Assembly (NCBI GenBank): GCA_021734065.1
Contig: JAIPJQ010000004.1
Coordinates: forward strand, 1 to 55,335
DNA length: 55,335 bases
Direction: 5' to 3'
From: Fidelibacterota bacterium
GTDB lineage: Bacteria; Fidelibacterota; UBA8477
Part shown: positions 1 through 55,335 of the stretch, one piece after another
Position numbering within the stretch: position 1 is the stretch's first letter
Layout: each line of letters begins with the position of its first letter
Position numbers and translations under genes: made by a program
The notes under the pieces: generated by a model
The model's database searches: none
What the model was told of the DNA's origin: nothing
The model's input: the letters and a program-made list of their open reading frames with translations, nothing else

Positions 1-36
1 CATCTTTGGCAGTGTAACTTCGGGTTGCTGGGTCAT
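1..36 (-). CDS. 5' end of a gene running off the window edge (MTQQPEVTLPKM...), product unknown
   Basis: Minus-strand ATG at 36-34, preceded by a purine-rich RBS-like AAGAAAGGAAG; frame open to the edge; only 12 codons visible. Confidence 0.4.
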   Translation of the reverse strand, partial: MTQQPEVTLPKM

Positions 37-104
37 GGTCGTCTTCCTTTCTTGTTGGTTTGTTTTTTTGTCATCAACAAGATGACGAACCATGACCCTG
101 CTTG

Positions 105-962
105 CTAACTCCTTTTTACAGAAAGAATGTTACGCCACCGTTCGATGAATTTTAATTTGTCTTCTTCAGTCATTTGCTCATACAACCTAGTCACCTTTTT
201 TACATTATAATTCTGTCTATCAAATTTTATTAGGCTGATAGTACTACCGTCGTAATTGTAGGTGTATAGATTAACATTCTTTGTCATGGGCAATGCATAA
301 GACAAATCTTGATCAATTTCATTGCAAATAATTATTCCAACGACCTCTTGCTTGCTTGATTTATTGGCTTTTATCCAACCCATGTATCTTAAAACTTGAC
401 CAATTACCTGATCACTAGCTTTTGTTAGCTTAAGTTCGACTATCATCCACTGATCGGTTTCTCGATTTTGAGTTAATAGATCGATTCTACCAACTTCTTT
501 TGTATCAAATTCTTCGGCTATTAGCCTCCACTCCCTGCCTAGGTCGGTATTTACCCAATTTTTAGCTAAGAAATCTCGGAGTTCCAACTCCTTGGAAAAA
601 TACTCCTTAATTTCAGATGGTTTTTGGGCGCTGAATTCCCATTGCCTTAAAAATCGTTGAGCCTCAGCTTTAGTTCTGAAATTTGCGAGTTTAGGATATT
701 TTTGAAAAGAGCTAATCAGATTCATATCCAATGAAAGAGTAGCTTTGCTTTTACCTAATTTCTCTCGAGCGATCCAAGTCATAGATTGATGATTTTTGTA
801 CAGTTCAAATAGTCTTTTTTCAATTTCGAGTTTTTTGACCCAATGTAATTTTTCATTTATTTGTATCTGTCCCTCCACCTCATTTGACAGGAAATTGAAC
901 CCACATGAACATAATGAATCTTCATCCGGAATTTGACATTTACATAAAAGACATTCTTGCAT
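105..962 (-). CDS. NucS/DUF91-like PD-(D/E)XK endonuclease with N-terminal Cys-rich Zn-ribbon and HTH-like segment
   Basis: C-terminal ELELRDFL...GRIDLL...IVELK...GQVLRYMGW matches the NucS/Mrr-type E..D..ExK..QxxxY signature; N-terminal CLLC...CSC; markedly AT-rich. Confidence 0.75.
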   Translation of the reverse strand: MQECLLCKCQIPDEDSLCSCGFNFLSNEVEGQIQINEKLHWVKKLEIEKRLFELYKNHQSMTWIAREKLGKSKATLSLDMNLISSFQKYPKLANFRTKAEAQRFLRQWEFSAQKPSEIKEYFSKELELRDFLAKNWVNTDLGREWRLIAEEFDTKEVGRIDLLTQNRETDQWMIVELKLTKASDQVIGQVLRYMGWIKANKSSKQEVVGIIICNEIDQDLSYALPMTKNVNLYTYNYDGSTISLIKFDRQNYNVKKVTRLYEQMTEEDKLKFIERWRNILSVKRS

Positions 963-990
963 ACTTATTATCCCAACGATAAAAAGTTAA

Positions 991-2838
991 TTAATCCCCC
1001 ACCCAAACCCGCACATCGCCCTCCCGGCGGGTCAGGCCCTTGGCATCGGTATAGTTTAATAACGGGATAATGACCTTGCGGGATGAATCCAGCATATCGC
1101 GTACATCGGCCACACTGATTTCGGTGTGAGTCAGAAACCAGGATCGTAATTTTGTTATAAATTCCTCAATCTGGCCGGCCGGTAAAAACCGCTCCCCCTC
1201 CAATTGTACCAATTCCCCCCGTTTGATGAGCCATTGCAAAACCTGGTTTTCAGTTTTGGACAGAGATTTTTGAATCTCCTTGATGGAAGGCGGATTGTAG
1301 GGTGTGGCATTGTACGCAGCCATAATTTTATCCCGAACGCTTTGCTGCTCTTCTGTAAGTCCGGCAGAATCACCCGCCAGTTGGTACCGGTCATGCGTCC
1401 GTTTCAACCACCCGGTTTCTACACCATGCTCCAGCACAAACGGCGTAATGGTGTCCATTTTGCCAGCCAGATCTCCTGCCAGCAATCCCTCACTTAGAGG
1501 ATTTTCCGAAGCATACTGCGTCAATTTCCGCCGAATTTCATCCCGGGTCGTCTCAAAATCGGATTTGAAAATCACCTGTCCTGTCCAGACAAAATATTGC
1601 TGGTCATCTTTCAGCTCCCGCTCCAGTTCCGGAAGCGTCCGGGTCAACATCCGGGCAATGGCATTAACAGCCATCGGTTTCCGCGTGAAGCCCAACAAGG
1701 CCTGCAATTGCTGTTGCAGCGTCTCACCCGGTAAGTTTTTCACGCATTCCAGCCGCGCATCATTGCGTTTTAACCGGTTTCCCAACGGCCAGAATAACTC
1801 ACCACCTCCCAGCGTGTGTTCCGGTGAAAAAAAGCGTAATACCACCTTATCACCAAATCCGGCCGAAACGGGTTCCTCCATGAAAAACTGCGTCAGTATG
1901 GACTGGCCCGGTTCACACACGGCATTTTCTAACAAATGGACCCGGCAGACGAATTTGCCTGTTCCCAGATGCAGGTGCAGTCGTTGCCCCGTCTTGACCG
2001 GCTTTTCCCAGTGTGGCAAAACCGTGATTTTCCCCAACCAGCTTTCACTGACCTGAAACATATCGGGAGTGGCTAAAAACGCCCCACGCCCCAACGCTTC
2101 CACACTGGCATTTGCCAGGTTCAACGCTGCCCGATCCCCGAACCGCACCCGTTTCACGTCCCGGTTGTGGTTTTGCAGACCCCGCACCGTGTAAATATCT
2201 CCCTGGGGAAAGACCTGCACCTTCTGGCCGGTATGCAGCTCGTGAGACAGCACCGTTCCGGTTACCACTGTCCCGAACCCCTTCACACTGAACACCCGGT
2301 CGATGGGCAGGCGAAAAACAGCACTGCCGGAGCGTTCCGGCAATTGGGACAGCATCCCATCCAGCGCCGTCCGCAGATCATCAATTCCCTGATTTTTCAC
2401 TGCGGAAACGCGCACAATCGGGGCATCGTGGAATTCGGAATCATCCAGGAATCGACGGACATCATCTTCCACAAGGTCCAGCCATTCTGCGTCCGTCAGG
2501 TCACACTTATTCAGTACCGTCAGGATGTTCTGAATCCCCAGGAGTCTGAGGATATCCAGGTGCTCCCGGGTCTGGGGCATGATACCGTCATCGGCAGCAA
2601 TCACCAGCATTGCCATATCAATGGTGGATACGCCGGTTACCATATTTTTAATGAATTTCTCATGACCCGGCACATCAATAAATGCCACATCATCCCGGTA
2701 AAAAGCAATGCCCATGTCGATGGTGACGCCACGCTGCTTTTCCTCCGGCAGGCGATCCGTATCCTCACCGGTGAGCGCTTTTACCACGGCGGTTTTTCCG
2801 TGGTCAATGTGTCCTGCAAATCCGACGACGCGCTGCAT
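991..2838 (-). CDS. selB: Selenocysteine-specific translation elongation factor
   Basis: GHIDHGKT P-loop, [19 protein letters not shown]-terminal winged helix [23 protein letters not shown]; adjacent to selA. Confidence 0.97.
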
Positions 2839-2939
2839 AGTTCCTTTCTATCCCTTGGTGAACCCTATTGTGTTGCGGTTTTCGCCTGAAAGGTTTTTCT
2901 ATCGTCATTCCGGCGCTCACTGCTGCTGCGAATCGGGCG

Positions 2940-4304
2940 TCAGCTCAAAGCATTCAGCATTCGGATGACCACGGCATCCTGCGATTCCCGCACCGTGCGT
3001 AAATCCAGATAGACGTCATCATCCGCGATATATCCCAGAATTGGCGCTTCAGTCAGGCGTAATTTTTTCGAAAGCGTTTTGGCGTTGAATCGGGCGTGAC
3101 GCAGCTTGAGAGCAACGGATGGAAAGGTATCGGTGGGTGATGCCCCCGAGCCCACCTGCCCCCGGGTTTCCGTTACGGTAATTTCCAAATTATCCGCCGA
3201 AACTGCCGCTACAATTTCCTCAGCACGGCCGGTGAGGGATTCCACGGACAAATTCAGGTCACGGTAAAAGGGAATGTGCGTATCCGGATTGAAATATCCC
3301 CGCAGCGCTTCCAGTGTGAGGAGAATTTGGGTTTTGTCCGTGCGCAGCGCCCGCAGCAGATGGTTTTTTTCAATGGCTTTGATCCAGCGATCCGATCCTA
3401 CGATAATACCGCCCTGTGGACCACCCAGTAATTTATCCACGCTGAAGGTCACCACATCTACACCGGTTTTAATCACCTCCGGAACCAATGGCTCACGTGG
3501 AACACCATATCCGTCCAAATCCACCAATGCACCACTGCCCAGGTCAGCCATTACCGGAATTTGGTGTTTTTGACCGATTTCTACCATTTGCGCCAGAGAC
3601 ACTTCCCGGGTAAACCCCTCAATGCGATAATTGGAACTATGGACCCACAGCAACAAGCTGGTTTTCTTTGAAATGGCGGCTTCATAATCGGCCGGATGGG
3701 TACGGTTGGTGGTACCGATTTCAACCAGCTTGGCACCAGCTTTTTTCAATATTTCAGGAATGCGAAACGATCCACCGATTTCCACCAACTGCCCACGGGA
3801 AATAATCACTTCCTTGCGGTTGGCCAGTGTATTGAGTGCCAACAAAACAGCAGCAGCATTGTTGTTCACCAAAATACCGTTTTCCGCACCAGACAAGGCG
3901 CGTAACCACAGTCGCAGGTGGTCATTGCGGTTGCCACGCTTCCCGGACGCCAAATCCAACTCCAGATTCACATACGCATCAGAGAGCAGCGCCGACATTT
4001 TTTGCACCATGGCAGCACTGTAAGGCGCTCTTCCCAGGCCAGTATGCAGAATGACACCGGTGGCATTAATCACCGGCTTCAGCGGCCACAACACCCGGGA
4101 GAGTTTTAGCTGATAAGCGGAAAGAATTTGCTCCCGATTTTCAATGTTTTCCCCATCTGAATCTGCGCGTAGTTCCGCCAGAAACTCCCGGGCAACCTGC
4201 GTCTTCACCGCATGAGGTGCCGGCACGTCGCGCACGGACTGGAGCAATTGGTCCACGGAGGGTAGGTTTTTGTAGTCGGTATTTTTTTTCGGAATATCAG
4301 CCAT
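2940..4304 (-). CDS. selA: L-seryl-tRNA(Sec) selenium transferase
   Basis: [72 protein letters not shown]; start moved to ATG 4304 (MADIPKK). Confidence 0.96.
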
Positions 4305-4366
4305 TTTTAATGGCGGGTCCTTTGGTTGATTGGATCGCAAGCGTTGATTTTAACGAATTCATGGCG

Positions 4367-5122
4367 CTAATCAAGGAGCAGCTTAATTGCAAAGATAATA
4401 ACAGCAACCGAGACCACCTTCTTGATAAAATCATGTCCTTTTTTCACAGAAACCTGGGTACCGATAAGACCGCCCATGATGTTCCCAATTCCCAGGAGAA
4501 AACCCGACAGCCAATTCACCTGGCCATTCAGGGTGAAAATTATGAGCGAAACGGTGGTGAACATCGTAATGATGGCCAATTTGATGGCATTCCCATGGAC
4601 CAGATTCATCCCCTGCCACAGCAGCACGGCCACGAGTAAAAAACCGATTCCAGCCTGGATGTAGCCACCGTAAATCCCAATAAAGAAGTAAATCACGCCA
4701 GCGATTTTCCACCCACCCAGATATTCACCGGGGGTAATATGGTGCGCTTTTTCCCGGTTGGAGACTACCAGCGTGAAAACAGTCATAACCAACATGATGA
4801 CTGCCAGGTGGGTTTTGAACTGTTCATTGCTCACGATGGTGGCCAGCCAGGTGCCCAGTAGTGCGCCCGGCAGAGAAAATGCACCGGCGATGAGACTGAA
4901 TTTACCCGGACTGTAGTTCAGCTGCCTGAACCGTCCCACCGAGATGACATTCTGCATCAGAATCGCCAGCCGGTTGGTGCCATTGGCGATATTGGGCGGC
5001 AGTCCCAGAAAGATGAGTAATGGCAACGTGAGAAAGGAGCCGCCACCGGCCAGGATATTGATAAACCCGGCAGCGATTCCTACGCCCCACATGAGCAATA
5101 ATTCGTACCAGTGTTCGATCAT
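4367..5122 (-). CDS. Sulfite exporter TauE/SafE (TSUP) family membrane transporter
   Basis: GIAAGFINILAGGGSFLTLPLL..GLPPNIANGTNR and GIYGGYIQAGIG repeats; about 8 hydrophobic segments; probable start ATG 5122. Confidence 0.88.
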   Translation of the reverse strand: MIEHWYELLLMWGVGIAAGFINILAGGGSFLTLPLLIFLGLPPNIANGTNRLAILMQNVISVGRFRQLNYSPGKFSLIAGAFSLPGALLGTWLATIVSNEQFKTHLAVIMLVMTVFTLVVSNREKAHHITPGEYLGGWKIAGVIYFFIGIYGGYIQAGIGFLLVAVLLWQGMNLVHGNAIKLAIITMFTTVSLIIFTLNGQVNWLSGFLLGIGNIMGGLIGTQVSVKKGHDFIKKVVSVAVIIFAIKLLLD

Positions 5123-5146
5123 ATCATTCGCCTGCCCCCTGAATTG

Positions 5147-5170
5147 AAAAAAGCCACGCAAGGTGGCTCT
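5147..5170 (-). terminator. Intrinsic terminator downstream of rplS
   Basis: AGCCAC/GTGGCT stem (5152-5157/5163-5168) followed on the minus strand by a U6 tract. Confidence 0.7.
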
Positions 5171-5207
5171 TTCAATTATTGTACCGTGTTGTCAACCCCT
5201 GAGAGGA

Positions 5208-5549
5208 TTAGCGGCGCTCTTTGATCCTGGCTTTCCGTCCACGCAGTTTGCGCAGATAATAGAGCTTGGCACGACGGACCCGTCCGCGACGCACAACACT
5301 AATGCTGGCTAAATTGGGGCTGTGCAGCGGAAAAATCCGCTCCACACCGATGCCGTTTGATATTTTTCTTACCGTAAAAGAGGCGTTGATACCTTTGCCA
5401 GAGCGTGCAATGACATTGCCCTCATAGCGCTGGATTCGCTCTTTATTTCCTTCAATTACCTTCACATCCACAGCCACCGTATCGCCTGCACGAAAATCCG
5501 GAATGTCTGTACGCAACTGATCGGCTACGGTGTTATTGGCCTTGTTCAT
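5208..5549 (-). CDS. rplS: 50S ribosomal protein L19
   Basis: [54 protein letters not shown]. Confidence 0.98.
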
Positions 5550-6267
5550 TATCCCTATCCTCCAAACGTCTCATGTATTGCTCAAATAAATCTTTGCGAC
5601 GCTGTTTGGTTCGTTCCAGACGGTGTTCCAACCGCCATTTTTCAATCTCCGCATGGTTCCCGGAGAGCAATACTTCCGGTACCTGCATGCCCCGGTATTC
5701 TGCGGGGCGTGTATACAATGGCGCATCCAATAATCCAAACGGAAAAGTGTCTGAAATTACCGAATCGCCGTCACTGGTTGCATCAGGCAGGAGACGGATA
5801 ATCGCATCGATCATCACGAATGCGGCTAATTCACCACCTGAAAGCACATAATCCCCGATACTGAATTCCTCATCCACCAAGGCTTCCCGCGCTCGCTGGT
5901 CGATTCCTTTGTAACGACCACAGAGAAAAACCAGGTGCTCCTGTGTGGAAAGCCACTGGGCATGCTCCTGATTGAAGGGCTTTCCCTGGGGTGTGAGATA
6001 GATGGTGTGCAATGCTTCATCCGGATAGCGGGATCTAATATCATCAAATGCCCGGAAAATGGGGTCTGGTTTGATCACCATCCCGGGACCGCCGCCGTAG
6101 GGTTCATCATCAATATGACGAAACCGGTCATCGGCATAGTCACGCAAATTCCAGACATTCAATTGCGCCAGATTCTGCTTGAATGCACGCCCCACTATTC
6201 CCATTTCGGCAAATGTCTCTACAATGCCCGGAAAAGTGGAAATCACATCAATTTTCAGGGGATTCAT
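5533..6267 (-). CDS. trmD: tRNA (guanine37-N1)-methyltransferase
   Basis: [51 protein letters not shown]. Confidence 0.98.
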
Positions 6268-6773
6268 CGCGTTTCCCAGGGAGTTACAGTGATTCGCAGT
6301 GCATTCACATCCACCGCTTCAATCCATTCTTCCACAAATGGAATAAGGGTTTCCGTGTCATCCGGTAACCGGACCTCCAGGATATCCTGGTCCTGATTTA
6401 ACAAGACCTGACTGACCTTCCCGAAATAAGCACCTTCGCTGTCATACACGTCGCAGCCGATTAAGTCCTCCACATAGAATTCAAATTCTTCCAGCTGAGG
6501 CAGCTCATCGTCGTCAGCGTAGAATTCGGTACTTCGCAGGGATTCTGCTGACTCGCGGTTATCAATTCCCGCCAACAGCAGAATAGCGTCCGTATCGGTC
6601 CCCTGGACCATGGTCACCTGATGCGACTCCCAACCTGATTCAGTTTTGACAAAAAGCGTATCTAAAGCTTTCAGGGTATTCAAGTCGATCCCGTGAAGGG
6701 CGACTTTCAGACCACCTTTTACACCATGGGGTTTCCGAACGGTGGCAACAAGGGTACGCTTCTGTTCGGTCAT
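6264..6773 (-). CDS. rimM: Ribosome maturation factor RimM
   Basis: VRKPHGVKG, FYVEDLIGCDV, LIPFVEEWI; canonical position between khpA and trmD. Confidence 0.95.
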   Translation of the reverse strand: MTEQKRTLVATVRKPHGVKGGLKVALHGIDLNTLKALDTLFVKTESGWESHQVTMVQGTDTDAILLLAGIDNRESAESLRSTEFYADDDELPQLEEFEFYVEDLIGCDVYDSEGAYFGKVSQVLLNQDQDILEVRLPDDTETLIPFVEEWIEAVDVNALRITVTPWETR

Positions 6774-6795
6774 GGTGACTTTCTATAGAAGGGGA

Positions 6796-7029
6796 TTACT
6801 CCAATATCTCGAGAATCGCCCGGTTCGTGCCAGCTTTAGCGGAAACCGCAGCCAACAGGGTGCGAAAGGATTTAGCCGTACGACCGGAACGGCCGATGAC
6901 TTTACCCACATCCTCTTTGGCCACATGCAACTCAAAAATCGTCACACGTTCGCTATCAACCTGATTGACCTTCACTTCTTCGGGATGATCCACCAGACTC
7001 TTGGCTACAAATTCAACGAATTCCTTCAT
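6796..7029 (-). CDS. khpA: KH-domain RNA-binding protein (KhpA family)
   Basis: MKEFVEFVAKSLVDHPEEV, DVGKVIGRSGRTA (GxxG); canonical position after rpsP. Confidence 0.93.
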   Translation of the reverse strand: MKEFVEFVAKSLVDHPEEVKVNQVDSERVTIFELHVAKEDVGKVIGRSGRTAKSFRTLLAAVSAKAGTNRAILEILE

Positions 7030-7085
7030 GGGTCTCCCCTTTCCGATTAGCTACCTAGCAGGTTACTCGAACCAAATCGAGACGG

Positions 7086-7682
7086 CTATTTTTCGTCTTT
7101 CGATTCGGACTCTGCATCTTGTTCAGGCTCTTCAGCAGGGGTTTCTGGTGCGGCATCGGTCTCCACAGGTTCTGCCTCGGCTTCAGGGGCAGCAGCTTCT
7201 TCTTTTTTGGGCTCAACAACTTCTTCTGCCTTAGCTGGTGCTTCTTCGGCAACGGGTGCCGGAGCTGCTTCAACTTCAGCTTCAGGTTCAGCTTCGGGTT
7301 GTTGTTGTTCCTTTGCTACTGCTTTATCGGCCTTGGCATCCTGGGACCGCTTGTCGCGTTCCTGGCGAGCCATTTCCCACTTCTGCAGTTCTTTATTCAC
7401 GGTCGCCTCGTCGGCATTTCGCTTTATCAGCTCATATTTCAGGGTCAAGCCCCTCTGCCGCATCAAGGTTTTCACCGTATCAGACATGTTTGCGCCATCG
7501 TCCAACCACTTGAACAGACGACTTTCATCTACCACCACTTCCGCTTTTTCCGGGAGCGGGTTGTACCGACCAATTATCTCAATATAGCGTCCATCACGGG
7601 GCGCTTTGGAATCGGCAACTACGATGCGATATAACGGTAGTTTCTTCCTACCCATTCGCATCAGACGAATTCGAACAGCCAA
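7086..7682 (-). CDS. rpsP: 30S ribosomal protein S16 with long acidic Ala/Glu/Pro-rich C-terminal extension
   Basis: [42 protein letters not shown]; TTG start. Confidence 0.97.
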
Positions 7683-7703
7683 ACAAAACCTCCATCCATA
7701 AGA

Positions 7704-9026
7704 TTACAATCCAAACGGCATGTTTTTCAACATTTGTCGCTTATTCATTTTTCCAAAGCGTTTCATCATTTTTTGCATCATCTGAAACTGCTTCATTAAC
7801 TGATTTACATCCATTACCGAGGTTCCAGAACCTCTTGCTATGCGTTTTCTCCGACTGCCGTTCAAAACTTGTGGCCGACGACGCTCAAGACTAGTCATTG
7901 AGTTAATGATTGTCTCAATACGTGTCAACCTTTTTTCATCCAAGTTTACATCCTTCAGCCGGTTCATTCCAGGCATTAATCCAACCAAATCGGTGAGATT
8001 GCCCATGGAACGCATTTGCTTCAATTGATCCCTGAAATCCTCCAGATCAAAGCTGTTTTTTCTGAGCTTTTTCTCCAGCTTTTCAGCTTCAGCCACATCG
8101 AAGGTCTCCTGGGCGCGTTCCACCAGGGATACCACATCGCCCATTCCCAGAATACGGCCAGCCAGCCGATCGGGGTGAAACACTTCCAGCGCTGACACCT
8201 GTTCGCCAACACCAATATACTTGATGGGCTTACCGGTAACGGCTCGAATAGACAGCGCTGCCCCTCCACGGGCATCACCATCCAGCTTGGTCAACACCAC
8301 ACCATCAAACTGAACCGCTTCCTGGAAGGATTTGGCGGCATTCACCGCATCTTGTCCGGTCATGCCATCCGCAACAAACAGCGTCTCAGACGGTTTGATG
8401 GCGGATTTAACAGCCTGAACCTCTTCCATCATCCGGGCATCGATGTGCAGCCGACCGGCCGTATCCACAATCACTACATCAGCGGGATACCGTACTGATT
8501 CGCGGATCGCCCGTTGGGCAATGCCCAACACATCCTGATTCCCGGGTTCAGCATAAACGGGCAGGTCATTCTGTTTCCCCAACACCTGTAACTGTTCCAC
8601 CGCAGCGGGACGATACACATCGCAGGCTACCAGGAGCGGATGCCGGCCTTCCTTTGCAAGGCGGCGTCCCAGTTTTGCTACAAATGTGGTTTTTCCGCTA
8701 CCCTGTAAACCCACCACCATGATGATGGCTGGCGAACCGGACAGATTCAGTGGTTGGGCATCCCCACCCAATAATTGGGTGAGTTGGTCATTGATTATTT
8801 TGACGATTTGTTGACCTGGTGTAATGGAGCGGAGAACGGAATCACCCAGGGCTTTTTCTTTTACGGAGGTGATAAAATCCCGGGCAACCTGATAATTCAC
8901 ATCAGCTTCCAGCAGTGCTCGCCGAACCTCCCGCATGGCTTCCGCGATATTCGCATCGGTCAGGCGACCATGTCCCCGCAAACGCTTGAGGACACCTTCT
9001 AAATTCTGACTTAACTGCTCTAACAT
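7704..9026 (-). CDS. ffh: Signal recognition particle protein
   Basis: GLQGSGKTT, DVYRPAA, DTAGRLH, TKLDGDARGGAALS, RILGMGD, Met-rich M domain. Confidence 0.98.
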   Translation of the reverse strand: MLEQLSQNLEGVLKRLRGHGRLTDANIAEAMREVRRALLEADVNYQVARDFITSVKEKALGDSVLRSITPGQQIVKIINDQLTQLLGGDAQPLNLSGSPAIIMVVGLQGSGKTTFVAKLGRRLAKEGRHPLLVACDVYRPAAVEQLQVLGKQNDLPVYAEPGNQDVLGIAQRAIRESVRYPADVVIVDTAGRLHIDARMMEEVQAVKSAIKPSETLFVADGMTGQDAVNAAKSFQEAVQFDGVVLTKLDGDARGGAALSIRAVTGKPIKYIGVGEQVSALEVFHPDRLAGRILGMGDVVSLVERAQETFDVAEAEKLEKKLRKNSFDLEDFRDQLKQMRSMGNLTDLVGLMPGMNRLKDVNLDEKRLTRIETIINSMTSLERRRPQVLNGSRRKRIARGSGTSVMDVNQLMKQFQMMQKMMKRFGKMNKRQMLKNMPFGL

Positions 9027-9393
9027 TTCCGTTCCATTTTTAGCCGCGAAATGTATACGGCCATGAATGGGAGCGCAAGCGTTTTAACCAGCGCAAATTC
9101 AGCGAATATAACACTTATACGGTAAACGAATCGTGGTGGAATTTCATTTAAAGCATCAGACTTTTGTATCAAGTTGGTAAGGCCGGATGAAAGACATCGA
9201 AGGGTGAAAAATGTTGCCCGTGGCATATAGTTTGCACCGCTGGGCATCTAATGCGGACGCCGTGTAACATAGATTTTCACCCACGCGTCACATTTTTTCC
9301 AGGAATCGCCGCAAAAGCGATAGTATTTGTTGAAGGGATTGAAATCGAATCTATATTTTGGCCGTCAAATGGATAAATGGAGCAGTGGTAAGT

Positions 9394-10743
9394 ATGGCAC
9401 ATTTTAAAGTTAAGCGAGGGTATAACATTCCCCTGGCTGGCGAACCGGAACGTGTGTTGGTAAAAGGCACGCGTCCAAAACAAGCGGCCGTTCAGCCCGC
9501 AGACATTCGCAATTTTCGTCCGCAGGTTGAAGTGGGACCCGGTGCAGCCGTTAAAGTCGGTTCAGTGCTTTTTGTGGATAAGAAGCATCCGGAGATCCGT
9601 TTTCTTTCACCTGTCGCAGGAACGGTTAACGAGGTGGTGCGCGGTGAAAGGCGCCGCATCATGCGTGTTGTGGTGGATGCAGCTTCGGGTGATGATTATG
9701 AGGAATTTCCCAAATATTCTGACGATGAAATCAAACGGCTGAATTGGGAGAAAGTCCAGTCGGCCCTGCTGCAGGGAGGCTTGTGGCCGACGATTCGGCA
9801 GCGCCCGTATTCCAACATTGCCGCATTGGAAGCCACACCCAAAGCGATTTTCATTTCCGGAATGGAAACCGCTCCACTGGCGGCTGACCCAAATTTTTAC
9901 ATGCAGGGGTTGAAAGCAGACTTTCAATCCGGCATTTACGCCCTGCAGCATCTTACTGAGGGAAAGATTCACCTTTCAGTGGCGCCGGATCAGCAGGATA
10001 GTTTTGACGGGGTGGATGGTGTTGAGCAGCACACCTTTGCCGGACCCCATCCGGCCGGTAATGTGAGTGTACAGGTGTACCACATTGATCGCCTGCGCGC
10101 AGGTGAAATTATCTGGTATATCTCACCTTTTGACGTCGCCCGTATCGGACAATTGCTAAAAAACGGTCACTATCCCAATGAGACGATTGTGGCCGTGGCG
10201 GGCCCGGAATTGGAAAAGCGCCAGTATGTGAAAACTATCTCCGGTGCATCGATGGTCAGCATCCTGCCAGAGAAATTGGACGATGATGAGCAGCGGGTGC
10301 TGTCCGGGACTGTATTGGCCGGAACGAATGCATCGCTGGAAGGCTTTATCGGTTTTTATGACCACACGGTAACCGTTATTCCCGAAGTACAGAAGCGACG
10401 ACTCCTGGGGTGGTTGAGTCCCGGGTTTAACCTGGCCAGCTACGGTGGCACGTTTTTCTCATCCCTGATCAGAAATAAGAAGTTCGTCCAGAATACGGAT
10501 ATCAATGGCGATGAGCGGGCGTTTGTGAGTACGGGGAATTATGAAAAAGTCATGCCCATGGACATTCTGCCGGTGCATCTGGCCAAAGCGGTGCTTGTGG
10601 AAGATATTGAGCTGATGGAAAAGCTCGGTATTTTGGAGGTTGCTCCGGAAGATTTTGCGCTGTGTACATACATCTGTCCTTCAAAGATTGAATTCGGCGA
10701 GATCATCGAACACGGCTTAACACTGATTGAGAAGGAAGGTTAA
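9394..10743 (+). CDS. nqrA: Na(+)-translocating NADH:quinone reductase subunit A
   Basis: FKVKRGYNIPLAGEP, FLSPVAGTV, IRQRPYS, GPHPAGNV, EDFALCTYICPSK; start moved to ATG 9394. Confidence 0.96.
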   Translation: MAHFKVKRGYNIPLAGEPERVLVKGTRPKQAAVQPADIRNFRPQVEVGPGAAVKVGSVLFVDKKHPEIRFLSPVAGTVNEVVRGERRRIMRVVVDAASGDDYEEFPKYSDDEIKRLNWEKVQSALLQGGLWPTIRQRPYSNIAALEATPKAIFISGMETAPLAADPNFYMQGLKADFQSGIYALQHLTEGKIHLSVAPDQQDSFDGVDGVEQHTFAGPHPAGNVSVQVYHIDRLRAGEIIWYISPFDVARIGQLLKNGHYPNETIVAVAGPELEKRQYVKTISGASMVSILPEKLDDDEQRVLSGTVLAGTNASLEGFIGFYDHTVTVIPEVQKRRLLGWLSPGFNLASYGGTFFSSLIRNKKFVQNTDINGDERAFVSTGNYEKVMPMDILPVHLAKAVLVEDIELMEKLGILEVAPEDFALCTYICPSKIEFGEIIEHGLTLIEKEG

Positions 10744-10746
10744 GCG

Positions 10747-11886
10747 ATGAGTATGGAACAATTTTTCACCCGGCTGGAGGAACGCGTCTCAAAAAGCCCT
10801 GTTAAGTGGTTTGCGCCGCTTATTGAGGCGACTCACTCCTTCCTTCTGACACCCGGGCGCGCTACCCGCAGAGGTCCTTTTGTTCGGGACAACATTGATT
10901 TGAAGCGCTATATGTTTGTAGTGGTTGTTGCACTGCTGCCTGTCATCGCCATGAGTATTTACAATATTGGCCGCCAGGCCGGAATCACTGAATTCTGGCC
11001 CGCCATCTGGAAAGGGCTTATGGTGATGGTTCCGGTGATCGTCGTCTCCTACGCGGTGGGCGGATTCTGGGAGTCGATCTTCGCCAAAATCCGCGGTCAC
11101 GAGATCAATGAAGGGTTGTTGGTAACGGGAATTCTCTTTCCGCTGACCCTGCCGCCCACTATCCCGTTGTGGCAGGTTGCCATCGGTATCTCATTCGGGA
11201 TAATTATTGGAAAAGAGGTCTTTGGCGGCACCGGAATGAACCTGCTAAATCCCGCGCTCACCGCCCGGGCATTTTTATTCTTCACCTACCCCGGAAATAT
11301 TTCAGGTGACCGGGTTTGGGCGGCTGTAGATGGTTTTTCAACTGCCACACCGCTGGCAACCGCAGCGGCCACTGATGGCAACGCGATTGAGGCTCTGCGC
11401 GCTGGTTCCATGGATTATTCCTGGTTGAATATGTTCAATGGACATATTCCCGGCAGCATGGGTGAAACCTCAACCCTGGCGATCCTCATTGGCGCCGCGA
11501 TTCTGCTTATCACCGGAATTGGAAGCTGGCGGATCATGCTGGCGACCCTGCTGGGTGGATTAGGGATGGCCAGTATTATTTATTTCTTAGCCGGTTCATC
11601 CGCCACGGGAATGATGTCCCTGCCTCCCACTTATCATCTGGTCATGGGTGGATTTATGTTTGGGACGGTATTTATGACCACGGATCCGGTATCGGCGGCC
11701 GGTACAAACACGGGAAAATGGCTTTACGGTATTCTCATTGGCGTTATGGTCATTCTGATCCGCACATTTAACCCGGCCTACCCGGAGGGGATGATGCTGG
11801 CAATTTTGTTCGGAAATGTTTTCTCACCGCTCATTGATCACTTTGTGGTCCAGGCGAATATCAAGAGGAGACTGCGGCATGTATAG
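10747..11886 (+). CDS. nqrB: Na(+)-NQR subunit B
   Basis: RDNIDLKRYM, NEGLLVTG, KEVFGGTGMNLLNPAL, DGFSTATPL (FMN-Thr site), PGSMGETS, NPAYPEGMMLAILF. Confidence 0.96.
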   Translation: MSMEQFFTRLEERVSKSPVKWFAPLIEATHSFLLTPGRATRRGPFVRDNIDLKRYMFVVVVALLPVIAMSIYNIGRQAGITEFWPAIWKGLMVMVPVIVVSYAVGGFWESIFAKIRGHEINEGLLVTGILFPLTLPPTIPLWQVAIGISFGIIIGKEVFGGTGMNLLNPALTARAFLFFTYPGNISGDRVWAAVDGFSTATPLATAAATDGNAIEALRAGSMDYSWLNMFNGHIPGSMGETSTLAILIGAAILLITGIGSWRIMLATLLGGLGMASIIYFLAGSSATGMMSLPPTYHLVMGGFMFGTVFMTTDPVSAAGTNTGKWLYGILIGVMVILIRTFNPAYPEGMMLAILFGNVFSPLIDHFVVQANIKRRLRHV

Positions 11887-12607
11887 TAATGCATATATCC
11901 TGCGATTCGCCGCCATTATCACCATTGTGTGCGGTGTCCTGCTGGCCTCGGCAGCAACCCTGCTCAAACCCATGCAGCAGGAAAATATCCAGACAGACAT
12001 TAAAAAGAATATCCTTAAAGCAGTCAGTCTGTTGGATACCGAAAGAGAATATTCCAAACTGGAGATTCTGGATCTGTTTGACCAGCGAATGACCAGTATT
12101 GTAGTCAATCCGGGCGGTGAGGTTCTCCCGGGCTTGAAAGCGGAAGATGTGAATCCAGCTGAAGAACCCGATCTTCTGCCCATTTATCTGCTGAAAGACG
12201 ATGCCGATGAAGTGCTTGCCTACTGTATCCCCATAGATGGAAAAGGACTTTGGTCCACTATCCATGGCTATCTTGCACTTGAATCAGATCTAATCACCGT
12301 GCGCGGTGTGACATTCTATGATCACGGTGAAACACCGGGACTGGGTGGTGAAATTTCACAACAATGGTTCCAGGACAATTTCACCGGGAAGAAAATTTTG
12401 GATGAGTCGGAGAATCTGGTCTCTGTAACCATCGCAAAAGGCCAAGTAAGAGATGATGCCAAAGGTAAGGAACATCTGGTTGACGGTATCAGCGGCGCCA
12501 CACTTACCGGAGACGGCATTAACAAATTTCTCAGAGAAGACCTGGGACGGTATAACCCCTATTTTGATAAATTACGCAATCAAGACCAAAATGAGGTGGT
12601 TTCATGA
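11879..12607 (+). CDS. nqrC: Na(+)-NQR subunit C
   Basis: [31 protein letters not shown] (FMN-Thr site); start moved to ATG 11879. Confidence 0.96.
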
Positions 12608-13230
12608 ACATCCTCAGTGCAAAAAATATGAAGTTTGTTAAAGATCCATTGATGGACAACAATCCCATTTCCGTACAGGTTCTGGGAATTTGTTCAGCAT
12701 TGGCAGTGACGGTGCAAATGAAAACGGCGGTGGTCATGTCATTGGCCGTAATCTTTGTGCTGTCCTCTTCCAGTCTGATCATTTCCCTGATTCGCAACAA
12801 ACTTCCCTCGCAGATCCGAATTATTGTGGAGTTGGCCATCATTGCTTCACTGGTGATTTTGGTGGATCAAATTCTGAAGGCCTACCTGTATGATATCAGT
12901 AAGCAGTTAAGTGTTTTCGTGGGATTGATCATCACAAATTGTATCGTTCTGGGACGAGCCGAAGCATTCGCACTCCAACAAAAGCCATTTGCCTCGTGGC
13001 TGGATGGTATTGGGAATGCATTGGGATATAGCATGTTTCTGCTGGCGGTGGCCTTTGGCCGTGAATTGCTGGGCAGCGGAACCCTGTTTGGATACCATAT
13101 CATTCCGGAGAGCTTTTATGCCGCCGGTTATCAGAATATGGGGTTAATGGTGTTGGCACCCGGGGCATTCATTCTGCTGGGGCTCATCATCTGGCTGCAA
13201 CGAGCCGTCACCGGTACCGTTAGCGAGTAG
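12604..13230 (+). CDS. nqrD: Na(+)-NQR subunit D
   Basis: [38 protein letters not shown]. Confidence 0.97.
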
Positions 13231-13244
13231 GGCGGAGGAAAATT

Positions 13245-13853
13245 ATGGAACATTTGATTAGTCTATTTATCAAGTCCGTCTTCGTGGAGAATATCCTCCT
13301 GGCATTTTTCCTGGGAATGTGCTCCTTTCTGGCGGTCTCAAAACGGGTGGAAACAGCGATTGGTCTGGGCTTCGCGGTGATCTTTGTACTTACCATAACC
13401 GTTCCCACAAACTGGGCGATTCATGCGTTTCTGCTGGCTCCCGGGGCGTTGAGCTGGGCAGGATTACCGGAAGTGGATCTAAGCTTTTTAGGGTTTATCT
13501 CCTACATTGCGGTCATCGCCGCCATGGTCCAGTTGGTTGAGATGTTTTTGGATAAGTACAGCCCGTCACTTTATGCATCTCTGGGAATTTTTCTACCATT
13601 AATCGCCGTGAATTGTGCCATTCTGGGTAGTTCACTCTTTATGGTGGAACGCGAATACAATCTGAGTGAATCAGTCGTCTTCGGACTGGGTTCCGGGACC
13701 GGCTTTGCGCTGGCGATCATCGCCATGTCAGCCATTCGTGAGAAAATCCGCTATTCCAATATTCCCATGGGATTACGCGGACTGGGTATAACCATGTTAA
13801 TCACCGGACTCATGGCCATCGCGTTTATGAGTTTTTCCGGTATTGCTCTTTAA
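13245..13853 (+). CDS. nqrE: Na(+)-NQR subunit E
   Basis: [35 protein letters not shown]. Confidence 0.97.
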
Positions 13854-13865
13854 GGGGGACGACGC

Positions 13866-15095
13866 GTGAATAACACCGTTGGATTAATTGTCCTCAGTAC
13901 AGTTGTTTTCACAGGCACTATCCAGATTCTGGTGATACTGCTGAACTACGCTTCATCCAAGCTTGTGAATAAAGGCAAAGTGAAAATCCTTATCAATGAC
14001 GATGAGGAAAAATCCCCGGAGGTTAAAGCTGGCAGCACGCTGCTCAATACATTGGCCGATGAGAAAATCTTCCTGCCGTCCGCGTGTGGTGGCGGTGGAA
14101 CCTGCGGGATGTGTAAATGCCAGATCCTGGAGGGCGGCGGTGATGTACTGCCCACGGAAAAGACATTGCTGAACCGGGCGGAAATGAAGGATCACGTGCG
14201 CTTAACATGTCAGGTGAAAGTGAAAAATGACATGAAAATCCACATTCCTGAGGAAATCTTCAGCATCCAGAAATGGGAGTGCAAGGTCCTCAGCAATAAG
14301 AATGTGGCCACCTTCATCAAAGAGCTTATTCTCAAATTGCCGGAAGGGGAAAATCTCAACTTTCGGGCTGGCGGCTACATCCAGATTGACATCCCACCCT
14401 ATGAGCTCAACTATTCTGATTTCGATATTGATGAAGAATACCGCGAAGATTGGGATAAGTACAATATGTGGAAGTACCATTCCAAGCTGGATGAGCCAAT
14501 CTTTCGGGCTTATTCAATGGCTAACCATCCTGCGGAAGGAAACATCGTGATGCTCAATGTGCGCATCGCCAGTCCGCCTCCCGGAATGGATGTCCCACCG
14601 GGCAAAGCGTCTTCCTACATTTTTAACCTGAAACCCGGCGACAGAGTGACCGTTAGCGGTCCCTACGGTGAATTTTTCGCTCAGGAAACCAATAGCGAAA
14701 TGCTCTACATCGGTGGCGGTGCCGGAATGGCGCCTATGCGCAGTCATATCTTCGACCTGTTCTATACAAAAAATACCAAACGCAAAGTTTCCTTCTGGTA
14801 TGGCGCTCGTTCGGTGCGTGAAATGTTCTATGACGACGAATTCAAAAAGCTGGCGAAAGAATATCCCAATTTCAGCTACAATGTGGCTTTGTCGGATCCA
14901 TTACCCGCTGATAACTGGAAGGGACCGGTGGGATTCATCCATCAGGTTGTTCTGGAAAACTACCTGAATGACCATCCGGCACCAGAGGATATCGAATACT
15001 ACATGTGCGGACCGCCACCCATGATTGCAGCAGTGAATAAAATGCTGTATAATCTGGGTGTTGATAAGGATATGATCTATTACGATGAATTCTAG
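13866..15095 (+). CDS. nqrF: Na(+)-NQR subunit F (NADH-oxidising, 2Fe-2S/FAD)
   Basis: [12 protein letters not shown]...RLTCQ 2Fe-2S motif, [31 protein letters not shown]. Confidence 0.97.
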
Positions 15096-16173
15096 CCTGA
15101 ACCAGCCGACGATTAAAAAGAAAAAGCAAAAACAGGCCCGTTTCATCGCGGGTCTGTTTTTCATTTGGACGCTGGCACTGTGGAATTGCGCCCCTTCCGG
15201 GGAACCTGCGCTTTCCGAAACCTCCTTCGCCGGCTTCACCATGGGCACGACCTACCACATCCGTATTGTAGATATGCTGCTCACGGATCCACAATCCCGG
15301 CACATCCATCAGGGTGTGGATAGTTTGCTGGAATTCATAAATCTCTCAATGTCCACCTATATCGACTCCAGTGAAATTTCCCGATTCAATCAATCTATCG
15401 ATACAACACCGCAACCGGTTTCAGCACCACTGGCACAGGTACTCAAAACCAGTCTTGAAATCGGCCGAAGTTCCAGTGGCGCGTTGGATATTACGGTCAT
15501 GCCACTGGTTAATTTCTATGGTTTTGGTTACCAACAGGGCGCAACACATCTGCCCACTAAACCGGAGTTGGATTCCCTGCAACGACTTATGGGTTTGCAT
15601 CATCTTGTGGTGACCGACTCTACCATCCAAAAACAAATCAGCGCCCTGAGTTTGGATTTAGGAGCCATTGCCAAGGGGTTTGGTGTGGATGCGGTGGGTG
15701 ATTTTCTCCTTCATGCGGGGGTTGAAAATTTCATGGTAGAAATTGGTGGTGAAGTGTTGGGGCGTGGTGTGAATAGCCGTGGGCAGCCCTGGCAAATCGG
15801 TATTGACCGACCCGTATTCGACCAGGAACCGGGACGCCAATTGCAACATGTGATTCAACTGAAAGACCTGACCATTGCCACGTCCGGGGATTATCGAAAT
15901 TACCGCGAGGTGGATGGAAAACGGATTTCTCATACCATTGATCCGCGGACGGGAAAGCCTATTGAACACCGATTGGCGGCGGTATCCATCATTGCTCCCA
16001 CTTGCATGATAGCCGATGCCAGCGCCACCGCGGTGATGGTGCTGGGAGAAGAAGCCGGTCTCAAATGGTTAGAACAACGTCTTGAGATAGAGGGGCTGCT
16101 CATCGTGCGTGAATCAAATGGAACGTTTCGTGAATTACAATCCAGCGGTTTTTCTAAATATATCGTGAAATAG
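15085..16173 (+). CDS. apbE: FAD:protein FMN transferase (lipoprotein)
   Basis: [50 protein letters not shown]; lipobox-like LWNC. Confidence 0.95.
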
Positions 16174-16204
16174 CGAATCACTCGAGCAACTCTCAATTGT
16201 CATT

Positions 16205-16230
16205 AAAAAAGGCCGTTTCATCAACGGCCT
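16205..16230 (-). terminator. Intrinsic terminator between convergent apbE and the NqrM-like gene
   Basis: Perfect 8-bp stem AGGCCGTT/AACGGCCT (16210-16217/16223-16230); A6 tract on the left gives a minus-strand U-tract. Confidence 0.75.
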
Positions 16231-16267
16231 CTCATGAACTTGACTTTTGAACTCTAGTCAGCGGATT

Positions 16268-16588
16268 TCACTCCTGCCTGCCCTTCAGATGATCCCAATA
16301 GCGCAAATTTTCAATCATCCGATTGCGGGGTTTGCCGTCGTAAGCCTCCTCAGAAATAATGTCCTGACGATTGGGGTAACCAACCTTGGCAAGGGTCGTA
16401 AAGTGATCCTGTTTTTCCACCGCCTCATTAGGACAGAATGCACAACTCACCTTTTCGCCATGAGAATCCAATTGGGCAGTGGCAGAACACTCCATGTGAA
16501 TATTGTTCTTTCCGGTGAGTACATAGGTAATGCCCATTAGCACCAGCGCTGTTCCAAAAATTAGCAGGGTTAACAGTAATTCAGTCAT
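16268..16588 (-). CDS. Small single-TM Cys-containing protein, NqrM (DUF539)-like
   Basis: N-terminal TM helix, then GKNNIHMECSA...GEKVSCAFCP, resembling the NqrM pattern (K..IKGSCGG...CxCP); adjacent to nqr/apbE. Confidence 0.6.
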   Translation of the reverse strand: MTELLLTLLIFGTALVLMGITYVLTGKNNIHMECSATAQLDSHGEKVSCAFCPNEAVEKQDHFTTLAKVGYPNRQDIISEEAYDGKPRNRMIENLRYWDHLKGRQE

Positions 16589-16641
16589 CTTTATCGCTTT
16601 CTCTCATTGGTTTAATATAAATGCGGGATTGGTGAAAATGT

Positions 16642-16986
16642 TCACCCTTTTACCTGAAAACCCTCTGATTTCAGGTATGCCCGGATGCGATCCCGGTGTT
16701 CACCCTGCAATTCAATGGTTCCGTCTTTCACCGTACCACCGGCGCTCACCAGATTCTTCAGCGTGCGACTCAACGCTTTCATGTCCTGTACACCCGAGAG
16801 GTCGTACAAAACTGTGGTGGGCTTTCCTTTGCGCTTCTCCATCCGTAGTTTGGCAATTTTCACAGTACCCCCTCCGTCCAATTCATCATCATCGCACAAA
16901 CATTGACCGGGAAGTTGACCACATCTTGGACAGGGCTCCACCAGCGCCCAACCGCTTCCGCTTGTTTTCTTTCTGGATTTTGCCAT
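16642..16986 (-). CDS. yciH: SUI1/YciH family translation initiation factor homolog
   Basis: RMEKRKGKPTTVL, LKNLVSAGGTVKDGTIELQGEHRD; N-terminal CPRC..CLC. Confidence 0.88.
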   Translation of the reverse strand: MAKSRKKTSGSGWALVEPCPRCGQLPGQCLCDDDELDGGGTVKIAKLRMEKRKGKPTTVLYDLSGVQDMKALSRTLKNLVSAGGTVKDGTIELQGEHRDRIRAYLKSEGFQVKG

Positions 16987-17093
16987 GAACTATCACAACT
17001 GGTTAAAGGTATTGGTCAGGTAAATATTCAAATATAAGCCGGGTCACTATGAACCAACCCGGCTTGATTGGCCATTTTCCCTTTGCATCCGCC

Positions 17094-18431
17094 CTATTTC
17101 ATCAAACCGGTTTTGAAAGCATTGGTGATAATGGTTTCAAGTGTGGGTTCACCGATTTCCTGCAGTTTGTACAATACCCGGGTGGAGGGTTTGTCGATTT
17201 TGATCACCCGGCGCAGATCGATGGGTGTTCCAATGATCACGGCATCACAATCCGCGTTGGCGATGGTGGTTTCCAGATCTTTCATCTGTTCCTCGCCGTA
17301 ACCCATTGCCGGCAGGAGATCGCCGATATCTTCGTACTTTTCAAAGGTTTCGGTGATTTTTCCGACAGTAAACGGTCTCGGATCCACCAACTCAGCAGCG
17401 CCAAATTTGTCGGCGGCAACTACACCGGCACCATAGGTCATTTCACCATGTGTGAGAGTGGGTCCATCCTCCACGACCAATACGCGCGCATCCCGGATCA
17501 CATCCGGATTATCCACATAAATGGGCGATGCCGCGTCGATCACGATCGCTTCCGGATTGACCCAGTCGATACTGTCACGTACTTCCTGAATGCCTTCCAT
17601 ATTGGCTGTATCCATTTTATTGATCACCACCACGTCAGCCATCATCAGGTTCGTCTCACCGGGATAATAGGAAATCTCATGACCCGGGCGGTGGGGATCC
17701 ACCACGGTGATCATCATGTCTGGAATGTAAAATGGCATATCGTTATTACCACCATCCCAGACGATCACGTCGGCTTCTTTTTCGGCTTCCTGCAGAATGG
17801 CCTCGTAATCCACGCCCGCGTAAACCACCGTGCCATTCATGATGTGGGGTTCGTATTCTTCCATCTCTTCAATGGTGCAATCGTGTTTTTTCAAATCCTC
17901 CAGCGTGGCAAACCGCTGGACTTTCTGCTTCACCAGATCACCGTAAGGCATGGGATGACGGATGGCCACCACCTTCTTGCCCTGGGCTTTGAGAATGTCG
18001 CACATGCGCCGGGTGGTCTGGGATTTACCACAGCCGGTACGCACCGCACAAACCGCAATGACTGGTTTTTCCGACTTCAACATGGTGCGCTTGGCACCCA
18101 TCATTCTGAAATCCGCGCCTGCGGCATTCACCAAAGCGGCTTTGTGCATGAGGGTATCATAGGAAACATCGCTGTACGCGAAAACCACCTCATCAATATC
18201 CATCTCGTCAATTAATTCCTCCAGATCATCCTCTGAATAGATTGGAATCCCTTCCGGATATAACACGCCTGCCAGTTCAGCAGGATATTTTCGGCCGTCA
18301 ATATCGGGGATCTGAGTCGCCGTAAAAGCCACCACCTCATACGCGGGATTATCACGATAGTACACATTGAAATTGTGAAAATCCCGACCCGCTGCCCCCA
18401 TAATGATTACTCGAATGCGTTCATCACTCAT
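17094..18431 (-). CDS. COG2403-type P-loop protein (usually annotated cyclic 2,3-diphosphoglycerate synthetase/GTPase); probable arginine synthetase ArcE
   Basis: IMGAAGRDFHNFN, VVAFTATQIP, AVRTGCGKSQT, IRHPMPYGDL, CTIEEMEEYEPH, WDGGNND, VEDGPTLTHG, LPAMGYG. Family is confident; function is inferred. Confidence 0.8.
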   Translation of the reverse strand: MSDERIRVIIMGAAGRDFHNFNVYYRDNPAYEVVAFTATQIPDIDGRKYPAELAGVLYPEGIPIYSEDDLEELIDEMDIDEVVFAYSDVSYDTLMHKAALVNAAGADFRMMGAKRTMLKSEKPVIAVCAVRTGCGKSQTTRRMCDILKAQGKKVVAIRHPMPYGDLVKQKVQRFATLEDLKKHDCTIEEMEEYEPHIMNGTVVYAGVDYEAILQEAEKEADVIVWDGGNNDMPFYIPDMMITVVDPHRPGHEISYYPGETNLMMADVVVINKMDTANMEGIQEVRDSIDWVNPEAIVIDAASPIYVDNPDVIRDARVLVVEDGPTLTHGEMTYGAGVVAADKFGAAELVDPRPFTVGKITETFEKYEDIGDLLPAMGYGEEQMKDLETTIANADCDAVIIGTPIDLRRVIKIDKPSTRVLYKLQEIGEPTLETIITNAFKTGLMK

Positions 18432-18451
18432 AATATGCTCCTTTAATAACT

Positions 18452-18464
18452 TGCATAAAGTTCA
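18452..18464. promoter_or_regulatory. ARG-box-like (ArgR operator) site upstream of the ArcE-like gene
   Basis: TGCATAAAGTTCA matches 12/13 positions of TGMATwwwATKCA; lies 21-33 nt upstream of the ATG at 18431. Confidence 0.35.
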
Positions 18465-18605
18465 TAACGCCATTCCCGGAAATTGCCGTTCGGTCATGGA
18501 CATATTTACACTGATTTGATTGCTCGGCACCCTCACCCCGGTTGCAAATTACAGGCCAGCAAGGGAGTTTAGCTGTAATGTCCCAGACCGCACCGCTGCT
18601 GAAAT

Positions 18606-19646
18606 TTACCCGTAACTGACATTCGTTATAAGCGCATCATCCATGCCCGGCCTGACCTGACCTTCATGGGGATGATTTTGGAAGTAACTGATCATATCCT
18701 GAATGCTGGCATACATTTCCGACGCCGACTGCATGCGTACCAATTGCTGACGATAGTTAGAGGCGTTGTGAAAACCCTTGAGATACCATCCCAAGTGTTT
18801 TTTCATGAAATTGGCACCGGCACGTTCGCCCCGGTCACGCATTTCCAGTTCCAAATGGTATTTACACAATTCCAGCCGCTCCAGAACCGTCGGTGGGAGT
18901 GGTGTTTCACCTGTTGACAGGTAGTGGTTAATCTCCTGAAATATCCAGGGGTTACCCAGGCTGCGACGCCCCACCATCACTGCATCACAACCAGTTTCGT
19001 CCAGCATTCTCCGAGCGTCCTGGGCAGATGTGATATCACCATTCCCAATCACCGGAATTTTCACGCGAGATTTCACCTCTCCGATCAACTCCCATTTGGC
19101 CTTTCCGGTGTAGAGCATTTTGGTGGTGCGGGGATGAATGGTCAACGCGCTGATTCCAGCCGTCTCCAGCAATTGTGCAGATTCTGGAGCATTAATGCAG
19201 GAAAAGTCCCAGCCCGCACGGATTTTAGCGGTAACCGGTATATCCACCGCCGCCACCACCGCCCGGGTGATTTCATCCATCCGCGGCAGGTCTTTCAGAA
19301 TGGCTGAACCCGCGCCTTTTTTGGTGATTTTCGGCACCGGACAGCCGAAGTTCAGATCAATTAAGTCCGGCTTAACGGTATCTTGAATATAGCGGGCACT
19401 TTCGGCCAGAACCTCTGCCGACTCACCGAAAATTTGCACACCGATGGGGCGCTCTTCTTCCTCGTAGCGCATCATCTGCAAAGTTTTGTCATTTCCACGG
19501 ATAATGCCATTGGCACTGACGAATTCGGTATACACCATTCCGGCACCCATGCGACGACAGATCATCCGAAAAGCATGGTCGGTGACACCTGCCATGGGAG
19601 CCAGGACGACTTTACTGCTAACGGTTATGTTTTTAATTCGAAGCAT
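18606..19646 (-). CDS. dusB: tRNA-dihydrouridine synthase DusB
   Basis: LAPMAGVTD, YTEFVSA, IDLNFGCP, GAGSAIL, IHPRT, IPVIGNGDI, MVGRRSLGNPWIF. Confidence 0.93.
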   Translation of the reverse strand: MLRIKNITVSSKVVLAPMAGVTDHAFRMICRRMGAGMVYTEFVSANGIIRGNDKTLQMMRYEEEERPIGVQIFGESAEVLAESARYIQDTVKPDLIDLNFGCPVPKITKKGAGSAILKDLPRMDEITRAVVAAVDIPVTAKIRAGWDFSCINAPESAQLLETAGISALTIHPRTTKMLYTGKAKWELIGEVKSRVKIPVIGNGDITSAQDARRMLDETGCDAVMVGRRSLGNPWIFQEINHYLSTGETPLPPTVLERLELCKYHLELEMRDRGERAGANFMKKHLGWYLKGFHNASNYRQQLVRMQSASEMYASIQDMISYFQNHPHEGQVRPGMDDALITNVSYG

Positions 19647-19789
19647 TGGTGGAAAATAATTCTCCGCCTTCCCTTCACAACCGGATTTAGCTCAACATTT
19701 TTGCTTACTTTCCATCGCGATTTATCCTAAACTATCCATTGTCATCAAACACTTTTTCACATCTTATGTTTACCTACGGGAGGGAAAAT

Positions 19790-20443
19790 ATGAGGCACTT
19801 TTTAATCACCCTGGGCATTCTGGGAGGAATTTTCTTATCCAATTGCACTTACGTGCCCATACCACTACCACAAGAGTATAAGCTTGCCAGTGAAGCGTAT
19901 GTGAATGATCAGGTGTCTGCGGCTATGAGTAGCGAAATTGGCGCCATGATTGACTCCATGCGCACCGAAACATCCAAAATGGTTGGTCTGGCGCTGGACA
20001 GTCTGATCACAAGCCAATCTGAAATTAGGGAGATGGTGCTGGCCAATCAGGCATTGCAGGCAGATCTGGAAACATTGATGCGGGAACAGAGCGCCGGCGT
20101 TACCGACAACACGACGCGCCTGAATGAGATGGATCGCCTCGTCGAAGAGATGAACATCCTTCAGAATGAATTGATCAAACATGTGGAAAATATGCCTCTG
20201 GTTACCCTGACCACCATCCAGAAGGCGATCGCCAGCTATCGCGCGCGTCCCATTCAGGTCTCACGACCCGAACCGGCTAAAATTCCGGCCCCGGTTGTGG
20301 ATAAAAAGCCCGCACCAACCACCCCGGTCGAACCCGTGGATCAGGCGCCTGAAGAACCACCAGCTGAACCGGTAAGTACTCCCCCTGCCAACGACTCGGA
20401 CGAGATGATGGAACCCGATTCAGTTGGTCAAACCGGGAATTAA
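19790..20443 (+). CDS. Hypothetical lipoprotein with coiled-coil core and Pro-rich tail
   Basis: RBS GGGAGGG before ATG 19790; signal peptide with lipobox LSNC; heptad-like middle; PEPAKIPAPVV...PPA tail. Confidence 0.7.
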   Translation: MRHFLITLGILGGIFLSNCTYVPIPLPQEYKLASEAYVNDQVSAAMSSEIGAMIDSMRTETSKMVGLALDSLITSQSEIREMVLANQALQADLETLMREQSAGVTDNTTRLNEMDRLVEEMNILQNELIKHVENMPLVTLTTIQKAIASYRARPIQVSRPEPAKIPAPVVDKKPAPTTPVEPVDQAPEEPPAEPVSTPPANDSDEMMEPDSVGQTGN

Positions 20444-20516
20444 TTTTCTCCAAAGCAAAATATTGACAGGGTTGGTATTGCCGTCTATATTTGCCGCGCT
20501 TTAATGACAGGAGCTG

Positions 20517-20711
20517 ATGATGGCACAATTTTGTAAAATATGCGGTAAAGGTCCCAGGACCGGGAACAATGTGAGTCACTCTCACAAAAAGAGTCGGCGT
20601 CGCTGGTTGCCCAATCTCCAACGGGTACGGATCATGCTGGATGGCCGGCCGGTGCGCGTTCGGGTATGTACCACCTGTATCAAATCCGACCGCATTGTGA
20701 AAGCCGCCTAA
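20517..20711 (+). CDS. rpmB: 50S ribosomal protein L28 (Zn-binding form)
   Basis: CKICGK...GNNVSHSHKKSRRRWLPNLQ...VCTTCIKS. Confidence 0.97.
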   Translation: MMAQFCKICGKGPRTGNNVSHSHKKSRRRWLPNLQRVRIMLDGRPVRVRVCTTCIKSDRIVKAA

Positions 20712-20756
20712 GTTTTATTACCCCACTTAGTTCGGTAATAAAATCAGAAATAATTG

Positions 20757-20780
20757 AGAAGCCTCCGTGCGAGGCTTCTT
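20757..20780 (+). terminator. Probable intrinsic terminator after rpmB
   Basis: Perfect 9-bp stem AGAAGCCTC/GAGGCTTCT (20757-20765/20771-20779); weak U-tract. Confidence 0.55.
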
Positions 20781-20846
20781 GACGTCATGGCGTGAATTTC
20801 CGCGAAATTCTGTTTAACACCCACTTCCTACCGGTTACATTTCTCA

Positions 20847-22439
20847 ATGCCAAGTTCAGAAATGGAACCTTTTGATTACATCGTTATCGGCAGCGGATTC
20901 GGCGGATCGGTCTCCGCCTTGCGGTTGGCTGAAAAAGGGTACAGGGTAGCGGTGTTGGAAAAGGGTAAGCGCTATCGTCCCCAAGATTTTGCCAAAACCA
21001 ACTGGAATTTCCGCAGGTATTTCTGGATGCCAAAGCTGCACTTTTACGGCATTCAATGCCTGGCGCTACTCCGGAATGCGTTCATTCTGCACGGCGCCGG
21101 CGTGGGTGGCGGCAGTCTGGTCTATGCCAATAATTTGCTCATCCCGCCGGACCAGGTTTTTCAAAAACCGGGTTGGGGACCCGGTGACTGGCAATCAAAA
21201 TTACAGCCGCATTACCGCGCTGCCCAAAGGATGCTGGGTGCAACACCTGCAGCCCGAACGGACGAAGCTGATCGTTTACTTGCAGAGGTGAGCGCTGAAA
21301 TTCGTAGCAAAGACACATTTCACATCAATGATGTGGGCGTTTATTTCGGTGAACCGGGCAAGACAGTTGAAGATCCATTTTTTAATGGTGAAGGACCTGA
21401 ACGCACCGGGTGTACCTATTGCGGCGCTTGCATGGTAGGCTGCCGGGATGGTGGAAAAAATACGCTGGATAAAAATTACCTGTTTCTGGCTGAAAAAAGA
21501 GGCGTTGAAATCCTCCCGGAAATGGAAGTGCTGGACGTGAAGCCCAACGGAGACAAGGGTTATACCATTATCACACAAAAATCCACCGGCTTCAGACATC
21601 CCCAAAAAGCATTTCATGCCCGGGGCGTCGTTTTTTCCGGGGGTGTGATGGGTTCGGTAAAACTCCTCCTCAAGTGTAAGACGAAAGATTCTCTCCCCCG
21701 CCTTAGCGATCAGTTGGGTAATTTTGTACGCACCAATGCGGAAGCTTTACTGGCGGTGAATGCCCGGGATAAAGATGCGGATTACAGTGGTCAAATTGCT
21801 ATCACCAGTGGGGTTTATCCCGATGCTGAAACCCACATGGAAATCGTTCGGTATCCAAAAAATTCAGACGCCATGGCACTTTTATCCACCCTGCTGGTTG
21901 GTGGTGGAAAACCCTGGCCACGACCCTTGCGATTGGTGGGGAATATCATTCGGCATCCATTACGCTTTCTGCATTCACTCTGGCCTTTCAACTGGGCACA
22001 GCGTACACCGATTGTTCTGGTGATGCAGACAGTGGATAATCACATGCGCCTTACTTTTAAGCGGCGGTGGTGGCGGTTTGGAAAACACAGCTTTAATTCT
22101 ACTATGCCGAAGGAACACAAAATTCCCAGTTACATCCCCATTGCAAATAAAGTAACCAAGCGCCTGGCTGAAAAAATGAATGGACGACCTCTGAGTATTT
22201 TGCCGGAAGTTCTCTTCGATGTAACCTCCACGGCGCACATTCTTGGCGGTTGTCGGATGAGTGAAACACCCGAAACCGGTGTCGTGGACTTTCAGGGTAA
22301 AGTCCATGGTTATGATAATCTTTATGTAGTGGACGGATCCATCGTCCCGGTAAATCTGGGTGTGAATCCCAGCCTCACCATTACCGCATTGGCTGAGTAT
22401 GTCATGTCCCATTTTCCTGAAAATCCATCCCATGCTTAA
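20847..22439 (+). CDS. GMC-family FAD oxidoreductase, cholesterol oxidase ChoD-like
   Basis: IVIGSGFGGSVSALRLAEKGY, GAGVGGGSLVYAN, CTYCGACMVGC, KNTLDKNYL, TAHILGGC, VVDGS, GVNPSLTITALAE. Confidence 0.85.
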   Translation: MPSSEMEPFDYIVIGSGFGGSVSALRLAEKGYRVAVLEKGKRYRPQDFAKTNWNFRRYFWMPKLHFYGIQCLALLRNAFILHGAGVGGGSLVYANNLLIPPDQVFQKPGWGPGDWQSKLQPHYRAAQRMLGATPAARTDEADRLLAEVSAEIRSKDTFHINDVGVYFGEPGKTVEDPFFNGEGPERTGCTYCGACMVGCRDGGKNTLDKNYLFLAEKRGVEILPEMEVLDVKPNGDKGYTIITQKSTGFRHPQKAFHARGVVFSGGVMGSVKLLLKCKTKDSLPRLSDQLGNFVRTNAEALLAVNARDKDADYSGQIAITSGVYPDAETHMEIVRYPKNSDAMALLSTLLVGGGKPWPRPLRLVGNIIRHPLRFLHSLWPFNWAQRTPIVLVMQTVDNHMRLTFKRRWWRFGKHSFNSTMPKEHKIPSYIPIANKVTKRLAEKMNGRPLSILPEVLFDVTSTAHILGGCRMSETPETGVVDFQGKVHGYDNLYVVDGSIVPVNLGVNPSLTITALAEYVMSHFPENPSHA

Positions 22440-22480
22440 ACCAGGTTCAGCGCATCAACGAACTCACACAGAAGTACACC

Positions 22481-23398
22481 ATGAATAATTCCAATCAACT
22501 TGCGATTCAGACGGAGGGACTCACCAAACATTTCGGTGTGATACACGCCCTGCAGGATGTGTCGCTGCAGGTCCCGGAGGGGACAATATTTGGCTTTTTG
22601 GGTCCTAATGGCGCCGGCAAGTCTACACTGATCCGTGTTTTAACAGGGTTGATCCACGCCTCTGCCGGTCATTTTGCAATTCTGGGGCGACGGTCGAAAC
22701 ACAATTTCCAACTGCGTCAGGGCATTGGTGCATTGGTGGACCGGGCGGATTTTTACAAGCAATTGTCAGGTTACCATAACCTGGAATTGTTGGCGCGCAT
22801 GAGCGGTCACAATAAACCATCGCATTTGAATGACATTCTACACCAGGTGGGATTGTACAACCGGCGGCACGATAAAGTGAAATCCTACAGCCAGGGCATG
22901 AAACAACGGTTGGGATTAGGCCAGGCATTGCTGGGCGATCCAAAACTATTGATTCTGGACGAGCCCACCACCGGGTTGGACCCAATCGGAATGGTGGAGA
23001 TTCGGGATTTCATCCGGAAAATCGCTGAGGAACGCAGTGCCACCATTTTTCTCTCCTCGCATCTGCTCCACGAGGTGGAAGAGTTGTGCACCCACATTGG
23101 TCTAATTTTTTCGGGTGATCTGGTGGCTCACGGTTCTATTGAGGACCTATTCCAACACATGGGTGAAATTACACTGGATCTGGAGGTCACCCCCACCGAT
23201 GTGGCCGAAAAGTTCCTGAATAGCAATGATTTGGTCCAATCCTGCCAACAGACAGCCACCACGTTGCGGGTTTCTATTTTATACGAGAATGTCCCTGAGC
23301 TTCTGCGGCAGCTCGCCCGGCAGGAGGTGAATATTTTCAGCGCCTCCCAGAAAAACCGGCTGGAAGCATTTTTCCTTGCCCAGGCGGAGGGCAAATGA
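22481..23398 (+). CDS. ABC-2 type transporter ATP-binding protein
   Basis: GPNGAGKST, YSQGMKQRL, LILDEPTTGLDP, LSSHLLHEV. Confidence 0.93.
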   Translation: MNNSNQLAIQTEGLTKHFGVIHALQDVSLQVPEGTIFGFLGPNGAGKSTLIRVLTGLIHASAGHFAILGRRSKHNFQLRQGIGALVDRADFYKQLSGYHNLELLARMSGHNKPSHLNDILHQVGLYNRRHDKVKSYSQGMKQRLGLGQALLGDPKLLILDEPTTGLDPIGMVEIRDFIRKIAEERSATIFLSSHLLHEVEELCTHIGLIFSGDLVAHGSIEDLFQHMGEITLDLEVTPTDVAEKFLNSNDLVQSCQQTATTLRVSILYENVPELLRQLARQEVNIFSASQKNRLEAFFLAQAEGK

Positions 23399-24237
23399 TC
23401 TACCTGACCCTGATTCGAAACGAACTATTCAAAATTTTCAGCTATTGGCGCACCTACATGAGCTATTTCTTTATTCTGTTGCTGGTGCCGCTGTTTTTCT
23501 GGGGATTCAGCGTTGGTGGCAGCAGCATTGAGCGCCAATTGACCAATGCCATGGGAGACCATTTTCTCATGGTTGGAAAATTGGTGAATGCTTTCACGGT
23601 GGCCTATTTTGTACTGAATTTCCTATGGATTCATATCCCCTTTCTTATTGCTCTGGTGGGTGGGGATGTTCTGGCCGGTGAAGAGGCGGTGGGAACTTAC
23701 CGGGTCTATCTCACCCGGCCTGTCTCGCGCTGGAGGATTTTCCTGTCCAAGAGCATTGCCACACTCCTTTATACCTTGTCTGTGATCCTGTTTTTGGGCA
23801 TCATGAGTATCGGCGTGGGCGCACTCTGGATGGGATTGGGTGATTTGGTGGTCTTGCAGGATGGAATCTTGGTTCTGCCGGCGGGAACGGCATTTGTGCG
23901 ATTCGCCCTGGCCTATGGCTTGTCATTCCTCAATATGTCGATGGTAGCGACCCTGGCAATCCTCTTTTCTGCCATGGTGAAAAATGCCGTGGGACCCGTG
24001 ATTGGGACTATGGCAATCGTCATCATTTTCTTCGCCATCAGTTCGTTACCGCTGGATTTCTTCGAGACAATCCGACCCTTCTTTTTCACCACCTATTTTG
24101 ATTCCTGGACCAAAGCATTTTACGATCCCATCCCCTGGGATTACCTCTGGTTGTCCACCTGGACGGCATTGCTCCATATTGTCCTGTTTTTAGGAGGCGC
24201 CTTCCTTATTTTCAAACGAAAGGACATCCTGTCATGA
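23395..24237 (+). CDS. ABC-2 type transporter permease
   Basis: IRNELFK start, GEEAVGTYRVYLTRPVSRWRIFLSK, six TM segments; 4-nt overlap with the ATPase. Confidence 0.9.
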   Translation: MIYLTLIRNELFKIFSYWRTYMSYFFILLLVPLFFWGFSVGGSSIERQLTNAMGDHFLMVGKLVNAFTVAYFVLNFLWIHIPFLIALVGGDVLAGEEAVGTYRVYLTRPVSRWRIFLSKSIATLLYTLSVILFLGIMSIGVGALWMGLGDLVVLQDGILVLPAGTAFVRFALAYGLSFLNMSMVATLAILFSAMVKNAVGPVIGTMAIVIIFFAISSLPLDFFETIRPFFFTTYFDSWTKAFYDPIPWDYLWLSTWTALLHIVLFLGGAFLIFKRKDILS

Positions 24238-24941
24238 TACGCCCGCTTTCAATGCTTCTCATCGCCACAATCATCTGGGCGCAACCGCTGAAATCACCGG
24301 AGGAAATTTTCAATCTGGTACGTGAAAATTTGAGCCTCATTCAGGACTACCAGGTGGACATGAAAATCAAGGTCGCCATGCCCGGATTTCGTATGCCGGG
24401 GAAAAAAGTGAGTTATGCATTCAAAGTACCGGACAAGGTCAAATTAGAAACCACCGGATTCGCCGTCGTCCCCCGCCAGGGAATTCTGCCGTTTTATAAT
24501 GAACTCATGAATGATTCCCTACAGATTAATGTAGAAACCCTGGAGCGCACCACCATAGATGGCGAAAATGTGTGGGTGGTGGCGTTTCAGGATTCGCTCT
24601 ATAGGCAGGATGCCCTGATCAAACTGTGGGTCACCGACCCTCATGGAACCATTTTAAAGGGAGTCGCTACGATTGGTGGTAAAGATGTACTCACTCTCAC
24701 CTCCCAATATGCTCATGTGGAAGGAATCGCCTGGATGCCGGTGGAAACAGAGATGGAAATCATGCTGCCGGGCCAGATGAAGACGCTCCAGCATTTCAAC
24801 AGCACGCCCCAGGCCAAGATGGACGTGATGAACAGTCTGCGGGATACTACGGAAACACCGGTGTCCGGTAGCATTCACCTGGAATTCTCCAAATACAAGC
24901 TGAACCGGGGTCTGCCTGACAGCTTTTTCCAAGAGGATTAA
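24234..24941 (+). CDS. Periplasmic LolA-like / lipoprotein-sorting-fold protein
   Basis: Signal peptide; IQDYQVDMKIKV...YAFKVPDKVKLET; ends LEFSKYKLNRGLPDSFF, a typical LolA-like C-terminus. Confidence 0.6.
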   Translation: MIRPLSMLLIATIIWAQPLKSPEEIFNLVRENLSLIQDYQVDMKIKVAMPGFRMPGKKVSYAFKVPDKVKLETTGFAVVPRQGILPFYNELMNDSLQINVETLERTTIDGENVWVVAFQDSLYRQDALIKLWVTDPHGTILKGVATIGGKDVLTLTSQYAHVEGIAWMPVETEMEIMLPGQMKTLQHFNSTPQAKMDVMNSLRDTTETPVSGSIHLEFSKYKLNRGLPDSFFQED

Positions 24942-24960
24942 ATCTCGATTTCTCCATTTT

Positions 24961-24985
24961 CTCAACTGATTTCAAGTTGAGTTTT
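24961..24985 (+). terminator. Probable intrinsic terminator after the LolA-like gene
   Basis: CTCAACT/AGTTGAG stem followed by TTTT. Confidence 0.45.
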
Positions 24986-25045
24986 CACCCCATAAAAGCT
25001 ACATTTCGCGGCTCATTAAAAAGGTGAAGCTGAAGGAGTTGAAAC

Positions 25046-25987
25046 TTGAAAACAGCGGTTGTTGCGCTGGGCGGAAATGCCATCTCACCGGTGGGTGAAG
25101 TCGATACCATTGCCAAACAATTTACACAAACCCGGAAAAGCCTGAATGCCATTATACAGCTGTTAAAAAATGACATTCTGCCAGTAATTTCTCACGGAAA
25201 CGGCCCCCAGGTTGGCAGCGCCTTGTTACGCACCGAAATGACCGCTGACAAGCTCATGTATCTCCCGCTGGGGATTTGTGTCGCAGACACCGAAGGCGGC
25301 ATGGGATATATGATTGAACAGAGTCTCCAGAACCGTCTCAGGGATGAAAATATCAACCGCACGGTAGTGACACTTGTAACCCAGGTTGTGGTGTCCAAAG
25401 ATGATCCTTCCATCACCGACCCCAGCAAATTTATCGGACCGGCACTTCCTGAAGAGGACGCGCGGAGACGAGCCAAACGATTTGGCTGGCAGATCAAACC
25501 TTACGGGGAAGACAAATGGCGCCGCGTTGTGCCATCCCCGGAACCCATTGAGATCGTCAACCGGGAAGCGATTCGACATCTGGTGGAGAATGGTCATATT
25601 GTCATTGCAGCCGGTGGTGGTGGTGTGCCGGTATATTATGATGAGCATGGGAATCTGGAGGGTATGGACGCCGTTATTGATAAAGACCGGGCTTCTGCAC
25701 TCATGGCGAATCAAATCGGTGCCGAGACACTATTCATCCTCACGGCTGTTCCAAAAGTAGCGCTGAATTTTGGTAAACCAGATCAGGTGTGGCTGGACCA
25801 CATGACGATTAGGGAAGCGGAACGATATCTGGCCGAAGGACATTTCCCCGGTGGCAGCATGGGACCGAAAATTGAAGCGGCTGTGAAATTTCTGAAAAAT
25901 GGCGGTCAACGCGTCGTCATCACGGATATTGAAACACTGAGTGAGCAGTTTAATGACACACTGGGAACCGTCATCACCCGGGACTGA
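25046..25987 (+). CDS. arcC: Carbamate kinase
   Basis: VVALGGNAI, SHGNGPQVG, ADTEGGMGY, PSKFIGP, WRRVVPSPEP, GGGGVPV, AVIDKD, GSMGPKI; TTG start with GGAG RBS. Confidence 0.96.
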   Translation: MKTAVVALGGNAISPVGEVDTIAKQFTQTRKSLNAIIQLLKNDILPVISHGNGPQVGSALLRTEMTADKLMYLPLGICVADTEGGMGYMIEQSLQNRLRDENINRTVVTLVTQVVVSKDDPSITDPSKFIGPALPEEDARRRAKRFGWQIKPYGEDKWRRVVPSPEPIEIVNREAIRHLVENGHIVIAAGGGGVPVYYDEHGNLEGMDAVIDKDRASALMANQIGAETLFILTAVPKVALNFGKPDQVWLDHMTIREAERYLAEGHFPGGSMGPKIEAAVKFLKNGGQRVVITDIETLSEQFNDTLGTVITRD

Positions 25988-26092
25988 CAGGACGATTACA
26001 ATTACAATGCACTTCAACCTCTTCGCTCCTCACACCAATCATAAACTTCCTTTTCAACACAGTTATTTTGATAATCATAACAAGGGGACATC

Positions 26093-27256
26093 ATGAAAAT
26101 TCATGAATACCAGGCCAAGGAGATTTTCCGGAAATACAATGTTCCGGTACCCGATGGCAATGTTGCATTTAATCCTGACGAAGCAGTAGAAGTCGCTGAA
26201 TCCCTGGACTCACAGGTCTATGTGGTAAAAGCGCAAATTCATGCCGGTGGCCGTGGTAAGGGCGGCGGTGTGAAATTGGCCCAATCAACGGATGAAGTTC
26301 GTTCGCTGGCTGAAGCCATGCTGGGCATGACGCTGGTGACACACCAAACCGGACCCGGGGGAAAAGAGGTTCAGCGTATCCTTGTGGAGCAGGGCGTAGA
26401 CATCAAACGCGAATTGTATGTGGGAATTGTACTGGACCGCCAAGCCGGCAAAGATGTGTTTATGGTTTCCACAGAAGGTGGTGTGGAGATCGAGAAGGTC
26501 GCCGCGGAAACGCCGGAGAAAATTATCAAGGAATGGGTAGAGCCCGGTTTGGGCTTACAGACATTTCAGGCACGGAAACTGGCCTATGCTTTGGGGCTTG
26601 AAGGAAATCAGGTACGCAGCGCCGTAAAATTTTTCCACGCGCTGTATAAGGCCTATTCTGCTTCCGATGCATCATTGGCCGAGATTAACCCGCTGGTGGT
26701 CACCGGAAGTGGCGACGTCATGGCGCTGGATGCCAAGATGAATTTTGACGACAATGCCCTGTTCCGTCACAAAGACATCATGGAATTACGGGATCTGTCC
26801 GAAGAGGAGCCCTCGGAAATCGAGGCCACCAAGCACAACCTGAATTACATCAAACTAGATGGCAATGTGGGTTGCATGGTGAATGGCGCCGGACTGGCCA
26901 TGGCCACCATGGACATTATTAAACTTCATGGCGGCGAACCGGCAAATTTCCTGGATGTGGGCGGTGTGGCGAACGCCGAAACGGTGGCAAACGGGTTTCG
27001 TATCATTATGAACGACCCCAATGTGAAGGCTGTTTTAATCAACATTTTTGGTGGAATTGTGCGGTGTGACCGTGTGGCTCAGGGCGTGATAGACGCATTA
27101 AATCTGGTGAAGGTGAATGTCCCGCTGGTGGTGCGTCTGGAAGGCACGAATGCCAAAGAAGCGGCTGAACTACTGGAAAATTCCAATCTGGATTTTCTGG
27201 TGGCCAACAGCCTGGAAGACGCTGCAAAAAAAGTAACCGCTGCCATCAAGGAGTAA
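26093..27256 (+). CDS. sucC: Succinyl-CoA synthetase beta subunit
   Basis: [59 protein letters not shown]. Confidence 0.98.
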
Positions 27257-27262
27257 GTGACC

Positions 27263-28138
27263 ATGAGTATTTTAGTGAATGATAATACACGTCTGATCGT
27301 TCAGGGCATCACCGGTAGTGAAGGTTCTTTTCATACGCAACAAATGATTGAATATGGCACCCAAGTTGTGGCTGGTGTGACTCCCGGTAAAGGCGGGCAA
27401 AAGACCGAGCACAGTGTCCCTATTTTTAATACCGTTTCGGAAGCCCAAAATGCTACTGATGCCAATACATCCGTTATTTTTGTACCTCCACCCTTTGCCG
27501 CTGATGCTATTATGGAAGCTACGGATGCAGATCTGGATCTGGTCATTTGTATTACGGAAGGCATCCCCGTGCAGGACATGGTGAAGGTAAAAACTTATAT
27601 GGCAGGGCGGAAAACGCGCCTAGTGGGTCCCAACTGCCCCGGCGTTATTTCCCCGGGCAAAGCCAAAATCGGTATAATGCCTGGCTTTATCCATAAAAAA
27701 GGCAGCGTGGGTGTCATCAGTCGCTCCGGTACCCTCACCTACGAAGCAGTTCATCAGCTCACCACCCGGAATATCGGGCAATCCACTTGTATCGGGATTG
27801 GTGGTGATCCGATCAATGGAACGAACTTTATCGACTTGTTGAAAATGTTTCAGGATGACCCTAACACAGACGCGGTAGTACTCATCGGTGAGATCGGTGG
27901 GACCGCCGAAGAAGAAGCCGCTGCGTGGGCGCAGGCAAATTTCAGCAAACCAATTGTGGCATTCATTGCCGGCCAGACTGCACCTCCGGGACGCCGAATG
28001 GGTCATGCCGGAGCCATTATTTCCGGTGGTAAAGGCACTGCCGAAGATAAAGTAAAAGCCCTGCGGGATGCGGGCATCATCGTGTCCGATAGTCCGGCCA
28101 CAATTGGTGAGCTGATTGAAAAAGCGCTGCAGAACTGA
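27263..28138 (+). CDS. sucD: Succinyl-CoA synthetase alpha subunit
   Basis: [43 protein letters not shown] (phospho-His). Confidence 0.98.
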
Positions 28139-28221
28139 TATTCAGAGCGTGAAGCTGAATTTGAAGTGAGATTTGGGGAGAGTCCCGAATTAAAAATGAC
28201 AACTAAAGAACAGATACAGGA

Positions 28222-28656
28222 GTGACTGAATTGGGAAATCGTACTTTTGCCATGATCAAACCCGATGCCGTTGAAAGCGGCAAATGGGGTAAAATCATTG
28301 ACCACATTATTGCCGAAGATTACAAAATCCTGGGTGTAAAGATGCAGCGAATGTCTGAAGCAGAAGCTCGGGCATTTTATGCGGTGCACAAAGAACGACC
28401 GTTTTACGAAGAATTGGTGGAATTTATGTCTTCCGGCCCCAGCGTTTTGCTGGTGCTGGAAAAAGCAGATGCGGTTCCTGCCTGGCGCGATACCATCGGC
28501 GCTACGGATCCTGCAGAAGCAGCAGCCGGAACTATTCGGGCAAAATTCGCTGAAAACAAGGGCCGTAATGCCGTGCATGGCTCCGATTCTGACGAAAATG
28601 CCCAGAAAGAAATTGCATTTTTCTTTAGTGAAGCTGAACTTATTTTAAACCAATAA
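28222..28656 (+). CDS. ndk: Nucleoside diphosphate kinase
   Basis: RTFAMIKPDAV, FYAVHKERPFY, GATDP, GTIRAKF, RNAVHGSDS. Confidence 0.98.
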   Translation: MTELGNRTFAMIKPDAVESGKWGKIIDHIIAEDYKILGVKMQRMSEAEARAFYAVHKERPFYEELVEFMSSGPSVLLVLEKADAVPAWRDTIGATDPAEAAAGTIRAKFAENKGRNAVHGSDSDENAQKEIAFFFSEAELILNQ

Positions 28657-28686
28657 CTTCAGGCGAATTCAGTTGGGAGGCTGTGA

Positions 28687-29577
28687 ATGTCCAGAGTAAA
28701 AATTCTTGTACTGAGCGCCACGATAGCCATCGTATTGAGTGGTTGTGACCTCTGGAATAAATACATGGGTCGGGAAGATGTTGCCCTTGGCGAGTATATC
28801 ACCGTTGAGCATAGCGGTCCCGGCAGTGCACGATGGACTTTCACAGCCTTTCCCGACAGTAGTACGCTCACACCCAACGACATCCTACCGTCAGACACCT
28901 CTCTCATCATCTCTTTTCTGCCGGATGTTCCCGGTAAATATGACTTTCAGCTTGCCATTAATAGCGATGGAGCCATTGACCTGAAGAACTTTTATTATTC
29001 CGTTGAAATGCCCGCCAGTGGCGAATTGGTGTTGAGTGAAATCCCGGATCACCTAAAAGTTTATCTCAACACACGGGATACGCTGGATTCGCTGGGGCTT
29101 AATAGTGCGGGTAATGGCCGGGATACCAACCAACGCAGCTATCTGGACAAAGTGGTGTCTCCAAAGGAATACACTGCCATGCAGACGAAACACGACACCC
29201 AGCCTGCTGCAAAATCAAAACCTGCGGCAAAGCCCAAACCGACCATGCGGAAAAAATCCACACCAACCAGACCGACTGCGTCCAGCAGTGAGCCAAACCG
29301 CGGGAATCTGGTTCCCCGGGCCAACAAAAGTTTTACCATCCAAATTTCCTCCTGGGAATCACTGGAAGAAGCTCAGGCTGCGGTAAAAAGTCTGCGTGGT
29401 ACTTATGGGCTGGAAGGATATATCCAGCGTGTCTTTTTCAAAGATACCGACCAGGTATTTTACCGGGTGCGGGTAGGGAATTACAAGACCTACTCAGAGG
29501 CAAAGGCCGCTGCAAAAGATGTTCAGCGAACAACAAATTTCCCTGTTTGGGTTGACTATGTACGCAAAGAGATGTAA
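28687..29577 (+). CDS. SPOR-domain lipoprotein with N-terminal PKD/Ig-like domain
   Basis: Lipobox LSGC; WTFTAFP...SFLPDVPGKYDFQL (PKD-like); basic Pro-rich linker; FTIQISSW...FYRVRVGNYKTYSEA (SPOR). Confidence 0.78.
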   Translation: MSRVKILVLSATIAIVLSGCDLWNKYMGREDVALGEYITVEHSGPGSARWTFTAFPDSSTLTPNDILPSDTSLIISFLPDVPGKYDFQLAINSDGAIDLKNFYYSVEMPASGELVLSEIPDHLKVYLNTRDTLDSLGLNSAGNGRDTNQRSYLDKVVSPKEYTAMQTKHDTQPAAKSKPAAKPKPTMRKKSTPTRPTASSSEPNRGNLVPRANKSFTIQISSWESLEEAQAAVKSLRGTYGLEGYIQRVFFKDTDQVFYRVRVGNYKTYSEAKAAAKDVQRTTNFPVWVDYVRKEM

Positions 29578-29733
29578 TGGCGTCGAATGCTGTTATTTCT
29601 TATCCGCTTCAATACCCTTTCAAAAACGACTTTTTCAAATAAGCCAACTGGCTATTGCTATTTAATGTGTTTGCTGTGGTCACTTACACTAAACGATTTT
29701 GGAACTGATTTGAATATTTTAGGAGGATGAGTC

Positions 29734-30996
29734 GTGCTTAAAACTGCGTTACACTGGAATTTTAAAGATGTCTTTCGCGCACCCCGCCTGGGGTTAGGGA
29801 AACGCATGCTGGTTATGCTGGAAGCCAACCTAATCGGCTATCTGCTCTATCTGATTCTGATCTATTTGGGACAGATGATGGATGGTCAGGGATTCAGCTA
29901 TGTCTGGAGTAATTACGCATTACTGCCATTTATGCCCTTCTGGAACATGGGACCATCAACCATGATTCTGGGCTGGTTGGCCAGTCTGATTTGGTTCATA
30001 GCCATTTACACCGGGTCTGGCGCCATTGCTAAAATTACCATCAAAGAATTCAAAGGCGATTTGTTCTATTCGTCCAATGACGGGTGGAAATATGCCCTGA
30101 AGAAGGCATTCCCCATTTTCATGGGACCTGTCTCGATTCTGTTGGTTATCGCCTTTTTCGTTGTTCTGGCTGGTGTGTTTGGCTGGCTGGCACAATGGCC
30201 GGTTCTGGACATTCTGATTTATGGCCTTCTGTTTGTATTATTTTTACCCACTGCAGTATTTTTGGTGTACTCACTCCTGTCATTTGCCGTGGGCCTTTTG
30301 TTCTCCCCCAGTATTGTCAGTTGCGCGGAAGAAGACACCATGGGTTCCATGTTTGGTTCCTTCACGCTGTTGTGGAATCAACCCTGGCGGCTAACTTTAT
30401 ACACTTTACTCTTGGCAGTTTTAACATTTATCGGGTATCACATCCTGTTAATTTTTCTGGTGCTTGGATTTCAGTTTCTGGAGTTTGTCTTTGGCCAGTC
30501 CTGGCTCATGGGTGAGTCCTTTTACGCTGTGAAAGCGACCGTTCTGGGACTTTTCCCTAATCTGGGATTCAACCAGATTGCCTTTTACCCGGACTGTGTT
30601 TATGGCGAATGGATGGTTTCCCTGCAACAAATGTTTGCTGGTAACATGCAGGCAACTACTGGTGGGGCCACGACGACCATTACGGGTGTGATTGTTGGTA
30701 TCATTAGTTTCATGGCCATGTTGCTGGTCCCCTCTTATGGATTGTCCATTTTCGCTTCCGGTATGGCCACCATTTTCATCATACTCACAAAATTCAAAGA
30801 CGATGACGATCTGATTGAGCGTAAAGATGAAGAAGAGCGCAAGGAAGAGGAAGAGAAGGAAGAAGAGAACGAATCTGAGGATGAGGAACCATCGCTTCCG
30901 GACGATTTAGATGAGAACGAAAGCGATGCGGATTCAGATGATAAAACGATAGAAGGTTCCTCTGAAGCTGACGAGGAAAAGAAAATCGATGATTAG
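29734..30996 (+). CDS. Hypothetical polytopic membrane protein with highly acidic C-terminal tail
   Basis: Many hydrophobic segments; last ~65 aa dominated by D/E; AGGAGG RBS before the GTG start. Confidence 0.75.
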   Translation: MLKTALHWNFKDVFRAPRLGLGKRMLVMLEANLIGYLLYLILIYLGQMMDGQGFSYVWSNYALLPFMPFWNMGPSTMILGWLASLIWFIAIYTGSGAIAKITIKEFKGDLFYSSNDGWKYALKKAFPIFMGPVSILLVIAFFVVLAGVFGWLAQWPVLDILIYGLLFVLFLPTAVFLVYSLLSFAVGLLFSPSIVSCAEEDTMGSMFGSFTLLWNQPWRLTLYTLLLAVLTFIGYHILLIFLVLGFQFLEFVFGQSWLMGESFYAVKATVLGLFPNLGFNQIAFYPDCVYGEWMVSLQQMFAGNMQATTGGATTTITGVIVGIISFMAMLLVPSYGLSIFASGMATIFIILTKFKDDDDLIERKDEEERKEEEEKEEENESEDEEPSLPDDLDENESDADSDDKTIEGSSEADEEKKIDD

Positions 30997-31022
30997 TTGA
31001 TTAACTCAAAATGCGTTAGAAA

Positions 31023-31052
31023 AGAAGCGGCTCCCGATTAGGAGCCGCTTCT
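31023..31052. terminator. Bidirectional intrinsic terminator between convergent genes
   Basis: Perfect 12-bp stem AGAAGCGGCTCC/GGAGCCGCTTCT, flanked by A-rich sequence on the left and T-rich on the right. Confidence 0.8.
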
Positions 31053-31084
31053 GGTTTATTCGTTTTTTTGTTTTAACTTGGAAT

Positions 31085-31759
31085 TTAACAATACTCGGAA
31101 TCAGAAAAAGCGCGGGGCTTACCCAGGATTTCTGCCATGAGAATTCCCTGGACCAGAATCGAACGGTTCTTGAAAATCGACTGTAGTCGCTCTTCTGCTG
31201 AAGCCTCCCGCTGATCCAGAAGATATGAATCCAGCGAAACGTCATAGGCTTTTGACCGCTGTGAAATCTGCTCCTTACTGAAGACACTCTGACCCTCCTT
31301 GATGGTTACATCGGAGGGTACTTGTGCATCCATCGGCTGAGCGGCTGGCTTTTCTTCTTTCTCAAACTCCGCGTCCATCTCAATCGCATCTTCATCAATC
31401 GTATTCTCCGCCTGCGTTAAATCCTCACCTTCATCAAAGGCACCCAGGATCTGCTGCAAAAGCGAATCCCGGGTAGATTTCTGAGCGCGCTTGGAGATAT
31501 TCGAGAAGGTGCTCTGAAAATCCGTATATCCCTGCTGCTTCCCTTCCGACTCGGAATCAAACTCCCGTTCGGGTTCCCGGGAGCGCACATACTCAGAGCG
31601 TTTTTCTGAGATTGGTTCGGTGGAAGCCGAAGGATGTACGGTCTGGCGTTCGGGCCGGGTTGGTCGAGACGATTGCTTTTCCTTATTGCGTTTCCGGAGT
31701 AAACCGGTGAGCACGAAATAAATGACCAACCCGATTATGGGAAATAGATTTTCCATCAT
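31085..31759 (-). CDS. YqfB-like accessory protein of the nfeD-floA operon
   Basis: N-terminal TM, disordered middle, C-terminal QGILMAEILGKPRA motif; follows floA. Confidence 0.6.
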   Translation of the reverse strand: MMENLFPIIGLVIYFVLTGLLRKRNKEKQSSRPTRPERQTVHPSASTEPISEKRSEYVRSREPEREFDSESEGKQQGYTDFQSTFSNISKRAQKSTRDSLLQQILGAFDEGEDLTQAENTIDEDAIEMDAEFEKEEKPAAQPMDAQVPSDVTIKEGQSVFSKEQISQRSKAYDVSLDSYLLDQREASAEERLQSIFKNRSILVQGILMAEILGKPRAFSDSEYC

Positions 31760-31769
31760 TCAACCCGAT

Positions 31770-32759
31770 TTATTTGTCACTGGATGGTGTTCCGCCACCG
31801 GATGATTCACCACCGGAAATGCTGTCACGCATATCGGTGTCGGCCTGAATATTCTGCATCCGGTAATAATCCATTACACCCAGATTTCCCTTCTTAAAGG
31901 CTTCCGCCATAGCCAGGGGTACCTGTGCCTCAGCTTCTACCACACGTGCCCGCATTTCCTGTGTTCTGGCCTTCATTTCCTGTTCTGAGGCTACAGCCAT
32001 GGCCCGTCGTTCCTCTGCCTTGGCCTGGGCGATATTTTTGTCCGCATTGGCCTGGTCCATCTGGAGCTGTGCGCCGATGTTCTTACCCACATCCACGTCA
32101 GCAATATCGATAGAGAGAATTTCGAAAGCGGTACCGGCGTCCAATCCTTTAGCAAGTACCTTTTTCGAGATGATATCCGGATTTTCCAGCACTGCTTTAT
32201 GACTGTCGGCTGAACCGATACTACTCACAATACCCTCACCCACACGCGCCAGGACCGTCTCTTCACCGGCACCACCAACCAGGCGTTCGATATTTGCGCG
32301 AACGGTTACACGCGCAATGCTATAGAGCTGAATACCATCTTTGGCAATTGCGGATACCTTGGGTGTCTCAATAACCTTTGGATTCACGGACATTTTTACC
32401 GCTTCCAGTACATCCCTTCCGGCCAGGTCAATTGCGGCAGCCCGCTGGAAGGGTAACGGGATATTCGCTTTATCAGCAGCAATCAACGCCTGCACAACCC
32501 GGGAGACATTTCCACCCGCCAGAAAGTGCGCTTCCAGCTGGTCGGTATTGATATCCAGACCGGCTTTGCGGGCACTGATGAGTGAATTCATGATCAGCGG
32601 GGGCGGAATCCGCCGCAGACGCATACCAATCAGGGAAAACAGACTGATATAAACCCGCGCGGCCGCAGCGCTTACCCACAAACCAATGGGGATAAAATAG
32701 GAAAACAGGAACAGTAAAAGGATGATACCAATAATGATAAAAATCAGTGTGAGGGACAT
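31770..32759 (-). CDS. floA: Flotillin-like protein FloA (YqfA family)
   Basis: [65 protein letters not shown]. Confidence 0.95.
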
Positions 32760-32808
32760 AGAACCTCCAGTTTGTTCAATGAATTATGTGTACCAAACAA
32801 CATTTTTT

Positions 32809-34170
32809 TTACGTCATTTGATTCGGTTTATCAGATTTCAATTCACGCACCATAATGCGATTGCCATCCACCCGAATAACTTCGATGGGCGTATCCTTCT
32901 CAATGTAATTCCCAAGCGTAACCACATCCAGTCTTTGGTCACCGATGACGGCGGTGCCTGCCGGGCGCAGCGTCGTAATGGCCGTGCCGGTAGCCCCTGC
33001 CAGACTCTCCAAGCCTAAACTGCTGGAATAACCGCCCGTACTCAATTCGGAAGTCTGTAAAGATAATTTCTGCCAGAATTGCGTCTTTCCGATATTGCGT
33101 ACCAGGAGAACCGTGCCGGCGATTGCGCCTGTCATTGCTATTAATATCCCGATTAACGCCCGATTGATCTCACCCTGGGTGGGTATTTCAGGAATCATGG
33201 AACGGAACAGGCCGAACATGAGCACAATAATGCCGGCAATTCCGGTAATGCCGAAGCCGGGGACAACAAACACCTCCAATCCCAGCAGGATCAAGCCAAC
33301 CACAATGATAATCAAATCGGTCATGCTGGCCAGATCCGCGATGATGGATGTGGAAAAGAATAGCGCCAACGCCACAACAGCAATGGTACCACCAATCCCC
33401 CAACCGGGGCTCTGTAATTCAAAAATCAGCCCCAGGAAGCCGATGGTCATCAATAGCGAACTCACCACCGGATCAGTAAGAAAACGGACAATTTTTTCTG
33501 ACCAGGTAGGTTTGACGATTTCCACCATGCTGGCTTTGAAACCGAAATGGTTGAGGATCTCCTCCCGGGTTTCCATTTGATAGTCCGCCATCCCATATTT
33601 CAGGGCAGTTTTTGTCCGCAATGTCAAGAGTTTCCCTGCACGCGCCCCTTCCACATCCGTAAGGAACAGGGTATCACCCGCGTCGGTTACCAGCGTATCT
33701 ACATCCAGCGATTCATCCACCATTGCCATGGCAATCTGACCATTGCGACCTTTCGCCTCAGCCGTGGCGGCCATCTCTTCACGCATGTACGACTGGGCTT
33801 TTTCGTTAGCCTTATTGGCCTGCTGGTCCACAACGGTGGTGGCTCCGAAGGTGGCTCCGGAGTGCATGATTATCGTATCGCAAGCCAGAGAGATCAACGA
33901 GCCGGCTGAGATGGCTTTGGTATTGATGTAGGCAATGGTCATTACATCAGAGCGCAGCAGCGCGTTCTTCATCATGGTCGCCGCGTCTACCCGACCGCCA
34001 AAGGTGTCAATATCCAGCAGAATGGCATCCCCGCCCTGGGTGTTCATTTCCGGAATGGCGCGCTCAAAAAAATGTGCCAGCCCCATGTCAATCGTACCAT
34101 GGACTTCAAGAACATAGACTTGTGCCCATATCAGAGCTGGGAGGAATAATAATAGAAACAACCGCTTCAT
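32809..34170 (-). CDS. Long-form NfeD (YqeZ-like) with ClpP-like protease domain
   Basis: IDTFGGRVDAA, AISAGSLISLACD, GLIFELQSPG, LEVFVVPGFG, TTLRPAG C-terminal OB fold; upstream of floA. Confidence 0.9.
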   Translation of the reverse strand: MKRLFLLLFLPALIWAQVYVLEVHGTIDMGLAHFFERAIPEMNTQGGDAILLDIDTFGGRVDAATMMKNALLRSDVMTIAYINTKAISAGSLISLACDTIIMHSGATFGATTVVDQQANKANEKAQSYMREEMAATAEAKGRNGQIAMAMVDESLDVDTLVTDAGDTLFLTDVEGARAGKLLTLRTKTALKYGMADYQMETREEILNHFGFKASMVEIVKPTWSEKIVRFLTDPVVSSLLMTIGFLGLIFELQSPGWGIGGTIAVVALALFFSTSIIADLASMTDLIIIVVGLILLGLEVFVVPGFGITGIAGIIVLMFGLFRSMIPEIPTQGEINRALIGILIAMTGAIAGTVLLVRNIGKTQFWQKLSLQTSELSTGGYSSSLGLESLAGATGTAITTLRPAGTAVIGDQRLDVVTLGNYIEKDTPIEVIRVDGNRIMVRELKSDKPNQMT

Positions 34171-34253
34171 GTTTTTATCTCGTTTTTTGTGTTGGGAAAA
34201 TTACATGGAACAGGATTTTTTTGCAAGCTGAAAGCCCTTGTAAAAATTGCAAT

Positions 34254-34937
34254 TTAATTGTGCTGCAAGGTCATTACGGCATCCCCGTAACGTGTGTCTA
34301 TGGACAGTTGTACCGGAATATGCGGCTCTTTAACCGAAAGCCAGATCGTGATGAACAGATCGTTCTCCTCAGCCTTTTCTGAGCGCTCCAGCGGTCGCAA
34401 CTCATAGGCCGGAATTTTATTCCCATCCACATGGATATGCTCCATCGCCTGAATATGCAGAGAAAGCCGACCCGTGGATCTTCCATCGAATAACGTATAA
34501 AAAAGTGTATCGCCAACCTCAAGTGGGACACCACGCATGTGGTAGAGCAGGCTGGGAATGTCCTTGAGTCGGGCATGTTTCATCACCTGCTGGTCGTCAT
34601 TAATCGAAATAAGACTATCCTGCCAATCAAATGTCACCTGATAATCGCGTTTGTACTTCCCTTCCCGTATCCGCTTTTTATGGGTCAGAAGTTCTCCTGT
34701 GGTCAAATTATAAGTCGACTCAATGGCATCGTCCATTTTCCAGAGACGCGATAGCCACCTAGATGATTGAATAGTGAATCGACTCTGCAATCGCTGTTCA
34801 ATCTGATCAAATTCCAACCGGGCGTGCCCGGCTTTAATAAAACCATATTTCACTGTGTAGTTATAATGCTCCTGCGCCATCAGAATCCGGGGATTCCATA
34901 CCAACAATAACAGAAAAATTGGAATAAATGCCTTCAT
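34254..34937 (-). CDS. DUF3108-family exported protein
   Basis: Signal peptide; YTVKYGFIKAG, IREGKYKR, ITIWLS...HIPVQL. Confidence 0.65.
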   Translation of the reverse strand: MKAFIPIFLLLLVWNPRILMAQEHYNYTVKYGFIKAGHARLEFDQIEQRLQSRFTIQSSRWLSRLWKMDDAIESTYNLTTGELLTHKKRIREGKYKRDYQVTFDWQDSLISINDDQQVMKHARLKDIPSLLYHMRGVPLEVGDTLFYTLFDGRSTGRLSLHIQAMEHIHVDGNKIPAYELRPLERSEKAEENDLFITIWLSVKEPHIPVQLSIDTRYGDAVMTLQHN

Positions 34938-35005
34938 CCGCGCTGCCTAGTGACATGCTCCTATAAAATCCGTGCGATACTGCGTACAAAGACTAAATTT
35001 TTCCC

Positions 35006-35425
35006 GTGGCGCACAAATTCGGTAAACGGGTCGTATTATTCTCAATCGTGGGGGTTTCCGGTATCGTAGTGAATATGGGCATCCTGTGGATATTGACGCA
35101 TTTTGTGAATATTCACTACGCATTAGCTTCTCCCCTGGCAATCGAACTATCCATCATCAACAATTTCATCTGGAACGACCGGTTTACCTGGCGCGGAAGA
35201 CGACGCGCAAGAAAATTGAATATCTGGAATGGTCTTTTACGGTTCAATATCGTGAGTTGGATTGCAGGTAGCATGAACTGGCTTTTACTCATTCTATTTA
35301 CAGAAGTTGCCGGAATTTATTATCTCTGGGCAAATTTACTGGCCATCGCAATCGCCGCAGCCATGAATTTTTTCCTCAATGAGAAATGGACATTCAAAGC
35401 GATGCCCGATTGGGAGGAGCATTAG
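35006..35425 (+). CDS. GtrA family small membrane protein (lipid-linked sugar translocase)
   Basis: FSIVGVSGIVVN...NNFIWNDRFTW...LRFNIV...NFFLNEKWTF; four TMs. Confidence 0.85.
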   Translation: MAHKFGKRVVLFSIVGVSGIVVNMGILWILTHFVNIHYALASPLAIELSIINNFIWNDRFTWRGRRRARKLNIWNGLLRFNIVSWIAGSMNWLLLILFTEVAGIYYLWANLLAIAIAAAMNFFLNEKWTFKAMPDWEEH

Positions 35426-36900
35426 GAACCTGCTAATCCATGGTAATTTTCGCAGCGAAAGATCTGAATCCGGCGTGTGTGCTGCCCGAAGTTTTCAAAT
35501 GTCAACTCATCAATCTTCTCCACCGTATCAAAATAGGGCGCGATTTTCCCCGGTTTAAAACGGTATTCGCGACGGTCATCCACCACCAAAATTCCGGTTT
35601 TTCCCCGTAATTCATCCGGATTTTGCCAGTAATCGAACTGGAGCGCGCCCTCTCCAAATACATTCTGAGCAAATGTTTCCGGCTGCCCCGGCAGGTAAAA
35701 TCGCAGCAGAGAACTCACCTTGTAATTAGTGCTGTAGACGAATACCTCTGAACCGTTACTCGCCTCGTCCCGAACAATCTCATCTACCCGAGCTGCTGTA
35801 TCTTTCCAACCACTCCAGGTATTGCCCTCCCCCAATGGCATGTTAGGGATCAGGATCACCACCAGTCCAATTCCGTAAAATACCAGCGCGGAAGCGAGTC
35901 CTGTTTTCAGCACTTTCCGGGAGCGGTTTTCTTCTAAATAATATTTGATAAACAGGATTAACCATGACCAGTACGCCGGCACCAGCCAATTCATTTTTAC
36001 CAGTGTTTTAAAACTCACCAGTACAAAAAACGGCAGCAAAATCCCACCACTGGCGAACAGCAGTAATTCCCCTGGACTCAGGTTTTTTTTCAATACTTTT
36101 GGAAGAACCCGAACAATCCCCCACACCAGAAATCCGAAGAAAAAGGGCGTGAGCATGAACAGCTGGGAGCCAATTAACTCGCCAAAAAATCGTAATCCCC
36201 ACCCATCCATGCCACTCACGCGACGACTGCCCTGAAAGGCCAGCGAAGCCCATTCATGGGTGGCATTCCAGTACAAAACCGGTGTAAAAACCAGCACAGC
36301 CAGCAGACTGGCCAGATAAGGATGCGGTGTGGCCAACCAGCGGCGATTGTCTTTGGAGAGGAGCAGAAACAGGAAGACACTGGGGATCAGGAAAATCCCG
36401 GAATATTTGGACATCCAAGCCAGACCCATGGCGATGCCCGCCAGATACCAGTACTTTGCCTGCTCCGTCTTCACCACACGCCAAATCAGGAAGATGGTGA
36501 GCGACCAGAACATGAGTAATGGTGAATCGGGTGAAATGACGAAACCGTACAGCTCGTAGATTATGGTCGAATTCAATGCCAGGAGTGCCAGAAAGGTGAG
36601 ACGCTCGTTTTCGAAAATCTCCTGAATCAGTTTGGCCCAGATGACATAGGTTCCCAAAAAATACAGGACCGCGGCAACTTTTATCCCGAAAATGGTTTGC
36701 CCGAAAAGGTGCGTGGTAACCCAAATCAGCCAGGTGGCCATGGGAGGATGGTCAAAATAAGACCAGTCCAATGCTTGTGACCAGCTCCAGTAGTAAGCTT
36801 CCTGTGGTGTTAAGGGTGTGATAAAAGCCAGGATCAGGCGTAGCAGTGTGAATCCCAGCAGAACGTTCCAGACTCGCTTACTCAATCCCAAATTCGTCAT
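35422..36900 (-). CDS. GT-C glycosyltransferase family 39 (ArnT/PMT-like)
   Basis: QEAYYWSWS..LDWSYFDHPP, PDSPL, GLAWMSKY, PVLYWNATHEWASL; polytopic. Confidence 0.85.
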   Translation of the reverse strand: MTNLGLSKRVWNVLLGFTLLRLILAFITPLTPQEAYYWSWSQALDWSYFDHPPMATWLIWVTTHLFGQTIFGIKVAAVLYFLGTYVIWAKLIQEIFENERLTFLALLALNSTIIYELYGFVISPDSPLLMFWSLTIFLIWRVVKTEQAKYWYLAGIAMGLAWMSKYSGIFLIPSVFLFLLLSKDNRRWLATPHPYLASLLAVLVFTPVLYWNATHEWASLAFQGSRRVSGMDGWGLRFFGELIGSQLFMLTPFFFGFLVWGIVRVLPKVLKKNLSPGELLLFASGGILLPFFVLVSFKTLVKMNWLVPAYWSWLILFIKYYLEENRSRKVLKTGLASALVFYGIGLVVILIPNMPLGEGNTWSGWKDTAARVDEIVRDEASNGSEVFVYSTNYKVSSLLRFYLPGQPETFAQNVFGEGALQFDYWQNPDELRGKTGILVVDDRREYRFKPGKIAPYFDTVEKIDELTFENFGQHTRRIQIFRCENYHGLAGS

Positions 36901-36908
36901 TTTTTTAG

Positions 36909-38723
36909 CTAAGACTCGAATTGCATTTGATGGAGCTTTTTGTACAAACTACCCCTCTCCAACAGCTCTTTGTGATTTCCGAATTCAACAATTCTGCCCT
37001 TGTCCATCACTGCGATTCGATTGGCATTCAATATCGTGGTCAGCCGGTGAGCAATGACGATGGCCGTGCGATTCTTCATCAGGCGATCAATCGCCCGTTG
37101 CACCAGACGCTCCGATTCTGTATCCAGGGCAGATGTGGCTTCGTCCAGGATCAGCATGGATGGATTTTTCAGCAATGCCCTGGCTATGGCGATGCGTTGG
37201 CGTTGACCACCCGAAAGGCGCGTTCCCCGCTCCCCGATAATGGTGTCGTACCCCATGTCCATCTCTTGGATGAATAGATGCGCGTGGGCCAGTTTGGCGG
37301 CCTCAATCACCTCTTCCCGGGATTTTTCCATAGCATAGGCAATATTGTTGTGAATGGTATCGTTAAACAGAATGGTTTCCTGGCTTACAATGCCCAACTG
37401 GCTGCGTAACGAGAAGCGTGTGACTTCCCGGATATCCAGATTATCAATCAAAATGCGGCCAGATGTGACATCATAGAAACGGGGGAGTAAATCGGCCAAG
37501 GTGGATTTCCCGGCACCACTGGCCCCCACCAAGGCCACCACTTCACCCTTTTTGATGGTGAGATTAATTTCCTTCACTGCCGGAATATTGCTGCCCGGAT
37601 ATTGAAAAGAGACCTTTTCATACACAATTTCTTTCTCAATGGGTGGCATCTCTCTGGCATTGGGAAGGTCCCGAATGGAAGATTTCATATCCAGAATGCT
37701 GAAAATCCGCTCTCCGGCAGCGATACCGGTTTGAATCGGGACATTCACATTTGCCAGATTCCGAATCGGTTGGAACATGGCAAACAGGAGCACAATGAAA
37801 CGCATGAAATCTTCACTGGTGATGACCTCATATTTCAACACCTGGACACCGCCGTACCACAACAGCAGGACAGCCATGGTCACACCCAGCATTTCTGTGA
37901 TGGGCAGATTGGCACCCTGGAGCCGGATTTGGCGAAACATCAATTTGAGTAGTTTAAAGGTCTCTTTGTGAAAACGCTGTGACTCTACCGATTCAGCATT
38001 AAAGGCTTTCACGATACGGATTCCGGAAAATGTCTCCGTCATGCGCGAGGTGACTTCACCCAGTTGCACCTGTGTCCGACTCGCCCGGCGACGCAAACTC
38101 TGGCTGATTTTGTAAATGAAAAATCCGGTTACCGGCGCAACCAGCAGTGAGATCAGGGTCAATTTCCATTGAATGACAAAAAGCAGCCCCAGCATTACCA
38201 CGATATTCAGCGGCTCGATGATCAACGGACGAAACGTGGTTGTGAGCGCGTTATTCACCATCATCACATCGTTCATGGCCAATGAAATCATATCACCGGT
38301 TCTGCGGGTATTGTAGAATGCCAGTGGCTGGTGGAGAAAATGGTCAAAAATCATATTACGCAGGTTCCGGATGACCCGCACCTGTACCCAACCATTCAAC
38401 AACCAGGTGATGTAATACGTGATACTTTTGATGAAATAACTCACTAGAATGACCACCACCACCGCTCTCAATGCCGAAATTTTATCACCACCGGTAAAAT
38501 ATTTGTAGGTCAGCCATTTCAGGTATTCATTGATATTGGACCAGTCACCGCTCAGCACCACCTGCTCCATCGCCTGGGGCGTGGAACTGAATAGTGTGGA
38601 GACAAAGGATGCAGCAAACCACAGTGCCACGCTGTTGGCAATCACATTCAGAATGGAGGAAAGCATACCACCGCCGATATGCGGCCAGAATGGTTTGACT
38701 AATTTTAATAAACGGGTATACAT
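36909..38723 (-). CDS. msbA: MsbA-like lipid A/lipid ABC exporter (TMD-NBD fusion)
   Basis: Six-TM N-terminal domain; GASGAGKST, LSGGQRQRIAIARA, ILDEATSALD, IAHRL; lipid A gene context. Confidence 0.8.
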   Translation of the reverse strand: MYTRLLKLVKPFWPHIGGGMLSSILNVIANSVALWFAASFVSTLFSSTPQAMEQVVLSGDWSNINEYLKWLTYKYFTGGDKISALRAVVVVILVSYFIKSITYYITWLLNGWVQVRVIRNLRNMIFDHFLHQPLAFYNTRRTGDMISLAMNDVMMVNNALTTTFRPLIIEPLNIVVMLGLLFVIQWKLTLISLLVAPVTGFFIYKISQSLRRRASRTQVQLGEVTSRMTETFSGIRIVKAFNAESVESQRFHKETFKLLKLMFRQIRLQGANLPITEMLGVTMAVLLLWYGGVQVLKYEVITSEDFMRFIVLLFAMFQPIRNLANVNVPIQTGIAAGERIFSILDMKSSIRDLPNAREMPPIEKEIVYEKVSFQYPGSNIPAVKEINLTIKKGEVVALVGASGAGKSTLADLLPRFYDVTSGRILIDNLDIREVTRFSLRSQLGIVSQETILFNDTIHNNIAYAMEKSREEVIEAAKLAHAHLFIQEMDMGYDTIIGERGTRLSGGQRQRIAIARALLKNPSMLILDEATSALDTESERLVQRAIDRLMKNRTAIVIAHRLTTILNANRIAVMDKGRIVEFGNHKELLERGSLYKKLHQMQFES

Positions 38724-38728
38724 AATAA

Positions 38729-39358
38729 TCAGGTCAAATAATCCGCCAGTTTTTCAACAGGGATAACGCCTTCCCGAAGAATCTCAAAAGGAGATTGAGA
38801 AATATCAATGACGGTACTGCCCTGGGAGCGGGAAAGCGTTCCGTAATCAAACAACAGGTCAACCTGGTCGCTGAAATAGGCTATGATGGTTTCGATATTT
38901 AAGGCACTGGGATACCCTGAAAGGTTCGCGGATGTACTGGTGATGGGACGGCCGAATGCTTCCACCAGGCGAAGATTCAGGGGATGATCCGGAACCCGCA
39001 GTCCGGTGAGGCCTCGTTCTGATTCAATACCATCAGCCAAACCCAGATTACAATGTGCCACGATCGTCAATTGGCCCGGGAGAAATTCGCGAATGAGTTT
39101 TTCTGCAGCGGGTGTGCGATTTTCAATCGCCTTGAGCAAATCATCCACCGAGGCCAGCATTACAGACATGGGGACTTTGGAGCGATTTTTCAGTTCATAA
39201 AGTCGTTGAACCGCTGCCGTGTTGGTACTATCAACCCCCAGCCCGTATAGCGTATCGGTGGGATATCCAATGATACCACCTTCAGCAAGAATTTGACAGG
39301 CGGCGTCAATGGCTTCACCACTGGCTTGCCCGTCCGGATTTATCTCAATGATCTGCAT
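38729..39358 (-). CDS. tsaC: L-threonylcarbamoyladenylate synthase (TsaC/Sua5 domain)
   Basis: YPTDTLYGLG, LYELKNR, FLPGQLT, GLRVPDHP, PITSTSANLSG, STVIDI; start moved to ATG 39358. Confidence 0.92.
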   Translation of the reverse strand: MQIIEINPDGQASGEAIDAACQILAEGGIIGYPTDTLYGLGVDSTNTAAVQRLYELKNRSKVPMSVMLASVDDLLKAIENRTPAAEKLIREFLPGQLTIVAHCNLGLADGIESERGLTGLRVPDHPLNLRLVEAFGRPITSTSANLSGYPSALNIETIIAYFSDQVDLLFDYGTLSRSQGSTVIDISQSPFEILREGVIPVEKLADYLT

Positions 39359-39398
39359 TTGGGAATGATACGCTCCGAAGTGGATTTGTTCAAGCGAC

Positions 39399-40364
39399 TT
39401 AGTGGGGGCGGGATCCGGTATTTCGGGTGGCTGCTTCCCGTTTATCAATGTTGCGCCACCGTTTGTGAAACCATAGATATTGGTCCGGATATTTACGAAT
39501 AATGGCTTCCAATTTTTTCAGACCAGTTCCCACCACTTCCTGAATAAAATCCTCATTTACCCGCTGCGGAATGTCAATTCTAAGCGGTTCCCAATCCATG
39601 ACAAAGCGTCCCCGGTGAATATGCATGGCAACAAAAATGATTTCTGCCGGCGTGCGGTGTGCCAAAACCGCAACACCTTTGGGGCTGGGTGACGGTAGTC
39701 CAAAAAACTCCACCGTGATGCCCTGCCGGCCTTTATACTGATCACCCACAATACACATGTTTCCGATGTCTCGGAGACGCGTGACAAATGCCGGCATTTT
39801 GGACCAGGAATCCACCAGAATCATGTTTTTGCGTGTCCGGAGCCAGGAAAGGAATTTATCCACCAAAGGATTCCTTTGAATCCGGTAAATGGCGGATGTT
39901 TTCCCCGCCAAAATAGCCATATAGCGACCCGCCATCTCCCAACTCCCGAAATGTCCGGTAAAAAGGATGAATGGTTCACCCGAAGCCTGTTTCGCAGCGG
40001 TGTATTCGGCAAATCCGGGAGACTCAATCAGGCGCAGAATTTTCTGGTCGGACATTGTCCATATTTTCATGGTGGTAATGAAACTCTCACCCCAGTGGGC
40101 GTAGACATCGCGGGTACTCGTGTCGATTTTGTCAGCCGGCCAGTCAGGGAAGGCACGCTTGAGATTCGACTTCACGACCTGCTTGCGAATGGGCACCCAG
40201 TACCCCAAAAACAAACCCAGTCCGCGTCCAAAGCGCCATACCACCGCCCAGGGCAGAATCGTCATCAAAAGGGTGAATATCACCAGTGCGATGAATTCCA
40301 CACCATAGCGTACCCATAGTAGGATTCCGATTTGTGGTGAACCGCCGGGTGGTTTAGACGCCAT
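39399..40364 (-). CDS. Lipid A late acyltransferase (LpxL/HtrB family)
   Basis: NLKRAFP, TGHFGSWE (HxxxxE), GDQ, VEFFG, YPDQYLWFHKRW. Confidence 0.9.
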   Translation of the reverse strand: MASKPPGGSPQIGILLWVRYGVEFIALVIFTLLMTILPWAVVWRFGRGLGLFLGYWVPIRKQVVKSNLKRAFPDWPADKIDTSTRDVYAHWGESFITTMKIWTMSDQKILRLIESPGFAEYTAAKQASGEPFILFTGHFGSWEMAGRYMAILAGKTSAIYRIQRNPLVDKFLSWLRTRKNMILVDSWSKMPAFVTRLRDIGNMCIVGDQYKGRQGITVEFFGLPSPSPKGVAVLAHRTPAEIIFVAMHIHRGRFVMDWEPLRIDIPQRVNEDFIQEVVGTGLKKLEAIIRKYPDQYLWFHKRWRNIDKREAATRNTGSRPH

Positions 40365-40395
40365 ACTTTACACCAATGCTACAATCCGCAATGGA

Positions 40396-41595
40396 TTACA
40401 GTTTGGCAATGTCCTGAATTGTCACATAAATGATGAGCCCCAACAAAAGGACCATGCCCACTTGTTGGATGACCACTTTGGCTTTAATGGGCAGAGGCCT
40501 GCGAATTAAACCTTCAATTGCGATAATAATGAACTGGCCGCCATCCAGTCCCGGGATGGGTAGAATGTTGATAAACGCCAGGTTCACGGACAAAATCGCC
40601 ATAAAATAAAAGACATCCAGCCAACCCTGTCTGGCCATATCGCCGGCCATTTTGGCAATTGCAACCGGACCGCCCAGCTCTTTCATGGATGCGTCGCCGG
40701 AAATGAGCATGCCCAGACTCCGCACCATCAGCGTTCCAAAGCTGTAGGTATTCTGGGCACCCAGTTTTGCAGCTTCAAAAAAGCCCACTTCCCGCTGGAT
40801 GGTTTCCGGACCAATCCCGATCATCCCGTAGGTTTCCACCCCATTTTCTGTGGGAACTGTCTCAGACACCGTGGTCAATGTGGCGGATTGAAGAACTCTA
40901 TCCCGTTCCCAGGTAATGTCTACTGTTTTACCCGGCAGACTATGAATCACATCGATTAAATCATCCCAGCTGTTAATCTGTTGGTTATTCACAGAGACAA
41001 TTCGGTCGCCGGGCTGTATTCCTGCCTGTTCAGCCGGATAGACCGGTCGTGCCTGACTACCACTAAGACTGCCCACCACAGCGGAATTGGTCATTTCCGG
41101 TACGCCATTGGACAGGAAAATAGTACTGAATAAAAACCACGCCAGAATGGTGTTCATGATCACACCGGCAGAAATAACGAACAACTGCTGCCAACGCTTT
41201 TTACTGGTAAATTCCCAGGGCTTGCCCTTAATGCTGGTGTCCAGGGATTCGTCAATGGTCCCGGCCATTTTCACATAACCACCCAGTGGAGTCCAGGAAA
41301 CATTGTACTCCGTATCGCCCGCTTTGGGATTTTTACGCCGAAATCGATATTCAACCAGAGCGGCATTGAACAATTTCTGTAAAAACCACGGAATATGAAT
41401 GGTCACCCAGAGTCCGTCTACTTTGTTTCGGAAACTCAGGAACCTTGGGGGAAAACCGATGGAAAATCGTTCCACCCGAATGCCCACCGAACGGGCGGCC
41501 AGAAAATGCCCCAATTCATGGATTAGAATCAAAATCCCCAGCGTGAAAATCGCTGCCAGGATGGAAATCAGTGTTGTGTTTATGGTTGCTAACAT
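40396..41595 (-). CDS. rseP: RIP metalloprotease RseP
   Basis: IHELGH (HExxH), FSIGFPP, PLGGYVKM, AGVIMN, PDZ domain, NILPIPGLDGG. Confidence 0.96.
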   Translation of the reverse strand: MLATINTTLISILAAIFTLGILILIHELGHFLAARSVGIRVERFSIGFPPRFLSFRNKVDGLWVTIHIPWFLQKLFNAALVEYRFRRKNPKAGDTEYNVSWTPLGGYVKMAGTIDESLDTSIKGKPWEFTSKKRWQQLFVISAGVIMNTILAWFLFSTIFLSNGVPEMTNSAVVGSLSGSQARPVYPAEQAGIQPGDRIVSVNNQQINSWDDLIDVIHSLPGKTVDITWERDRVLQSATLTTVSETVPTENGVETYGMIGIGPETIQREVGFFEAAKLGAQNTYSFGTLMVRSLGMLISGDASMKELGGPVAIAKMAGDMARQGWLDVFYFMAILSVNLAFINILPIPGLDGGQFIIIAIEGLIRRPLPIKAKVVIQQVGMVLLLGLIIYVTIQDIAKL

Positions 41596-41604
41596 TGCCG
41601 TCTC

Positions 41605-42759
41605 TTATAGTTGATTAACATAGGTTTGTGTCCAGCTTTCCAGCGTTAAAATATCCTCCATTTGAGGATGTTCAACAAAATCATGGGCTTCCAAGGCACG
41701 CTCAATCAGAATAGGAATTTGAGTAAATTTGATTTCGTTCCTTAAAAAACGATACACCGCTGTTTCATTCGCCACATTCAGCACCGTCGTTGCTGTCCCG
41801 CCCTGTTTCAATGCATCAAAAGCCAGTTCAATACAGGGAAATTTCTCCAGATCGGGTGCCTCAAAGGTCAATTGTCCCAACCGCACCAAATCCAGTGCCT
41901 CCCAATCGGCCGGGCGATGTCGCGGCCAGGTGAGGGCGTACTGGATGGGAATTTTCATATCAGGAACGCCTAACTGGGCTTTCACCGATTTGTCACGAAA
42001 TTCCACCATGGAATGAATGATGCTCTGTGGATGCACCACAATGTCCAACTGCTCCGGTCCCAGATGAAACAACCAGCGAGCCTCGATGATCTCCAGTCCT
42101 TTATTCATCATGGTGGCACTGTCGATTGTGATTTTGTTCCCCATGTCCCAGTTGGGATGCTTCAGCGCTTCCTCAACTGAAATTGTGTTAAATGTTCCTT
42201 TATCCCGCGTCCGAAAGGGTCCGCCGGATCCGGTAAGAATCAGTCGTTCCACATCATCCAGATCCTCACCGGTCAGACATTGCCAGATGGCGCTGTGTTC
42301 GCTGTCCACTGGGTAAAGTTTCACACCGGTTTGGGTTAACAGCCGGTCAATATAATCACCCGCCATGACCAGACTTTCCTTATTGGATAATGCCACATTC
42401 ACACCGGCATGCATCGCTTGGACCGTGGGTTCCATGCCGGCACTCCCCACCAGACCGTTGAGCACCAGATCCACATCATCCCGGCCAGCCAGCTCCAACA
42501 GCCCTTCCCGTCCCTTCAGGACCTCCAGGTTCGGTAGCGCTGTGGCCACCTTCTCCGCAGCGATTGGATCTGCCACAGCTACCGCCCGGGGTTTGAACTT
42601 CTGTGCCTGTTGTATTAATAATTCCGCATTGCGATTACCCGACAGATAGGTCACTACCAGCTCATCGGGAAGATTTTCCACCACCTTCAGGGCGTTCACA
42701 CCGATGGAACCGGTGCTACCCAGGATGGAAAGTCGTTTTTTCTGCTGTGATGCCGTCAA
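41605..42759 (-). CDS. dxr: 1-deoxy-D-xylulose 5-phosphate reductoisomerase
   Basis: LGSTGSIG, LSNKESLV, PVDSEHSAIWQ, HPNWDMGNKITIDSATMMNKGLE, VHPQSIIHS. Confidence 0.98.
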   Translation of the reverse strand: MTASQQKKRLSILGSTGSIGVNALKVVENLPDELVVTYLSGNRNAELLIQQAQKFKPRAVAVADPIAAEKVATALPNLEVLKGREGLLELAGRDDVDLVLNGLVGSAGMEPTVQAMHAGVNVALSNKESLVMAGDYIDRLLTQTGVKLYPVDSEHSAIWQCLTGEDLDDVERLILTGSGGPFRTRDKGTFNTISVEEALKHPNWDMGNKITIDSATMMNKGLEIIEARWLFHLGPEQLDIVVHPQSIIHSMVEFRDKSVKAQLGVPDMKIPIQYALTWPRHRPADWEALDLVRLGQLTFEAPDLEKFPCIELAFDALKQGGTATTVLNVANETAVYRFLRNEIKFTQIPILIERALEAHDFVEHPQMEDILTLESWTQTYVNQL

Positions 42760-43424
42760 TTTCCAATTCCCAAATTCACACCCACACGACCTGCGGGGCG
42801 CATATCATTTAGAAGGAAGCATACATCCAACCGGAGGGACTTAAAAAGGTTTTTCGTCAGATTTCCACTGAAGATCCAATGACTGCGTTCATGCTTTGAA
42901 AGTCCCGGAAGATCAGTGTACACGGTCTTTTCCATGTTATACGTGGCACGCAAATCGAAAGCACCACGGGTAAACACGCTGGTAACCTGCTGCGTCAGAC
43001 TCAGATCCCGTTGGGAAAAGGTCTCCTGCCCACGAATTTCGTTGTTCTGAATCACGGTACTCCAGCGGTTTTTGCCCTGAAACGACCAGATATAATTGGC
43101 GCCCACACCATACCCAATCACGGGATATTCTGCCGAAACAGACCAAAGCTGCGCAGTAAAAATCCATTCCGGGAGTGGCTGTACAGCTAAGCCCAGTTCC
43201 TGGATTTGTCCCACATGCCCAGAGGTAAGTGGAATGAAATTTTGATGATACGCAACTTGTCCAAATTCGTATAAAAAATCACCCGTGGGCACCGCCATTA
43301 CGCCGGCCAGCGCCCGCATATCGCGAGAAATATCACTGGGTGATGAGCGCTGTTGCAAGTCAAGCCAACCGGAAGCCAGGAGTTGCCCGGTCAGAAGAAT
43401 CAGAATAATACAGCGTAGATACAT
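42756..43424 (-). CDS. Hypothetical exported protein, possibly a small outer-membrane beta-barrel
   Basis: Signal peptide (MYLRCIILILLTGQLLA); alternating hydrophobic/aromatic strands; 4-nt overlap with dxr. Confidence 0.55.
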   Translation of the reverse strand: MYLRCIILILLTGQLLASGWLDLQQRSSPSDISRDMRALAGVMAVPTGDFLYEFGQVAYHQNFIPLTSGHVGQIQELGLAVQPLPEWIFTAQLWSVSAEYPVIGYGVGANYIWSFQGKNRWSTVIQNNEIRGQETFSQRDLSLTQQVTSVFTRGAFDLRATYNMEKTVYTDLPGLSKHERSHWIFSGNLTKNLFKSLRLDVCFLLNDMRPAGRVGVNLGIGN

Positions 43425-43497
43425 TGCAGTGAAAATTGTGTTAATTCTTCAAGAGGCGAACGATTAGTAAGGGGAGAAGGTAATTGGTATGACCGAC

Positions 43498-44274
43498 TCA
43501 GATGATTCCACGAGCGCTGTTTTCAATGAATTCCAGGATATATTCGATCTCTTCCGTCTGGGGAAGATCCTGTTTGATGGACAGGACCGCCTGGGAGACA
43601 TTGAGTTTGGAGCGGTAGATCAGATTGTAGGCTTCCTTGATCTGGGCGACTGTTTCGGACGTAAATCCCCGACGGCGCAATCCCACGGCATTCAATCCAT
43701 TATATGAAAGCGGACTGTTGGACGCCCGGATGTAGGGCGGCACGTCTTTACTCACGCGGAATCCGCCGCCAATGAAGCTGTGGCGACCGATGGTCACAAA
43801 CTGGTGAATGGGCACCATGCCACCGATAATGGCGTATTCCTGAATGGTTACATGCCCCGCCATGTTGCAGGCATTGCTTAGGATGACATGATCACCGATA
43901 TCACAATCGTGGGCTACATGGGTATAGGCCATGATGAGACAATTTTTCCCGATGGTGGTCTGCCATTTGTCCTCGGTTCCCCGATGAATAGTCACATACT
44001 CGCGGATGGTTGAATTCTCACCGATTACTGTGACGGTATCTTCCCCGTCGTATTTCAGATCCTGTGGCCGGCCGCTGACCACTGCCCCGATAAAAATACG
44101 GGCATTCTTATGGATGCGGGCACCACGTCCAATCTGGACATGACTGGCGATATCCACGCCGTCACCGATCTCCACATTTTCTTCCACAATCGTATAGGGA
44201 CCGATGGTGACGTTATCACCGATTTGCACATCTTTATCCGCGAGGATCGCAGTGGGATGGATATTATTGGCCAT
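43498..44274 (-). CDS. lpxA: UDP-N-acetylglucosamine O-acyltransferase
   Basis: Hexapeptide repeats, PQDLKY, IREYVTIHRGT, HVAHDC, PIHQF, GLNAVGLRRRGF. Confidence 0.97.
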   Translation of the reverse strand: MANNIHPTAILADKDVQIGDNVTIGPYTIVEENVEIGDGVDIASHVQIGRGARIHKNARIFIGAVVSGRPQDLKYDGEDTVTVIGENSTIREYVTIHRGTEDKWQTTIGKNCLIMAYTHVAHDCDIGDHVILSNACNMAGHVTIQEYAIIGGMVPIHQFVTIGRHSFIGGGFRVSKDVPPYIRASNSPLSYNGLNAVGLRRRGFTSETVAQIKEAYNLIYRSKLNVSQAVLSIKQDLPQTEEIEYILEFIENSARGII

Positions 44275-44281
44275 CAGAGCC

Positions 44282-45682
44282 TCACTTGTCCACGACGGCT
44301 GCCATGAGGTCAGCCTCCATTACCAATTCACCGTCTACAAATGCCCTGCCATGTATTTTAGCGGTCCCCAGACGATATTTCACCATATCCACTTCGAAAA
44401 TGATCTGGTCACCGGGCTCAATGAGTTTTCGCCAGCGTACATTATCCGCCGCGGAGAAGTACACCAGTTTCCCATCGTGGTCATCAATGGCATTCAGCAG
44501 CATGACACCGCCTGCCTGCGCCATGCTCTCAAGGGTAAGCACACCCGGCATCACGGGTTTGCCAGGAAAATGTCCCTGAAAGAACGGTTCGTTGAGGGTG
44601 ACATTCTTAACGGCGATAATTTTTTCCATGGGCACCAGATCAATGATCCGGTCAATGAGCAAAAAGGGATAGCGGTGCGGCAAAATGTGTTTGATGGCTT
44701 CCGTATCCAGAAAGATCTGGCGGTTGCGGGGACGACGCTGATACCGTTTGGACAGAATCTGCTTTTCAAATTCCTTCTTCAGCAGTCTCACCAAGGCCAC
44801 ATTGGAGGCGTGACCGCTGCGGGCGGCGATGACATGTCCCTGAATGGGCATTCCCAACAGGGCTAAATCCCCGATCAAATCCAAGATTTTATGGCGCACC
44901 GGTTCATTGGGGAATCGCAGGGATTTCCCGTTCAGAATACCATTTTCCCCCTGAACAATATCATCCTTTATTCCAAAAAGATTTTTTAAACGGTCCAGTT
45001 CTTCCGTTTCAATGGGCCGGTCAATCATCACCAGGGCATTATCGACCGAACCCCCTTTGATCAAGCCCTGCTGCTTCAGCTCATCGACCTCGTGCAGAAA
45101 GCAAAATGTCCGCGCCGGTGCGAATTGCTCCACAAAATCCTCTTCCAGGGAATAGAAAGAGGTGTACTGGGTCCCCAACGATTGGAGTTTGTAATCGATC
45201 ATAAACGTTGCCCGAAACTGGTTGGACGGTAAGACATGGATGTCCACACCCTTTTCCGGATCCGTGTAGGTGATGGTACGCTCCACCGTGAGGTACACCC
45301 GTTCCGCCTCCTGCTCCACGATGCCCGCTTCCAGTAGTTTCTCTACAAACGGCATGGCGCTGCCATCAGCAACCGGTGGTTCCTTATTGTCCAGCTCGAT
45401 GAGAATATTGTCGATCTCAAGCCCGCTCACCGCCGCCAAAACATGTTCGGTCGTGTAAATTCTAACGCCATTTTGCTCCAGCGTCGTCCCCCTGGAAATA
45501 TCCACCACATGATCAATATCCGCTTTGATCTGCGGGGCATTTTTAATGTCAGTACGCCGGAAAACATAGCCGGTATTCTCCGGCGCCGGCCGAAAGGTCA
45601 TGGTTGTATTCACACCTGTATGTAAACCGATACCGGAAATGGATATGGGGCGCGCGATTGTGCGTTGTTTCGTATTATCCAT
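44282..45682 (-). CDS. lpxC-fabZ: Bifunctional LpxC deacetylase / FabZ dehydratase
   Basis: QRTI..GIGLHTG, TTEHVLAA, APARTF, EPVRHKILDLIGD, then LPHRYPFLLIDR, FFQGHFP..PVMPGVL. Confidence 0.97.
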   Translation of the reverse strand: MDNTKQRTIARPISISGIGLHTGVNTTMTFRPAPENTGYVFRRTDIKNAPQIKADIDHVVDISRGTTLEQNGVRIYTTEHVLAAVSGLEIDNILIELDNKEPPVADGSAMPFVEKLLEAGIVEQEAERVYLTVERTITYTDPEKGVDIHVLPSNQFRATFMIDYKLQSLGTQYTSFYSLEEDFVEQFAPARTFCFLHEVDELKQQGLIKGGSVDNALVMIDRPIETEELDRLKNLFGIKDDIVQGENGILNGKSLRFPNEPVRHKILDLIGDLALLGMPIQGHVIAARSGHASNVALVRLLKKEFEKQILSKRYQRRPRNRQIFLDTEAIKHILPHRYPFLLIDRIIDLVPMEKIIAVKNVTLNEPFFQGHFPGKPVMPGVLTLESMAQAGGVMLLNAIDDHDGKLVYFSAADNVRWRKLIEPGDQIIFEVDMVKYRLGTAKIHGRAFVDGELVMEADLMAAVVDK

Positions 45683-45698
45683 GGGGGATTGTGTTCCT

Positions 45699-46724
45699 CT
45701 ATTCGTTGTCTGACTTCCCTAATTGTGCTTCCAGGGCTTTGATTCGAGCCATGAGGTCCGGTATTTTGCCAATATAGGCATCGCGTTTTAATACCTCTTT
45801 GTGGGGTCGCGACGGAAATCCGCCTACCGTCTCACCATCTGACACATCGCGCGTCACACCACCACGGGTAGCGATGGAGACCCGATTGCCCACTTTAACA
45901 TGACCGATAACGCCACTCTGCCCCCCCATTTGTACATAATCACCCAGCGTGGTACTGCCGGCAATGGCAATCTGGGCAGTTAAAAGACAACCTTTCCCAA
46001 TCCGCACATTGTGGGCAATATGCACCTGATTATCCAATTTGGTCCAGGCGCCGATTTCCGTGGAACCAATTGTCCCCCGATCAATGGCACAACCAGCACC
46101 GATTTCCACATGGTCATGGATAAGGACATTTCCCGTTTGAGGAATTTTTACGATGCCCTCCGGTGAAGGCGCAAAACCAAACCCATCACTGCCAATTACG
46201 GAACCACTGTGAATCTCCACCTGGTTTCCAACGATCACTTCATGGTAAATCGTCACGTTGGAATGTAGCCAGCACCCTTCACCAATCCGGGATTTGGTAC
46301 CAACAGTGGTATGACTTTCCAGAATCGCTTCATCGTTCACCTCCACTTCCGGTCCAATCACCACATACGGTCCAATTTCAGCCGATGCAGATACGGCTGC
46401 GGAGGGATGAATAATTGCGGTGGGATGAACGCCGGGGTTGGGCTTGCGGGGCTGGTGATTCAACAGATACAACGCTTTCACCATCCCGGCATACGGGTCG
46501 CGCATGCGGATCAGATTGGGAAAATCGATCTCCAAATCTTCGGCAACAATCAGCGCGGCCGCGTTAGTGGATTCAGCATATTTGCGGTATTTGGGATTGG
46601 CAATGAAAGAAATTTCATCAGCGCTGGCAGCCTGAATTTCGTTCACGCGCCGGATATTGAGCGTCTCATCACCCTGGAGTTTACCCCCCAGCGCTTGAGA
46701 CAAGGCCAGCAGGTTCATGGCCAA
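45699..46724 (-). CDS. lpxD: UDP-3-O-(3-hydroxyacyl)glucosamine N-acyltransferase
   Basis: ISFIANPKY, IGSDGFGF, KIPQTGNV, IDRGT, KLDNQVHIAHNV. Confidence 0.97.
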   Translation of the reverse strand: MAMNLLALSQALGGKLQGDETLNIRRVNEIQAASADEISFIANPKYRKYAESTNAAALIVAEDLEIDFPNLIRMRDPYAGMVKALYLLNHQPRKPNPGVHPTAIIHPSAAVSASAEIGPYVVIGPEVEVNDEAILESHTTVGTKSRIGEGCWLHSNVTIYHEVIVGNQVEIHSGSVIGSDGFGFAPSPEGIVKIPQTGNVLIHDHVEIGAGCAIDRGTIGSTEIGAWTKLDNQVHIAHNVRIGKGCLLTAQIAIAGSTTLGDYVQMGGQSGVIGHVKVGNRVSIATRGGVTRDVSDGETVGGFPSRPHKEVLKRDAYIGKIPDLMARIKALEAQLGKSDNE

Positions 46725-46727
46725 ACC

Positions 46728-47249
46728 TTATTTCGCTCCGCCTTTGCGCAACTCATTAAGTACCACATTGGTCAGGTCGTAGGAATCCTTGGCATAGAGA
46801 ATATTACCCTGGACGGTATCGAAAATGAAATCGTACCCGTATTCCTGCCCGACCTTTTTAATTGCCCGATTGATTTTGTCCAGAATGGGAGCGGCAATCT
46901 GTTGCTGCTTCTGGTAAATCTCGCCCTGAGGTCCCAATTTCTCTACCTGAAAACGACGCAGTCGGTCACTGAGGCTTTTAATTTCGGTTTCTTTCGCCTT
47001 CCGATTTGCCTCGGTAAGGATGAATTTCTGCCGTTCATACTCCTGCTGCAAACTGTCCAACTGGCCCGCCATGGCATAATATTCGGCCTCGATACGACGA
47101 CCCTCTACCTCCAGTTTGCTCTGCGCCTCCCGAAACTCCTCAAACTCACCCAGAATCGTTTCCGAATTGATATAGCCCAGCTTCTGCGCAAACGCGCCGC
47201 TGACCCAGAACAATCCAATGGCTAATAATAATGTAGTTTTCCGACCCAA
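46728..47249 (-). CDS. skp: Periplasmic chaperone Skp/OmpH
   Basis: Signal peptide, QKLGYINSETIL, long helical arms, GYDFIFD, YDLTNVVL. Confidence 0.92.
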   Translation of the reverse strand: MGRKTTLLLAIGLFWVSGAFAQKLGYINSETILGEFEEFREAQSKLEVEGRRIEAEYYAMAGQLDSLQQEYERQKFILTEANRKAKETEIKSLSDRLRRFQVEKLGPQGEIYQKQQQIAAPILDKINRAIKKVGQEYGYDFIFDTVQGNILYAKDSYDLTNVVLNELRKGGAK

Positions 47250-47270
47250 AATGGTCCCTCCTTGTTTTCT

Positions 47271-49652
47271 CTAAAATTGCTGCCCAAAAATGAAATGCAC
47301 TTCTGGTGATCTCCAGGAAGCCTTATCAAGACCCAATGACTCCCGATCAAAACCCCATCCCAGGTCAATGCCTAATAAACCGATGGGCTGCATGATAATT
47401 CGTCCACCAAAACCTACCGACCGTTTCAGGTCATAGAAGTTGGTTTCGTTCCAATCCCGCCAGGTATTTCCGGCTTCTGCAAATAGCAGCAGGTATAACA
47501 GCGGGTTCGGTGATAGTTTAAGCCGAAGTTCGCTGGTTACCTTAAATAAACTTTTACCTCCATACCAAATTCCCGCAGTGGTTGGTGGGCGAACAGAGCG
47601 TTCCGGATAGCCACGCAAAGCGGTTCCCCAGATGAGACCGGCTCCCCCCATAAAAAAGTATTCATCGTAAGGAATAATATGCGTCAGATCGTCATCCAGC
47701 GGTGTTAAATATCCCATTTCCCCCCGGTTTCGCCAAGTAAGGTTCTCATGCCCCAGTGGGCTGTACCATTCCAAACTGGCTTCCTGCTTGAAAAAGCTTT
47801 CGTTCCCGCCTAACAAACCACCGCTGTATGTGGTGGAGAGGTTCAGTACCGAACCGGCGGTGGGAAACTCCGGCGCATTTCTGGAATCACGGGTAATAAT
47901 CTGACGCAGACTCAATCCTGATGTTGTCTCCAGATTGGCCGGGTTCACCTGGTTGAAAATGGACCAGTCGTAGACTTTATCAAGGTCGTACAGATTCCGC
48001 ATGGCCTGGAAAATCCACCGTCCCCGGAAATAGTTATCCGGCCAACGGAACCGACGGCCGAAAGTGAGCGAACCACCGGTAGAATGCATATCGTAGGGCG
48101 TGTATGAGTAACTGGAGGTTGTAGCCCCAAAATAGCTGTTCAAATCACCACGGGTACGATCCGTATCAAACAGAGAGACACCTAACAGATTTGGCGTATC
48201 AAATAGCCAGGGCTCGGTGAAACTCACCGAAAAAGAGCGATAACTGTAGGCGCGTTGCAGATTGAATGACAATTGCTGACCATTCCCCAAAAAATTGGGG
48301 AATTGCATACCAAGCGTACCGATCATTCCATCCCGTTCACTATAGCCCGCACTGGCGGTGGCCATTCCCGTCTGTTTCTCTTCCACCGCGAATTCCAGAT
48401 CGATTTCATCGTCATCCACCGGAATCACATCCGGCACCACATTGTTGAAATAATTGAGGATCATGATCTCACGCTGACTACGCATTAAGGCTGTCCGACT
48501 GAATTGATCACCTGGAAAAACCCGTAATTCACGGCGAATCACATTCTCCTTGGTCTTATCATTTCCCACAATATTGATATGCCGGACTTTGACCGGGCTG
48601 TACTCAACGATGTCCAACTTCAGGTCCACCGTATCCTCAGCAACGGGAATTTCTACTGTGTTTACCTGAGCATAGAGGTAACCACGATCCATATAAGGAC
48701 CACGCACATTGGCCTCAATTTTTTCCAGAAGATTTTCAGAGTTGTAAATATCTCCCCGCTCAATATTCAGAGCCTTCAAAATATTTTCCGTGGGAAACAG
48801 TGTATTCCCCGAAATGGTAATATCTCCGTATTTGTATTGAGCCCCTTCGTATACACGGATGTCCACGAACATTTTTTTCATGTCCTCTGAATAGTAAATA
48901 CTGTCCCGGACAATCTCAGCATCCCGGAATCCCTGGGATTTGTAATAATCTACGATTTTGGACTCGTCCGCTCGCAAGTTAGCAATGCTATATTCCGCTT
49001 CAGCCCAGAATTTCCACCAACGCTCCTGCTTGATCTTCTCCATCTGCCGCCGCAGTTTCCAGTCGCTGAGTTCCACGTTCTCAATAAAATTGATATCGAA
49101 AACCTTAACCTTTTTGTTTTCTTTAATCTCGAATCGAATGCCGCGGGTATTCTCCTTCTCCCCTTCGAATGTGGAGGGCGTCACTTCAGCCAGGAGATAA
49201 CCTTTGTCCAGATACATCTGCTCGATTTTTCGCTGAGCCTCATAGACAGCATTGGGCGACAAAACCTGTCCGGTGTATAATTTCAACTCTTCCTCAATAT
49301 CGTCCGACTTAATCTTCTTGTTTCCCTCCAGGACGATTTTCTCCAGTCGCGGATACTCCTCCACAGAGATAATGAGGTAAATACCTTCCGGTGTCTGCTG
49401 GTCTGCAATGATTTTAATGTCGGAAAAAAGCCCCAGATTCCAGAGCTGACGCACGGCATCACCAAAGGCATCCGCATTCACTTCCGTACCCGGTCGCAGA
49501 CCTGAATTCTGGATAATGACATCCGGGGAAGCAGTTGTATTCCCTACAACTGTAATATTGTAAATATTTACTTTGGTAGCTTGGGCGGACAGACTGGATA
49601 CGATGACGAAAAACAGGAGTAGGGTTAGAATTTTGGGGGAATAATTCCGCAT
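47271..49652 (-). CDS. bamA: Outer membrane protein assembly factor BamA
   Basis: POTRA repeats (GNDKTKENVIRREL), FTEPWLFD, LRGY motif, LLFAEAGN, C-terminal HFIFGQQF. Confidence 0.96.
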   Translation of the reverse strand: MRNYSPKILTLLLFFVIVSSLSAQATKVNIYNITVVGNTTASPDVIIQNSGLRPGTEVNADAFGDAVRQLWNLGLFSDIKIIADQQTPEGIYLIISVEEYPRLEKIVLEGNKKIKSDDIEEELKLYTGQVLSPNAVYEAQRKIEQMYLDKGYLLAEVTPSTFEGEKENTRGIRFEIKENKKVKVFDINFIENVELSDWKLRRQMEKIKQERWWKFWAEAEYSIANLRADESKIVDYYKSQGFRDAEIVRDSIYYSEDMKKMFVDIRVYEGAQYKYGDITISGNTLFPTENILKALNIERGDIYNSENLLEKIEANVRGPYMDRGYLYAQVNTVEIPVAEDTVDLKLDIVEYSPVKVRHINIVGNDKTKENVIRRELRVFPGDQFSRTALMRSQREIMILNYFNNVVPDVIPVDDDEIDLEFAVEEKQTGMATASAGYSERDGMIGTLGMQFPNFLGNGQQLSFNLQRAYSYRSFSVSFTEPWLFDTPNLLGVSLFDTDRTRGDLNSYFGATTSSYSYTPYDMHSTGGSLTFGRRFRWPDNYFRGRWIFQAMRNLYDLDKVYDWSIFNQVNPANLETTSGLSLRQIITRDSRNAPEFPTAGSVLNLSTTYSGGLLGGNESFFKQEASLEWYSPLGHENLTWRNRGEMGYLTPLDDDLTHIIPYDEYFFMGGAGLIWGTALRGYPERSVRPPTTAGIWYGGKSLFKVTSELRLKLSPNPLLYLLLFAEAGNTWRDWNETNFYDLKRSVGFGGRIIMQPIGLLGIDLGWGFDRESLGLDKASWRSPEVHFIFGQQF

Positions 49653-49677
49653 GATATAAGGGCTCTTCTATCTGTGA

Positions 49678-50439
49678 TTATTGAATGAGTTGTTCGCTTA
49701 CTTTGCCAAATCGTCGTTCTCGCATCTGAAAATCACTGATTGCGTGTAAGAGTTCCATTTCACGAAAGGCAGGCCAGAACACAGGCGTGATATACATCTC
49801 CGTATATGCCATTTGCCACAATAAAAAGTTACTGATGCGGGTCTCACCACCAGGACGAATCAATAGGTCCGGATCAGGCATTTCGGCAGTGTATAGACGC
49901 TTACTGAAATCTTCTGCAGAGATCTCACCTGGCTTCAGTTCACCTGCAGCCACATCTTTGGCAACTTGATTCACCGCTTCCAGAATTTCCTGTCGTGATC
50001 CGTAACTCAACGCCAGGTTTAGAACCAAACCTGTGTTTTTGGACAATCGCTGGATGGCATTCATCATGCCCTGTCGGGGTGCTTCAGGTAAATCCATCAT
50101 GCGTCCAATGACAGACAACCGGACATTGTTCCGGTCTAAATCTTCCACTTCATGGTTAATGGTATCCAGCAGCAATTCCATGAGTGCGGATACCTCCAAC
50201 CGGGGCCGCTGCCAGTTTTCGCTGGAAAATGTGAACAGCGTAAGATATTGAATGCCAAGTTCGCCGCACAATTGTGTAACAACTCGCACGGACTTAATGC
50301 CCTCTGAATGGCCGGCTACCCGGGGGAGACCACGCTCCTTGGCCCAGCGACCATTGCCATCCATGATGATAGCGATATGTTGCGGCAGATTTCCCCGGTC
50401 TAATATCTCAGCTTTTAGTGATGCAATATCCTGGCTCAT
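49678..50439 (-). CDS. uppS: Undecaprenyl diphosphate synthase (cis-isoprenyl transferase)
   Basis: HIAIIMDGNGRWAK, FSSENWQRP, LSYGSRQEI, DPDLLIRPGGETRISNFLLWQ; start moved to ATG 50439. Confidence 0.97.
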   Translation of the reverse strand: MSQDIASLKAEILDRGNLPQHIAIIMDGNGRWAKERGLPRVAGHSEGIKSVRVVTQLCGELGIQYLTLFTFSSENWQRPRLEVSALMELLLDTINHEVEDLDRNNVRLSVIGRMMDLPEAPRQGMMNAIQRLSKNTGLVLNLALSYGSRQEILEAVNQVAKDVAAGELKPGEISAEDFSKRLYTAEMPDPDLLIRPGGETRISNFLLWQMAYTEMYITPVFWPAFREMELLHAISDFQMRERRFGKVSEQLIQ

Positions 50440-50537
50440 TGATTCCCATTTTCCCGTGCTCAAAAGCCCGGCAATATAGACGCCGACTCTTCCCCTGTCA
50501 AGCGTGTTGGAGCCCGTCTGCCCAAACGCAAAACCGG

Positions 50538-50837
50538 CTATTCCATACCCAGCGCACGGCGTCCCGCAGGCGTTATCATTTCCGGGGACCAGCGTGGCTC
50601 CCAAACAATTTCCACATTCGCCGATTCAACACCGTCCACTGCCTGTACTTTGGCTTTGGCGTCCGCGCTGATATGGGAAGACATGGGACACCCTGTGGCA
50701 GTGAGCGTCATTCTAATATCCACCCGGGAATCGTTGACCTGTACATCATAGATCAACCCCAGATCCACCACGTTTACGGGTATTTCAGGATCGTAGCACT
50801 TTTTCAAAGCATCCATGACCATTTTTTCACTCACCAT
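50538..50837 (-). CDS. Metal-sulfur cluster assembly factor (DUF59/SufT/MIP18)
   Basis: YDPEIPVNVVDLGLIY, MTLTATGCPM, VWEPRWSPEMI. Confidence 0.92.
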   Translation of the reverse strand: MVSEKMVMDALKKCYDPEIPVNVVDLGLIYDVQVNDSRVDIRMTLTATGCPMSSHISADAKAKVQAVDGVESANVEIVWEPRWSPEMITPAGRRALGME

Positions 50838-50875
50838 TATCAAACCTCCGATTATCTGGCCGACCCATAACGGAC

Positions 50876-51928
50876 TTAGGCTTCCTGAGTCACTTTAGCA
50901 ATCAATTGATCAGCAATATTCATAAATTCACGGGAAATCTCCGAAGCCTCGTTATAAATGGTCATGGGCTGCCCCTTATCACTGGCGGTCATTACCTCTT
51001 CATTCAAAGGAATTCGACCCAAAAGCGCCACATTCAATCGCTTACTTTCCCGTTCACCACCACCATGCGAGAATATCTCCGAACGATGTCCACACTCGGG
51101 ACAAACATAGTAACTCATATTTTCCACAATGCCCAAAACGGGTGTGTTCACTTTGTGAAACATATTGGCGCCACGCTGCACATCCAGCAAAGCCAGATCC
51201 TGCGGGGTGGTGACGATCACCGCACCCGTGAGGGCTAATTTCTGCACCAGGGTAAGCTGAACATCACCGGTGCCGGGAGGCAGGTCCATGATGAGGAAAT
51301 CCAGTTCTCCCCACTGCACATCATTCAAAAACTGAGTCACCAATTTAGCCACCATAGGACCGCGCCAGATTACCGGAGAATCATCGCCCAAAATGAAACC
51401 GAAGGACATGAGTTCCATCCCATATTTTTTAATGGGCAGGAGTTTGTTGCCCGGTAGTACCCTGGGAACCTCCGTGACACCCATGGTCAGAGGTAAGCTG
51501 GGACCGTACACATCCAGATCCAGTAATCCTACTTTATATCCTTTTTTCATCAATGCCGTTGCCAGGTTGGCGGCAACGGTGGATTTCCCCACGCCCCCCT
51601 TACCGCTGGCCACCGCAATGGTATGTTTCACCGTAGGTAATAATTCATCCTCAGCAGCGCCGTTTCCTCCAGTTTGCTGACCGCCCGTGACTTCCGGTGC
51701 GGCGATCAATACACTAATGGTTTTGAAGCCGGCGGCTTTCAGCCTGGTCTCCACATCCTGCTTGAGCTGCTTTTTAATATTCTCATCCGTGGAGGTGACC
51801 CGCAATTCCACCTTCGCCGCATCGTCATCCACAAAGACATCTTTCACCATTCCGAATGAGACAATATTCCTGCTAAATCCCGGGTATTTCACCTCTTCCA
51901 GCAGTTTCAGTATCTGATCTTTATTCAA
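50876..51928 (-). CDS. mrp: Mrp/ApbC/NBP35 Fe-S cluster carrier ATPase
   Basis: N-terminal DUF59-like VKYPGFSRNIV, SGKGGVGKST, DLDVYGPS, WRGPMV, DLPPGTGD, ENMSYYVCPEC. Confidence 0.95.
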   Translation of the reverse strand: MNKDQILKLLEEVKYPGFSRNIVSFGMVKDVFVDDDAAKVELRVTSTDENIKKQLKQDVETRLKAAGFKTISVLIAAPEVTGGQQTGGNGAAEDELLPTVKHTIAVASGKGGVGKSTVAANLATALMKKGYKVGLLDLDVYGPSLPLTMGVTEVPRVLPGNKLLPIKKYGMELMSFGFILGDDSPVIWRGPMVAKLVTQFLNDVQWGELDFLIMDLPPGTGDVQLTLVQKLALTGAVIVTTPQDLALLDVQRGANMFHKVNTPVLGIVENMSYYVCPECGHRSEIFSHGGGERESKRLNVALLGRIPLNEEVMTASDKGQPMTIYNEASEISREFMNIADQLIAKVTQEA

Positions 51929-52073
51929 TGTATTTCTCCTCTCTGAACACTTAACATTTGCGCCCCAATATAGCAGACGGGCACTCCCAATTGAAGCTCA
52001 AAACCCAATCCATTCAAAGCAGTATTTCATATTGTCAAATATCGAAATCAAATCCCGTCTTTGAGAATTGCAT

Positions 52074-52245
52074 ATGGGTAAAGCCCCGGCACTCTCCCGC
52101 CCCATTACTTTTCCAGCATAGTGTCAGCATTGGTAATGGGATACCACTCCACAAACGCTTGTGCCTGGGTCCCTGGTATAAAACGATATAAACACTTGCA
52201 CTTCCCGCTTAGATGGAGCCCCACGGGTAAACCCTTTGTACCCAT
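52074..52245. ncRNA. Candidate structured non-coding RNA (three-stem fold), family unassigned
   Basis: Closing stem 52074-52083/52234-52245 enclosing hairpins 52101-52108/52133-52140 and 52141-52146/52174-52179; no RNase P, tmRNA, SRP or tRNA signature. Confidence 0.3.
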
Positions 52246-52253
52246 TACATGAC

Positions 52254-52352
52254 CCGCCTTTGCTTTCAGCTACGGCCTCGGCAGAGCCTACGGCGAGTCT
52301 CAGCGAGCCGCGCGGTCATCCGCCTACACTACAGGCGCGCAGAGGCGGATGA
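52254..52352. repeat. REP-like imperfect palindromes plus a perfect 10-bp hairpin
   Basis: CCGCCTTTGCTTTCAGCTACGGC imperfect hairpin; CTACGGC repeated at 52270 and 52288; TCATCCGCCT/AGGCGGATGA at 52316-52325/52343-52352. Confidence 0.3.
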
Positions 52353-52383
52353 AAAAAGCCCCGACAAAAAAATTGCCAGGGCT
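52352..52383 (-). terminator. Intrinsic terminator of the ferredoxin gene
   Basis: Minus strand AGCCCTGGCAA-TTTTT-TTGTCGGGGCT (11-bp stem with G-U pairs) followed by a U6 tract. Confidence 0.65.
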
Positions 52384-52415
52384 CATGAATGAAATGTGAT
52401 TAAACCCGTGCGGTG

Positions 52416-52658
52416 TTATTTGCCGGTCAACCGGTGATACCGCTCCATCAAAACCTCGTCGGATTCTTCAACACCCACAGGGATACAATCCACCGGACAG
52501 ACTTCGACGCATTGCGATTCGTCAAAATGGCCTTTACATTCAGTGCACTTTTCTGGATCGATTTCGTAGATCTCTTCGCCTTCGTAAATAGCCTCGTTGG
52601 GACATTCCGGTTCGCAGGCACCGCAGTTGATACATTCATCAGTAATAATTAAGGACAT
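52416..52658 (-). CDS. 2[4Fe-4S] dicluster ferredoxin (YfhL family)
   Basis: [12 protein letters not shown] and [18 protein letters not shown] motifs. Confidence 0.93.
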
Positions 52659-52900
52659 GTTGCCTCCTGTTATATGGTTCAGGTCAGGATTATTTCATTT
52701 TTCAACGACCCGGCAGCTACCAATAAGCTGTCAGGAAGTAGGTTATCAAAAAGTGTACCGCAATCTTTCATCGACGCGGAATATAGAGAAAAAAATGTGG
52801 CTGACTATCATTTTTGGCGAAATGTCGGTGGAGGAATAACCGAATACCGTTTCGTGTGGTGGGAATCAAGATTATTATATGGCTCTGCACGGAGCGAAAC

Positions 52901-54688
52901 ATGAAAATAGCTTATCTGGACGGACGCCGACTCTATCGTGTACTCTACGCGGGGATACAAAATATCCTGGATCATCAGGATTATCTGAATAAAATCAATG
53001 TCTTCCCGGTCCCGGATGGCGATACCGGCACCAACATGGCTTATACACTCATGGGCATTGCCGAAAGAATGCGCACGCACCTCAGCCTGCCCCTGGGTGA
53101 ACTGAGTCAGGAGGTGGCCAATGCTGCTATTGATAATGCCCGGGGAAATTCCGGCGCCATCTTAGCCCAATTTTTCCAGGGATTTGCTGAAGCGGTGATG
53201 GGTAAAGCCAAATTATCCACCGCCCAGTTTGCAGAAGCGGTTTCAGCTGCCAGCCAGAGTGCTTACCAGGCGCTCTCCCACCCTTGCGAAGGTACCATTC
53301 TGTCCGTCATTAAAACCTGGTCAGCCAGTTTGAAGGAAAAAGCGCACCACTATCGCGATTATCTCTCACTCATGGAGGCGTCCCTGCAGGAGGCTCAGGA
53401 GGCATTGAGAAGAACACCGGAACAATTGGCGGTTTTAAAAAAAGCTGGTGTGGTTGATGCGGCTGGTCAGGGATTTGTGGATATTCTGGAGGGCATGCTG
53501 CATTTCATCCGTTCGGGAAATTTGCGCCATACACAAAAACTGGAAATGTCACTGGCGGATTCTGTTGATTCGGAAGAGGTTCATCCGGAAGACATCAATC
53601 TTGACTATCCGTTCTGTACCGAATGCGTGATCACCGGTGACGGATTCGATCGTCAAGCCATTTTCGCAGAATTGGAGCATCGCGGAGACAGCATCGTGGT
53701 GGCCGGTTCTCCGCAGCACATGAAAGTCCATCTTCACACCCTGGAGCCAGGAAAAGTCTTTAATCATCTGCGAAGTCTGGGACATTTGAGTCAGCAGAAA
53801 GTGGATGATATGCGCATCCAGAAAAAAGCGGCCGCGGATCCCAATGCCATTGCGTTGGTGGTGGATTCCACCTGCGATCTGCCGGATGAACTGTTCGATC
53901 GCTTCCAAATCCACACGATTCCGGTGCGGTTGAATTTTGGGGGAGATGAATTCATTGACAAAATCACCATATCCGGTGACGAATTTTACCAGCGATTACT
54001 GACAGATAAAAGCCATCCCAAAACCTCCCAGCCTCCATTGGGTGATGTTCGACGCATCTTCAAATTCCTGTCCTCCCATTATAGTCATGTGGTTTCTATT
54101 CATGTCTCCCGGAATTCATCCGGCACCCTGCAGGGCATTGAGGCAGGTCTGAAAGATGTGGTATTTAAGAACAAAGCGGTGATAGACGGATACAGTTTAT
54201 CGATTGGAACCGGATTGATTGTGATAGAAGCCGGAGAAGCGATTGAAGCGGGGGAGTCCTTCGAAACCGTCATCCGACGCGTTGAGAAAGCGGTGCAAAA
54301 CACCCAGGTATTTATCGGTTTGGATTCTCTGGATGCTATCTTCCGTGGGGGGCGGGTTTCCGATAAAAAGAAAAAGCTGGTAGAAGCACTACACTTGAAC
54401 CCGATCCTCACCATGAATAAAAGCGGATTTGTGGAATCCGCCGGTGTCACCTTCGGACGGAAGAATAAATTTGCCAAGTTCACCCGGTTTGTGTTAAAGA
54501 AAATTGGTGACCGTGCGGTGAAACGGATCGGCGTGGTCCATGCAGTGAATCCAAAGGTTGCTCATATGGCGGTTGAAACGCTGGAGAATCACTTTCCCCA
54601 TATTGTAATCTACCAATCCACTGTGGGGCCGGCGCTGGGGGTACATGCCGGTCGTAAAGCCCTGGGCATCGCGGTGCAGTTTGCGTAG
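52901..54688 (+). CDS. Fused DAK2 (FakA-like) - DegV (FakB-like) fatty acid kinase
   Basis: NVFPVPDGDTGTNM, ARGNSGAIL, DAAGQG, KVHLHT, then DegV motifs VDSTCDL, KTSQP, IHVS..SSGT, GVHAG; start moved to ATG 52901 (GGAG RBS). Confidence 0.9.
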   Translation: MKIAYLDGRRLYRVLYAGIQNILDHQDYLNKINVFPVPDGDTGTNMAYTLMGIAERMRTHLSLPLGELSQEVANAAIDNARGNSGAILAQFFQGFAEAVMGKAKLSTAQFAEAVSAASQSAYQALSHPCEGTILSVIKTWSASLKEKAHHYRDYLSLMEASLQEAQEALRRTPEQLAVLKKAGVVDAAGQGFVDILEGMLHFIRSGNLRHTQKLEMSLADSVDSEEVHPEDINLDYPFCTECVITGDGFDRQAIFAELEHRGDSIVVAGSPQHMKVHLHTLEPGKVFNHLRSLGHLSQQKVDDMRIQKKAAADPNAIALVVDSTCDLPDELFDRFQIHTIPVRLNFGGDEFIDKITISGDEFYQRLLTDKSHPKTSQPPLGDVRRIFKFLSSHYSHVVSIHVSRNSSGTLQGIEAGLKDVVFKNKAVIDGYSLSIGTGLIVIEAGEAIEAGESFETVIRRVEKAVQNTQVFIGLDSLDAIFRGGRVSDKKKKLVEALHLNPILTMNKSGFVESAGVTFGRKNKFAKFTRFVLKKIGDRAVKRIGVVHAVNPKVAHMAVETLENHFPHIVIYQSTVGPALGVHAGRKALGIAVQFA

Positions 54689-54730
54689 CATTCAACCCAT
54701 GAACCCACCCAAGTTTGATAAGGAGAAATC

Positions 54731-55335
54731 ATGCTCATTCTGCTGGTAGTGTTATTCCTCAGTTATATCATTGGCTCCATCCCCACCAGTATCATTGTAT
54801 CCAGGTTGTTTTACCATACAGACATACGGGAGCACGGCTCAAAGAATGCCGGTGCCACCAATGTTTTCCGTACCTTTGGCTGGAAACCCGCTCTGGCGGT
54901 CATGCTGGTTGATGTTTTGAAAGGTTGGTTCCCGGCCTGGTATGTGGGGACACACAGCATTTCAGGAATTGCATTAGCCGGTAACGTCGATGCTTTAATG
55001 ATCCTGGCTGGTTTTGCCGCGGTCCTGGGTCACACCTATACCATCTTCGCCCGATTCAAAGGCGGTAAAGGCGTTGGTACAGCCGCCGGAATGTTGATCG
55101 CGCTATTTCCCGTAGCATTGCCCATTTGTCTGGCAGTTTTCATTCTAACGCTCATGTTCAGCGGAATGGTTTCCCTGGGCAGCATGCTGGCGGCTGTGGC
55201 ACTTCCCGTTGTTCTGCTATTACTGAAATTTTTCGCCGGTCATCCCATCTCGGACACGCTGCTTACCTTTTCGCTGCTAATTCCCCTGTTCATCATTTTT
55301 ACCCATCGCAGCAATGTGAGCCGCATTCTGGCGGG
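54731..55335 (+). CDS. plsY: Glycerol-3-phosphate acyltransferase PlsY (runs off the window end)
   Basis: Translated by eye from ATG 54731 (AGGAG RBS): SYIIGSIPT, DIREHGSKNAGATNVFR, VDVLKG, LGHTYTIFARFKGGKGVGTAAG, THRSNVSRIL. Confidence 0.93.
   Translation, partial: MLILLVVLFLSYIIGSIPTSIIVSRLFYHTDIREHGSKNAGATNVFRTFGWKPALAVMLVDVLKGWFPAWYVGTHSISGIALAGNVDALMILAGFAAVLGHTYTIFARFKGGKGVGTAAGMLIALFPVALPICLAVFILTLMFSGMVSLGSMLAAVALPVVLLLLKFFAGHPISDTLLTFSLLIPLFIIFTHRSNVSRILA

Follow-up and report, generated by a model that had tools for sequence, protein, structure and literature searches.

The window analysed here, a stretch of 55,335 nucleotides from a Fidelibacterota bacterium (assembly GCA_021734065.1, contig JAIPJQ010000004.1), carries a gene, arcE, whose product is orthologous to the archaeal arginine synthetase and probably runs in the catabolic direction, as the first step of an arginine synthetase pathway. 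This enzyme was described as TK2200 of Thermococcus kodakarensis, the protein of which (TK2200p), probably a tetramer with a preference for ADP, catalyses the reaction Arg + ADP + Pi <-> Cit + NH3 + ATP (Michimori, Yokooji & Atomi, PNAS 2024, PMC11032458). Its predicted fold is like that of LpxK, it is distant kin of the cDPG synthetases, and its homologs had carried annotations as putative GTPases; arcE homologs were reported to be widespread in bacteria, the phylum Marinimicrobia/Fidelibacterota not being named there (PMC11032458). An earlier note on this DNA had proposed an ATP-conserving arginine pathway that annotation misses. The set of ArcE, ornithine carbamoyltransferase (OTC) and carbamate kinase and the mislabelling of the first enzyme stand, but 'hidden' the pathway is not, since its spread in bacteria has been published (PMC11032458). 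In the searchable literature we found no enzyme assay of any bacterial ArcE, and no paper connecting Marinimicrobia or Fidelibacter with either carbamate kinase or the catabolism of arginine. The positions of all features are collected in Table 1.

Table 1. Features of the arcE locus and of the arginine-related and regulatory genes of the genome. Positions refer to the window, or, where a contig number (C) precedes them, to other contigs of the same genome.
Feature	Position	Strand	Basis
arcE (arginine synthetase / ATP-forming arginine deiminase orthologue)	17094..18431	-	ORF, 445 aa, ATG start
Shine-Dalgarno AAAGGAG of arcE	18438..18444	-	read from sequence; 6 nt before ATG
Predicted sigma-54-type -24/-12 promoter TGGCCTGTAATTTGCA (GG-N10-GC)	18543..18558	-	111 nt before arcE start codon
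dusB (tRNA dihydrouridine synthase)	18606..19646	-	Pfam Dus 308 bits; upstream neighbour of arcE
yciH/SUI1-family gene	16642..16986	-	Pfam SUI1 46 bits; downstream neighbour of arcE
arcC (carbamate kinase)	25046..25987	+	NF009007 327.7 bits (cut-off 266); TIGR00746 344.4 (cut-off 358.25)
OTC (ornithine carbamoyltransferase)	C140:29619-30554		398.7 bits (cut-off 280.85); NF001986 441.6
Ornithine aminotransferase-like gene	C26:66637-67989		TIGR01885 366 bits, under 378 cut-off
P5C dehydrogenase (L-glutamate gamma-semialdehyde dehydrogenase)	C37:494-2140		782 bits (cut-off 613)
rpoN	C66:3122-4528		TIGR02395 421.6 bits (cut-off 277)

Assignment of the protein to the arginine synthetase family

The reading frame with five intact motifs that the earlier note had described could be confirmed in full, including its start codon, its ribosome-binding site and each of GAAGRDFHNFN, RTGCGKS, RHPMPYG, EEYEPH and EDGPTLTHG. 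When 30 bacterial and archaeal members of the family were aligned, most residues of these motifs proved invariant, and the upstream alignment places AAAGGAG or AGGAG at the same spot before arcE in relatives. Standard models are of little help with this family, as Pfam returned only a marginal cobW/HypB/UreG match (24 bits) and NCBIfam holds no matching model; the close homologs, which come from Marinimicrobia MAGs, are named 'GTPase' or 'cyclic 2,3-diphosphoglycerate synthase' in public sources. Selenocysteine in ArcE was considered and rejected, the '1 TGA' flags in four relatives being ordinary C-terminal stop codons and one frameshifted copy.

The archaeal reference was reached indirectly, with a DNA polymerase probe leading to Thermococcus genomes that were then searched with the window protein. 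Each of four Thermococcus/Thermococcaceae genomes contained a single strong homolog (669-686 bits, 67-68% identity over 433-437 aa). BLASTP against P0122, the representative of a Thermococcales cluster (201 members at 90% identity, spanning Thermococcus and Palaeococcus), gave 292 of 438 identical residues (67%) with 0 gaps and 625 bits, and a Pyrococcus furiosus protein is 91% identical to the Thermococcales ArcE-type protein. As arcE is conserved throughout the Thermococcales (Michimori et al. 2026, PMC13260591), it is by way of these orthologues that the window protein is linked to TK2200. Closer to home, the window protein shares 77-81% identity with the copies of the sister family f2 and 63-75% with those elsewhere in the phylum.

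A second, separate paralog in the same Thermococcus genomes is a genuine cDPG synthetase (cDPGS; 514 bits to PDB 9sxb), to which the window protein is 26% identical over 268 aa (BLASTP, 58 bits). In a maximum-likelihood tree the window protein falls into an ArcE clade together with other Marinimicrobia, Acidobacteria, Asgard and Thermococcales proteins, and this clade is split from that of the cDPGS by a branch of 4.15 with 100/100 support. A PDB sequence search with ArcE gave a cDPGS match of E = 1.4e-5 only, confined to 82 residues (216-297), and close full-length similarity to a solved or characterised cDPGS was not found. The AlphaFold (AF2) model (pLDDT 87.8, pTM 0.87) resembles cDPGS 8oru as the best solved fold in Foldseek (E = 1.4e-16, TM 0.49), followed by LpxK (4lkv, 4ehy and 4ehx; E ~1e-7); it predicts a P-loop NTPase fold similar to LpxK (4EHY), as published for TK2200p.

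That the protein might be a cDPG synthetase, or some generic GTPase with no connection to arginine, is suggested by the source names and the weak cobW match, and both the best solved fold and the housekeeping nature of the immediate neighbours would agree with it. This reading is nevertheless almost certainly wrong: sequence similarity to cDPGS is low or short, the clades are fully separated, the two types occur as distinct genes in Thermococcus, TK2200p prefers ADP and with GDP reaches 8.4% of its activity, and arcE is linked to the carbamate kinase gene arcC across the phylum (see below). Sequence identity, tree and predicted fold together identify the window protein as an ArcE orthologue, as the earlier note had supposed when it set ArcE against cDPGS, and the database name is wrong.

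Arginine genes in the window and its genome

The genome (2.5 Mb, 170 contigs) is 82% complete, so that gene absences reported for it are provisional. The carbamate kinase gene noticed before in the vicinity of arcE is present as arcC, which lies on the other strand than arcE, with its start some 6.6 kb away, and scores above the NF009007 cut-off. OTC, the other partner enzyme, for which the earlier note had suggested a genome search, is encoded on a different contig, unlinked to arcE and above its cut-off. In the window arcE forms no operon with arcC or argF. A second carbamoyltransferase is encoded on contig C95 and could also feed carbamate kinase. The genome further contains carB (CPS), an ornithine aminotransferase (OAT)-like gene and a gene for P5C dehydrogenase (P5CDH). 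Of the last two, the OAT-like gene was found with a probe sequence and its matches were compared with a curated model; the same was done for P5CDH, a neighbouring ORF reached indirectly by way of the ProA probe.

Arginine deiminase (ADI, arcA) was found neither in the window, in agreement with the earlier note, nor in the whole 82%-complete genome, in which argG and argH, also brought up in that note, and argC gave no match either. ProB and ProA were not found in the genome with probe sequences. OTC and carbamate kinase thus occur together in a genome in which no ADI was detected, the combination expected for an arginine synthetase pathway. The same picture is seen in the family's three other genomes (88-92% complete), with ArcE and carbamate kinase present and argG, argC and ADI not found.

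Directly beside arcE lie dusB and a yciH/SUI1-family gene, and all 11 relatives compared within the order show the arrangement dusB-arcE-yciH-orf106. Both dusB and yciH are probably conserved housekeeping neighbours outside the arginine pathway.

Distribution of arcE across the phylum

A survey of 201 species genomes of the phylum (argH was searched in the window's own genome only) detected ArcE in 151, carbamate kinase in 181, OTC in 189, argG in 90 and argC in 34 of them. From these counts, OTC and carbamate kinase are kept in many genomes that are unable to use them for arginine synthesis. arcE is associated with arcC in the genome: at least 69 of the 149 listed ArcE-positive genomes have arcE directly upstream of arcC on the same strand, with a gap of 11-176 nt (median 44). 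In the window's order, the two genes were located on one contig in 13 genomes, 5.9-16 kb apart and on opposite strands.

A full-length ADI-family gene was detected in 10 genomes (Pfam ADI 220-224 bits for the two genes scanned), nine of which are without ArcE, and 150 of the 151 ArcE-positive genomes are without ADI (Fisher p = 1.6e-5). In eight of these 10 genomes the ADI-family (arcA-like) gene stands immediately upstream of arcC, in the place of arcE. One gene has here displaced a non-orthologous one at the same position, and no other contextual evidence speaks as strongly for ArcE performing the arginine-to-citrulline step in the phylum.

The survey also bears on the opposite direction of the reaction. 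ArcE could form arginine from citrulline, NH3 and ATP as the sole last step in place of ArgG/ArgH, with carbamoyl phosphate supplied by CPS and with ornithine or citrulline imported or made by an aminotransferase. The reaction is reversible, and a synthetic role in organisms without ArgG/ArgH was proposed by the authors of the ArcE work themselves (PMC11032458). The gene inventory fits in part, as carB, OTC and the OAT-like gene are present without argG and argH, and argG was not found in any of the four genomes of the family. Still, we consider such a role unlikely. All 30 genomes of the window's order have ArcE and most lack argG, but argC and ADI are absent from all 30 as well, and because ProB and ProA were not found with the probes there is no visible route to ornithine. 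Nor is loss of argG compensated by ArcE across the phylum: 73 genomes with ArcE contain argG and 78 do not (p = 0.10), and in 27 genomes ArcE coexists with both argG and argC. This independence and coexistence argue against ArcE as a general substitute for ArgG/ArgH. In addition, arcE is coupled to a catabolic gene, arcC, in the at least 69 genomes mentioned, the ADI-family gene that replaces it upstream of arcC in eight genomes serves breakdown only, and the Ks of ArcE for ammonia lies in the millimolar range. The catabolic role of ArcE, with two ATP per arginine, is therefore favoured by the arcE-arcC linkage, the exchange with ADI and the independence from argG.

A predicted sigma-54 promoter upstream of arcE

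The ARG-box-like site that had been noted upstream of arcE did not withstand closer inspection. With up to 3 mismatches allowed, the spacer between arcE and dusB contains no match to the ARG-box consensus of E. coli, and the window as a whole contains 6 matches compared to 12.2 expected by chance. Only the relative from the same genus shares the candidate stretch TATGAACTTTATGCAAGT, which the remaining ten relatives have not conserved, and phmmer with ArgR/AhrC probe sequences gave no match in the 82%-complete genome. Control of arcE by an ARG box and ArgR was rejected on the basis of consensus scan, conservation and repressor search.

The same spacer contains a predicted -24/-12 promoter of the sigma-54 type, TGGCCTGTAATTTGCA, which matches 10 of 12 consensus positions; 93 sites of this quality exist genome-wide on both strands (2.5 Mb). 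An alignment of the spacers in front of arcE, taken from 12 genomes within the order, has TGGC and TTTGC as its sole invariant blocks, with 10 nt between GG and GC, the signature of a sigma-54 -24/-12 element. The pattern TGGC-N7-TTGC[AT] occurs exactly once in each of the 12 genomes, 45-123 nt upstream of arcE, in spacers that have otherwise diverged. As the genome also encodes rpoN, promoter elements, their conservation in relatives and the cognate sigma factor gene were all found.

In the window's genome no sigma-54 site precedes arcC, argF or the OAT gene. Among 40 genomes of other families none was detected before arcE or the arcA-like gene, except for TGGTTCGGATTCTGCT, a weaker site that two genomes of a single genus contain, which rules out the promoter as a phylum-wide feature. 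From this distribution the promoter appears to have been acquired by this order when arcE left arcC. A promoter of this type would imply control by an enhancer-binding activator; about 11 ORFs of the genome contain the GAFTGA activator motif, none of them within the window, and the arcE spacers of families f1 and f2 have no conserved activator site in common upstream of the promoter.

A gene that stands apart from arcC, fixed among tRNA and translation genes and equipped with a sigma-54 promoter of its own, might also be taken to encode an ArcE-family enzyme acting on another guanidino compound, or one that serves regulation or energy sensing in connection with the dusB-yciH neighbourhood and not bulk arginine catabolism. 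We regard this as very unlikely, however, because the protein aligns without gaps to arginine-specific archaeal orthologues at 67% identity, is 77-81% identical to the copies of family f2 and 63-75% to those elsewhere in the phylum, many of the latter belonging to arcE-arcC pairs, and retains the residues that are invariant throughout the family.

Proposed pathway and its significance

For the catabolic use of ArcE, the following route would result. ArcE would turn arginine, presumably derived from peptides, into citrulline and thereby make one ATP; citrulline would then be split by the unlinked OTC into ornithine and carbamoyl phosphate, from which the carbamate kinase encoded near arcE would generate a second ATP. 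Ornithine would finally be converted to glutamate, probably via the OAT-like enzyme and P5C dehydrogenase. The catalytic activity, the direction of the flux and the yield of two ATP are inferred here from the work on T. kodakarensis. As the organism is apparently unable to make arginine, peptide arginine would serve it as a source of both energy and nitrogen. For members of the phylum in general, the exchange of arcA and arcE upstream of arcC and the retention of OTC and carbamate kinase where arginine biosynthesis is gone suggest that peptide arginine is an energy source as well.

A combination of both directions can also be envisaged, in which ArcE of this order acts as a reversible, activator-controlled valve, forming arginine from scavenged citrulline or ornithine and ammonia when it is scarce and burning it for ATP at high ADP. 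We think this unlikely; if true, these organisms would have no enzyme but ArcE to form arginine and would provide the first case in nature of bacteria whose arginine supply depends on it.

Enzyme, pathway and wide bacterial occurrence were already published in 2024 (PMC11032458). New here are the host phylum, the exchange of arcE and arcA upstream of arcC, and the conserved sigma-54-type promoter, which offers a concrete handle on the regulation of arcE. The phylum survey repeats in bacteria the comparative argument that stood behind the discovery of ArcE in archaea. With it, a systematic mis-annotation can be corrected from 'cDPG synthase' or 'GTPase' to arginine synthetase, and the likely hosts of a two-ATP arginine pathway would be extended by a large, ecologically abundant and mostly uncultured bacterial phylum.

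Comparison with known systems

The cDPGS (Methanothermus fervidus, PDB 8ORK/8ORU; 9SXB) is a distant homolog of ArcE with the same overall fold and is the source of the database name. It differs by an identity of 14% in the structural alignment, by its separate clade and by being a distinct gene that co-exists with arcE in Thermococcus.

In Bacillus subtilis, arginine and ornithine are catabolised by the products of the roc operons, which depend on sigma-54 (SigL) and RocR and in which the first enzyme is the arginase RocF. The situation described here is similar in that a catabolic gene would be controlled by a -24/-12 promoter in need of an activator and that the route would proceed via OAT and P5CDH. 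It is different in that ArcE takes the place of the arginase, that no RocR-like activator was identified beside arcE, and that the genes for OAT, OTC and carbamate kinase are without a sigma-54 promoter.

Closest is the ArcE-ArcB-ArcC pathway of T. kodakarensis, with which the window's genome shares the protein family and its length, the P-loop fold of the LpxK/cDPGS type, the partners OTC and carbamate kinase, the absence of ADI and ArgG/ArgH (here in an 82%-complete genome) and even the wrong database names, GTPase or cDPG synthase. Unlike there, the host is a mesophilic bacterium (a Marinimicrobia/Fidelibacterota-like MAG) in which the pathway is predicted from genes, CPS is present, so that carbamoyl phosphate need not come from this pathway, and arcE is detached from arcC and placed under a predicted sigma-54 promoter.

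The classical ADI pathway encoded by arcA-arcB-arcC (Pseudomonas aeruginosa, Lactococcus lactis) leads through the same intermediates, from arginine to citrulline, then to ornithine and carbamoyl phosphate, and from there to ATP. ADI, however, is a hydrolase of unrelated fold, and its pathway yields one ATP per arginine, whereas ArcE is a reversible P-loop enzyme by which the energy of deimination would be conserved as a second ATP.

Gene neighbourhood and a second carbamoyltransferase

Next after the carbamate kinase gene, in the same orientation, come sucC and sucD, encoding succinyl-CoA synthetase (window 25046-28138, +), and genes for two substrate-level ATP-forming enzymes thus adjoin each other. 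Upstream lie genes for an ABC-2 exporter pair and for a GMC oxidoreductase. On another contig of the same genome (C95), a second carbamoyltransferase was detected that stays under all curated cut-offs (ornithine carbamoyltransferase (OTC) 260, N-acetylornithine carbamoyltransferase 222, putrescine carbamoyltransferase 221 and YgeW 183 bits). It shares a cluster with genes for YgeY (666 bits), an SsnA-like aminohydrolase and two PLP enzymes, and with one for a putative xanthine-dehydrogenase-like subunit, judged by appearance only. This carbamoyltransferase may supply the same carbamate kinase with carbamoyl phosphate from a non-arginine substrate.

Downstream of yciH, a 106-aa ORF is kept in all 11 of 11 relatives, and no Pfam or NCBIfam family matched it. 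Besides the site of arcE, a second exact sigma-54-type site in the window precedes nqrA. A weaker sigma-54-like site, TGGTTCGGATTCTGCT, with 9/12 consensus positions, precedes the arcE-arcC pair by ~100 nt at loci L108 and L111, that is, in two genomes of one genus (G012 and G018, family f8).

Features of the window, of contig C95 and of Thermococcus loci
Feature	Location	Strand	Remarks
Sigma-54-type site TGGCATATAGTTTGCA	window 9221-9236	+	exact match; 122 nt upstream of nqrA
nqrA	window 9358-10743		first gene of Na+-NQR operon nqrA-F/apbE
106-aa ORF	window 16268-16588	-	one N-terminal hydrophobic helix; cysteine-rich stretch CSATAQLDSHGEKVSCAFCPN
Second carbamoyltransferase	C95:23734-24717		within cluster C95:17989-27559
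Genuine cDPG synthetase paralog	L091:1060-2364; also L092, L093		514 bits to PDB 9sxb

Distribution in the phylum and in Thermococcus

Neither ArcE nor an arginine deiminase (ADI)-family gene was found in 41 of the 201 genomes of the phylum survey, and among those listed several still keep OTC and carbamate kinase, some of them family f11 genomes of about 1 Mb. Truncated arginine pathways are thus frequent across the phylum, with argG in 90 of the surveyed genomes and argC in only 34.

Two short contigs (L007, QXXF01000046.1; L019, QXXE01000237.1), which belong to assemblies labelled 'Clostridiales/Clostridiaceae bacterium', code for a protein with 99-100% identity to intein-free KOD DNA polymerase, the probe used to reach Thermococcus genomes; their most likely origin is contamination of the assemblies by DNA from PCR reagents. 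Thermococcus/Thermococcaceae MAGs (L091, L092, L093) carry both ArcE and a separate, genuine cDPG synthetase, and a single database name therefore stands for two distinct enzymes of the same genome.
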